Assembly (NCBI RefSeq): GCF_016432865.1
Contig: NC_067398.1
Span: forward strand, 661,416,001-661,480,000
Length of the DNA stretch: 64,000 nt
Source: Antechinus flavipes
Lineage: Eukaryota
Direction: 5' to 3'
Under the pieces are notes generated by a model. The model saw only the letters and a program-made list of their open reading frames with translations. It was not told the DNA's origin and did not search any database. A program made the position numbers and the translations under genes. Every line of letters begins with the position of its first letter. Position 1 is the stretch's first letter. Below are positions 1 to 64,000 of the stretch, piece by piece.

Positions 1-420
1 TTGATCTCTATATTGATGATTCTCTAAGTTACCCTCATACCCCAATCTCTCCGCTGACCTCCAATGCTCCAAATTGGATGTATAATAGACATTTTAAGCT
101 ATATCCATTACCTTTCCACCTAAACCCTTTCCTATTACTATAGAAGGCATCAGCTTCCTCCCAGTCCCTCAGAATCACAATTTAGGAATCATCCTGGATT
201 TTTCATCGTCTCTCACCCCGCCATATTTAAGGCCTATTGATTTCACCTTTGCAGCGCCACAGCCATCCTTCTGGTGCAGGCCCTCATCACCTTCCACTTG
301 GATTACTGCAGTAACATGATGGGAATCTACCTGCCTCAAGTCTCCCCTCAAAGCCAACTTCCATTCAGCCACTAAAGTGACTTTCCTAAAGTGCTGATTC
401 AATCAAATCAGGCTCCCCTC
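1..420 (+). mobile_element. L2 LINE fragment
   Basis: Degenerate L2 3'-region pattern (ggaatcatcctggatt...ctctcacccc...gtgactttcctaaag). Confidence 0.55.
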
Positions 421-860
421 CTCATATATAAATGGGGATAATAAGGGTAGTTGTGAGTTAAAATGAGGCATTTGCCATTTTGCAAACTTTAAAATACCAT
501 TATTCTTATTACTTCTGTTAATATTTGTACTATTTAGTATTATTATTTCTGCTACTGCAAATACTAAGTATTATTACTACTTAAAATGCTACTACTACTA
601 TTAGTGTTTCCAGTAAGCAACAATGCTCAGAATGAATGGTTTTGGAATTTATAGGATATCAGAACTCGAAGAGTCTTTAGGGACTTTAATGCTCTTATTT
701 TGTAGATGGGAAAACTAGGACACAGAGAGAGGAAAAGATTTGTAGCAAAAAAATGGTAGAGCCCCCTCACCTCCACCCCAGGGGCATAGGTCCATTAGGG
801 CCCAGCAGACAGAGGAATAGAAAACCGGATTTTGTTCGGCCCTAAGGAAGAAGGAGATCA

Positions 861-1103
<243 letters not shown>

Positions 1104-1237
1104 TCAACCTTCCCATGGAGCTCAGGGCCTGGCTCCCACCAGCCGAGAAATTGGGCTTTTTCAGATTTCTACCATTTACTCCAGTCCCCCTGCTTGCCTC
1201 CCAGAGACCCCGGGTTACACGCCAGTCCCCAATATCA

Positions 1238-1405
<168 letters not shown>

Positions 1406-1769
1406 TCACCTGGAGGACCCGCCAGGAGCCACAGGTAAGGGAATTAGAGCATTCTCTCTTTTGCGTCCAGGGAATCCTGCCCACCCTGGAGTTGGAAACC
1501 TAGAATTTTAGTCAGAAGACCTAACTAGACTCTAAGGCTATTTGCTGATTTTTGTTGTGATTTTAAGCAAGTCAATTAACCTCACAGGGATTCTGTTTTC
1601 TTCATTGTAAAAAAGTGACTGACAGAGTCCCTTACACATTCTAAATCCTTGGGGTCCCACTGAACTCCTACTTCACACTGGTCTGGAAGGAAATTTTTTG
1701 AGATCCGATTGCAGGGGGCAGGTTGGGCATTTTCCAGTGAGCAATACTATCAAAAGTAGGGAATCTTAC

Positions 1770-1792
1770 CTGTCCTTTATCTGCTTGGCAGC
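1770..1792 (-). CDS. FSD1: FSD1 exon 5 (23-nt micro-exon)
   Basis: tttttctag|GCTGCCAAGCAGATAAAGGACAG|gtaag; AAKQIKD; phases fit exons 4 and 6. Confidence 0.92.
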
Positions 1793-3859
1793 CTAGAAAA
1801 AGGAAGGAGAGAGTGAGAGTCATACTTTCCTGAGCAGGATGGGCCTAATCCATCTAACCCCTCATTTTATAGAGGGGAAACTGAGGCCCAGAGAAAAGGT
1901 AGAATTTACTCTCTGTCCCATAGTAAGTTAGCAGAAGAGCTGGTAAAAAGCCTCAGACTCAGGCTTTCTCATTCATTCCCTGCCCAGGCTCTTTCCACTA
2001 GAAAGTCGGGAAGAGAGAAGAGGAAAGACTGAAGAAATTCTTAGGTTTTAAAGCTGAAAGCAAAGCAGAAATCATCCAGTCAAACCCTTTTATTTTTACA
2101 GATAAGGAAACTGAGGTCCAGAGAAGTTACATCTGCTAAAGTCACTCAACTAGTGAGCAACAGAGAAAAGATTCAAACTTCAAATTCAGCACTCTTTGCC
2201 CTCCTCTAAAAGTACAAGGTATTTTATACACCTTTACCTAATAACATACAAATAAGCCCTTTAACTTTAATTCTTTGTGGCTGTCTTTTCCCTACCAGAC
2301 AGGTGAGGCCTTGAGGTCATAAGCTGCTCCTTCAAGGCCCAGCTCAGGTGTCACTTTCTCGGAGAAGCCTTCTCTGATTTCCCCTCTACCTCCCCAAGGT
2401 CCCCGGGTCCCCGGGCTCCCCTTGACCTCTCTTGGGACAGCGCCTGGCTGCGGGTGATGCTATACTATGGTCTCCAGAGGTAAAAGAAATAATGCACACA
2501 GGCAAAGGAGAGGTGCGTGGGGAGGGAGAGCAGGTGGCAACAACGAAAGAAATTAGAAGAAAAATCAGAACAAATGATGCCCTCGGAGAAATGGACGAGC
2601 AGGTAATAGAGAATCCCCCCTCCCCCAGTTATAGCTCCATGTGCAACCTTACAATATCAGGGGAAGCAGAGAAGGCTCCCAGTACCATGGGGGACCCCTT
2701 CTCCTGCACCACGGACAATAAATAGCACAGAACAGATCGGCACATAAGTTATGGTCTGCATTTTGGAGACTAGTAAGATCCCAGATCCATGTGAGTAGGA
2801 TCTCAATCATATTATAATTTATATCACAGTTACTGTGTGTGTATATGTGGATTTGACTAGAAATTCCTTAAGGGTAAGGGCCTTATTTTTCATCTATGTA
2901 TCCATAGCACTGGGTACAGGGCCCTGCATACAGCAGACACTTAAAAAATGTTTGAATCAATTCAACAAGCATTTATTAAGTGCCTACTGTATACAGCACA
3001 TGTTGTTAGGTGCTAAGAAATACACAAATGAGTAAAACTTTCTCATAGAAATCATAAGAGGAAGAAAGAATCTTCTTTGTATATTTTTTGTTTTCACTTA
3101 TTTATATTCATGTCGTATCTTCCAGGAGACTTTATGCTCTTGAGGATGGGAGCTGATTTTGCCTTTGTTTGCTGATATTCGGTGAATAGTATGGACTGTA
3201 CAAATGCTTGTTGGAGGAATCAAAAGAAATAACAGTTCCCATGTTTAAGTCAATATTTTAAAGTTTGCAAGGAGCTTTCCTCAGAATAGTGCTATGGGGA
3301 TGACAGTTACTATTATTCCCATTTTACAGGTGAGGAAATAGAGTGGAAGTCATTTACTTAAAATTATCTAGGCAGAAAGTTCCAGCACCAGGCCTCAACT
3401 CCAGCATTCTTTCCCCTGCCTCATACTGACCAAGGGAACAGCATCTGGTAATAGGATGGGTACAACTTGAATCCACAGATTGAATCCCTAGATTTGGGAC
3501 TGAAAGGTGCCTCAGAGGCCATCCTTTACAGTGCTCTCCCATTTTCCATTCTCCCAGGGTCTCCAAACCTGCCTTCTGGAGTTTCCAACACAGGGATTAC
3601 TTCTATTGGATAAATGTGTATATTTTAGGGTAGATAAAAGCTCTGGGATCAGATCTGGAAAGCCTGAGTATGAAGCCTAGCTCAAATATGTCTGATTGCA
3701 TGAAGCTGCCTTAGTCACTCTCCCTCTTTAGCTTCAGTTTCTTTAGCTCTCAATTAGGAATAGTAACTTATGCAGCTTAAATCCCAGATTGAGAGGAAAG
3801 CACTTAAAATATCAAGGAAAGGCTTTATTGCTATGATTAGATACTTGCCCATGTATGCA

Positions 3860-4080
3860 GGGCAGCTGGGTGGTGCAGTGGATAGAGTGCTAGGTCTGGA
3901 GTCATGGAGACTCATCTTTATGAATTCAAATCCAGCCTCAGATACTCATAGCTAGGTGCTCCTGGGCAAGTCAACACTGTTTCCTCAGTTTCCTCATCTG
4001 TAAAACAGGCTGGAGAAGGAAATGACAGACCACCCCTAGGATTTTTGCCAAGAAAACCCCTAAATGGGGTCACAAAAACC
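3860..4080 (+). mobile_element. MAR1-type marsupial CORE-SINE
   Basis: tRNA-like head (ggtggtgcagtggatagagtg), core cctcagtttcctcatctgtaaa, RTE-like tail ggagaaggaaatg...tttgccaagaaaacccc. Confidence 0.65.
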
Positions 4081-4280
4081 CAAAGGAAATAACTCAACAA
4101 CAACAACCATGTATGTTAACCCTTTGCAAATCTTAAAGTTCTTAATGTCAGCTGCTTTTTGTATCGTTGTTCCCATTATTTCCATAGTCCATATGAGGCC
4201 AGGTCTCCAGCCTTCTTGGGCAGACCCCCATCAAGACTCTCCCCACTCTCCCCATCTAACTGCAAACACAGGTCCCAAAC

Positions 4281-4382
4281 CTGGGGAAAATCCTGGTTGT
4301 CTGCTCCCTGTAGTGTCTGATTGGCTGTTTCCAGAAGTTCCTCCGAGCTCTCCAGAGCCTTGGTGCAGGCTGCCAGCTGGTT
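4281..4382 (-). CDS. FSD1: FSD1 exon 4
   Basis: 102 nt; cccacag|AAC...CAG|gtttgg; NQLAACTKALESSEELLETANQTLQGADNQDFPQ. Confidence 0.94.
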
Positions 4383-4682
4383 CTGTGGGAAGAGAGAGGG
4401 CAAAAGGGATAAGGTCAGTCAGACAAATCCTGAAGTGTCCCCATGCTCAGGGCCGGGCTCTGTGCTGAGCACCAAGGAACTGCAAATTTGGAAAAGGGCC
4501 AAGCCAAAGGGACTGCAAACCTTTGGGGCTCATTGAGCAAGACAGCCAGGGAGAAAGGGAGCAAAGGAAGCTTTTCTTTAAGCTTTTGCTCAATGACTCA
4601 AAGGCAGACTTCTAGCTGTGTCTTGTTATTATCTCATATCCATTTTTATATATCTTTATGTGTAAATAATATCTTGCTCTCT

Positions 4683-5502
4683 TATCAAACTGTGCATACT
4701 CTTTGATCCAGAAGCATTACTACTGGGCTTATATCCCAAAGAGATACTAAAGAAGGGAAAGGGACCTGAATGGCTGAATAAATTGTGGTATATGAACATT
4801 ATGGAATATTATTGTTCGGTAAGAAAAGACCAACAGGATGATTTCAGAAAAGCCTGGAGAGACTTACATGAACTGATGCTGAGTAAAATGAGCCGGACCA
4901 GGAGATCATTACATACTTCAACAACAATACTATATGATGATCAATTCTGATGGATGTGGCCCTCTTCAACAATAAGATGAACCAAATCAGTTCCAATAGA
5001 GCAGTAATGAACTGAACCAGCTACACCCAGCGAAAGAACTCTGGGAGATGACTAAGAATCACTACATAGAGTTCCCAATCCCTCTATTTTTGTCTGCCTG
5101 CATTTTTTATTTTCTTCACAGGCTAATCGTACACTATTTCAAAATCCATTTCATTTTGTACAGCAAAATAACTCTTTGGACATGTAGACATATATTGTAT
5201 TTAACTTATACTTTAACATATTTAACATGTATTGGTCAACCTGCCATCGTGGGGAGGGAATGAGGGGAAGTAGGGAAAAAGTTGGAACAGAAGGTTTTGC
5301 AATTGTCAGTGCTGAAAAACTACCCATGCATATAACTTGTTTTTTTTTTTAATTTTTTATTTAATAATTACTTTATATTGACACTCGTTTCTGTTCCGAT
5401 TTTTTTTTTCCCCTCCCTCCCTCCACCCCCTCCCCTAGATGGCAAGCAGTCCTTTATATGTTGGATAATGCATATAACTTGTAAATAAAAAGCTATAATA
5501 AA
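4683..5502 (+). mobile_element. Young 5'-truncated L1 with 19-bp TSD
   Basis: TSD aaataatatcttgctctct at 4664-4682 and 5503-5521; stop-free ORF2 C-terminus 4687-4950 (KLCILFDPEALLLGLYPKE...WLNKLWYMNIMEYY); 3' UTR and A-rich tail. Confidence 0.9.
5341..5467 (-). mobile_element. Short L1 3' end nested in the previous L1
   Basis: Poly(T) start; 15-bp TSD atgcatataacttgt at 5326-5340 and 5468-5482. Confidence 0.88.
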
Positions 5503-7424
5503 AAATAATATCTTGCTCTCTCTACTTGACTGTAAACTCCACAAAGGGAAGGATTATTCCACTTTTATCTTTGTATGCCCAGCATCTAGCACAATACCTA
5601 GTACACAGTAGATACTTAATAAAAGTTCTTTGACTGAAGGTCTTTAAAAATAAAGTGAGCCAACTTCTACCTTTTATAGATAAGTAAATTGAGGCTTGTA
5701 ATGGTTGATATGGACCAGATCACACAGTAAGTGGCAAAGCCAAGATTCACAAAAATCACAAAATCTCAGTGGTATAAGGGATTTTGAAGGCTAAAGTAAC
5801 ACATTATAAGCCTAAAGAGGTATCATGGATGGTCACTGCCAAGAAAGATTTCAGTTAATATAAAAAAATTTCTTAACAATCAGAACATCCCAAGAAGAAA
5901 AACAGACTCGTTCAAGGGGGCAGGAGGGAGCAATTTTAGAGGTCTATTACTATGGGTCTGAAGTCTATTGAGGTTTTTCCTGTTGAAGTATCCAGATTGG
6001 ATAATGTCTCCGGTCCCTTCCAGTTAACAGAGCCTTGTGATTGAACTGGGCCTTAACAAGATGACAAAGACAGCAAAATCAAACTTTATTTATAAGATTA
6101 TAAATCTAGACATGGAGGAGACCTTACAGGTCTTTATTTCATTCATACCCATTTTACAGATGAGGAAACTGAGGATCAGAGAGAAAGAATTTTCCTCACG
6201 ATCATTCAGCAAGTAAGTAGTAAAGCTGAGATTTGATTCCAAGCCTCTCCAACTCCAAACCTAGTATTTTTTCTATTATCACTAAATTGACTGTTCAGGG
6301 GAAAGAGAAAAGCCAGATCTGGCTTGAGGGAAAAGGGCATATAGGGGAGCAAAGGAAAGAGAAAGCTAAAAAAGGAAGATTGGGGGAAGGGCATAAAGGG
6401 CAGCAAATGCCAGGCTGCTGACATTGGACTCCCATTGTCAGCAGGAAGAGCTTCCTGAGCTGGGGCAGAATGTCACCAGAGCTGGTCATTAGGCAGACTA
6501 ATCTAGTAACTTGACATGGGGTGTTGGGAGAGTTAGAAAAGCTCCATGGAAGAAGTACAACATGAGCTGGAGTTTAAAGGAAGAGTAGAACTCAGATTCA
6601 GAAAGACTAGAAAATAAATAGATTAGAACAAGGGGGAGACATGAAGTCAAGAGAGATCTGTACTGCAGTTCCACCTCTGCTTTTTGCTGGTCTGTGAATA
6701 TGGAAAAATTATTTCATTTCTCTGAGCCTCAGTTTCTACTTTAGTGAAATAAGATAATAATACCTGTAATCACTTATCTCATTACGTTGCTGTGAGAATC
6801 AAATAAGAATGTATGTATAGCTAGATCCAGGTTAATGTGATTAATGAATCCCTTGAAGTGGGTGCATTATTCAAATCTGCATTGCAATTTCCATTGGGCT
6901 TGATATGGCAAGAATACAGGTTAAATTGATTTCAGGATCACAGGCTTTATTCAATGACCATATTTTACATAATTTTAACTTCAAAAAGTATGCATTGGAA
7001 TAAAGGGGATTCCTCATTTGCATTATTCTGGACCTAGTTATAAAGTGCTAATATTCAAATAGTATAAATATAAATATAAAGTATCATCACTTTAATGCTG
7101 GTACAATGATTTAAGCTAGTAATAGATGATGATGGAATCCTCAGACTCCTAGGTTTAGAATCGGAAAAGACCTCTTAGAGAAGCTAGTCTAATAGCCTTA
7201 TTTTAGAGATGAAGAAATAGGCTCAGAAAGGAAAAGTTACTTAAGGTTATACACTGCCCCAGAAAAGGAAGAGGGGTTTCCAAAGGGAGAGACATTTGCA
7301 AAGGTCTATCAGAAGGAAGGGAGTAGGACTGGATTAGGGAGCCACTAAAGGCTCTCACAGTTATCTAACCTTGCACCTCTTTCCCTGGATCTAGGAAATT
7401 TACTTTCAGAAGGAGCAGACTTAC

Positions 7425-7556
7425 CTGGAGCTCATAGATTCGGCTAGCTCGGTCTTGTTTGATTTTCATCAGCATGCCCTCCTTCAGCTCATCCAGTAGT
7501 GAGAACAGTGACTGGAACTCTGCCTCCAAGTCCTCTTGGACCTTGTTGGAGTTAGC
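7425..7556 (-). CDS. FSD1: FSD1 exon 3
   Basis: 132 nt; ggtag|GCT...CAG|gtaag; ANSNKVQEDLEAEFQSLFSLLDELKEGMLMKIKQDRASRIYELQ. Confidence 0.95.
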
Positions 7557-7589
7557 CTACCAGGAGAGTGTTTGGGAATCTTAGAACAA

Positions 7590-7740
7590 TAAATGTCAGA
7601 GCTGAAGGCTCTTAGAACATAGATATAGAATGAATGTTAGAATTGGGAGGGCTTAGAACACAGGATGCCAAAGCTGGGAGGAACGTTCAAGCATAGAAAG
7701 TGGGATATGGGGAAGACTTCAGAATATGGAATCTCAGCTG
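7590..7740. repeat. Degenerate 33-bp-unit array (reiterated MIR3/L3-type tail)
   Basis: Repeated agagctg.aggg..cttagaaca...aatgt units. Confidence 0.5.
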
Positions 7741-7790
7741 TTCCCAGGAGGCTGATCCATAGTCCTTCCCCTTTCCCCATTTCCTCTTAC

Positions 7791-7886
7791 CTCCACATTC
7801 AGCAGCATCTGTTTCAGGGCATAGATGAAGTTTTGTATCTCTTCATTCTTCACTGCCAGAGTTGTGATAATCTTCTTCAGTGCCTC
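7791..7886 (-). CDS. FSD1: FSD1 exon 2
   Basis: 96 nt; gcacag|GAG...GAG|gtaag; EALKKIITTLAVKNEEIQNFIYALKQMLLNVE. Confidence 0.95.
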
Positions 7887-8146
7887 CTGTGCCAACACCC
7901 AAAACACAAAGTCCCATCCTCACCTGAAGTCTATCTCATCCTTCCCAGCCCAAATGATCTACAATATCCTCTAGAAATCCCATGTCTCAAGATCCAAGGA
8001 TTCAAGGAAAACACACGAATTTGTGAGAACTGAATCTAGCTGGGAAGTAGGAAGGAGTACAGAGCTTGGGAAAGGGGTGATAGCGAGAGTGAAAAGAAGA
8101 GCTAGAGAAATGAAGAGGTTTAAAAAGTCAATAAATTGAGAGATGG

Positions 8147-8161
8147 GTGTGTGTGTGTGTG
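8147..8161. repeat. (GT)n microsatellite
   Basis: Direct reading. Confidence 0.85.
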
Positions 8162-8439
8162 AAAGGAATGGGGGTAAGGGAATAGCTGAGGCTAAGTAAG
8201 GGGAAGGGAATAAGCTGTGGAGGCAACAACCTGTACAAGGGATTAATGCTCAGGGTAAGGGAGCTCCCTCCCCTCCCAACCCAGCTTCCAGGCTGCAGCA
8301 GCAATGCGGGTCTTCAGCATGGTGGGCGGGACTGGAGCTGCCCCAACTCTGCTCCAGGCCAAGTGGCCGGGGGGGCCACTTGGATCCATTCCTAGAAGAG
8401 GCTCCTTCCCGCCAGCCCCCCAAGAAACCTCTATTGTCG

Positions 8440-8800
8440 GCCCCGCAATCCCACATCCCATGCCGAACTCTAGGCCCGCCTGAGTCAGGGAGGGGACAGA
8501 GAGCAGGCTGCTGCAGCACCTGGTGCAGCGCGCGCCCCGCCCCGTCTCCCATCTACACCCCCACCCTCATCCCGGCCCTGGCCCCTACCTTTTGATCCCC
8601 CATGGCGCCCGGCCCAGGATGCTCGCAAGAGCCCCGGTGCGCCCCGCGCAGCCGCAGCCGTAGCCGCCACCGCGCGCCCCTAGGCACAAAGGTGCCCAGA
8701 ACCCATCGCCCAGCCTGGGACTTAGGTCCTCTCCCACCCCCAGCCTCGCCGCTCCATCACCGCCCCTACGGCGCAGGCGTATAGGCCGAGGCATCTTGGG
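8440..8800. promoter_or_regulatory. FSD1 CpG-island promoter/first exon
   Basis: CpG-dense GC-rich block around the ATG; GC box ccccgcccc at about 8536-8544; TGAGTCA (AP-1 type) at 8481-8487. Confidence 0.75.
8589..8603 (-). CDS. FSD1: FSD1 exon 1 coding part
   Basis: ggcgccATGGGGGATCAAAAG|gtaggg; MGDQK; strong Kozak inside a CpG island. Confidence 0.9.
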
Positions 8801-9404
8801 AAATGTAGTTTAAGACTAGGGAGGGGGAACCCTGGCTCATGGAAGGATAAGGGTATTCAGAACTTAGATGGTAAAAAATTAGAGCAAGGTCGGGTCCTAG
8901 AATCTAATATCAGAGCTGAATATTGGACATAATCTGACTCCAACTTACTTTTTCCGAATTTGTTTCATTTTATCCCTCTGCTTTCATTCTACATTCCATC
9001 ATTCTGGCCTGACTTACTAGGTCTTCCCTGAACTAGACATCTCTTCCTTCTGTCTCTGGGAGAGCTCTCACCTAGGTCTGGTATGCTTCACTGAGCTCCA
9101 CGCTTATCTTCAAAACTCACTTCAAGAGTCATTTCCTCTGTTAAACCTTATTGGCTTCCTCCCACTACCACCACCATATTCCCCCAGTTACTACTGCCCT
9201 CTCTCCCTTCTCAAATTACCTCCTGTCTACTTACTCTGCATGAAGCATTCTCCCAGTAGAATGCAAGTAAGATTCTTGAGGTCAGGTTCTATTTTGATTC
9301 TGTCTTTATATCACCAGCACCTAGAATACCTTATAGACAGAATTAACTCAGTGGCTTTTTATTTGCTTTGGTTTTTGTTTTTTTAGTTGAATTCAACAGG
9401 ACAT

Positions 9405-9625
9405 GGAATTTCAGATCTTGAAGGACCTTAATACTCCAGGTATAAGTGATCAAAGTTGTAAGGGTCCTTAAAACATAGAACCCAGCCCATTAGAGCTAGA
9501 AGGGTTCTTAGAATGTTGGTTCTGGGAAGAACTTTAAGACATTGAATGGCCGAGCTGAATGGGTCCTTGGAAACCAAAGGATGGTAGATCATAGGTTTAG
9601 AGTTGCAAAGGACTTTAAAGATAAT
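9405..9625. repeat. Degenerate 33-bp-unit array (reiterated MIR3/L3-type tail)
   Basis: Several gaaggg.ccttagaa-like units in tandem. Confidence 0.45.
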
Positions 9626-10179
9626 TTAGTGTAGGAGAGGAGAAGCTTTTCAAAATGTGTTGATGACTTTCTTCCAGGGCATCTGAGGGATCAAAATTAT
9701 TTTCCTAATAACACTAAGATGTTTTTATTTCTAAAATGATAACTATCAATAGACATAGTCCATATCAAGAAATGATATTTGAGGGAGGGGATCCTCAAAG
9801 AGTTTTAAGACATTTAAAATTTTGAGAAACTGCTGATCTAGTTCAGCATTCTTGTTTTAGAGATGAGAGAAATGAAGAGGAAGGGAGGAGACACTCCAGC
9901 AACTGTTAGGTCTCCAGAATCCTAACAAAGGTCATTTTTAATTGTCTTCTTGCTGCTCCTCATACATGATGTTATAGCCCCCATTTCTTTCTTTGCCTTT
10001 ACATAGGCAACATCTCCTTACCACTGCCTGTTAGAATTCCTAGTTTCCTTCAAAATTTAGCTCAAGTTCTACTTTCTACATTAGACCTTTTTTCCCTAGA
10101 CTCAGTATCTAATGTCTCTCCAACAATACTCACCATTGCTTTGTGTTTAGTTTATTTTTTGTTTTGTTTTGCAGCCATT

Positions 10180-10625
10180 CAGCTCTTTGTGACACCATTT
10201 GGAGTTTTCTTGGCAAAGATAGTAGTCTGCCATTTCCTTCTCTGCTTCATTTTACAGATGAGGAAGCTGAGGCAAAGAGGGGGTAAATGACTTACCCAGG
10301 ATCACACAACTAGGAAGTATTTAAGGCTGGAATTCAGGTCTTCCTGACTCCAGGTCCTGAGCTTTATTCACTGTGCTACCTAGGTACCCTGTTTGCTACC
10401 TAGCTACCCTGTTTTGTATTTAATTTATATTGTTCAGTAGTTCCATCATACTGTCCATAGAGTTTTCTTGGCAAAGATACTCGAGGCATTCAGTGCATTA
10501 AGGCAAACAGAGGTTAAATGATTTGTTACATCATTGTTAGTAAATGTCTGAGGTGAAATTGAACTCAGGTCTTCCTAATTCAGATCTCTATCCACTGAAC
10601 TACCAAACTGCCCCAGCTGCCTCCT
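10180..10625 (-). mobile_element. Two adjacent MAR1-type SINEs
   Basis: Reverse-orientation ggagttttcttggcaaagata...ttttacagatgaggaagctgaggca...gaactcaggtcttcct. Confidence 0.6.
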
Positions 10626-11689
10626 GTTTAACTTGTATAAATTTTTTATATACTGTATTTATATTTGTATTCATGTTGTTTCCTCTGATACAATGTATAG
10701 ACAGAAACTGTTTCTTTTTTGTCTTTGCATTCCTAACATTGACTTTGTTACATCATAAGTTTTTAATAAATACTTGTTGGCTTACTTGATTAATTGATTA
10801 AATAAAGGATTGAAGGGCAATTTTCAACTTCCCAAATCTTCGATTATTAGCTCTTCTGGACAATGGCTCAAAGAAAGTTTCTCACTCTTGTCTCAGTTTC
10901 CCAATTTATGAAATTAGAGAATTGGATTAGTTGATATTAAAGAGAGTTTTTATTTCTGACCTTACATCTTTAAGAAATCATCTGATTTTAAAATTAGATC
11001 TTAAGAGATTTTTATTTTGTTTTTATATTGCCTAGATTTTTCCTGTATCTCCTACCACTGCCACCTAGAGTTATCCCTTATAAGAATTTATATATTAAAT
11101 TTATATTTTAAAGAGAGTGAAGTGGAAAAAAAGTACAAAACTAATACATTAAAAAATTGGATATTATATACAGTGTTCCATCTCCATATACATAGTGTTC
11201 CATTCTCTTCAAATGAGGAGAAAGACATCTTTTCAGTTCTTTTTTGGGGTCAACCTTTGTTCCTTATACCTTTCAAACATTAATCTTCTATTGCATTTTC
11301 AGTATATGATTACAATTGTTGTTTTCCTTATTCTGCTTACTTCATTTTGCCTAACCTAAGTCTTTCCATGCTTCTCCATATACCATTATTAATAACTAAT
11401 CAATAAATATTGACTAAACACCCATGACAGGCTAGGTTTGGTATTGGATTAAAAGATAGTTCCTGACCTCGAGGAGCTTACTATCTAGTAGGGGAAGATA
11501 ACACATAACAGGAAACTGAAACAGGTGGGGGAAAGTGGAAAACTCCCCAAAGCCCTAAAGTAGTTCTTCTAGATAAGAAATGGAGCGCTCTGCGCTGACT
11601 TTCCTTCTGAAATGCAGGTTTGAGAGTTCATGGCTCCATCCTGTCTAATCTGAGGGAAGGAGAGTGGAGTGGCAGTAGAGTGCTAAAGC

Positions 11690-12280
11690 CAATGAGATCA
11701 TGTTTGCTCTTGTCTTTTGTCATCTTTACAAATTTGAGTGTGAGGTAAATATCAAGGTAGTTTTGATTTTATTTGTCTTATCATTAACAATTTGGAACAT
11801 TTGGTATTAACAGTCACAATTTTTTTATTAAAAACTATTTCTTTCCCTTGACCACTTCTGTATTAAGGAATAGCTTTTGGTTGCATATGTTTCTGTTAGT
11901 TGTCTACATATCTTAGATATCAAACCTCTATCAGAGATATTTGATATAGAGATTTTTTTCCCCCTGGTTCACTATTTCCCTTCTTTTCTTAGCTGCATTA
12001 TTTTTCTTCTTATCCTGGATACATTATTTTGCTGTGAAAGTATTTCAATGTCACATAATCAAAATTATCTGCTTTATATTTTGTAATTCCTTCTATACCT
12101 GGTTTGATTAAGAATTCATCTTCCACCCATAGATGTAAAGATAAATTATGTGCTTCTCTTCTAATTGAATTTATAGTTTAATATGGTATAAGATATTGGT
12201 CTAAGCCTAATTTCTGCTATTTCATTTCCAATTTTTTGCAGCATTTACCAGAGAGAGTGTTTCTAATTTATAATGTATTA
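11690..12280 (-). mobile_element. Old L1 ORF2/3' fragment
   Basis: AT-rich antisense L1 pattern (cttagatatcaaacctctatcagagatatttgat). Confidence 0.55.
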
Positions 12281-15200
12281 AAAAGAGACCTGGATGTGGA
12301 GCTGAGATATCTGGATTTGAATCTGCCCATGCCATCTCTCTTTTTATACTTCTCTATACCACGTTCACCAGAGCCAACGTCCAGCAAGCAAGTTCTGTTC
12401 TGAACTTAGCGTGATAACAATCCCTTTTGTTCACCCTCTGGATGAACTCAGCCACAGCAAAATCCCAGAATTTTTTCATACCAGCACCAGGTAGTCTCTG
12501 AGCTTGAACATGCACCTGCAGTACCTATGTTCCAGTCTTGAAGCCCCACTATCAATCAACCCTGTCTCATTATTGCTCTTACCCTGTCATTGTTAGGGCT
12601 ACAGCTGACTATGCAGTGACTAATATATCTATTGAGATTTGTCCACACTAAAGCAGGTCTTCTACTGGAGGGGGGTCCCTGTTCATATGTCTAGTTTCTC
12701 TCCTCCAATGAAATAAAGAAAGCTTTTTGCTTGTGACTAGCTCTTTGGTATTATTTTGTTTCTATTTTATTTTTCAAAGTTAACTGCAGTTGTGAAAACT
12801 GGTGTGAGCTCTTTGGTATTTTAGTGTTAACAGTAGTTGCATAATGTCTATGATCCTTAGGTTGTTTGTTTTCACAGTTGTTGAATCTCTGCTACTTACT
12901 GAGTGCAATCTCAGCAGGTGATTTCTACTCTATGAATCTTATTTTACCATCTGTAGTATGAAGGAACTAAACTTGGGGCCCATGAAATTTTTTTAACTAT
13001 GTTGAAAATTATTTTCAAGATAATTGGTTTCCTTGGTAATCCTCTATATTTTCTTTTACGCATTGAAAAACAATTCTTAAAAGGAATTTACAATATTCAC
13101 TAGTCTAATAGTATGGAACACACACACAAAATTAAGAACTCTGGGATTAGATGATCTCTGAGGTTCCTTCCAGGACAAGTTCTGATTTCCCTGATGATCA
13201 GGGATAGGGGAAGTCTGGCTATGAGGCAAAAGGAACTTTAGTCTGGAGCAGAAAGAAGAGAGGACAGGAATTGAGTTTTGTCTTTGAATCCCAATTCAGT
13301 CAATAATATGTGCTTTGGATTTCAGGTGCCTTGCCTATAAAATGAAAACTGTTATTTTTTTTCTTTTTAAAACATTTTATTTATTTTTAAATTTTAAGCA
13401 TAAATACAAAATAAGAAAAGATAAAAATTGTCAGTACACAGCAGAACCTGAGAGGATTCAAAATATGAAGAAATAAATTTCCATTTCAAAAAAGCCTATA
13501 TAATAAATAGTATACATTGTGTTCAGAGCTATCCATATTTTCTTTACTTCCTTGTACGTTTTCTTTTGTTCTCTGCTGTGCATTTTAAATTTTTTTTGTT
13601 TTTCCTCCTCCTTCCTTCTCTCTCTCTACAATTAAGCTCAGAGATATCTATATCTATCTATACACATATCATACACATACATACAAATATAGGTTCATAT
13701 ATGTAAGACCATACTATGCTTATTTCCACTTGTCCTGTTTCTCTGAAGATGAATCACATCTTTCATAAGTTCAAGTCTTCCTGTATTTTCCTAACTCTAC
13801 CAGTTCATCATTTCCTACACTACAATAAAACTCCAATCTTATTCTATTTAGTTATTTTAAATTTACATAATCAATATTAACATAGCTAACATATAGTGTA
13901 GTTTCTCTATTTCTCTCTTCATTAAATCTATTTTAGCTTTAAGTTTTTTTGAGATCATGGTTAAAGTGAAAGCTGTTTTCTAAGGCAGAAGTCTTCTCAT
14001 CTGAGTTTCAAGATGAGACCTGGTTTGTGGGTGGGCCGCCCGTTCTTTGAAGCCTCTCAGAAGACAGACCCCACTGCAGCTGCTGCTGCTTGTAAAAAGA
14101 GATCAGCCTGTGGTTGATGCTCACAAAAGCTTCTGATGCTGAGACTTAAGTGTAATAGCTCTCTGCCCGGAAATCTCCCCACCATTGTTGGTTACAGGGT
14201 CTCCTATTCTACTGTTAAACTCATACTGTTGGGCTTATTGGGAGTCAAGAAAATCTAGATTTAAATTTCAGCTCTGTCTAAACACACAGGTGTGTGGTGA
14301 AGATTAAATGAGAAACCACACATAAAGGGGGTTACAAACCTTAAAAGATTTATATAAGATGTCCCAAAAGTCTTAGTGCAGTTTTAGTCTTAAAACTTAA
14401 AATTTAATGTTAGCTATACTTTAGATTATGACTTCCTTGAGAGTATAAATTTTTCTTTTTTTTTTGGGGGGGGGGTTGGAAGGGACCTCTCTTTGCATCT
14501 CCAGAACTTAGCACAGTGCCTGGAACTTAGTAGGGGCTTAATTTTTTTTATATTTTTAAAACTATTATTAATTTTTTTCTCAATGGTATTTTATTTTTTC
14601 CAATTACAAGTAAGGATAATTTTCAACATTCATTTTTTGTAACATTCTGAGTTACAACATATCAGCCAATAAACATATATTAAATTGCTACCAGGTATCC
14701 AGCACTGTGCTAAGCACTGGGGATAAAATATAAATAAGAACAAAAACAGTCCCTGCCTTCAAGAAATTTATAATCTAATGGAGAATGACTACAATTCAAA
14801 GGAAGCAGAAAGGTAGGTAGTGGTTTATGTTAGGGAAGAATTGAGAGAAGAGCCTGAACCAAGAGTGTGATGGATCATTCTAAAATCCTAAGCCATGTAG
14901 CAGGTGTGAAAAGGGGAGAAAAATCTGTGTTGTCTCCTTTCTAAATAGAAGCACTGAAGCCCATGACCCTGACCTCTAGTTAGAGGGTCCAATCAGGGTC
15001 AGAGGGTACTGAGGAGATAAGAGGATTGGGAAGATTAAATCTTGCAGTTTAATGTGATTTCTCAATTCCTGGAGAAAGAAGACATGATGGAGAGGTGCAA
15101 CCTCTCCTTTTAGCCTTTTAAAGGCTAAAAGCAATGTGATTTTATGGGATCAGAAGAGAAAATATATGGAAAATGATTTATAAACATGTCATTTACTATT

Positions 15201-15479
15201 ATGTTGTAGGTAGGATTCCTGCCCTTCTAACTTTGAGAGTCTGTGATTATGAACCTCCTCTAGTTCTCTATTGTATATCTGTATCTATCTTGCTAATAAC
15301 AACAGCAAGGCAGTTTTCAGATTCAGCTGAAAAAATTTTTAATCAATGAGACAGAATCATAATGGAAAAAGCTGTTTTGATGGTAGTGAGCTCCCTATTC
15401 CTGGACATGGAAACAGAGACTGAATGGTTCCCCTCCCACTCCATTCAGGATATCTGTAGAAGGGATTCCTTCACAGAAA

Positions 15480-15655
15480 TTAGCACTAAGCTTAGAATCA
15501 GGAGGACCTGAGTTCAATCCCGCCTCAGACACTTACTAGCTGTGTGTCCCTGGACAAGGCACTTAACTCTATTTGTCTCATCTGCAAAATGAGCTGGAGA
15601 AATAAATGGCAAATCACTCCAATGTTGTCTGTCATTCTCAAAGAGGATCAAAATG
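15480..15655 (+). mobile_element. MAR1-type SINE abutting the TMIGD2 pseudo-exon
   Basis: ggaggacctgagttcaatcccgcctcagacacttactagctgtgtg...ctgcaaaatgagctggagaaataaatggcaaatcactcc. Confidence 0.65.
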
Positions 15656-15695
15656 ACATTACTATGTTGGAGTCAAAGTATCAGTATACCACCTG

Positions 15696-15813
15696 TCAGT
15701 CAGAACTCCAGCAAGATTATGTGGGGGTCCAGAAACTAGTTGGCCTGGATCCAGGAAAATACCATCACCCTGGGTCAGGATGATGTGAATGCTAGTGATA
15801 GTGGGCACTATGT
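15696..15813 (+). pseudogene. Decayed duplicate of the 3' half of TMIGD2 exon 2
   Basis: About 77% identity (91/118 by hand alignment) to 17106-17222; reads SQNSSKIMWGSRN*LAWIQENTITLGQDDVNASDSGHYV. Confidence 0.88.
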
Positions 15814-15899
15814 ACAGTGTGTCCAGCTGTCCCTGATTAGACCAATGTGAGTTTGGAAAGCTCTAAGACAGATCGGGCACAAGTAGTTCAATGAACATT

Positions 15900-16090
15900 T
15901 GTGGTGGAAATGTCTCTAAACGCGTACGTCTCACGTTTCTTTTGAGCTCCAAAAATTCTGCTTCGTTCATACGATATAGTGGGTATGCCACGCTGGGCAA
16001 TCCTTTGCCAGTATCTCCCATGTCATTCAATTGTTTCCAAAGTTCTTCAGAGAGGGAGGGGCAGATACTGTGGCAGGAAGTGCTATCTGT
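15900..16090 (+). promoter_or_regulatory. Candidate TMIGD2 proximal promoter
   Basis: TGTGGT (RUNX) 15900-15905 overlapping TGGAAA (NFAT-type); CAGGAAGT (ETS) 16074-16081; AGATAG (GATA, minus strand) 16083-16088. Confidence 0.4.
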
Positions 16091-16239
16091 TAGGTTGGCC
16101 ATATACAGAGAACATATGGGTGGAAAGAGGTGGGGAGGGAGGGAGGAATAGAACTACCCTAAGAAACATTTGCTTCTATAGGCAGAAAGAAAGATCAGAG
16201 CTGACTAAAGGTAGAAAGGAGCCTGAGGGGAGAGAAGAG

Positions 16240-16285
16240 ATGGGATGTCTTCTTACAGATCTTTTTCTCCTGATGCTGTTGCCAG
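16240..16285 (+). CDS. TMIGD2: TMIGD2 exon 1 (signal peptide)
   Basis: 46 nt, ATG...CCAG|gtaag, phase 1; MGCLLTDLFLLMLLP. Confidence 0.85.
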
Positions 16286-16943
16286 GTAAGTACCCAAGTC
16301 AAAGGTCCCTGCCTACTAGGAGACCCCCTTAAGCCTCTTTCTTCCTGTGTCATCAAAGAAACCATAACCCTCTAGAATTCTAAGATAGCTGAAGTTTCTG
16401 TCCTCTCAGACCATGGGGATCTCAAAGAGTCTTGAAGGAGCCCTCCTTTCTCCTACTCTTTCTCTAAAATTTATCTATTAAGGAGTGTACCAAGGTCCAA
16501 GCTAACTGTCTATTGTTTGAATTTATGGGGACAGTATTTCACACTCTCACTGCGGATGAAAAAAACCACTGAATCATAAAACATAGATCATTAGTACTGA
16601 AAAGACTCTTAGAACATAGAAAACAGAAATGTCCAAAATAGAGAAGAAAGAAAAGCTAGATGGGAAGTGCTGGAACTGGAGGGATTTTGAACATGGTATC
16701 AGATCTGATAAAGATCTTAGCAGTAGAATATCAGAAAGGATGAGAGATTAAATAAAGTGCTCAGCCCCAGAAGTCAGAACTCCTGCTTCAATTCTGCTTT
16801 TATGAAGTTTCAGAAGTCCTTTGGGTTTCTCAGATTCTGTGATCTCTAGAAGAATTAAGCCTTCATTTGCTGCTTCCTTTTTCCTCTTCTCCTGCTCAAC
16901 CCCCCATAATCAACCGTGACCTTTCTTTCTTCCCCCAACCCAG

Positions 16944-17293
16944 TGCTCTCAGGAGAGACTAAGTTGATGGTGCAGCAAGAGGAACAAATCAAGGTGGACT
17001 CGGGTAGCAAAGTGAACATAGATTGCCAAGTCATCTGGACCCACTGGGAGCAATTCCGAGTAGAGTGGAAGAAGGATGGCAAAGAATTGTACCAGTCTCT
17101 GCCCATCAGTCAGAACTCTAGCCGGTTATATGGAGTTCCGGAAACATGTCGGTCCTCAGACGGAACAATACCATCACCTTGAGTCTGGATGATGTGAATG
17201 TTAATGACAGCGGGCACTATGTGTGTCATATGACAATGGAAATCCCAGAGCTCCAGATGGCTGAAGGCAATGGGACACATCTCATAGTCTCAG
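16944..17293 (+). CDS. TMIGD2: TMIGD2 exon 2 (IgV domain), 1-nt frameshift near 17119-17125
   Basis: cccag|TG (alternative acceptor 16953, same frame)...TCAG|gtatg; first frame VLSGETKLMVQQ..DCQV..RVEWKKDG..SQNSS, second frame NNTITLSLDDVNVNDSGHYVCHMTMEIPELQMAEGNGTHLIVS. Confidence 0.9.
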
Positions 17294-17379
17294 GTATGGG
17301 GAGAAGGCAGGAAGGCAGGGAGAACGAACAGTAGAGGAGGAGCACAGTGTCATCTTAACAATCCAGTGTTGATCATGTC

Positions 17380-18620
17380 GGATCATTCTCACCCTAAACT
17401 GTGGCATTTCCCATGAGACTGAACTCTGAAATCCCTCTCCTGTCCTACTCTCTCTCCCTCACTCTTTGCACATCTATTGTTTGTCTTCACAGTTATCTCT
17501 GATCCCTCTATCTTCCCATCTATTCCCCATTCATCCTTCTTGTTCTGATCTTACTTTCCTTCCTTCATAGTCTCAGTTCTGTCATTAACCAAGGTCTGTC
17601 CTTGAATCCCATGCCATCTTTTTCTATCCTTACTTCAATATTGCTAGATCTCAACTTTGAGCTGTACACTTCCCCTCCTCCCTCCATCCATTTTCTTATT
17701 GCCAATTCTTGTTGATTCAATCCAAGACTGTGCTGGAGGCAGCTTGATTTGGCTCCAGATTGCTGTTTTTCAGTGTGAGCATTTATTTACATCTCAGAAA
17801 TTGGCAAATTCTACAATGAAGCATTTGATTTTTTTTCTTGATTATTTAGATTTTAAGAAGTGATGGAGAAAGTGCTAATAATGCTGATTAAACTTGAAAG
17901 TGTCACATAAACATTTTCCGAGGGGGAAGGGAAGCCAATTGTTAAACATTTACCAGGTTCTATCTTCACTCTATGTCCTATCTTTTTTAGAAATCCACAA
18001 CACCTCTCACCTAAACTACCTTAATGGTTTCCTAATTACCTCCCCTGCTTCCAGTCTCTTCCCTCTTTGATCTATCCTGCAGGGCCCCACGGTCTTGAGT
18101 ATAGCCGTGTCACTCTTCACTCAAAAATCTTCAGTTGTCCCCTATTGCCTCTTGAATAAAATACAACTTCCTTAAAGGTCCCTTCCAGTTCATTCATTCA
18201 CATCAAAATACATTTATTAAGCTTTTATTATATTTATTATTATATCATATATTCAAGCATTTATTAAGCCAGACTCCACAGTCTGACTCCAAACTATCTT
18301 TCCAGATTTCTTTTGTATTCCTCCCCTTCATGGACACTGTGTTCCAGCCAAATTGAACTCTCCATATCTGGCTGACATTCGATGCCCCCTCCCTGACTTT
18401 GTGCCTTTGAATAGGTTGTTCTCCTCCAGATGCCTGGAACTCACTAGTGCCCTCCTCACTGTTTCTCAAAACCTTTTTCTTCCTTCATTTCAGTGTTACA
18501 TCTTCTGGAAAGCCTTTCTTGGATCCCTCCAATTTTTACCTCTTTCACCTTCTTCAAAGGATCTTTTATTTCTTTGTCTGGGTCCATTTTGTATCTTCTT
18601 CCAGCCTACCCAGTAATATG
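17380..18620 (+). mobile_element. L2 LINE remnants in TMIGD2 intron 2
   Basis: Pyrimidine-rich L2 ORF2/3' pattern with tcattcattc tail motifs. Confidence 0.5.
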
Positions 18621-18924
18621 TAAGTCTTTTGAGAGGAGAAACTATTTTGGTTTTGCATTTGTGCCCCTGACAAGCTGAGGGGACTCAAGTGTTTGTGCAA
18701 TTCAACAACTTCTTTTTACAGATGACTCAGGGAGGCCTAAGGTTACAGAGCAACTCAAGCCAGTCCCTGTTTCTCCAAATTTCAGACTCTTCCTGCATAT
18801 CAAACTCCACCTTGTACTTATCTCACTCTCTATTATACCACAGCTATCGAAGTAGGATTATATTTAGCATAGGGTTAACCTTGCTCACAAGCTTGATAAA
18901 TGTCGGTTCATAAAGTGAACAAAT

Positions 18925-19040
18925 GGGAGAAGTGGATGGAGTACCAGCCCTCGAGTTATGAGGACCTGAGTTCTAATCTGCTCTCAGACACTTAACACTT
19001 ACTAGGTGGATAACTTAACCCTAGCAAGTCACTTACCCCC
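18925..19040 (+). mobile_element. Short WSINE1-type SINE
   Basis: ccagccct.gag...ggacctgagttc.aatc...ctcagacacttaacactt...aagtcacttacccccaattgcctccaaaaaa. Confidence 0.6.
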
Positions 19041-19561
19041 AATTGCCTCCAAAAAAGTATATAGTGAATGAATGGACTGGAAAGGATCTTAAAGGGAGCT
19101 GAGTAGGATGCTATTATTTGACAGAGGAGAAAACTGAGGTCCAGAGCTAGGAAGTCCAAGGTCACATAGACAGTGACAAGGTCTCACTAATGACAAGGTC
19201 ATTCTAATCTCATAGGAGATCAGTGGCAGAACCAAGACTAAACATTCAAGTATCCTAACTTCCAGAACAAGATTCTACCGAGGAAAATTTTTTATGGGTT
19301 TCCTCCTTTCTCATCCTCAGATTTCTGGCTGATTTTGGCCGATTTCCCAGTCATCTCCTCTCCTCCCTCCCTCTCTGACAGCATCACCCAGAAGTGGTTC
19401 TCATAGCCTCTGGCCTGGCCCCTAAAGGACACCCTGTGATGTCCCCAGATTTTCCATGTGCCAGCCCATGACACCCGCCCCCAGACATCCCAGCTCTCTG
19501 AAGCTCAATGGCTTTGCTGGCACGGTGCCAATCTGTGCCACCCACACGCCTACCCTGTTTT

Positions 19562-19635
19562 CATTCTGCCAGGAGGGGCCAATTACCAATTACCAGTTTC
19601 CATTCTGCTAGGAGGGGCCAATTACCAATTAGCAG
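19562..19635. repeat. 39-bp tandem duplication
   Basis: cattctgc.aggaggggccaattaccaatta.cag at 19562 and 19601. Confidence 0.9.
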
Positions 19636-20192
19636 AGACATAGGAGTCAGTGTTGGCTCTGGCCCGGCCCCTGGGCAAGGACCCAGCATTGACAGCTGCT
19701 GCACCCCCTCCCAGATCTTTCCCTTACTTCACGGGGATGGGGGTGGGAGAAGAATTTACACCAGGGGTGCCCTTCTCCATTCCCTGAAAAAATTATAGGG
19801 GATGGAGATTTAATCCTGAGTTCTCTACACATGTGCCTTGGATGGCTGAACATACCAGGACCCCCCAGAGATAGAGATCACCTCCCAACTCGGGAGTGAG
19901 GGGGTCATATTTCTTCCTTCTTATGAGAGGGGGTAGTGGTGGACCTAGCAACTTCCAGAGACATGACCATCATAGAGAACTAAGTGTGCCGTCCCCTCCC
20001 CAGTGCATTAGTGATCTCTGAAAATCACAGGAGCTTTAGTGAGCACACAGAGGGGTCAGGTTCTGATCCTCAGAGGAAAGGAAGTGGGGAGAAGCAAAAC
20101 TGCTAAAAGCTCAAAACCCCTCCAGAGAAGTGAGGGCAAAAACACACCAAGGGAGATGGTAGAGTGAGCTATAGAGATTTCTCTCTTTGCAG

Positions 20193-20228
20193 ATTTCTTC
20201 ACAAGCAGCTGGATCAAAGGCTTTCCAG
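20193..20228 (+). CDS. TMIGD2: TMIGD2 exon 3 (stalk)
   Basis: 36 nt; ctctttgcag|AT...CCAG|gtaag; DFFTSSWIKGFP, phase 1-1. Confidence 0.8.
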
Positions 20229-20647
20229 GTAAGAGGTAATGCCCATCCTAGTATCTCCCGGTTCCTACTGCCAGATTGTCCCTTCTCCCTGTGAGATGAT
20301 CCATATTAATCAGCTTGGCTATCATCAGCATCATACGTTTCTTAGAACAGAGAATAGAGTGAAAACCTAAAGGATTCTTGAAGTATAGAATGTCAGTGTC
20401 AGGAAGAGAGGGGCCCTAGAAACCATGTAGTTCATTTTACAGATGGGAAAACTGAACCTGGGGAGGAAGGCAGATTTGCTGAAGGTCTTGCAGTGAATGA
20501 GCCAGAGGCAGGAGCGGAGGGTTTAGACCCAGGGTCTCCCGATTCCCAACCCATGGCTCTTTCTGCTGCACTTGTTTTTCATTGCCAATCTCCCCTCTTC
20601 ACGACGTCTCCACTGGCTCTCCTATCTCTTCTGATTATCTCCTCAAG

Positions 20648-20746
20648 ATTTTTTCTTATGGCTGCTGGTGGCGTGTGTCATGATAGGATTGGGGGCTGTG
20701 TTGGGAAGAATGATCTGGAGATGCTTTAGAAGAAGCACAGACTCTG
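20648..20746 (+). CDS. TMIGD2: TMIGD2 exon 4 (transmembrane)
   Basis: 99 nt; ctcaag|AT...TCTG|gtgag; DFFLWLLVACVMIGLGAVLGRMIWRCFRRSTDS. Confidence 0.82.
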
Positions 20747-21120
20747 GTGAGTAGTCCCCCAGCACCGGGCAGGCCCCAGGGGTGCAGTGTCCTCCCTTCC
20801 GCTCCCCCATCCCAGAGTCCCGGCCAGACCCCACAAGCTGCCTCTCAGTCAGTGTCTCAGTAATTAGCAAACTGTGTTCTCAGCCATTGGTGGAAAAAAG
20901 GAGGATGGCCCAATTTGATCCACAGCTGCTGCTTTTATCCAATTACTGCTCCCTAGGTCACCTTCCCAAAGGGATTCTCTATCCCCAGAGATAGCTATTC
21001 CACCCAGGTCCCGCTCCTGGTGTCAGAGCCGGGGAAGATGACTGAGAAATTGTTAGCTCCAATGTTAGCCCCGGAGAAAGATATTTGGACTGAGACTCAT
21101 GCTCCTCTGTCTCTTCACAG

Positions 21121-21278
21121 AGAACCACTTTTATGGCAATGTTCTCTATTTCCACAAAGAAACTAAGGGGATCACGCCAAGCAAGGACAAGCCTCTGCAA
21201 TGGTCACCAGAGAAAAAGAGAGGAGAGAGCATCTACTCTGCTGGTCCCCAACTCCCATCCCCACCCCCTAGGGCGTAG
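21121..21278 (+). CDS. TMIGD2: TMIGD2 exon 5 (cytoplasmic tail)
   Basis: ctcttcacag|AG...TAG; ENHFYGNVLYFHKETKGITPSKDKPLQWSPEKKRGESIYSAGPQLPSPPPRA*. Confidence 0.88.
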
Positions 21279-21332
21279 TCCCCTGGAACCGTCCCCTGCC
21301 CACTCCAACCTGCATCAGGCTAGTTCTTAGCC

Positions 21333-21338
21333 AATAAA
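21333..21338 (+). terminator. TMIGD2 polyadenylation signal
   Basis: AATAAA 55 nt after the stop codon. Confidence 0.65.
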
Positions 21339-21944
21339 ACCAGCTTGCTCCCTGCCCCCAACCCTCACTTAACCTAGGATTTCTTTGCTCAGTCCAGTGA
21401 GGTGTGGGGGAGAGTCAGCCTTCCTGAGAGTGGGAAAGTGAGGGAGGACTAAGGTTTCCCAGAAGCTGGGAGGTTGCCTCTTTAGCTAAGTCATAGAGGA
21501 TAGGATCCAATGCTCAAAGACGAGCCAGAGCTACATTTTTGGAAATGGACACACAAGAAGGTTATACTTGACTCTGCATATTTGTAATAAAGGATTTATT
21601 TTTTTATTTGTTTTTAGGGGGGGAGGAGGAGAAAATGGAGAAAATAAATGCTTGTTGATTGAAAAATAAAGTGAAAAAACAAAAGAACCAAGATCATCTG
21701 ATATATGACTCTGATATGTGAGACTGCTTCTCATACATTTTTTCCATCATTTCCTAGACACTACCAGAGCTTGTCTCCCCTTCCCCCATCCCTAATGCCC
21801 GACTGACTTAGTATCCTATGGTCTCTCCATAAGGCCTAGTATCAATAAACCAGAGGCCTGTGTTTGATGATGAGGGCAGGATGTATGATGTTTGATGTGT
21901 GGCCTGTAAGACCCCAGAATACCTGAGAAGGAATAGGGGAAGGA

Positions 21945-22500
21945 ATGGAATCTGGGAGACTGAAATCTGAAGAGTTGGAATTAAAAGACTTGGATCTGAG
22001 GAAAATAGAATCCTTGCAACTGGAATGGAGGAGACTGGGAGCTGAGATTTGGGGATATTGTGAAATGAGAATGGACTCTGGGGGAGAATTAGATCTTGGG
22101 GGCTAAAATTGGAAGGTAAAGTAGGGCTGAGCTGGAGAGACTGGGATCTATGGGCTAGTGTTGATGAGATAAATCTGAAAAAATCTATTATTTGGGAAGC
22201 TGGACTCTAGGGAAGTTAAATTCTGGGTGACTGAGATGAAAGGGAGACTTGAGAGTGAAAATAAGAGAATATAGAGGAGACACTGAAGAAAGGAAGCAGG
22301 ATTTTCTGCAGAACTAACTCATCTGATGAAAAGGACCTTCCATAAGTTATTTCTTCTCTCTAGGAACCTGGGGAGGCTGAGATTTAGGGGAGGGGCTTAT
22401 TAAGGAATTAAGGATTAAGGAAACTGGGGATCTTGATTGCATTGGAGGAAGACTAAAATCTGGGGAAGAGATCTTGAGATTGGAATAGGGGAAAAACTGA
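21945..22500. repeat. Degenerate purine-rich minisatellite, about 15-bp unit
   Basis: Recurrent tgg(a/g)atctg(a/g)gg..gac-like units. Confidence 0.45.
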
Positions 22501-22825
22501 AATACATTCCCCCCCCCTTCCCCAAGGAATAATTATCTATTCATAGGGGAATAGCTGAGTGGATTGGGGGATGCAGAAGGAAGTGACCTTTCCGGGGGAC
22601 CTCCTTGATATTGGGGGATGAGAGACTCAGTTTTCAAGTCACTTACTCACTGACTCCTCCACTCCCCTTCCTCACACACACTGTGCTTCCTTTGGTCCCC
22701 TGAGGGAAGCTAGGGGTCTGAAGCCATCCCGGAATCCCAAGCCTGTGTCCCAGGATCAGAGTGCTAAGGATTTTTCCCCTAGACTTGGCTTGCAGCCCAG
22801 AGATCCCATCCCATATATGCAGCCT

Positions 22826-22827
<2 letters not shown>

Positions 22828-22861
<34 letters not shown>
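22828..22861. repeat. (AC)n microsatellite
   Basis: Direct reading. Confidence 0.95.
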
Positions 22862-22864
<3 letters not shown>

Positions 22865-24268
22865 GCCAACCTCCTGCAGCTGTTTCTTACCCCCCTCCCT
22901 CAAGCACAGATGGAAGAAGGGAAGGGACCTGGGAGGAAGGGCAGGTGGCCAGAGTAACCCACTTGTACCTGCCCTCTCTCTGCCTCTGAAGATCCCCATG
23001 GGATGGGACCCTTTCTCCCTCCAGCCTCTGCCTGTCACCTTGAAGCTTCACTGGCTCAGAGCAGTCTTCTCCCTCCTGTTTCCATGGAGACAGATGTCCT
23101 CTCTGATGTTGTCAGAGACACAGACATACTGGAAGGTTGGCAGAGCCAAGGGGACCCGAAGGGGACTGAAGCAGAGCAGACCCAGACTCGCAGAAGGTGA
23201 AGAGGCTCCAGGAATCCTCCGCCAGCTTCAGGCCTCCAGCCCCCCATCCTGGGTGACCTCCATCTCCCCATCCCATGAGACCCCCCCAATGCCAGTCCTG
23301 GCTTTCTGATCCCGAGTCCTTCTGTGACATTGGACAAATTACTTTCCCTCTCTCGACCTCAGTTCTTCTATCTTGGTCATTGGGCTAGAAGATCTTTCAG
23401 ATGTTCCTGTGTTTAGCATCCTATGCTCCATGTCTCTAAAATAGTCTTTTTAAAAGTATTTCCATTTCACAAACAAGGAGTTTGGGGTCTAGAAGACAGA
23501 AGGGACTTTCCTGGTCACTCAGCAAGAGAAAGGCTATAAGCCATGTCACTGCCCTCCCGATCGGTAGTTTCCTTGCACACTGTCATCTAGTTCCTCCATC
23601 CCCCAACGGGAATGAATTGTGGGACACCATCCTACATAATAGATGGGAGATTAAGGTACAGGGACTGAACCACACAATCTCAACTTGGCCAGACTGATCC
23701 ACGCTATCCCCCAACATCCTGTCCAAGTGCCTTGCCCAGCCCAGCACCCAGGACAAGGCACGATTGAAAAGGGTCCCACATGCCAGTAAATCAGCCAGTC
23801 CTCCTCCCAAGCACCCAAAGCTCTCATCCTCCTCTCCTCCCCCAACGACAGTATGCAGGAGCCAGAGATAATTGATTTATTGAGTGTGAGAGAGGTGGAA
23901 AAGCCTATGGAGTCTGAAAACTCAGGCAGTGGAACAGAGGAGCCAAGGCTGTCCGTTTGTACTACTTGCTTCCTCCAGCCTAGGATGGAGCAAACCTGAG
24001 TTTCCTCTCATCATTTATATCTTCTCCATTGTGTCCAGCGTAAAGTGGACTCTCCATGTCCAAGGCCCAGGTCTTGTCTTGGGTGGGAGCATTGTGTCTG
24101 GGGGCAACCGTAAGGCTGAGATAGGGGCCCATTTTTGTTGTATCTGGGGATGCTCGTTTTCCCCAAGGGCCCTTGCCCAGGAACTGAAATGGGGACTCAG
24201 TGAATCCTGGAAGAGCTCAATATAAGTCAACAGACCAGTGAACCCTGTAGTCACCTTGACTTTTGGCC

Positions 24269-24274
24269 TTTATT
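24269..24274 (-). terminator. SHD polyadenylation signal
   Basis: AATAAA on the minus strand about 570 nt after the stop. Confidence 0.55.
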
Positions 24275-24839
24275 GAGCAGCACCAAGTCCAGGGCTATGG
24301 ATGTGTCCGGTCGGATCTCCTCAGTAGTATTACCTCAGGCTTGGGGTCCTGTTACAGGGAGGGCAGTGACAGACTGGGGCTGGCCAGAGAAGGGTGACCA
24401 GGACCGACACGGGCCTTGAGACCCGACGCTGCCCAACTGGCTGAGAGACATGTAGATGCTGAACGTGGAGAATAGGACTTGGGAGCTGTTCCCAAGCACT
24501 TGAAGGGCTGGTGCAGGAGACAGTCTAGTCCTCTGTTGGCCCCCAAGGCCAGAACTGGGAGGGACAGAGAGAAGTTTCGAGGGCCAGATTTCAATCAAAT
24601 TACACCAAAAGCCACCCAGAAGTGAAACGGTCACCTCAGGAGACGGTTAGTTTCCCATCACGGGAGGTTCCCAAGCAGCCATTAGTCAGAGATGCTGCAG
24701 AAGGGAACTGGACCAGATGGGGTGAGAGCCCTTCCAGCTCTGAGATTCTGCCCGGAATGGAAGTACCACGGCCAGAGGTCAGCAGCAGCCCGGGGGGGCC
24801 GATGGTCAGGAAGAGCCTGGGGTCCTAGTGCAGAGGCTG

Positions 24840-25026
24840 TCAGGGGGTCTGCACAGTGATGGGGTGCAGCAAGGCCAGGTGCTCGGAGCCTTGCACTGGC
24901 AGCGGGCGGATGCTGTAGTGGTGCACCACCTCAGGCACACTGGAGAAGACCCCACTGTGCTGACCCAGCACAAACTTGTTGTCCTTTGTCCGGCTGAATT
25001 TCATGTGCATGTAGCCCTGGCTGCCC
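24840..25026 (-). CDS. SHD: SHD last coding exon (SH2 C-half)
   Basis: 187 nt; ttcccag|G...TGA; GSQGYMHMKFSRTKDNKFVLGQHSGVFSSVPEVVHHYSIRPLPVQGSEHLALLHPITVQTP*. Confidence 0.95.
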
Positions 25027-25593
25027 CTGGGAAGGAAGAGGAGACCCTGGGTCAGAGGGAGGTTGGGGGGGGGGGTTAAGCTCCGGAAGGACTGGGGGGC
25101 GGGGGGAAAGGGACTTAGCTAGCCTCAGTCAGTCAGTCACTGAGACGCCGTCCCATAGAATCAGGCCCAAGGATGTGACTACCGCTCTCCCCTTTGGGTC
25201 CCAGGTCCCCAAGGGCAGATGGCCTCCATGGCCTGGATCTCGAGGCACCTGCGGCTGTCGCCATTCTACAGAGAAATAAACTAAGCAGGAGACGCTGCTC
25301 TAGAAAACATTAGCCTTATTCTCCCTCCCCTTGTGGGGCTCCTCAAGCTTCCTATCGGGGCAGAAAGGCTTAGAATAGCAGCCCCCTGACAGACCCCGTC
25401 CGCCAGCCTGCCCAAGGGCACAGAGGTGCCCTCCCTGTTTAACAGTCACTTGGCGACTCACGTTGTCCAATGGGGCCCTTCCCTCTCTAGCTCCCGGGAG
25501 GACACTGACCTCTTCCAGCTCTCCCTCCCCACTGGAGTCTGACCCTCCAGGTTGCTCTCCCTTGGGGCCAGGGGCCTAGAACCCAGGGCTCAC

Positions 25594-25713
25594 CTGAGGG
25601 ACAGAGAGAAGTCCGGATGACTGGTCTCACTCTGCCTGACAAGGTAGCTGCCCTCCCTGCAGAGGGACAGGAGGTTCTCGGCCTCGGCCCGGCTCAGGGA
25701 ACCATGGAACCAC
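25594..25713 (-). CDS. SHD: SHD coding exon 5 (SH2 N-half)
   Basis: 120 nt; ccgtcag|G...AG|gtgag; WFHGSLSRAEAENLLSLCREGSYLVRQSETSHPDFSLSLR. Confidence 0.95.
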
Positions 25714-26008
25714 CTGACGGGAGACAGGGAGAAACAGGGAGTGAAGCTGAGGGGGCCAGGGCCACAGCCTCAGGGATAGACCAGGCTCTGCCCCTCCCCT
25801 CCCCTTATCCCAGCTCTGTTTCTAACTTGGCCCGTGCCCGCAAACAAACCCAAAGGAGAGAGACTTGATCTCTTAGGGCCTGGGAATTGAGAGACCATTA
25901 CTCTGGAGAAGGACCATCAAAGTCAAGTGCTGTGCTGCGGGTCTCTTCTGCCTGGGGGGGAACTCTTTCCTGAAAGGGGCTATATTTGAACTTGGTCTCA
26001 TCACTCAC

Positions 26009-26177
26009 GGCTGCTTCTCCAGGGGCAGGGCTGGGTCCACACGCTCGGCTGGCTGGGGGCTATGCTCCTCTGGGTTGGGCCCCTTCCCCACCCAGCCGCC
26101 AGAGGTCTTAGCTGGGGGCTTCCGGAGCTCCTTGGCCAGGCCTGGGGCCCGTTCCCACTCAGGATTCTCAAACTGCA
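26009..26177 (-). CDS. SHD: SHD coding exon 4
   Basis: 169 nt; gatccag|TG...CC|gtgag; VQFENPEWERAPGLAKELRKPP...SPQPAERVDPALPLEKQP. Confidence 0.94.
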
Positions 26178-26600
26178 CTGGATCAGGCAGAGAAACCAAA
26201 GAATGCTTTTCTTTAACCAGCTGGTCCTTCCAAGGGCAAAAACCAGACTCGTCGTTGGATTCAGAGAAGTGAGCCTCGGGGAGGGGAGAAGTGGGAATCA
26301 GGGGATGCTCTCAGGGCTTAAGAGGAGTAGGGTTTCCATGCATTAAAAATGAAACTAGTCTGATGAGTGACCAGTCACAGCCAGGGACTGGGAAAAGATT
26401 CAACCTGGATAGGTCTCAGAATGAGGGACTGGGCAGAGTCAGCACTTAGGGGAGTTATCAGAGGGAAAGCTCTGGAGGCAAAGGGTGACCCATTTTTAGC
26501 ATTAAGCAAGGAATGGGGTTGGCAGGGTGTATATGTTAGGGTGGCGGAAGGGAGACCAAAATGGGAGAGCCAACAAGGCCAGGGTTAGTCAGAGGCCTCA

Positions 26601-26801
<201 letters not shown>

Positions 26802-26808
26802 TTAATTC

Positions 26809-26900
26809 TTTTTACAAAAAAAATAACCTTTTACTTTTCAAAACACTTGCAAAGATAGTTTTCACCATTCACTTTTGCAAAATCTTGTGTTCCACATTTG
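26809..26900 (-). mobile_element. L1 3'-end fragment with 9-bp TSD next to the SHD exon 3 acceptor
   Basis: TSD gtttaattc at 26800-26808 and 26901-26909; reverse complement resembles the L1 3' end at 28670-28750. Confidence 0.75.
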
Positions 26901-27329
26901 GTTTAATTCCATAGACATTTATTAAGTGCTTACTACATATTTGGTAGGCAGTGTGGCTCAGGGGATAGAAAGGTAGCCATAAAGCCAGGAAGCTTTGAGT
27001 TCAGATCTCAACCCTAATGCAAACTGGCTGTGTGACCCTGGGCAGAACATTTACCTTCTTAGTACTCTAAGCAACTCCCCAAGACTTGTAGAAAAGGTGC
27101 ATAATGAAACTGGTGAAGGCAATTTCCTCACCTTGGAGTTTCCTATAAAATTACAGGTCCAGTCCCTATCTCTGCCCTTCTGCACTTAATGTGCTGGGGA
27201 CACAAAGAGGGGAAGATAATACAGTCCCCACCCTCAGGGAGCTTACAGTCTAATAGTAAGGATATGCTACCTTGGCAAGGTAAGAGAGCGACAGGGTGAA
27301 GAAGAATTCTAGACAAATGACTTTGGGTG

Positions 27330-28920
27330 GGGGGAAGACTGATTAAGATGGCACAAGAATAAGCTAGACAGCCTCAGTTTCTCCTCCAAGACAAACGCAG
27401 TCCTAAGAAGAGCTCTAGACCTAGAAGTGACAGGAAATCTAAGAAGCAACCACAATGGACCTTTTCAGTTCAAGGTCAAAAACTGGAACCAAAAGCAAAT
27501 GACCAGGTCAAGGACTGTGACAAGATAGCTCTGGATTGCAGACACAGCCAACTTAGCTCCCAGGACTCTCAATAGACAGCACTGTATAGTCACCTTAAAA
27601 CAAATTTCAGGGTTTACAAATCATGTACTCATCCCAGGCCCAGGCCAGCAGTGTGGGGTCATCTAGAAAGGGCAGAATTTTGGCCACAGAGCTCAGGTAA
27701 GAGAGCAGAGTCTCGCAGGCTGAACTGTGATCCCAGAGTCAACGCTAGACTTAATAGAGCTAGATGAGCAGCACAAGGCAGTTTTTAGACTCAGAGAAGG
27801 TTGAAGACATCCCTGGACCAAAGGCATGGGGTCTCCCAGAAGGACCTGATGGAGTATTCAGTCCCAACTCTCCCCAGAGAAGAATCAGAACAAGGGTCGC
27901 CAATAGCACAATCATTCTCTACCTTCTGAACCCTTTAGTTAGTAGACAGGAGCTGGGCCCAACTCTACTGGAGTCCCATCCAGGAACATGCTGACAGCTC
28001 TGTGGTCTAGATTAAACTCAAGGTGCGGAACCTGGAAATGCCCAGGAGGGCAGCAACCAGACTGTACTCATGATATGATCCCATAGGATCCACCAAAAGC
28101 ATGTAGCTTCCTGGCTCAACCCTCAAAGAATACAGCATTCAGTACCCAAAGAATATAGCAGCAGGACTCCAAATAAAACAGATCTGGACTGTATAAGGCC
28201 ACAACCATCCTGTCCAAAGTGCTCAGAACTTTGTCATAACACAAAGTATGGAAATAAGCCTGGAAGAATGAGCAAAGAATGTGCCATGCCCAAGGCACCA
28301 ACCCAAAAGAGAAGAATAACTTTAAAATATCAGGAAAACTTAAAAAAAAACTTAACCCTAAGATCAATTAATATTCCTAAAAGAAATGAATCCTTTTTAA
28401 AAAGTTTAAAATAATGCGATAAATGAGAGCAATGAGGGAAAGAGTGGGAAAGAAATGAGAGTTTTGGAGGAGAGACTTGGAAAAAGGATTAACAGTTTAA
28501 CAAATGTTTGCTTTCTTTCTTTCTTTTTTTCCTAAAAAGGTCAAAAGATCTGATTTTTCTTGTGCAGCATGATAAATGTGGAAATATATTTCTAAGAATT
28601 TTACATGTTTAACCTCTATTGGATTAGTTGTTGTCTAGGGGAGGGAGAAGGTGGGGAAAGAAGGAAAAAAAATTTGGAACACAAGATTTTATAAGGATAA
28701 ACACTGAAAACTATCTTTGCATGTATTTTGGAAATAAAAAGCTATTATTAAAAAAAAAGAAATCATAAAAGAAAGCTGCCCATTCATATTAGAACAAGAG
28801 GACAGGATGAAAACAGGAAGATTCTATCAACCCTCAAAATGAAAAATCTCAGGAATATTATAACTAAAACCTAGTGCTTCCAGGTCAAGGTGCAAATTAT
28901 AAGCAAAAGTCTCTAGCATA
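27330..28920 (+). mobile_element. Old L1 5' UTR/ORF1-like remnant interrupted by a younger L1 3' end (about 28500-28760)
   Basis: gattaagatggc start motif; ORF1-like AT-rich segments; L1 3' UTR ending gctattattaaaaaaaa. Confidence 0.45.
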
Positions 28921-29129
28921 TTGGAAGAAAGCAGGAACACTGTCAGCTTGGAGGCAGGGGAAGGAACACTTGTCAGACTGGGAGAAGGCAACAACACTTT
29001 TAACTTGGAGTAGGGAAAAGCTTCTTGATTGGGATGGAATCAAAGATGAACTTTTGAAGAAAGAGAAAGATTCCCTTATGCGAGAGAGGGAGCTGTCCCC
29101 ATCTCATGAGCCAATTCCTCAAGAATTAT

Positions 29130-29680
29130 GAAGAGAGTAAGAATTAGGCAACCAGGAGAGAATGTAAAGTGAGAGAAGAGTAATAAAGCTGGAAAGGTAG
29201 GCAGAGGCCTGACTGTGGATGGTCATAAATGCCAGTTTATGGAATTAATCTGTCCTTTATCCTGAAGACAATAGGGAGCTATGGAAAGTTTTCAAGTGGG
29301 AGAGATAACATGATCTATCTGTTTTACAGTATCATTTTGGCAATTGTGGATTCAATTCATTGAAGAGGGAAGAAATGAATCAGGAAGAGACCAAATGGGA
29401 GGTAACTATAATCCTCTGTTGGCAGCTTTGTTAACAAGGATAGGGGACAGATTTGAGAGATGCAGAAGTAGAATGACCTAGAGTTGGTAACTTGACTGAA
29501 AGTGGAAGTCAAGGGAGGGGAAAGAGCTTCTGAGATTGAGTAAGAAATACAGGATGGTTGATAGTATCATCAATAGATATGGGAAAGTTGGTAAGAGAAG
29601 ATGATTTTTTCTTGGGGGGAAAAGGAGCACAAGAGGGATAATGATGAATTCTGTTTTGGACACATTTGAGTATAACTTTT
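29130..29680 (-). mobile_element. L2 LINE fragment
   Basis: Purine-rich reverse-orientation L2 pattern. Confidence 0.5.
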
Positions 29681-29749
29681 TTCGAGAAATCCAGTAACAC
29701 AAAGAATTTACAAAAAGGAGACACAGAATCCCAGAGACACATAATACAA

Positions 29750-30440
29750 TCTTGGGCTACCTGAAGAGAGGTATGATGTCCAGAATTAGGAAAGTGACAG
29801 GTTTATAATATTCTGTCCTGGTTGACCCTCCTCTGGAGTACTTTACTTCCAGTAGGTACCATATTTGAGGAAGAACAATGATCAGCTGAAGCCATTCATG
29901 TTGAAGGATCTCACTTTTATATAGTGTTTCAGAGTCTGCAAATTGTTTTATGTATATTATGCCATTTGATTCTCACAGCTATCTTGTGGGGTAAGGGTTA
30001 TTGTTATTGTCATTCAACTTAGGGAAGAGGGTAAGTGATTTGGCTAGTCGTGGCTGAGTCAAGATTTTAACTCGTCTTCCTGACAAAGATCCAGTGCTTG
30101 ATCCACTTTGCCATCCACCTGATAAATCACTGGAAGATAAGAATGACAGCTTCAAGTATTTGAAAGATCTTCATGTGAAAAAGGATTGGATTTGTTTTTT
30201 CTTGTCCGGGAAGATAGAATTAGGAGCAATGGATAAGAGATTCAAAGAGGCTGAATTAGGGTTGATACCAGATAAAGCTTTTTAGCTTTAGATTTATTCC
30301 AAAGTAGAATGGGCTGCTTCAGGAGCAAGTGGGCTCCCCTTCACTGGAGCTCTTAGAGTAAAGACACTCCAGTTAAATTGTAAAGAGGTTTCTTTATTCA
30401 GGTATGTTTTGGGCTGGATCACTTCAGAGGTGCCTTTTAA
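29750..30440 (+). mobile_element. L3/CR1 3' fragments
   Basis: cttgggct...gaagagagg...ctggagtac; gacagcttcaagtatttgaaag; tail ctagatcacttcagaggtgcc-like. Confidence 0.55.
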
Positions 30441-30762
30441 CTGAAATTCTGTGCTTCTAGGAAATATGGAGCTGGTGCTCAAGAGGCAGATCAGGCTAGC
30501 CCTGGAGATTGAGATTTGGGAGTCACTTAGAAGAGATCATTAAAGCCACGGAAGTGTCTGAGATAGTGAAGGGAGAAGTCGTAGAGAAAGAATAGAAGAG
30601 CGAGTGAATGGGTCACTGATGAGAGCTAGTTTCTACACTTCCCTTCCTGGTGGGGGTTGGAGGTGGGATTAGGAATGTCAGCCAGGACTAGACTTCAAGG
30701 ACAAATGGAGGACCTGGAGAGGAAGCTGTATTACTCCCCCACTCTAATGCAGTGACACTCAC

Positions 30763-30889
30763 CTGTTACCACACACTGAGCATCATAGGGTTCCATGTAG
30801 CTGTTGTCAGGGGGCAGCTGTTCTGAGGCACCCAACTGAGCTTCAGGCTGGGCATCAAAGGGGTCCGAATACTCAGCATCATCTGCAGT
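30763..30889 (-). CDS. SHD: SHD coding exon 2
   Basis: 127 nt; cacctag|ACT...ACAG|gtgag; TADDAEYSDPFDAQPEAQLGASEQLPPDNSYMEPYDAQCVVT. Confidence 0.93.
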
Positions 30890-30959
30890 CTAGGTGAGGA
30901 CAAGGGACTCAGTGTTGTTCTCTGACATCTCTCCCAAATACTCCCTTCTCCCCATTCTC

Positions 30960-31270
30960 AGCCCTTCTGCCTTGATGTTCTAACTCCGGAGTCTCTTTCA
31001 TCATTTATGTCGCATGGTTCATGGGTCCTTCTAACATTAAAATCTGTGTTTGAGGTCTCTTTCAACTTGGACATTCTTTGTTTAAATCCTTTCCAATCCT
31101 TTCATTCTGTTTTATTGACCTTCCATTTCTGACATTCTGTGTTTAAGATCTCTGCCAGCTCTGACATTCTCTGCTCTAAGGTCCCTTCTGACTCAAATAT
31201 TCTGTATTCTAAAGTCCAAATTCTGACATTCTGTGATTTATTGCCATTCCAGTCCTGACATTCTCTTTCA
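30960..31270. repeat. 33-bp-unit array, reverse orientation, 6-8 decayed units
   Basis: Repeated ctctgacattctgtgtt.taag.tcc units following a MIR-like segment. Confidence 0.65.
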
Positions 31271-32035
31271 AAGCTCATTCGTCCCCTTATCTTAGATTGA
31301 TTCTTCTATCCTTTCTCTTCTATCAGCAGTCACAGCCTCTCCCTCATTCTGTCCGTGGAGCCCTGGCCATTTTTCCTATTTAATCACCATCTATCACATC
31401 TAATATCTAGTTCATCGCCTGAAGCCCCTTCCCAATCAGGCTCCCATGATCACACACAACCTTTCTTGCCCCTGACAGATCTGATGCTGGTCCTCCTGAG
31501 GCTTTCTCCTTTTCATCCACTACTCTCAGGCAGCCTTTCCCAGCTCCTGGAGGTGTCACAAGGCAGATCTTTGACTTCCCTTTCTTCACAGAAAATATAT
31601 ATACACATGTGTGTATACATATATTTTATTTATATATGTTTATGTGTGTACACATACACACAAAGATGTAGGATTTAGAATTAGAAGAAACCAATTCATA
31701 TTCCAACTCCTGCCTTTAATAGTTATATGAAAATGGACAAACCTTAGACTGTTCCTTCACCTGTAAAATGGACTTAATACCATTTTTGCTGTCTAACCTA
31801 GAGGGTTATTTCTTGGAAAGAGCTTTGGCTAGAGGAACATGAGTTATTGTTATCCAATTTTTTTTTTTTTTTTTGGTCTGCTCTTCAACCCGACACTCTT
31901 GACCTTGGGCAGTATACAAAGACAGTGAATCACTTTTCGGAGGTCACCTAGGCTGTGGCCGTTCTATGTGGGGTAGGGCTGAACTGTCTAAGGGCTAAAT
32001 TCCTCCTCCTCTCCTCCCCCCACTCAGGTACTTAC

Positions 32036-32344
32036 GTTATCCTCCTCAGGCGTCCCCAGCAACATCTTACTGCGGTTCAGGTCGCCTGACTCCACCTTGA
32101 TGAGCCGGTGTTTGGGGGAGCCGTATTGCTGGTCCCCAGAACAGGAAGGTTTGCTGGGGCAATTGAGGCAGGATGACTCGGGCTCCTCCTGCCCATCTCC
32201 ATCTTCATAAGGATCCTCAAAGTCCAGACTTTTTTGAACCCGATAGGCCCGGAAGATATCACTCTCTGTATAATCGGGTTTGGGGGGTTGTGGGGGTGGC
32301 CTTCGTCCACCAAAGCTCAGATAGTCCCTGAGCCACTTAGCCAT
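32036..32344 (-). CDS. SHD: SHD coding exon 1
   Basis: 309 nt; ATG...AAC|gtaag; MAKWLRDYLSFGGRRPPPQPPKPDYTESDIFRAYRVQKSLDFEDPYED...YGSPKHRLIKVE. Confidence 0.96.
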
Positions 32345-32979
32345 GTATTCTCTCTCTACTCCTCGGCAGGGAGTCTAGCCTTCGAGAATCAGACAGGTAA
32401 AGGAGACCAAGATGAATTACTTAAGAATGCTCTCGGGTTCAACCTTTGCTCCCCGTCTCTGGGGGGATTCATCAGCACTCTCCTGGAAACAGGTTGGGAA
32501 ACTGAGGAATACATTCCGAAGTTAGAGAGATGGAGTCTGATTCGGGGCTTAGAGAAGGGAGGAAAGGAGCTATTGATCTCATCCTAGTCCAGGCTGGGGG
32601 AGGGTCCGGAGGACAAAGCTTCCAGGTTTCCTCGGAGGTGGAAGGTCAGGTGACCACCGAAGCCGGGTCAGCGCCAGATTCAGAGAGTGCAGAACCCCAA
32701 ACCAGCAGGGACCCAGCAGGCTCTGAAATCGTGACTAATTTTTCCTGATGTCTCTGGGGCAATAGCCAAGGAATTTCTTAGGTACCAGCCGACCACCTTC
32801 AGATATGAGATCCCCAGATCATCATCAGCCTCGGCTTTCAAGGCTTAGATTTTCTCCAGGACCCCAGGTTCGGGGGACTGGACAGCTGTTAGAGAGGGAT
32901 GCTAGTGTCCTCTCCACAAACCCCTGCACAGATCGGGGTCAGCTTCTCAGGGTGTCGGAACCTCTAGACCGAAGAAGAG

Positions 32980-33330
32980 AAGGAAGGCTCGGTAGCGGCG
33001 TCTGTAGCTCCAGGAGCGCAAACTTGGGCTGCGGGGAGCTCAGTATCCCTGCTGGCTCCGCTCATCTGCTCGGCTCGGTTATAGCCGCCCAGGCAGCGCG
33101 GCGGGAGGCGGGAGCTCCCCCAACCTCCAGGCCAGCCCTGAATGCCGCTGCCACAGAAGGAGCGAGCGTCCCGCTGCGCACCAGAGGTGGGCAGTGGGCG
33201 GCGGGCAGCCGGGGCCGGAGAAGCGGATCCCAGCCAGAGGCGGCCCCGCTGCTGATCCTGCAGAGGGGGCGGCGTTGAAGAGACCAGCGGAGCTTTTAAC
33301 TCAGATGGAGAGGCGAGGGCGGGGGGCTGG
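32980..33330. promoter_or_regulatory. CpG-rich block upstream of SHD (promoter/5' UTR)
   Basis: High GC and CpG density 0.6-1 kb upstream of the SHD ATG. Confidence 0.6.
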
Positions 33331-33339
33331 AGCAACGCG

Positions 33340-33790
33340 TCAAAGCTCCCGCCCTTCTACTCCCACTCTCCCTCCTCTTTCCTCCTCCGGCTCCCTACGG
33401 GACTTCTTCGATTTCTATCTTCCTTTTTTTTCCTTGTCCTCCCCTCTCTCCTCCATTCCCCTCTTCCCTCTCTTCTTGCCTCTTTCCCCTTCATCCTCAT
33501 CTTCCTGCCCTAATCCGCCTTAGTCCCCCCCTTCTTTCCCTCTGCCCCTTTTCTCCAGCTCGTATTCCCCTTACTTCTTCCCCATACTCTTCTCTAGCCC
33601 CTAGCCCCTCTCACTTTTCCCCATCCTCCCCTTTTCCTCCTCTTTCACCTTCCGTGGCCCTACAGCCCTTACTCTGCCTCCTCTTTTGCCTCCTCCCCTC
33701 ATCTATATCATTTCCCTTCCTTTCTTGCCCTCCTCTCCCTCATCCTTCTGTCTTCCTGGCGGTGACCTAGACCTTCAGCTGCCTGCGAGC
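33340..33790. repeat. Long polypyrimidine/polypurine tract upstream of SHD
   Basis: About 450 nt overwhelmingly C/T on the plus strand. Confidence 0.85.
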
Positions 33791-36329
33791 CATTAGCAGT
33801 GCTCAAAGCCCCTCCAGTTACGAGGGGGAGGGAAGAAGGAGGAGGAGGAGGAGAGGTGGGGGGAACGGGTCAGCGAGGGGCCAGGCTCGCTGGGCAGATG
33901 TTGAGGCTGCGGGAAATAAAGAGACCAGAATGCCTGACGGGGCGAGTTTGGGGTTGACAAAGGTGACAGCTGTGGGGGAGGGGGCGGAGAGGTCATTGGC
34001 TGTTATTCCCTTCTCTTAAAGCCCTAGAGGTCTTTTGCAGCTTTCCTATTCCCTCCTCCTACTCCGAGGGGTTGTTATTGTCAAGGGGGAGGTTTAAGAG
34101 CAGCTGCTGAAGGAAGCCCAGGGTAGATGATGCTATCACTTCTCTGACACGTGGCCCAGCCCGGCCCATCTGCTGCTCTTTGGAGGCTCAGGGTTTCCCA
34201 CTCCCCACCCCCTTTCTCCCCATTCTAAAGCCCTGAGAGCTGAAGACCTACTGGAGGCCCCATGTGACCAGTCCTGCTCTGCTAAGACCACAAAGGAGCT
34301 CAGAGTATAGAAAAAAATGTTTTAAGACATCAGAGATGGCCCTGGTCAGCTCTTTCTCACTTCCATTCCACCCCTCCCCCATTAGCCCCAGCCTCTAGCT
34401 TTGATAAACCAAATTAGTGGTTGGGGAGTACTGTGATCTGGCTGCCAGCAATTATCAGCCAATCAAGTATCTAGAGGGGCCTAATTTCTGCACTCCCCCC
34501 AACAAATACCCACTCACCCACCAGGATGGAAGGTCCAGGACTTTTCTTCCCCTACTTTTCCCCTTTGGCCCTTCAGCATCCCCTGGCAAGTGTAATAGTC
34601 CCACTTTTTATTTCCAAAGAATCACCTTTTCCCAGCTTCAGTTTCTTTCTTAAAGATGTCTTGTGCCCTGCCTAGTTAAAGAGCATTTCATGTTGAAACG
34701 ATAAAAAAGCCCCCAGCCATGGTCTTAGTTCATTTTCCACCCAGAAGGATCTGATCTTAGTGAGGGAAACAAAAACAACCCAGCTTTGCAGGTACTTTGC
34801 CAATTAGCTTTTAACAGAAGTAAAAGCCTCACTTCTTTAAGGTCACATTGTTAAAGTTCCCACTGCTACCTTCCACTACCAGCTGATTTCACAAGTCTGA
34901 TAAACACCTCAAACCCCAGAGATCCAGAATAGGAACCTGGCATAGGACCTCAAGATTGTTAGAGGCTGCAGTCCAGGGTTCTGAGCTGCTTCTCTCAGGG
35001 GAAGGAAAAGTTGGTTACTTGACGCCTGCTACTGTATATCTAAGACATAAACTTTTTATTATTCTGGAACAGTAAGTCTCTCATGTAAGTAATTCCCTAT
35101 ATCCTTTCAGTACTGAGCCATGATCCCTTGTCTGTCAGGATTATTCAGTTTCAGTGATGTCCACTCCCTTAAATTCTGCACTCTCCCATCTCCCCTGTCT
35201 ACCGTCTGCCTTATTGGGGACTTCTCTTCCCTCAGGCTCTGCTCCCTGGAATAAAGGTTCTGTCATTCTTGATGCTTCTAGGGAATGACAGCTCCAAGGG
35301 GACAGTCCCTTGGTCTGGGATGGGATCTCAGATTCCCCAGTTTCCAGCTCTACGACTTTGTTCCATCTCTCTATCCTCTTCTAACCCTGCACACTCCTTT
35401 CCAGCTAAAGAAGCCTAGAACCTAGAATTTAAGAGCTAAAGCCACAGTAATAAGATTTGCATTGCAATCCCCTTATTTTATAGATGAAAAAAACAGAAAT
35501 CCAAAGAAGGAAGCGTGACTTGTCCACAATTTAGTCCAATGAATTAATAGCAAAGCTGGAGAAACTTGGTCTCCCAGCTCCAAATTCAGTGCTCCTTTCC
35601 TTCCATCCAAGGAGTTTTATTCCTCCTCCACAGCCCATTTCTCTTAAAGGCCTCCTCTTCCAGAAAGGCAGCACATGGAAAAGCTGGAAGAGACCTTAAT
35701 TTTCTCAAGATCACAGACTGAGAAATGAAACAGAGCTTTGAGATCATCTGGTACAATCTCCCTCATTTTATAAATAAGGTTTCTGAAGTTCCAAGATGTA
35801 GAAGGGGTCTGGCCAAGGTCTCAGCAAATCAGTAGCTGAACCAGTACTAAAAACTGGAAATTTTTAAAGGGAGAAAAAAGAAACTCGACAAATTTTTGGT
35901 TAAAAAAATAGCTTTTACATAGCATTTTGTTATATATGTGTGTATACACAAATATGTGTATGTATATTGCATATGTACATATCATACATACATTATATAT
36001 ACATGTTTCTCACTAAAGCTCAAACTCAATCCCCTCACTTGTTCAGGGATCCTGAGTTTGAGAAATCACGGTCCATACAATTTGAGGTAAAGGCAGGATG
36101 TTGTCCTATTTTCTATTCAGAACTACTAGGAGGTTGCTCAGTGACACTGGGAATGTTTGTTGACAAATCTGATCAAATCTGTCACTTCTCAGGTGTATAA
36201 ATATGATATAGGCGCTGGCTAATTGCATTTTTATGTGCAACGAATGGTAACCCAAAACCCCATGATCTTCAAACCAGACTGATTTGTGGGTTGTGACTGC
36301 TGGGTTTAGAGATGCAGGAAGGATCCTGG

Positions 36330-36570
36330 GCATTTTTTCAAAGAATCCTCAAACCTCAGGACTAGAAGGGACCTCACAGGCACCTCAGTACCATCTCTAC
36401 CAGAACAAGAATCTCCTTTACAGCATTCCCAACAAGGAACAATGCAGTCTTTACTTGAAAATCTCCACTATTTCCTGAGGCATCTCATTTCACTTTTTGA
36501 CAGCTCTTATTAGGAATTTTTCCTTACACTGAGGCAAAAATCTGCTTCTTGACAACTTCCAGTCATTCTT
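36330..36570 (-). mobile_element. L3/CR1 3' fragment
   Basis: Reverse-orientation CR1 tail pattern. Confidence 0.45.
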
Positions 36571-38271
36571 TCCCAGTGAAAAAGGCAGGAGGAGGTTCAA
36601 TAGATGAGAGGGATCTTTGGCTAGAAGGGCTGGAAGAGAAGTCAGGTATGAGATGAGAGCCATTCTCAGAGCTGCTCAGGAGGAAAGAACTGATCCTGAA
36701 TAAATTGATTTGTTAAGGGCCAGATCAAGTTACTAATTGGTCCAAATGCAATCTTGCCTTGCTGTTACATTCCAGAGCCCCAAGTATCTTTCTCCCCTCA
36801 TTTTCCTTTCCTCCATTCCCCAACATAGGGCTGGACAGTGCAGGATTTACTATAAACTTTCAACTTACTCTCAGTCCTGGGACTTAGCTTGGCCCCATAA
36901 TCTTGCCCAGGCCCAGAGCATTTAACTCTCTAGTGGCCTGAGAAGGATGATCTTTTCCCCATCAGAACATCCTTTTCACAACTGATTTAAGATTCCCCAG
37001 GCTCACTTTCAGTGCATCAGGAAGCTGTTTGTCCTTTATTCTTGAAGAGGATTATGACATTTAGGAGGTGATACCATGACATGCAAATGAATTGGATTTA
37101 ATTGAGGGAGTCACTTAAATCTTAAAAGTGCAAATACAAGGTTACCTGCCTCACTTTCCCCTCCAGAGCCATCGGGATCCAGTGACCAAATAGAGATGAG
37201 GACAAGTAGAGGACAAGCCTTGGATAAAATGGGAAACCTTGGCCTTTTTAAGTTAAGGTCTCAGGTAGGGAATAGAGTCCACTTTTCCAGAGTTGTAACT
37301 AGGATAGAGTGGTCTATATGTCCAGGAGATGATATATATAGGGACTCTACTTCTTCCCTACTGCAATCTAGAGCAATGTTTGTGGAATCTTGACCCCAGC
37401 AGGAGGTAATTTATTATCTGTAAATGTTTAATTTGTAAAGTTATTTTATATACTTCTATACCTGAGGTTGCATAAATATTTCTTGGACAAAAAGGGATCA
37501 CAAGTGGAAAAAGTTTAAAGAAACTTGGTCTAGTCGTTGCAGACTCCATATTTGAAGGCTCACTGACCTTCATCAAACATTTCTGCCATGGGATTAGGGA
37601 AAGCTGGGGGGAAGTGATAAAGCATCAGTGGCAAAGGTAAAAGGAAGAAGGGAAGGAAGGGACAGGATACTTCTTTCTCCCAAAGATTACAACCAATCGC
37701 TCTATGCTTGGATTTTCTCTTCTAGGGCTAAGTGCCTCTCTTTCCATTTAAAACTCCATTCCTTGCTACTCCTTTCCATTATGCTCTTCTGTTACCTTCT
37801 CGTACTATTCACAAATTTCTTTGAATTCTAGATTTCTCCCTCTCCTAGTTTTTTTATCTTCTACTCACTAAAACCTAAGGATACCACCTCTCTTGAGACA
37901 TATGAACAAGAATCTTCTCAAGGCATCTGAACAGGAAAAAAACTAGCATTTACTAAGAGGCCACGATGTGACAGGTGCTGTGCTAAGCACTTTACATTAT
38001 CTCATTTGATCCTCCCAAGAACCCTGAAGATTTGTGTTACTGCTATCCTCATTTCATTTTTTATTATTTTGTTAAATTTCCATGTTATATATTTTTACCA
38101 TGTTTAACATATATTGGACTACATGCCATCTAGGGAGGGGATGGGAGAAATGGGGGGTAGGGAAGAATTGGAGCATAAGCTTTTTCAAGGGTCAATGTTG
38201 AAAAAATTAACTTTGTATATATTCTAAAAATAAAAAATAAAAATAAATTTCCATGTTAGTCGTGTTATTAA

Positions 38272-38566
38272 GGGACAACTAGTTGGTCCAGTGTTAATTT
38301 GAGTCAGGAAGACTTGAGTTCAAGTCTGACCTCAGAAACTAGCTGGGTGACTCTGGGCAAATCACTTCATTCTGTCTGCCTCAATTTCCTCTTATATAAA
38401 ATGAGCTGGAGAAAGAAATGGCACATCATTTCAGTTTCTTTCTTTTTTTTTTCTGAGGCAATTGGGGTTAAATGATTGCCCAGGGTCACACAGCAGGAAA
38501 TATTAAGGCCAGATTTGAACTCAGGTCCTCCTGACTTCAGAGCTGGTATTCTATCCACTGCACCTC
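38272..38566. mobile_element. MAR1-type SINE (+, 38272-38430) followed by WSINE1-type SINE (-, 38444-38566)
   Basis: Core and tail motifs as in other copies; poly(T)ctgaggcaattggggttaaatga start of the reverse copy. Confidence 0.6.
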
Positions 38567-39886
38567 ATTCTAGTTTCTTTGCCAGGAAAATCCCAAATGA
38601 GGTTACAAAGAATCCTACACAACTAAACAATATATTGGGAAAGAAAACATGGACTAAAAAAAATATTAAAAAATAAAGCGAAAAAAAGTCATCAACCTGT
38701 GCACTCAGATTCCTTTAGTTCTTTCTCTAACGGTGAACAGAATTTTTTTTTTTTTAATATCATGAATCTTTTGGAATTGTCACCTACAGTTACAGTTGAG
38801 AATATTGAGATAGAAGATAGTTGGCTTGGCCAGAGTCACAGTCCCAGGGCTTGTAAGTACCTTGAAATCAAGAGTTTCCTGACTCTAAGTCCACTTCTCT
38901 ATGTACTTTTTGCTACTTAGCTGATGCTAACAAGGACTAGTCAGTCAGTCAACGGGCATTTAAGTGTTTATTGTGTGCTAGGGACTATGTTTAAGTGTTA
39001 GGGATGCAAATAAAAGCCAAAAAAAAAAAAAAGTTTTCTTGGTTCCCAGATCACAGTTTTTCCATTATACCTACATGCAAAGTATCAGATAAAGGGTAAG
39101 TTCCGAGCATGTAGGAAGTTATATGAAGGGAGCTACTCAAGGCATCTTGGTGCATCAGATGGAAAGTGGCTGAAAATGCCCAGTCCTCTTTCTGACTGAG
39201 CCCTGGGAGAACAGCTGCCTATAATCTCTCCCAGATGCCAAGACTTCTTCCTTACTAGAGTCAGACCCAGGCTAAAGGGAAGGGTCTTGGCTGGCTGGAA
39301 ATCAGAATGGTCCCTCCCCATGCTACTACCCACCTCTCTTCTGCAGGTGTGTTTATTGAATCTTCACAAACTATCCCCACCTGATGGCTCTGAAGACCAG
39401 ACCCTGCCTCCTTGTTGCTACTGGGCTTGGGAGTATATCATAGACAAGTGCCTAAAAATAGGGAATCCTCGTCCTCCATCCCTGAAACAGTGACAACACA
39501 CACATATCCAGGAGCACCTTGTTAACAAACCTTGGAACAAAGGAGTAGCGGGGAGGCAGTGCCGACATCACTAAGAGGTGGGTGTGAGAAATGAGAGGAA
39601 GGGGGGGAGGAGGAGAGTAGTGTAGGCAAGAGAGCATGAGGACACACAACATCAGAAAACAGAACATCAGATAAAGAGGAAAAGGACCTTTGCAGAATCT
39701 AAGAGTTGGAAGGAAGCTTAGAAAAAAGATTTACAAAAGGCTTTCTTCATAGCAACCCTGGAGATAGGTAGAACAATTCTTTCCATTTTATAAATGTAGA
39801 TGTAGATATAGGTACTGTCTCAAATAGGGAAATGACTGGCCAAAGTTCATAGAAATGAACATAGACTATCCTTCAGAACAGACTAT

Positions 39887-40040
39887 TAGAATTGAGAGGG
39901 CTCTTAAAGCACAGAATAGCAGAGCTGGGAGGGCCCTTTAGAAACCAGGTCGTCAGAGCTGGGAGGGTCCTTAGAACACAGGGTGTCAGAGGTGGGAGGG
40001 CCCTGAGAAGAGATAAAGCCAGATCTATAAGGAAATTTAG
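39887..40040. repeat. Best-preserved 33-bp-unit array (about 5 units)
   Basis: Units start at 39887, 39920, 39954, 39987, 40020; consensus approx. CAGAGCTGGGAGGGNCCTTAGAACACAGRNTGT. Confidence 0.85.
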
Positions 40041-40859
40041 AGGTTGAGACCAACTCATCTGTGTTTATACCCATTTCCCTCAATTAGTTAGCTCCTCCAG
40101 AGCAGAGATCTATGCATCTCCAATATATCCTATGGCTAATAAATATTTATATTTGCAAACAGGAAAATGAAGCCCACAGAAGTGGGCTCATTGATAGCCA
40201 TAAAGCAAATTTATAATTGAATAGAACCAGATTCTAGGTCTTCTGATTCCTGAGAAGGAAGAAACACAGAAATGAATAGGTACTAACTCATACTCCTGGA
40301 GTCAGAAATGGTCTTTTGCCTCGGGTAGATTGCTTACTCCTGGAATGGGGCTGAAGGGTAAAGCATTTAATTGGAGGACTGATATTCTTTGTAAAGGTAA
40401 AGAATGAGCAAAGGGATTGGGAGGATGGGGAAATCAACATCTTTAAAATCTCTGACAAATCCCTTCAGGGTCCAGTTATCCAGGCTTTATTGTTAATATT
40501 AGCTCAATTCATCGAATAAACATTTTACCAACACTTAGGTATTGAGGCAGCAGCATGGCAAGTGGGAAAAGAACACTGTAGTCAAACCTACCCATGGCAC
40601 TTATTGGCTGCGTGGCACTGGGCAATTAACAACTTCTCTCTGCCTCACTGAGATTCCTCACTTGTAAACTGGGGACAATGATACTTGTAAAATCCTTACA
40701 AATATTAAGACATTCCCCACTTTAGTTTTGCTTTCACTTGGAGAGGTTGTTTTGTTTTTTAGGGTTTGTGGATTTGGTTGTAGATAGGGGTTGTGGGAAG
40801 CAGATGAGTATCAAGTTATGTAAGGGGCAAGAGGGGATAGACTGCAGTACACAAGGGCT

Positions 40860-41900
40860 TTTGGAATAGATTTCTTTCTTTTTTAATTTTAATTTTTTAA
40901 ATTTGCATTTTAAACTGTCTTTCCACTTTCTCACTCCACACTAAAGTCATCCTTTGATATATATATGCACCCACATATGTGTATATTTGATATAGATATT
41001 CTTTGTCGTTGATTTGAGTATTTGTAATATTCAGAATAACTCATTCAGTTATTCTTCAAACAACATTACTATAATTGTATACAGTAATTTCTTGGTTCTG
41101 CTCATTTCATTCTTTATTATTTCATTTTCCTAAAATCGACCAGTTCATAATTTCTTACAGCACAGTAGTATTTCATCACAATCACATACCACAACTTACT
41201 TAGCTATTCCTCAGTTGATGGGCATCACCTCAATCTTCAGTTCTTTGCCATCACAAAGAATTGCTATAAATATTTTAAAACATATAAATTTTTTTTTAAC
41301 CTAAGCACTTTGGGAAACAAGACATAAAATTGCTGGGTCAAAAGGAATACAGAGTTTTAGAATTCTTTGGATATAATTCCAGATTACTCTCTAAAATGAT
41401 TGGATCAGTTTACAGTTCCACCAATAGTATGTTAGTATCTCAAATTTTCCACATCCTCTCCAAAATTTGTCATTTCCTCTTCTATCATTTTAACTTATCT
41501 GATTTAGGTGTGAGATAATATCTCAAAGTTGTTTTAATTTGCATTTGTCTAATCAATAATGATTTAGGGCATTTTTATATGACTATAAAGAGCTTTGATT
41601 TCATCATCAGAAAAACTGCCTATTCATATCCCTTGACCATTTATCAATTGGGGAATGACTCATTCTTACAAATTTGACAAAATTCTCTTATTTTGAAATG
41701 TCTTTTATGTAAGAAACTATAAATTTTCTGCTTTCTTTTAATCTTGATTACATTGGTTTTATTTGTACAAAACCTTTAAAATTTAACTAAAATATCTACT
41801 TTATGTCTTACAATGCTCTATCTTTTGTGTTTCATAAATTTTTATCCTACTCGTAAGTCTGAAATTCTGTTCCTCATTTTTCTGGAATGAAGATTTCTTT
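40860..41900 (-). mobile_element. Old L1 3' UTR/ORF2 fragment
   Basis: Antisense L1 pattern (gctattcctcagttgatgggcatc...ttgctataaatatttt; tatcccttgaccatttatcaattggggaatgactc). Confidence 0.65.
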
Positions 41901-42954
41901 CAGAATTCTTTAGATAAAATCACAGTAATGTGAATTTACATCAAGCAAGAACTGTTTGTATTTCTAGACACCTTGTTCATATTACTGACACTTAGAAATT
42001 CACAACTTTTCTCACAACAATTCTATGAAAGTATTATCATCCTTATCTTATAAATGAATAAGCTGAATACTTATCTAAGGCCAAAAAGTTAGTATTCAGC
42101 AAAGCTTGGGCTGCAGAGCCTATCTCCTGATTCCAAATCTGGAGACCACTACAATGCCTAATTACATGAGCCTGATGCCCCGGGAGGCTGGGTAGACCTT
42201 TGGTGAAATAAGGAGGTATGTGTGTGGGACTGGGCAGGTCCCATTCCCACCCCAGCCCATTCCCTTGTCATGCCAAATCAGGACCTTCCATTTAAGGCTT
42301 CCCAAACCTCAGCTGTTAACAATGCTTCTTTGCACGCAAAGTACTCATGGAAGACACAAACCATAGCCCTCTGATGGATGAGGCTAGACTGCTCTGCCGA
42401 GTCCTGCTGTGAAAGAACAAGGACCCCACTGAGAAGAAGGGGGTACAACCACCATTCACCAGTCATTCACCCTATAGGGTGGCTGGCTAAGTGTAGGACA
42501 GCAGAACTACCAGCTGAGATAATGGGGCTGGGAGGCAACTCTGCCTCAACCTCCTGCTGCAGGAGCCTGAGGACAGGTTTCAGGGATCCTGCTAAACTTA
42601 CTGGATCCAGACCCTACTTCTTCACATTATCAGAACCTTTTGAGGCTGGGAGAAACCTTAGAAATTACCCAATAAAACTTTCTCATTTTCTAGTTAAGGT
42701 GATAAGGCTCAAAGTCAATAGTCTATCAGTAGCAGAGCACCAAAATCCAGGTCTTTTTGTTCCCGGCCAAAGGAGGAGTGAAAGACTATGAAAGAACTGC
42801 AGCAGCTCAGAGACGACAGGGACCTCTGCATCTGCTCCAGTGCCCACCAGAACAGTAAGCCCCTGATAACTACCCCATGCTGCCTCCCTCCCTTAGAGAT
42901 GATCAAGAGATTTAAGGCTCAAGATCAGCATAATCAACAATCCATTCGGTTTTC

Positions 42955-42960
42955 TTTATT
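42955..42960 (-). terminator. YJU2 polyadenylation signal
   Basis: AATAAA on the minus strand about 810 nt after the stop. Confidence 0.55.
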
Positions 42961-43766
42961 TGGTTAAGATAATGACTTATAGATACAAATTAGGTGGAGC
43001 TGGTAGGATTCAGGGGGTGGGAGGTGGGTAAGAGGAGCAGGGATAATGGGGACAGGACTTTTAGGTTGGCCTGATCTGGTCAGTAGTTGCATGGTTGGTC
43101 TTAGGATCTGCCCCCTTATGTTACTTAGGTCTAGGAAGGAAGGAGGTAGACAGGAAAAGATGTCCATTGTGATAGAGCATCATATATCTCATAATTCAAT
43201 TCCCAAAGGTTCAAGCTCCATTCTCTGGGATATCTGACCATGACATACTAGCAACAGAAAAAATTAATTCTAGCTCCATCAAGGAGAAAAAAGCCCTCAG
43301 TTCCAAAGATGGCAAGAGGCAACTGCTTCCACAGTGATTCTACTTTGATCACCTGGGCTTGATGAGCATGAGGGGCTGGGCCAAAGTAAGCAAGGCTGAG
43401 TCCCAATATCTTCTGTAAGGTCACCCCTGATCTCCTGGAGGGCACTAGGCTAGGAATGGATAGGATTTTCAGTTGCCACTCCCTAAGGAGGGAAGAGTGT
43501 CACAACACTGAATCCTCCCAAAGTCTATGGGCCTGGAGAGGAGAGGAGCAGCCAGTTCCTGGGCAGCTGAGAAGGGGGGAAAGCACAGTGAGCTCACTAG
43601 ACAAGAGGCTCTGGCAGTGTTGCTCCCATCCCAGTCCTCCTCTTCACATTGCTGGGCTCACTGAACAAAGAAATAAACCCACTGCAGCCTGATTCCGGGG
43701 TCTGGCCCCACAGGGGAGGGGCCATTAAGGATCTGGGGCCTCCCTCCAAGGGGAGGGATAGAGGCT

Positions 43767-43879
43767 TCAGCTGCTGTTGCTGCTATCTTCACTGTCTGAG
43801 TAGGCCCCAAGCTGGCTCAGAGATGAGGCACTGGGGGTCCTGGGCGACGAGCTGGTCTCTTTCAAACTCTGTGGTACTC
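43767..43879 (-). CDS. YJU2: YJU2 exon 8
   Basis: 113 nt; ctttgtag|GA...TGA; GVPQSLKETSSSPRTPSASSLSQLGAYSDSEDSSNSS*. Confidence 0.93.
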
Positions 43880-44225
43880 CTACAAAGACAGGCTGGGGTC
43901 AACTTGGTTGAGCCGTCCCCCACACTGGGCTCCCAGTGCTCCACAGTCATGGATGGTTCAGCAGAGCAGGAAAACCTAAATACCTACTTCCTCCTTCTCC
44001 ACCCCCCAACACCTTCAGAATGAGTTTCTCTCCTCAATCTGACTCTGGGGTACAAAGAGAATCAAGGATCAGAAATAAAGCTATTCTTTGCACCTGCATG
44101 GGCATCCTTTGCCCTCTAGTGGCTGCTTGAAAGATGCTTCTTGTTTCTTCAGCAAATAGAATACAGACCAAGAATTTGAAAATCGTAGAAAATTCAGAGA
44201 ACAGGACCTTGGAGACCATCTAGAC

Positions 44226-44417
44226 CAGCGGTCCTCAAACTATGGCCTGCGGGCCAGATGCGGCAGGTGAGGAAGATTATCCCCCTTACCCAGAGCTATG
44301 AAGTTTCTTTATTTAAAGGCCCACAAAACAAAGTTTTTGTTTTTTACTATAGCCGGCCCTCCAACAGTCTGAGGGACAGTAAACTGGCCCCCTATTTAAA
44401 AAGTTTGAGAACCCCTG
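44226..44417. mobile_element. 192-bp hAT (Charlie/OC1-like) MITE in YJU2 intron 7
   Basis: 16-bp TIRs CAGCGGTCCTCAAACT / AGTTTGAGAACCCCTG (14/16 complementary); flanks atctagac / attctagac fit the nTCTAGAn hAT-Charlie target. Confidence 0.85.
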
Positions 44418-44426
44418 ATTCTAGAC

Positions 44427-44650
44427 CTAGGAGTCTTAACCTAGAGTTCATAGATTTTTAGAGGATCCATGAACTTGTATCCAAAAAATGTTTAGATCTA
44501 CATTTTCCATAACCTCTGCATGAAATTTAGCCCATAGCCTGGGCCTCTCAATTATTTTTAAAAATTTTCCAAAAGGGGGGACCCACAGATATGACTGGAT
44601 ATAATCCAAAGGGATCCAAGATACAAAATAAATTAAGAATTCCTGGATTA
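44427..44650. mobile_element. Older degenerate hAT-type MITE
   Basis: ctaggagtcttaacct...ttaagaattcctgg ends; interior resembles segments at 12960-13145 and 60100-60260. Confidence 0.35.
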
Positions 44651-44786
44651 GAGCAAATCCATAAAGGTCCTATAGCTAGCAAGCAGCAGAGCTGGCTCTG
44701 ACCTCAGATGGTCCTTCACTTCTAAGTGCCAATGACATTTTTTTTCCCAGTAGCTAAGGGACTTTTATGACACGGGAGCCCATTAC

Positions 44787-44946
44787 CTGTGCTGGAAGAG
44801 GGCAAGATTATGTGCCCATTGCTGCTGCTGGGTCTCTGAGCAGCTGCCTTCTTTGCCACAACCAAGCCTGCCAGCTTTGACTTGCTGCCCAGTGCACCAA
44901 CGCTTCGTTCCCAGCTCTCCAACTTTTGCTTTTTTAGTTGAGGGAC
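44787..44946 (-). CDS. YJU2: YJU2 exon 7
   Basis: 160 nt; ccctcag|GTC...ACAG|gtaat; VPQLKKQKLESWERSVGALGSKSKLAGLVVAKK. Confidence 0.92.
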
Positions 44947-45830
44947 CTGAGGGGGAAGAAGAGAGCAATGAGGCAGTCTATTCTCAAAAATTCCTAAAAA
45001 CTCAAGAATTACCCTTCATTTGGAATTAACTAGTGCTTGAGATAGCACTCAGGGCCTTTGTAAACTTTAAAGTGCTATACAAATGACAGCCATGATTACC
45101 ATGCCCAGCCTTTGGTGTGGTCACTCAAAAGGAGAGCATTCTTTCTGAGTAATGCATCCTGCCCATGGAGAGTTTAGGCTATGAAGCTGATAGTCTGTTC
45201 TGGCTCAGTTTTCAATGACTTCTTACTCAGAGGTGTGGAAGGGAGCAAATTCTCCCAAATCACTTTCTGAGAAACCTTCACAAGACTGGCCAACTCAGGA
45301 AGCACATTCTTCAAAGCTCCAGGATGGAAGTGATACAAGTGAAAGCCCTGGCTTAGGAAGAAGAGCTGGAGAGAACAGCAGGCATCTTCCCTAGCAGTCA
45401 TCAGAGGATACCAACCCTAGGAGGGACCTGAATGGGGAGGGTGGGGAGGAAAAGGCAAATTGCTCTTTTCTCTCCAGCCTTGCTCAGTGAATACAGCGCT
45501 CCCCATTATCACTAGGGTCATATAGAAACTCCTGCCGGGTGTTTAGGGTTTCCCATAGCCTGGGCCTCTCATGCCTGTTCAGTCTTTTGATACTGTCCCT
45601 TCCATGCTCTCTCTGGCCAAGCCATACCTGTTCTTCCTTGTCTTTATGTCCCCAATGATCAACACTGTGCCTGGAACACAACAGGGTTTTGAATAAATGT
45701 CTGCTGACTGCTCTGGCTGACGGCCACCTCCACACGGCCTAAATTCCTCACTGGTCCCAAGGACGAGTCTGGGTGCCCAGAGCAGCCACACAGTGACCGC
45801 TGGTGGGCAGGGAGGAGACCCAGGCCTTAC

Positions 45831-45951
45831 CTCCTCTAAGATGGCTGTGGGAGCGCCCCGAGTGGGCAGCTGAGAAGGGGCAAGGGCGGGCTCCTCATCA
45901 GAGTCTGAATCTTCGATGAGTCGCCGTCTCCGAGCCTGCTCCATCATGGCC
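45831..45951 (-). CDS. YJU2: YJU2 exon 6
   Basis: 121 nt; cccacag|G...GAG|gtaag; AMMEQARRRRLIEDSDSDEE...PTAILEE. Confidence 0.93.
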
Positions 45952-46539
45952 CTGTGGGATAGACCATGGTTGGTGAGGGCCTCCTGGATGCTTCTTGGGA
46001 GTCCCAGCTATGACTTCAGAGGCGGCCTCCCACTAGTCAGTGACCATGAACAGTGCTCCTTTCTTCCTCAGTGACCCCCAAAGCTATTCCTCTTCCATCT
46101 CCTCCTGAAGAGAACGGACTCCAGAGCTGCTTCCCACGCAGCCCATCAGCATGACATCGTGGAGTATCAAGGAAGCATTCCTGGGTGGATTTCCTAACAG
46201 CCCTTCCCATCCTGGGCTCTTTCTGGCCTCAGAAGAAGGGGTGACAATCATACTGAGGAAAGGGCAGGCTGGAGAGTCTGCATTAGGACTTGCTCTGGAG
46301 GCTGGGATCTGAGCTAGGATCCCCAGTCATTTTCATTTTATGAATTTGTCAAAATATTAAGGGGTACATGGGTGTGGGGAGAAAAAGAGTGGAGGAAACA
46401 CTCCTTTGTATCTATTTCTGAGCTGGGAAAACTAAGGCCTAGGGTCACCACAGACAACTGAGAATACCCAATTTCAAAAAATTACAATAAAGAGGGAGAA
46501 TCCTATGGCCTAAACATTCTACAGATAAAGTTCACTCAA

Positions 46540-46870
46540 GAGGACTGGGAGGCTCTCAAGAAAGAATACAAATTATCCTAATGAGGAAGAAGGGAAACTC
46601 TAAAAGACAGCAATGTGCATGCATTAAGAATCGGATTTATTTTAATATACAGAAAATTAAAGAAAGGTCAAGTAAGTGAATATGAATACAAAAGTGGCGA
46701 GACTCCCCAGAAATGTTAAAAATGTTACATCTCAGAATGAGCTAAGGCTTGCAATGAATACAAATACTGAAGACAACAAAAAGCAACTTTGTAGTTACTT
46801 GGTGGCAAATACATCTTGGTTGTCTACCCCTGCTCAGGTAGATGAGATGATAACAGAAAGAAGGTGGATC
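46540..46870 (+). mobile_element. L3/CR1 ORF2 fragment
   Basis: Residual translation NELRLAMNTNTEDNKKQLCSY resembles CR1 ORF2 ELRLA...KDNKKGF..Y. Confidence 0.55.
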
Positions 46871-47582
46871 TCTTAAAGAGCATTTACAACTTAGCAATGA
46901 GTGAGCCACATCCTCCCCATGGTTGGCTGGCTACCTCCTTATTTCCTCAAGTCTCTTTAAAGTAGAATTTTTTTTATTTCTGATCTTCCTATCCTACCCC
47001 ATTAAGGAACAACTTTGCTTCTATCCCTGCTAACAACTCTCTACTTGTAAGGGATAAAATCTTCTAGGGCTCCCCGGGTCACTTCTATTCCAGACCCCTT
47101 GTGTAGTCTGGAATCCATCGGTAAGTTCTGTAATCTCTTTTGGAAAACTAGAATCTCAAGATTCAAGATTGGCAAAGACCTTAGCAGTCTCTTAGCAGTG
47201 GTACAGTGATGAGGAATGGCCCTGGAAAAAAGGCCCATTGGCTTCAAGTTCCCTTACACCTACCAGCAGGGTGACCATGTGACTACAGACAAGGCACTTA
47301 CACAGTCTTAACTTAGTTTTCTCATCTGTAAGATGGACATAACAACATAAACTACTGACATCTTGGCCACGTGAGAACTGTATTTTGTAAACCTTAAAAT
47401 GTCACGGAAACACAAATAAGCATCTTACAACATTCCTCACAAAAAGACATCAAGCCTCTGATTTAAGACCTCCAGGGCCACCCCCTGTGTTGACATCACC
47501 TTCCTCTGTTCCCTGTCCCTAGACTCTCAATGTCCTTCCCAAAATACGTACCTCCCCCCATCCTCTGTCTCCTTACACTTAC

Positions 47583-47764
47583 TCCATTTCCCTCTGGTCC
47601 TCCTCCTGCTCTCGCTGGCGCTTCTCCTCCTCCGACACACGATGCTGCTGTAACATTGCCTCAAAGTCCACATTGGCCTGGCGCTGGTTGAGTTCCTTTA
47701 GCTCCTGCAGGTTTTCCAGGACCTCCATCTCCAGCTTGGAGTCCTTGGTCCGGTTCTCCAGCAC
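47583..47764 (-). CDS. YJU2: YJU2 exon 5
   Basis: 182 nt; ccccag|GTG...GA|gtaag; [41 protein letters not shown]. Confidence 0.96.
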
Positions 47765-48642
47765 CTGGGGGAGGGAAGAGGCAGGGGAGAGGATGGGCAC
47801 AGAATGAGCCCAGCTGGGCTCCTGGTACTTTGCTCAAATGTCTCAGCCTCAGTTTTCTCATGCTCATACTTGCATCACTGGCCTCCCAGTGTTGTAATGG
47901 GGACAAATGCAGGATTGCAGTTTGGTTCTGGGGCTAGATCTTGTCTTCTCGACTGCCCAGGATCCAGAGCCCCTGGCATCACATCTCCACCTTGATGCTG
48001 GACTTAAAGTCAGGAGGGCCCTGGGTTCTAATCCCTCCTTTGATGCTTGATGGCCATGTCACCTCAGGCACTACACAAGGCTAAGCTTCAGTTTCCTCAT
48101 TTACAAAGCTGACAGAATTCCTGCTGTACTTTCAGATAATCTCTACGTAAAGCAAACTGTATAATTTAAAGTTTACCAATGCCAGTTGCTATCATCATCA
48201 TCATCATCACTCCCTCTCGCTATTTCCCAGCAACATAAGATGAAAATGGGAAGGGACTCTGGGACCCAGAATCCAGAATGTGAGAGAAAGAAAGAGCGGG
48301 CCTCAGAACATGCCCTGCAAGGGTCTTGATGCAGGTGGAGCCTGGTGCTCCTGCCTTCGGGCTCTGGCATTACCAGCTGCCACATGAAAGGACTGCCCAG
48401 GGCACTGCCACTTCAAGCACAGAACCCTGGAGAATGGCTGGCTCCAAGCCAGGAAAAAGAGAGACTTGGAGCCAAGCACTAGTGCTGACACTTATTAGCT
48501 TTCTATATGACTGTGAACAATTCACTTCTGCTCATCTCTAAAACCAGATTAATAATATCTATGCTATTTACCTCTGGTGTGAGGAAAGTGTTCTATAAAG
48601 TTCAAGATAAAAAGGCAATGTGAGGAACTGATATTATATTAC

Positions 48643-48777
48643 CTTCATAGGATTATTTAATTCTTCATCCTCTCTTTCCTTCTGTACCCTTTTTTCTTCC
48701 TCTTCTAGTAGTTTCTCAGCCTGGAAGTTCCGGGTAGCTCCATGCTCCATGGTATAATCTGTGTTCTCAGGGTCTGT
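48643..48777 (-). CDS. YJU2: YJU2 exon 4
   Basis: 135 nt; ctccag|ACA...AAG|gtaat; [45 protein letters not shown]. Confidence 0.96.
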
Positions 48778-50149
48778 CTGGAGGTAAAGACATCAGTTTT
48801 ATATGAATCCAGGCTTTGGGTCAAAAGTGATCTGACTTAGAAGCTGCTATTTTATAGTTGTCAAATGAAAGAGAAGCCATAAAAAAACCCAATTGGTCGA
48901 ACCCAAACTTAGGTAGCCATCGGGAACCTCATCCAATGAGGCTGATGATCAGGAATAATTCCATTTCAGAATGAGTTAGGAGAGAAAAGGCCACAGATAA
49001 TGATGTAAACAGTTATTTCAGGCCATGCCTGACTGGATCTGATGTCACAGTTTCCTTATTTCTCATTTTATGAGACAGTAGAAAGAATAATGGACACAGA
49101 GCCAAAGGGCCTGGGCTTCAGGACTGGCTCTCATATTTCTTTGCTGGGAAACTCAAAAAGCTACAACTCCTCTCAGTTTCAGTTTTCTCATCTTGAAAAT
49201 GGGAATAAAATTTGCACATGCTGAGCTCACAGACTTGTAAAGGAAGCACTTTACAAACCGTAAAATAGCATATGAACATGAGTATGAATAATTTTATTAA
49301 TATCAATAAATTCTACGATGGTGGAAACTGTCTCATGCACCACTGCATTTCCCACAGCTTTTGGCCTTGGGATCTGGAAATACTAAGTATTGATCAGTTC
49401 ATTCTATGAGAAAAAAACACAGGCTAGGCAGTTTAAGTAAGTAGAAAACTTTTGTAAGGATGTTTTAAACCATCCAAGGGGTAGGGAAGGGATGTACACA
49501 AAGCTATTTGTCTGACCCATGGCCTTCTTGAGACATCTGACAGCCAAGGGAGTGTATTTAGTTGCCTCTCATCCTTTTTCTCAGAGGTAGTCTTGCCTTA
49601 CCAGCTTGAAAATTTACAAAAGATGCAGGAGATTGATTTAAGTAGCTTGTAGGGGGCCTATAAGGGTGGGTTAAGACTCATGATCTTGGAATATATTTTG
49701 AAAATGTTACAAAAAACAAAATAGTTCTATATTCAAAGATTTTTCTAGTAGCATTGTATGTGGTTTTTTAAAAAGTGGAAGCAACCTATTCAACAATATA
49801 GCAAAACCTCCACTTTCATGAAGGAAGTACTACCTTTCATTTCTCCTCTGGCTTCAGACTTGGGACTTTGCTACCATGACACCTCTACATAGCTTTTCCC
49901 TGCCTGCACTCCATCTTTTTCAGCTCCCTTTTATGTGCTGTCTTCCCTCTCCTTGAGGGCAGGAAATGTCTTTCTTTTTTTACTTAGGTTTTTATTCCCA
50001 AAGCTAAATATAGTGCCTGATAAGTAGTAAGCATTTAAAAGCTGCCTGTTAACTTGAGTAGACTAGATAATTAAGTGTGGTACAATAGAATGCTAGAATT
50101 CAAGAAACACACAATCAATAGGGGTATAAAGAAATCTGGAAAGTCAGTC

Positions 50150-50760
50150 AAGAAACATTCACTCAGTCAACCAATAAGCATTTATTGATGGTCTACTCTG
50201 CATAAAGCACTAAGTAATTACTACACTTAGGGCTGAGTACTGGTGAGACAAAGAAAAGCAAAACAAGAGTGTCTGCCTTCAAGGTACATATATTTTAATA
50301 CAAAAAACAACATGACTATAACTAACTATCTTCTATAATGGAGTAGATAGAAGATAGTTTCAGAAGGAAAGGTACTAGTAGTTGGGGGTGGAGATGGAAG
50401 GAAGGAGGGTTAAGGAATGCCTTCTGCAGAAGGTGGGAGTCTTGGAGGAAGCCAGAGAAACCAAGAGTAGGAGGTTAGGGACATAGCATTCCAGGTCTGG
50501 GGAAGAGTCACTACAAAGGCAAGAAAATGTAGATGAAGGACTGCCTTCAAGGAACTGCAAGGAGGTTAAGTAACAGGATTGTAGAGGATATGGAGGGGTA
50601 AAATATAAGACTGGGAGGGTGGGAAGGGGCAGGATATAAGGGTTTTAAATGACCAAAGAGCTTATATTTGATTCTCTAGGTAATAAGGAACCACTAGAGT
50701 GAACTGGGAGGAGAGGAAGGAAAGAGGGTTATATGATCAACCTACACACGTCAGTGTCTA
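50150..50760 (-). mobile_element. L2 3' fragment
   Basis: Reverse L2 tail (caataagcatttattga...gcactaag) plus purine-rich body. Confidence 0.5.
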
Positions 50761-51786
50761 TTTTATCCTCAGTTCCTAATGTAGACACTGACATCAGTTA
50801 TTGCAGGATGCTAGAATTTTAGAATGTTCATGGAATCCTTTTGAAGTTTACATCTTCCAGATGAGGAGAGAGGAAACAGAGGTTCTCCTCTGTCTATCAT
50901 TCTTCAAAATGATTTCCTTTAAGGGATTTGGCTGGAGCAGGACAGGGACTAAAAACTGAGTTCTAAACTGGCTTGCTCTTCTATGCAAAATTCACAGATA
51001 TAACTGAGTTTCTTTAGCCAAAACCAACATACTACCTGTATAGCATCACTTCATTTGATCAATATAATGGCTTAATGTATTCTATTCTTTCTGAAACTTG
51101 GTTGCCTAGGTTGTTCTTATTTAGTTCAATGTTCTTGAATGACTGATTAGTAAAGGTGTTCTCATTTGAAAGAAGTATCAGAATTAAGAATATTTTAAGG
51201 GTATAAGAGGATCAATCATTTCAAACAAGCCCTAGACCACTATATCCTCCACTTCAAGTTTAATATTTTCTGTCTTCAACAAACCTACTGAGCTATATTT
51301 GATGAAATCCAGAATCTAAAATCTCGTGATTTAAGGAAGGTATGCATTATCCTTTTTGAATGCTTTTCCCAGTGAATATACTTAGAAAAGCGTATGTGGT
51401 ATAATTCATAATTAAATTTGGTGGTTAGCATCCTTTCAAACTTCCAAGTACATGGTGATACATTTTAACAAACAAATATAATTTTTTACAAAGTTCTAAT
51501 ACCCTTCTTAGAAAGGCCTTTCTGAAATAAATAGAATGAAAGTAGAGCAGAACCAGAAGAATTAGGTATAAATCAACTACTCCCATACAAGAAGGAAAAT
51601 GATTGAGAATAAATGTCGAAAAATTCTGACATAGAATGAATGACTGAAAAAAGTGATACGTTATTTTATGCATTGAAATTATTCAATTTATTGTAAATAG
51701 TCACTAAAGTTTAGTTGTTTGTATTGTTCTATGTTACATTTTTAATAACATATTTGTGTGTATATAAAAGATTTTTAATAACTTAC

Positions 51787-51931
51787 TTTGAAGGTAATTT
51801 CAGCGAGACATCGGGTACACTTGATATAGAAACGAAAAATTGGGAGTCCCAGATATAGCTCATTCTGCACTGTCTCCTTCCGGGCATTAAATTTCTTGCC
51901 TTTATAAATATATTCACCACATGTCTTACAT
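51787..51931 (-). CDS. YJU2: YJU2 exon 3
   Basis: 145 nt; tttcag|A...AAA|gtaag; [48 protein letters not shown]. Confidence 0.97.
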
Positions 51932-52286
51932 CTGAAAAAAGAAAAAGAAAAAATAGGAATCACTCCCTAAGTCAGTTATGAAATACCTCTACCTGATAGG
52001 AAAGAAAACTGTTTTCCCTATCTCCTTTCCTACAAATTGGTCCAGACTAATTCCATGCTAGAAGAAAGCATTTCTATTGAAATACAATTATCAAAATATT
52101 TTTTAAAAGAAATTCATAGACCCCAGATAATGAAGTTCTGTTTTTGAGGATTTCTGGGGGCCAATATGTCTATGATTTCCCCATATTAACCTTTTCTGGC
52201 CTTTAAAGCCAGAGGTGGCTAGATGGAATTCCTTAGCTATTAGCACTTTTCTATATGGCAGGGAAGGGATTCCACTGTATTCTCAC

Positions 52287-52387
52287 CTCATGTTGAATGG
52301 GGCCATCAGTCTCACCACATATTGCCGATCTTTGGGTAGCTTGAGCTTAGGGATTTTTGATGGATCAAAATCTGGTGGATAGTATTT
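52287..52387 (-). CDS. YJU2: YJU2 exon 2
   Basis: 101 nt; ttcacag|AAA...AG|gtgag; [33 protein letters not shown]. Confidence 0.97.
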
Positions 52388-53299
52388 CTGTGAACAAGAT
52401 AAAGAGAGGTAATGATCCAGAGAAGGTTAGCTTTGACTCCCATTCTCAAACAGAGGAATACAGCAGGAAAAAAGCAAGAAAAAAGAGAAGATATATACGT
52501 TGTATTATTAGAGGAAAATCTCAAAGAGGGGGTATTTATATAGTGAAGAGGATCATAAAGACCAGCCAAGAAGGAACTATATCAGGAGGACTGGAAGGCA
52601 CACTAGTTTGGGGATAAAATATAAAGAAAGAAAGAGAAGATTGGGGGGGGGGGGGGGGGGGAGGAACAGGAAGATGGGGAGAAAAGGTTAAAAGGGAGAA
52701 AAACCAAAAGATGATGGGATCGAAGGCTTAGAGATGGAAAAAGCCTTAAAGGCCATCTAGCCAAACCTCTCATTGTATAGATAGGAATGAAAACTAAAGG
52801 AAGTACATTGGAAAGCTCAGTCAACAGAGAGAGAAGAACTTTGTGGGAAGAAACCTTAAGAAAGCTGTTGCTCATAAGCACCCCAGCAACTTCTTGGGGA
52901 GGGGTGAAAGAGAGCAAGGAATGCCCCCCACCCTGGAAAAACTTGAGAACCCCCTGGCACTATGAAAGGATGCAGTCCAATCCAAGAAACCTTGCCGTGG
53001 AAAACGTGGGCTTTTAGTGCTGGGATGAGTGATGACGTCTCCTCGGAGGCTGTGACCGCGGGTGGGATCACACCTGAGCCCCGCTGGGTCTCCCCTTGGG
53101 CAAGGAGACCCCAGTCGAGAAGGAAGCCATCAAGCTCTCCCTCCTAAATCCCACCTCAACCCCGTAATTCCGGCCCTTTCCTTTGCAAATTACTTCCCAC
53201 TTATGCAGTATTTACTTAATATCCTCTATTAGTTTGTCCCCCTCCGGGCCTTGGATCTTTAGGTGCTTTAGGCAGAAGCCGTTTTTTGGTAATCACGGC

Positions 53300-54180
53300 G
53301 CTCAGCAAGCACACAGTAGGCGCCTAATCAATGCTTGCTGAAGGAATGAATGAGCACCCAGAGCTGACAGGCCCCCGGCGGCACCGCGCATCCCCCAGGC
53401 GGTGTCCCCGTGCGTCGGGCTACACTTTCCCAAGAGAGATGCTGTCCCCGAAGGCAGGACTTTCTCCACCTCCCGGCCCCCCGCCCCATCCCCAGCGAGA
53501 TGCCTGGGGTTCCCCGCGCCCCACGAGGGCTGGGAACTTGGGGAGCCCCACTCTGGGGAGGAGCCACGCAATGCTTGGCCTAGGGAGGAGGGCGGTCAGA
53601 GCACCCGGGGTCTTGGGGCTCCTGCTGCCGCACGTTACTCACATTCAAGACTTTTCTCTCAGACATCTTGGCGCCGCTTCACGGAGCCCACTCCACAGTC
53701 ACCAATTCGCCAACTGTTCCGAGAACTGGCCGCCTCACAGCGGCTCTCCCAACCCGCACAGTCCACTTCCGGGAAACACGAACCCGACCCACCTCACTTA
53801 TTGGTCGAGGGCGCTGTGGCCCGCCCCTTCCCTGTGACGTATGCCCCGTTCTTTCTCCCTCCCCCTCACGTCCTTTACATAGGGTTCTTTTCCTTATGGG
53901 GTCCGATGGCGCCTCGGCCTCGCCGCTGCGAAGGTTCCGCAGACACAGGAACGATCCCTCCCCAGGGAAAAACCTTTTAAAACCCGGGACCAGAGAAGGA
54001 AGTCCGGAGCCTCCGCCCTGCCCCGCGCCCTTCACCAGCGCTTTCGTGCCTATTTTATGCGCATGCGTGTGTGCATCCCGCCATTTATTGATTTAATTTT
54101 CTTCCGGCTGGGCCCCCGAAGCCCTCTCTGAGCAATTTAAGGGGCCAGAAGTTAGGAGATCTGGGTTCCAGTGAAACGCG
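53300..54180. promoter_or_regulatory. YJU2 CpG-island housekeeping promoter
   Basis: CpG island; CCGGAAGTG (ETS/GABP) 53764-53772, CCAAT 53800-53804, TGACGTA (CRE-like) 53835-53841, TGCGCATGCG (NRF1) 54058-54067. Confidence 0.8.
53643..53666 (-). CDS. YJU2: YJU2 exon 1 coding part
   Basis: gccaagATGTCTGAGAGAAAAGTCTTGAAT|gtgag; MSERKVLN. Confidence 0.95.
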
Positions 54181-54559
54181 CTCTCACTGTGTGATTGAAC
54201 TTGGGGAAGTTCATTTCCCCTCCCTGGGTCTCAGTTTTCCCGTCAATAAAATGGGTGGAATTAATCGAAGATCCTTTCCTATGCTGACATTCCATGTTCT
54301 ATGATGCTTCTCCTGTTCTTTTCCTCCCTTCCTCCCTTTCCTCCTTTTCCTCCTGACCCCTTGCAAGCAAAATGTGAACCTGAAGCCCAATTTGTCAAGG
54401 ATCCATAGGGCTAAAGGCGTAATCCTGGGGAGGATTCAATCAACCAGCCCTATTAAGGCTCACTGCTTGGTTCAGGGGATGCAACGCAAGGAGAAACTTA
54501 AGAACCTCCTGTCTGCAAGGAGCTCACAGCCTAACGGGGGAGGCAATACGCAAACATTA

Positions 54560-57210
54560 TGTATTTACAAGGCGCGAACAGTATAAATAGAGGTTATCTG
54601 GAGGAGGGCAGAAGCCGGTGAGCTGAGTCCCAGAGAAAGCCAGGAGGCGCAGCGAGGACACCGTACGGTGTCAGACGGAGGGATGCTGCGGGCTGAAGAA
54701 GGGCTCCCCAAACCAGAGGCTTTCTACTTGATTCTGCAGTTCCTAGGGAGACCGCTTTACTGAGTAGGGGGATGATGGGCAAACCTGTGCCTTGGGAAGA
54801 TCCACTTGATGACTGAGTAGATGATGATCTGGAATGAAAGGAAATTTGAAGCAGGGAGACCAAATTTTTATTTTTTATTATAATAACTTTTTTATTGACA
54901 GAACGCATGCCAGGGTAATTTTTTACAGCATTGTCCCTTGCATTCACTTCTGTTCTGATTTTTCCCCTCCCTCCCTCCACCCCCTCCCCCAGATGGCAAG
55001 CAGTCCTTTACATGTTAAATAGGTTACAGTATATCCTGGATGCAATATGTGTGTGCAGAACCGAACAGTTCTCTTGTTGCACAGGGAAAATTGGATTCAG
55101 AAGGTAGAAATAACCCGGGAAGAAAAACAAAAATGTAAAGGGAGACCAAATATCGTAAGGCTATTGTAACAGTCCAGCTGTGGGCTGATGAGGGCCAGGA
55201 CCAGTGTTAGAGGAGAAAGGGAAATGTATAAAGAGATGTGATGAAAATAGAAGCTGCAGGACCTGGAAAGTGGTTGGATTTGGGGGTGAGGTAGAGGGAA
55301 GAGTTGAGGATAATACCTATTTTTTAAACTTAAGTGAGTGGGAGAGTAGCGATGCTTTTATTGAATAAGTTAGGAAAAGGGAAGGATTGGGGAGAAAAAA
55401 TGACGAACTCTCCCTTCATACTGATTCTAAGATGTCTATGGTGCCTTCAGTTGGATGAGGTTCAGTGGGAGCTGGAGATTTTAGACGAGTCAGGAGAGAG
55501 GTTAGGGTTCAATAAAGAGAGTTGATGATGAATAGAAGCTGGTCTATAGAAGGTTTAGAAGAGAGGAGGAAATGGAGGGGCCAATTATAGAGGGGTTTCT
55601 CACAACATTTAGACAAGAAGTGGAGAAGAGATATAGAAACCAGAGGAAGAGAGATATGGGACCTCAGCCCTATGAGTAAGAATGATAGAGGGGCAGTCTG
55701 CTGGAGAGATGAGATGGAACGGGATCAAGGATACATATAGAAGAATCTGCCTTAGCAGGAGAAAGAGCCACATCTTCAGATAAGACAAGGGTAAAGGAAG
55801 AATTAGTGAGGGAGAGACTTTTGATTGATGTCAGATAAGGAGGAAAGGAGAGAGAGAACTCTGCAAATGACTTCATTTTTATCCATGAAGTCCTTAGTTC
55901 ATAGTGGGTGAAGAAAGGAATATCATAGGAGGCTTAAAAGGGATAAAAAAGATTTAGAATGGCTACTGTGGTAAGTAAGAGAGTGCACCAATTGGGGAAA
56001 GGATTGATTCACTGCAGTGAGGTCTCAGTTAAGATTATGTAACACAGATTTGGAGTGGACTCAGTCAACATAATTTTGAGATTTTTTCCTCCCAGCACTT
56101 GAATAGGAATGGAGGCAGCAGATGGTGGGAATAATACAAAGCTGGAGTTTAGCAAAGTCATGATTGGCAGTAGGTAAAGGGACATGGAACTGAAGAGAAG
56201 CTGACAATATAGAGATGATGTGGTTGACCAGAGACCCAATACAGGGAAGGAAGCAGTGTAGCTAGTACAGAGTGACGTCTTGATGGTGGTGAGAACAAAA
56301 CTGAAGGGTATAAGGAATGGAAAGCAGTAAGAATGGAGATCAGGGTTAAAGTCATAAGGCAGAGGGAAAGAGAGATGGCAAAAGATTATAATCAATTAAA
56401 GGAATTTCAGAATTTTTTACCTGGAAATGTATATGTGAGTATCTCTATGTGTAGCTGATGTGTCATGGAGGAGGTCATGACAAATGAGTAGGCTGGGGGA
56501 TAGGGAAGTTTGAGTGTTTGAGAGAGTATCGAATTATCAAGGGGAATATATTGAAATCTCCTTCATTGTAGGACTTGGGGTAGAAAGAAAATTAGGACTC
56601 AGCCACTGAATTCATTGAGGAAGGAAAAAGTATCCTGGAGGTTGGCAGATAACAAATACTAGAATCTTGTTTGGGTGATAAATTTGGATTGAAGGAATCT
56701 AAAAGGAGGAGATATTTTGGAGAATTGATGTTAGAGAAAGAATGACAATGGAGAACAAAGAATATCCTCACCACTCCCGCCCCCCCCCCAAACTACACCC
56801 AGTGAATCAGAGAGTTTGTGTGCAAATGGAAAGGTGGACTAGGGTTGCCATGTCATCAGGAAAGAACAAGGTCTCCATGAGAGCCAGAAGAAGAAGGGAA
56901 TGAGACATGAAAAGGTTTAAGATGGCAGCAAATTTGTTGACTATAGAACAGGGATTTCAGAGAACACAGTAGAAGAGGAACATATAATATCATAAGACAT
57001 TTGGGAGATAGAGTTGAGGAGGATGGGAATAAAGGAACAGGTTGTGAGTTTTTTTTGGTACAATGACAGCAGGGGTGGTTTTCAAAATCACTGATTCTGA
57101 TAAGGAGACAATTGTGAGTTAAGAATAAATATTATTAAGGAATAAATCCATGCAGAGTATCAATGGCTAGAGAGAGGTCCTTTGAGGAATGCAGGAGTTA
57201 CAGCGTTGAA
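54560..57210 (-). mobile_element. Long decayed L2 element between EBI3 and YJU2
   Basis: About 2.6 kb purine-rich reverse L2 pattern, interrupted by an L1 fragment. Confidence 0.55.
54866..55138 (-). mobile_element. Young L1 3' end with 13-bp TSD
   Basis: TSD agggagaccaaat at 54853-54865 and 55139-55151; shares ccctccctccctccacccc...agatggcaagcagtcc with 5341-5467. Confidence 0.88.
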
Positions 57211-57527
57211 GGCTTTTGCAAGAGGTCCAATCTTCAGAAGAGTGTGTCCTGTATAGCCCAAAGAGCCCAGCCCCCAAGATGCAAAGGCACAGCCTATGGG
57301 ACATGAAAAGGAGACAGGAGCTGGCAATTCTGGGGGTGGGTCTGATCCAACAAGTGTCTGCAGAGCATCGGAGAAGTCCTGGGAGGAACGATAGAAGCCA
57401 CAGGGGATGGCCTAGATTCAGAGATGACAGGATTCTGCAAGTAGGCTTGGGACTGGTTTGTCAGGTCTAAGTATCTGGGGCATTGCCCCATCGCAGAAGC
57501 TGAGTTTGGGGTTGCTGCAAATTCAGG

Positions 57528-57677
57528 CTACTTGCTGCCATGGGTGGTAGCCACTACAGTGCTCCAGGCACTTAGCTCCCCATAGTCCATAAAGTCACCA
57601 GCTGCAACCTGCACTTGGTATTGGGTCCTGGGGCGCAAGCCTTGCAGGATGAAGAATGTTTCCTCAGTTGGCCCCAC
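57528..57677 (-). CDS. EBI3: EBI3 exon 5
   Basis: 150 nt; ctctcag|GTG...TAG; VGPTEETFFILQGLRPRTQYQVQVAAGDFMDYGELSAWSTVVATTHGSK*. Confidence 0.94.
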   Translation of the reverse strand: MGPTEETFFILQGLRPRTQYQVQVAAGDFMDYGELSAWSTVVATTHGSK

Positions 57678-58067
57678 CTGAGAGCAAAGTGTGGGTAGTC
57701 AGTGCCTAGGGAGGGACCTCATCTGAAGAAAAGGGAGGGATAGAGAGGTTTCCTTAACATGGAGGGAAGCTGTAGTCTTGGTGGGCAGAGCCTGGAACTA
57801 GGAATTGGGACAACTGGATTCTGGCATCCATTGCCCCACTGTGAGTTTGAATAAAATATCTTCATATCCTTGCATTTTAAAGCCTCCACCAGTAAGATGA
57901 AAGAATAGGGCCAGATTGTCTCTAAAACCCTTTGCACCCCGAAGTATATGTTTTAACATTTGAAACCCTTGCAGCATCCAGAATTCTGAAGCTCTGCTTC
58001 TTTCTAACCACCCTTCTGAGATTCTGGGCTTCAAAAGCCCCCTGTTCTGTCCCAGTCAAGGCCTCAC

Positions 58068-58225
58068 CTGCTGGAATCTCTTGGCCCCCTGTCGCTGGTA
58101 ACGGATCAGGTACTTGAGTGGAAAATACCTGGGGAAAGGCCAGGAATGGGGGGGCTCCCACTGCACCCGGAGTTGCTTGCCAGGGATAGGACTCACACTC
58201 ATAGATTCCGGGGGGTCAGGTTTAA
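58068..58225 (-). CDS. EBI3: EBI3 exon 4
   Basis: 158 nt; ctggcag|TT...CAG|gtgag; IKPDPPESMSVSPIPGKQLRVQWEPPHSWPFPRYFPLKYLIRYQRQGAKRFQQ. Confidence 0.95.
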
Positions 58226-58444
58226 CTGCCAGATATAAACTCATTGGTTATGGAGTGAAAGGGTCCTAAGACAACATTATTTCTCATAGCTATCCAGAAT
58301 CCCACTTTAAAGATCCTCCCCACCAAGTTTATGTCTTTGCCCCCAAATCAAGCACTGAATATGTGATATTCTATTAAGCACCCGTTCCCTATACTCAGCT
58401 CTGACTTCCTAATATGTTATTTGGCATTCCCAGGTGGGACTCAC

Positions 58445-58623
58445 TTATATGCTCTGCGATGAAGGGAACCAATTTACTTCTGGTTCCTTGCTGAGTGATC
58501 ACTGTGATATTGAGTATGTAGGGGATCATGGAGAACATCTGGATGTCGGGGATGACACAGCTCCGGGCCTCACGGGAAGGCTGGAGGCAGGGATGCGTCT
58601 CTCCTTGGGTGATCATCCCGAAT
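58445..58623 (-). CDS. EBI3: EBI3 exon 3
   Basis: 179 nt; cacatcag|A...ATAA|gtgag; FGMITQGETHPCLQPSREARSCVIPDIQMFSMIPYILNITVITQQGTRSKLVPFIAEHI. Confidence 0.95.
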
Positions 58624-59134
58624 CTGATGTGAAAAGACAAGATTCTAAGCTCAGTAACCCCTTCACCTTGTTCCTGATTCAGGGACATCCTCTAGTTTGT
58701 ACTGGAAGGAAAGGACCACAAATTTATGTCATTTCCCACATCCCTCCCTCTATCCCAGTCTAGGTATCATAATTTTAAAATGGACTTGAGGTATATAGTG
58801 GAAAGGACCTGTATTGTGAATAAAGACATTGAGGTTTAAGTTCCAAACCTGCTTCTGTGTGATTCTGGGGCAAGTCACAAAACAGCAACAAAAATAATAG
58901 TAATAGCTAGCATTTATACTACTTACTATGGAACAGGCACTGTGCTAAGGGGTTTGTAAACTTTAGATTCTAGTAATATCTCCATTTTATATTTGAAGCA
59001 GACAGGCGTTAAAGAAATTTGTTGAAACCCACATTGTTTCTTAATCTAGTGTCTGGACTCCAGGCCTGGTGCTCTATTTACTGAACCACCGAGCTATCTT
59101 CTCCCTACTTCAATTTTATCTTCCTCTTCTGAAA

Positions 59135-59530
59135 CATGAAAGTTAGACCAAGAATCTTCAAGAACTCTTCTAGTTCACTTTCTGTGACTTTCAGTGCATC
59201 CTGAGGAAAGTGGTTAGGATAGTGGTTAGTCAGGAGATGTTTAGTCTGGAAAAAAGAAAAATTGGGGGGGAGGGGAAGAATGGGAAAAACATGACAGCTA
59301 TTTGTGAGTAACTGAAGGCCTGCATGTGAAAGAGAAGGCAGACTTGTTCTCCCCAGTTTCAAAGGATAGAACCAGGAACAACTGGTGAATTGGAAGTAGA
59401 TTTCAGTTTAATATAAGGAAGAAGTTCCAAATGATCAGAGGGATCAAGGGAATGAAATATACACATGAAAATGAGCTTTCTTTCACTAAAAGTGTTCTGT
59501 CAGGGGCTGGATAACTTCCTATAAGGAATA
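59135..59530 (+). mobile_element. L3/CR1 3' fragment in EBI3 intron 2
   Basis: gatgtttagtctggaaaaaagaa...gacagctattt...gcagacttgttct pattern. Confidence 0.55.
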
Positions 59531-59627
59531 TTTTTTGTGTGTTTGGGGGGAGGGAGAATTGGAATATGTCATTGTAGTCCCATCCAGTGACTAAACTTTC
59601 AAATGTCTAGAATTCTGTGACTCTGAC

Positions 59628-59763
59628 CTGTAAGTAGCAATAAATGAGGCTTGCAAATCCGACTCAGGAGTCATTTCTGTTGCTTTGCCGGTGGTCCAGG
59701 AGCAGTCTATGGCTTTGGGATACCTCACAGCCCAACACTGCACAGATAGGGAGTTTGGGGACT
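59628..59763 (-). CDS. EBI3: EBI3 exon 2
   Basis: 136 nt; ccttcag|AG...AG|gtcag; ESPNSLSVQCWAVRYPKAIDCSWTTG...SFIATYR. Confidence 0.93.
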
Positions 59764-60349
59764 CTGAAGGATGAAAGAAAAAGGCCCGGGGAGGATAGGG
59801 TCAGGAACCTTTGAAGTTCTTCATGCTATTACTCCCCTCCACTCACTCCTCCAGCCAAACTAGTAGCTCCCCCATGAGGATCAAACCCAGTGTTCTGTCC
59901 CTGTCCTCCATACCTTGGAATAGGCTGTTTCTCACATGGAGAATATGCTCCTTTCTCACATCCATTCCTTAAAATCCTGAGCATCTTTTAAGACTCAATT
60001 CATTTGGCACCTCCTACTTTCCTGATCTCTTAGTTATTTATAAATAGTCTCTCCCTCTTTGAATAATCATGGATATTTATTTAGGATATATCTCTATATT
60101 GTAGGAATTCTTAAATTTGTTTGTTTCATGTACCTCTTTTGGAGTCTGGTGAAGTTTATGGATTCTTTCTCAGAATAATGTTTTTAAAGGCATAAAATAA
60201 AATAGTAGGATTATAAAGGAAATGCAGTTATCAAAATGTTTTTAGAATAAATTCACAGATCCAACCAGGTCTATATAAATGTGAGATAGTTTATTTTTAT
60301 TATTATTATCTAATAGAATGTAATATTATATAGTAACATGTAAATTCTT

Positions 60350-61200
60350 TGAGGACAGATACTTCTTTTCAGGGCCAGTGACACTGCCAATCACTCTATT
60401 CTTCTGGATATTCTCTTCTCTCTAGGATGTCATGATCCTAACCTCTCTCTGGTCTTCCTCCTATTTGTCTGGACAATCTCCTTTGCTAGAGCCATATCCA
60501 AATAGAGCCTATTCAACAGGCTGCCTCCTATGGCTTTGTTCAGGGCTCTCTCTTTTTTTTTTCTTTTCCCTCTTGCCATTTTGTTTTGTTTTGTGATCTC
60601 ACGAACTCATGCCTTCAATTATCATCTCTGTGTAAATGATTCCCATATCTGTTTGTCTAGGCCTAACATCTGTCCTGACCTCCAGGCTTGAATCTTCACT
60701 GCTTAGTGCACATCTCAAACTGGATATCTCGTAGACATATTAAACTCAACACGTCAAAAACGGAACTCACTATCTTTCTCCCCAAACCCTCCCTTCTTCT
60801 CTTCTTATCTTCCCCATTACTGTAAAAGGAACCACCATAAAACCCATCATCCCTGTTTACAATTTAATGGTCATCTTCAGCTCCTTACTCTCTTTCCATG
60901 TCCAATTGGTCACTAAATCCTATTGTTTCTATCTTTATAACATTTCTCCTCCATATGATGAGACACTGCTGCCTCTGACACTGCCATTACCCTGCTGCAG
61001 GCCCCCTTCCCAACATCACCCTTGTATTATTCCAATAGCCAGCTGCTTGGTCTCCCTGCTTCAATCCTTTCCCTGCTGCAATCCATCCTTCATTTAGTCA
61101 TCTAACTGATCTTCTTAGACTGTAGGTCTGACCAGGTCACTGCATTATTGAATGATTCTAGTGGCTCCCTCTCCCCTCTAGGACCAAATATGAAATTCTC
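60350..61200 (+). mobile_element. L2 fragment in EBI3 intron 1
   Basis: catctcaaactggatatctc.tagacat.ttaaactcaacacgtc.aaaacggaactc pattern. Confidence 0.6.
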
Positions 61201-61539
61201 TGTTGGGCATTTTCAGCCCCTCCTTTCTTCTTTCCAGGTACTCTACAATGCAGGGACACTGGCCTCCTTGCTGTGTATAAAAGGGGATTGCAGGGGAGGT
61301 AGGTGGAAGAAGGGATCGGGGAAGAGAAGACACAATTCTTGACTTCATATCTTTGCTCATCCTTGCTTTTTGAAGGTGTAAGGATTGTGGAGCAAAGATA
61401 AGTTGGAACAAGGGTTCCTTGGGTTTTATCTTATCTCCTGCTCTGACATCTTCCATTCTCTACCGATTAAAGAGGGCCTCTCTTCCGCAGCTCACTTTTT
61501 ATAAACCACCTCTGAGATCCCCCCACTTGCCCCACGTAC

Positions 61540-61645
61540 CTTCTACTTTTGTCCAAACTCTTTGGTGTCCACAGGAGGCCCAGCTCAGAGCCAGAGCCAG
61601 ACTCCAAGTCATGGCAGGGATGGGTCTGGTGGCAGGAGATCCCAT
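61540..61645 (-). CDS. EBI3: EBI3 exon 1 coding part (signal peptide); second in-frame ATG at 61612
   Basis: MGSPATRPIPA-MTWSLALALSWASCGHQRVWTKVE; donor GAAG|gtacg, phase 1. Confidence 0.85.
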
Positions 61646-61724
61646 AGCTTAGAACTTCTGTAGGAGACCAAGAAGGAGCAACACAGTAGTTTCTACTTAC
61701 CACTTACCAGCTGCTTTAGGCTTT

Positions 61725-61815
61725 CTTATATCTAAGCAACTCCAGCTTCCCCAAAATCCCCTGATCATACCCCTCTGGGAAATCCTCCTTCCTGTCCCTC
61801 TTGCCTTTCACTTTC
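61725..61815 (-). promoter_or_regulatory. EBI3 proximal promoter module
   Basis: ATATAAG (TATA-like) 61725-61731, GGGAAATCCT (kB-like) 61777-61786, CAGGAAG (ETS/PU.1-type) 61788-61794, GAAAGTGAAAG (IRF-E/ISRE) 61805-61815. Confidence 0.55.
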
Positions 61816-62625
61816 TAAAGTGACAGTCTTAATCTTAAAAGTCAGAAATAGCTCAAATGACTGGCTTCAGGGCATGTGGCAGAAGAGGCTTCATTGATCC
61901 AAGAGCCCAGGATTAGGACCCATTCATTTGACAGCCTGTCAGTCTGTCTCCCTCCAGCGTCCATGCTGTTGGCCCTGCACTCAGTGTTCAGAGTATGAGT
62001 AAAGGTCTCTGGCCTCTGATCTCTTGCCCCACCAGAAAACTCTGAAAAGCATAGTTTCTAGTTCTCTTGAGAGGAATCCAGGGAGCCTTGGAAAAACGAG
62101 AATGAATCATTGAACATAGGACATGGACCTTGGAAATCACACAGTCCTTCGCCCACATTTTATAAATATGGAAACCAAAACTCAGGGAAGATAAAGGATT
62201 TGCCTAGCAATATGATGTCCTACAAAGAGCACTCTATTTAGAGAGAGGAGCTAAGTTTCGAATTCCAGCTTTGCCACTTACTAGCTCTGACTTTAGGAAA
62301 TTCATTTAATTTTTAGCTGTAAGAAAAACTAGTAGCTAACATCTGAATGTAACCTCCCAGACCTCATTCTTTCTGGGAGGCTAGAGCCATTTGGAATGAC
62401 CAGATCCTCTTCTCCCCATTGAGTCAGGGGCTCGAGGCACCAGTGTACTAGTCAAAGAGATCAAGAACAGTTGCAGGCTGATCTCTCACTGGCTCAGTTT
62501 ATTTTCTTAGGGAAACATGTGGAATCAGGATGGAAGATGAATACAGAATAGAGCTGAGAATCTTAGAAGCTGACACTTGGAAGGGACTTTAGTTCCAGAT
62601 CAGCCTTCTCCCCCAGCTAAGTATC

Positions 62626-62665
62626 ATCATAATTGAACAAAACTCAATCATAATTGAACAAAACT
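62626..62665. repeat. 21-bp-period tandem duplication
   Basis: atcataattgaacaaaact twice, separated by ca. Confidence 0.85.
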
Positions 62666-63375
62666 AAAATTTACAGATACAGACAAAAAGAAACAGTACC
62701 TAATTTCCCTTACTTCCCCAACTGGGAAGAGCCAAAAAACCCCGCTGGGGTTTTCAGGAGCATTGTCAACTGGGAAGCTGGACACTGATTCCTGGAGGAC
62801 CTGAATCAGGACATCTCATGAGCAAGGTAGACATGGCTGAAGGGACCCAGATGGACAGGAAGAAATTATAGACCAAAGACTTTCAGAGCAACCTATGGAC
62901 CTTAGTACACAGGATAGAAGGAACCTCCTCTGACGAAGACCACTGGCATTTCCATTTTTACTGCCCTGGCATTATGATAATTTGAGAAATACCATGACCA
63001 GATCTTCCCACATGAAAAAGGATTCCTTTCTCTCAATTCAGTGCTTCTTTTGTTTCTGTCAAAATTTTTAAATTTATCTTTTATAAAGATCTCATTGGTC
63101 CTGGCATGTTAAGGATAAGTATTTAACATATTTTGTCAGTGCCATTCATGCTATTTTTTTTTACTAACTTCTCATGGTTTCTATTAGGAGTGATAATAAT
63201 CATTCCATCCTCCTAATGCTGTGAGTTTGCTGCTATTATCATACTCATTTTATAGATGAGGAAATAGCCCCAGGGAAAGAAGGAAACTCATCCAGAGTTA
63301 CATAGAAATTAAGTGATTGGGACAGTATTCAAACTCAGGTCTTCCTCATTTTTATACCTTCTCTCTATCCACTGC

Positions 63376-63376
<1 letters not shown>

Positions 63377-63425
<49 letters not shown>
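63377..63425. repeat. (AC)n microsatellite inside a SINE
   Basis: Direct reading. Confidence 0.95.
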
Positions 63426-63429
<4 letters not shown>

Positions 63430-63654
63430 AATGCATCTGACTTTTGTGTTTTTCTTTTCTTTTGATAGGATTTGAATTCGGCTTCTTCTGACTCCAGGGC
63501 CATGTTCTATTCACTACTCCCTCTACCTGCCCCTGTGTTTTCGATTGCTTAAATAATTATTGCCTTTATTGCTTTGGGTTATATGTCACCTGCTAACAAA
63601 AATATTTTAACTGCTTTATTTCTTCAGAATTTAAAGATTCTGTAATTTCATCAG

Positions 63655-63925
63655 GAGTAGCTAGGTGGTGCTGCAGAGGATCGAGTGCCAGCCCTGTAGT
63701 AAGGAAGATTCATTTTCCCTAGTTTAAATATAATCTCAGACTCGTCCTAGCTATGTGATCCTGGACAAGTCATTTAACCCTGTTTGCCTCAGTTTCCTCA
63801 TTTGTAAAATGAGCTGGAAAAGAAAATGACAAAGTACTCCATTATCTCTGCCAGGAAAATCCCAAATAGTTGTCCAACAAAGAGGTGTACACAACTGAAA
63901 AATGAACGACAAAAATTTCATCAGC
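63655..63925 (+). mobile_element. MAR1-type SINE
   Basis: Head gtagctaggtggtgc, core gcctcagtttcctcatttgtaaaatgagctgga, tail tttgccaggaaaatccc-like. Confidence 0.6.
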
Positions 63926-64000
63926 CTTGAATGATACTTCCTTCCCAAGCAGCCACAGCTCTTTGGTAGGAAAGGAAATGGAATAAGCATTTGTACAGCA

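Follow-up and report, generated by a model that had tools for sequence, protein, structure and literature searches.

The window, the whole 64,000-nt stretch of Antechinus flavipes DNA that was analysed, carries the A. flavipes orthologue of TMIGD2 (CD28H), a member of the CD28 family. One base, the A of a Gln codon, is missing from the exon that encodes its Ig domain; this base was present in all four sets of short-read contigs placed on the window, and the other exons of the gene were intact. The choice between a true allele and an assembly error is nearly even and we lean slightly to the former: there is about an even chance that only the haplotype in the reference assembly lacks the base, as a null allele that is real, private and probably heterozygous in the reference male. 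TMIGD2 binds HHLA2 (B7-H7) and co-stimulates T and NK cells, functions that are putative for the antechinus protein.

TMIGD2 and the frame break in its Ig exon

Exon 2 of the gene, coding for a single Ig V-set domain, extends from 16944 to 17293 on the forward strand between an acceptor AG (16942-16943) and a donor GT (17294-17295). It measures 350 nt in the window and 351 nt in the four read sets; a second AG provides an alternative acceptor at 16953, which gives an exon of 341 nt. The frame beginning at 16946 reads LSGETK...NIDCQ...FRVEWKKDGKELYQSLPISQNSS, or in fuller form LSGETKLMVQQEEQIKVDSGSKVNIDCQVIWTHWEQFRVEWKKDGKELYQSLPISQNSS followed by 19 unrelated residues, and runs on into a TGA at 17180-17182, and the frame beginning at 16945 contains a TAG at 17119-17121, after which it reads PVIWSSGN...DSGHYVCHMTMEIPELQMAEGNGTHLIVS (more fully, PVIWSSGNMSVLRRNNTITLSLDDVNVNDSGHYVCHMTMEIPELQMAEGNGTHLIVS) as far as the donor. 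The first Cys is encoded at 17024-17026, the second at 17224-17226 and the EIP motif at 17239-17247. On the Pfam V-set profile of 109 positions the N-terminal piece of the exon covered positions 1-39 and the C-terminal piece positions 62-108, so that the exon represents one Ig V domain in two frames with the break at 17123/17124. Translation and Pfam thus agreed with the original prediction, which had described an exon of 350 nt (341 nt from the alternative acceptor) between phase-1 splice sites and an Ig domain divided between two frames with these two stop codons.

A HMMER search with the 57-aa C-terminal piece gave as the best single-domain match a protein of 229 aa (86% identity, E 1e-22), namely TMIGD2 isoform X2 of the dunnart Sminthopsis crassicaudata, and eutherian TMIGD2 proteins ranked next. 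When dunnart TMIGD2 was used as the tblastn query, the two pieces of exon 2 were recovered with E values of 2e-30 and 2e-27, far beyond chance, and a word search with dunnart TMIGD2 yielded 11 further marsupial TMIGD2 entries; the proteins recovered came from devil, tammar, wombat, brushtail possum, sugar glider, bilby and two opossums, and a 146-aa TMIGD2 of A. flavipes was recovered as well. Both exon 2 pieces, searched against the PDB sequences, gave generic Ig matches only, with no TMIGD2 entry among the matches listed, and a word search with the 88-aa frameshifted ORF of the window, directed at exon ORFs called on other assemblies, gave no match.

CD28H is characterized by a single V domain, EIP after YxC, a YxNx motif in the tail and synteny with fsd1 (PMC11599192). 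The antechinus gene encodes a single extracellular V-set domain with the two canonical Cys residues, which is broken in the frame of the window and continuous in the read sets; E-I-P follows YxC in the CDR3 region (YVCHMTMEIPEL, EIP at 17239-17247), and the cytoplasmic motif Y-[E/G/V/T/A]-N-[V/I/M/T] (YxNx) is present in the last exon as YGNV (21132-21143). An FSD1-like gene (861-7919, reverse strand; fn3 and SPRY, NCBI product of 496 aa) is located upstream, head to head with TMIGD2, and an SHD-like gene (24843-32344, reverse strand; SH2, NCBI product of 360 aa) downstream, tail to tail, and STAP2, which also belongs to the conserved synteny, would fall outside the window and was not seen. 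Other marsupial TMIGD2 genes are likewise placed between FSD1-like and SHD-like genes. The synteny was settled by the products and strands in the NCBI gene table, the exon ORFs of both neighbours being visible in the window; Pfam analysis of these ORFs named only fn3 (weakly) and SH2, and a PDB search with the fn3 exon of the FSD1-like gene matched titin only.

CD28HL1, a paralogue of CD28H kept in marsupials, shows synteny with man2b, kiaa0232 and tcb1d14 and has a Y[E/D]SF tail motif (PMC11599192). The antechinus gene resembles it in the single V domain and in YxC...EIP of the CDR3 region but, unlike CD28HL1, adjoins FSD1 and carries YGNV, and is thus CD28H proper; CD28HL1 was rejected on account of its different synteny and tail motif. 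The identification as TMIGD2 (CD28H) in the original prediction was therefore upheld by orthologue matches, motifs and synteny.

The gene follows the exon plan of other marsupial TMIGD2 genes (Sarcophilus harrisii, 227 aa; Sminthopsis crassicaudata XP_074140744.1, 229 aa), with a signal peptide, one V-set domain, an optional 12-aa exon, a transmembrane segment and a tail, all in phase 1. Exon 1 (16240-16285, forward strand) contains the ATG and the signal peptide (MGCLLTDLFLLMLLP plus 1 nt), ends at a phase-1 donor GT (16286-16287) and was a 100% match to residues 1-14 of dunnart TMIGD2 in tblastn. Between the Ig and transmembrane exons lies the optional exon of 36 nt (DFFTSSWIKGFP; 20193-20228, forward strand, phase 1-1), which the NCBI antechinus model, devil TMIGD2 and dunnart isoform X1 also contain. 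The transmembrane exon (DFFLWLLVACVMIGLGAVLGRMIWRCFRRSTDS; 20648-20746, forward strand) was located by tblastn and is intact between AG and GT, as is the last coding exon (21121-21278, forward strand), which encodes the cytoplasmic tail with the YGNV motif, terminates at a TAG (21276-21278) and shares its C-terminus, ..PRA, with devil TMIGD2. All exons other than exon 2 were open, with AG/GT sites and phase 1 throughout, and no second lesion was found in any TMIGD2 exon or splice site.

The exon lengths add up to 653 nt, and with one more base to 654 nt, corresponding to 217 aa, or 229 aa with the optional exon; these are lengths obtained by arithmetic, the exons having been translated and searched singly rather than as a joined or repaired protein. 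The 229 aa that one added base had been expected to restore were therefore correct when the optional exon is included, but the residue expected at this place, P or T, was not, as it is Q. Alignment of exon 2 with six orthologues, proposed as a check in the original prediction, placed the two pieces of the window directly next to each other with exactly one column absent, which is Q in all Australian marsupials aligned and R in Monodelphis; all the other marsupial TMIGD2 proteins aligned had Q or R at the position of the missing base. The pieces themselves were 89-91% identical to devil TMIGD2, with matching EIPEL and YGNV motifs. The reference thus differs from other marsupial TMIGD2 genes in its Gln codon between ISQNSS and VIWSS, which is short of a base that congeneric read sets possess. 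The second half of exon 2 has a fossil partial copy 1.4 kb upstream (15692-15835, forward strand; 76% nucleotide identity over 97 nt, one stop), which reads PVSQNSSKIMWGSRN, a stop and LAWIQENTITLGQDDVNASDSGHYV, and which matched residues 69-116 of dunnart TMIGD2 (tblastn E 5e-13). This copy has one more base at the lesion site than exon 2 of the window and a single frame across it. Taken together, the absent alignment column and the extra base of the fossil copy indicate an ancestral exon 2 of 351 nt. Downstream of the lesion the frame is fully open and conserved (89% identity to devil TMIGD2), so that any lesion must be extremely young.

Origin of the missing base

Runs of several related organisms contain this stretch of the window, and short-read Logan contigs of four public runs were placed on positions 15600-21500. 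Two runs (X1 and X2) are two samples of organism A from one study (P1); X4 is organism B and X6 is organism C. Short-read whole-genome sequences of two A. flavipes males (the reference 'AdamAnt' and 'Ant2'), A. arktos and A. argentus belong to one BioProject, and A. stuartii short reads originate from an earlier study (PMC9290055). From this sample list we infer that organism A is A. flavipes, organisms C and D are A. arktos and A. argentus and organism B is A. stuartii, and that either X1 or X2 is probably the reference male himself. X2 showed no substitution relative to the window over 19028-21500 (2.5 kb) and nine over 15651-18992, X1 showed 19 in all, and X4 and X6 differed by ∼1%. Given the 2.5 kb free of substitutions, X2 is apparently conspecific with the reference; the same apparently holds for X1, with X4 and X6 apparently being sister species.

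All four runs had an A inserted behind 17123, at full depth and within a single contig of 1.7-3.4 kb that spanned exon 2 (the k-mer depth of the X2 contig, 28.8 versus 30, differed within noise). Where the window has AGC CGG TT on the forward strand across 17123-17124, the runs read AGC CAG GTT ATA TGG, that is S-Q-V-I-W as in the orthologues, in an open exon of 351 nt. The missing base is thus the A of a Gln codon (CCAGG to CCGG), and the CCC-to-CC homopolymer slip suggested in the original prediction had to be rejected.

An inactivation of TMIGD2 throughout the species or lineage, as an independent loss comparable to that in mouse and rat, is highly improbable. Its sole support comes from the reference frameshift and the truncated NCBI model. 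Against it, the 351-nt exon was intact in all four samples, of which two are apparently conspecific and two apparently represent sister species, and the EIP and YGNV motifs are retained; TMIGD2 proteins exist in devil, dunnart, tammar, wombat, possum, glider, bilby and opossums. A unitary pseudogene would be expected to have a lesion that is fixed or shared by relatives, and the lesion occurred in none of the four read sets; nor did the other TMIGD2 exons show the further decay expected of one (stops, indels or lost splice sites). An intact exon in conspecifics and congeners, with no other lesion in the gene, refutes a loss at the species or lineage level, and the headline of the original prediction, that a marsupial may independently have lost the receptor, accordingly fell. 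The HHLA2-TMIGD2 pair is absent from mouse and rat, and CD28H is seemingly absent from squamates, with none found in amphibians (PMC10173190; PMC11599192). The antechinus case concerns the same gene, dispensable in some lineages, but whereas those absences are fixed and lineage-wide, here the species has an intact gene and only a single assembled haplotype carries the lesion. A false lead is thereby removed: marsupials including Antechinus keep TMIGD2, and there is no new loss of the HHLA2-TMIGD2 axis to explain.

What remains are the two alternatives that had been offered alongside that headline, a recent or polymorphic null and an assembly error; both, like the gene and its family, are ordinary. 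Pilon by default corrects an isolated error that is contradicted by all reads and leaves sites with roughly 50:50 support untouched. The reference assembly was built with wtdbg2 from Canu-corrected PacBio CLR reads and polished in one Pilon round that used the reference male's own 50x reads (PMC9290055). The male could carry CCAGG on both chromosomes, the base having been dropped by PacBio CLR/wtdbg2 and missed by the single Pilon round, an explanation to which we assign somewhat less than an even chance. It is in line with the A in all four contig sets, including two apparently conspecific samples of which one is probably the reference male, with the residue that all marsupial orthologues have at this position, with the perfectly open downstream frame and with an assembly method prone to residual indels. 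A one-base deletion in an otherwise perfect ORF, seen in the assembly only, is also what residual indels in once-polished CLR assemblies look like. Such indels are, however, usually found in homopolymers or badly polished patches, whereas the TMIGD2 site is neither a homopolymer nor of low complexity, lies in unique sequence of normal depth and has a private SNP beside it. Moreover, no other indel private to the window was seen in 5.9 kb among the differences listed (40 of 94 substitutions and 12 of 14 indels), and an isolated error contradicted by all the 50x reads of this animal should have been fixed by Pilon. At the homopolymer indel sites listed (A7, T8, C4 and C5) the window agreed with at least one read set in each case, indicating that the patch was polished well.

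The private SNP, a synonymous T (TCT) at 17098 on the forward strand, is C in all four runs and, at 25 nt from the deletion, marks the reference haplotype; X1 and X2 in addition depart from it at 17109. What the contigs show is thus another haplotype, and they do not bear on the reference one, a point in favour of a real allele. If the reference male is one of X1 and X2, this 26-nt cluster is heterozygous in him. A short-read check at the lesion had been proposed in the original prediction; on the contigs of the four runs it gave the extra base in every case, but on a haplotype that differs from the reference at 17098. Among the differences listed, those in exon 2 were synonymous at 17044 and 17098 and non-synonymous at 17109 (S/N) and 17159 (R/K), and the private differences in 5.9 kb (substitutions plus indels) numbered 3 + 1 in the window, 10 + 3 in X1 and 1-2 + 1 in X2. 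The window thus has about as many private differences as X1 and X2, and natural variation is enough to explain them.

A real allele fits a lesion site that is neither homopolymeric nor repetitive, the behaviour of Pilon, which, given 50x reads from this male, should repair a clean error and would leave a 50:50 site, and the dispensability of TMIGD2 in several lineages (PMC11599192, PMC10173190). It has to be set against the occurrence of the deletion in no read set and solely in a PacBio CLR and wtdbg2 assembly polished once. Logan contigs drop minor alleles, so that they show the presence of the intact allele but can show neither the absence of the deleted allele nor heterozygosity, and the equation of X1 or X2 with the reference male depends on the sample list of the published study. 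That the deletion is present in the DNA of this animal, that it is heterozygous and that nonsense-mediated decay (NMD) acts on its transcript is what we infer under the preferred reading of a real allele.

Consequences of the deleted allele and the annotated model

On the deleted allele the spliced frame would stop at the premature TGA (17180-17182, forward strand) after 94 residues (15 codons, one split codon and 78 codons), before the second Ig Cys and the membrane anchor. This TGA is 111 nt from the exon 2 donor and junction (17293-17182). NMD obeys a 50-55-nt rule, under which a stop 111 nt before the junction should make the mRNA a target for NMD. Any protein made would be a secreted stub of 94 aa devoid of strands C'' to G, the second Cys, the transmembrane segment and the YGNV tail; the length of this product, its lack of the second Cys and of a transmembrane segment and the 111-nt distance are as the original prediction had stated them. 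Skipping of exon 2 would stay in frame, as all exons are in phase 1, and would yield a receptor without an Ig domain. The other chromosome of a heterozygote, and other animals, would supply normal TMIGD2 of 217/229 aa.

That the reference male carries a TMIGD2 null allele segregating in the wild population of Samford Valley has, in our estimate, just short of an even chance. If true, there would be natural heterozygous, perhaps also homozygous, knock-outs of a T/NK co-stimulatory receptor that is absent in mice, in a wild marsupial with males that do not survive beyond a single breeding season. A real allele would also be one more ordinary loss-of-function variant of a reference animal.

Positions 7146-31278 of the window are base-for-base identical to the locus on CM028217.1 (chromosome 1) of GCA_016432865.2 that encodes the NCBI model of A. 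flavipes TMIGD2. This model comprises 146 aa with half an Ig domain, without a signal peptide and without any Pfam domain, and comparison by eye with the translated window showed that it starts at an internal Met (17146) downstream of the frameshift and continues through the optional exon, the transmembrane exon and the tail exon (17146-21278, forward strand). The model arose in annotation as a by-product of the missing base and is unfit for comparative work.

Tail, intron and flanking sequences

Following the stop of the tail exon (..PPPRA), another frame of the window (21220-21327, forward strand) reads SPLEPSPAHSNLHQASS, which is similar to the longer C-terminus of dunnart (..VPSHSSLHQAGS) and to that of wombat (..SPEPSQTHLSLHPASS). 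Antechinus and devil, both ending in ..PRA, thus seem to have in common an older, fixed frame change by which the last ∼13 residues of the tail were lost. The optional 12-aa exon is still recognizable in wombat as DSVKGSWIKVSQ. The first coding exon of the SHD-like gene (32027-32344, reverse strand; MAKWLRDYLSFGGRRPPPQPPKPDYTESDIFRAY...) is situated in a GC-rich island (GC 0.58 at 32-34 kb).

Intron 1 has two polymorphisms in A. flavipes: an 8-nt GGGTTCTA at 16784 is absent from the window and X1 and present in X2 and in organisms B and C, and an A-run at 16559-16565 is seven long in the window and X1 and six in the other runs. Intron 2 contains an extremely high-copy interspersed repeat (18949-19145) with a summed contig depth of about 330,000-620,000 in all four runs, and the contigs of every run break there. 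The fossil copy of exon 2 is present in X1, X2 and X6 as well; it is abutted by a very high-copy repeat (summed contig depth >10,000 at about 15600-15680), and many contigs that originate elsewhere connect 15659-15680 with 15813-16034.
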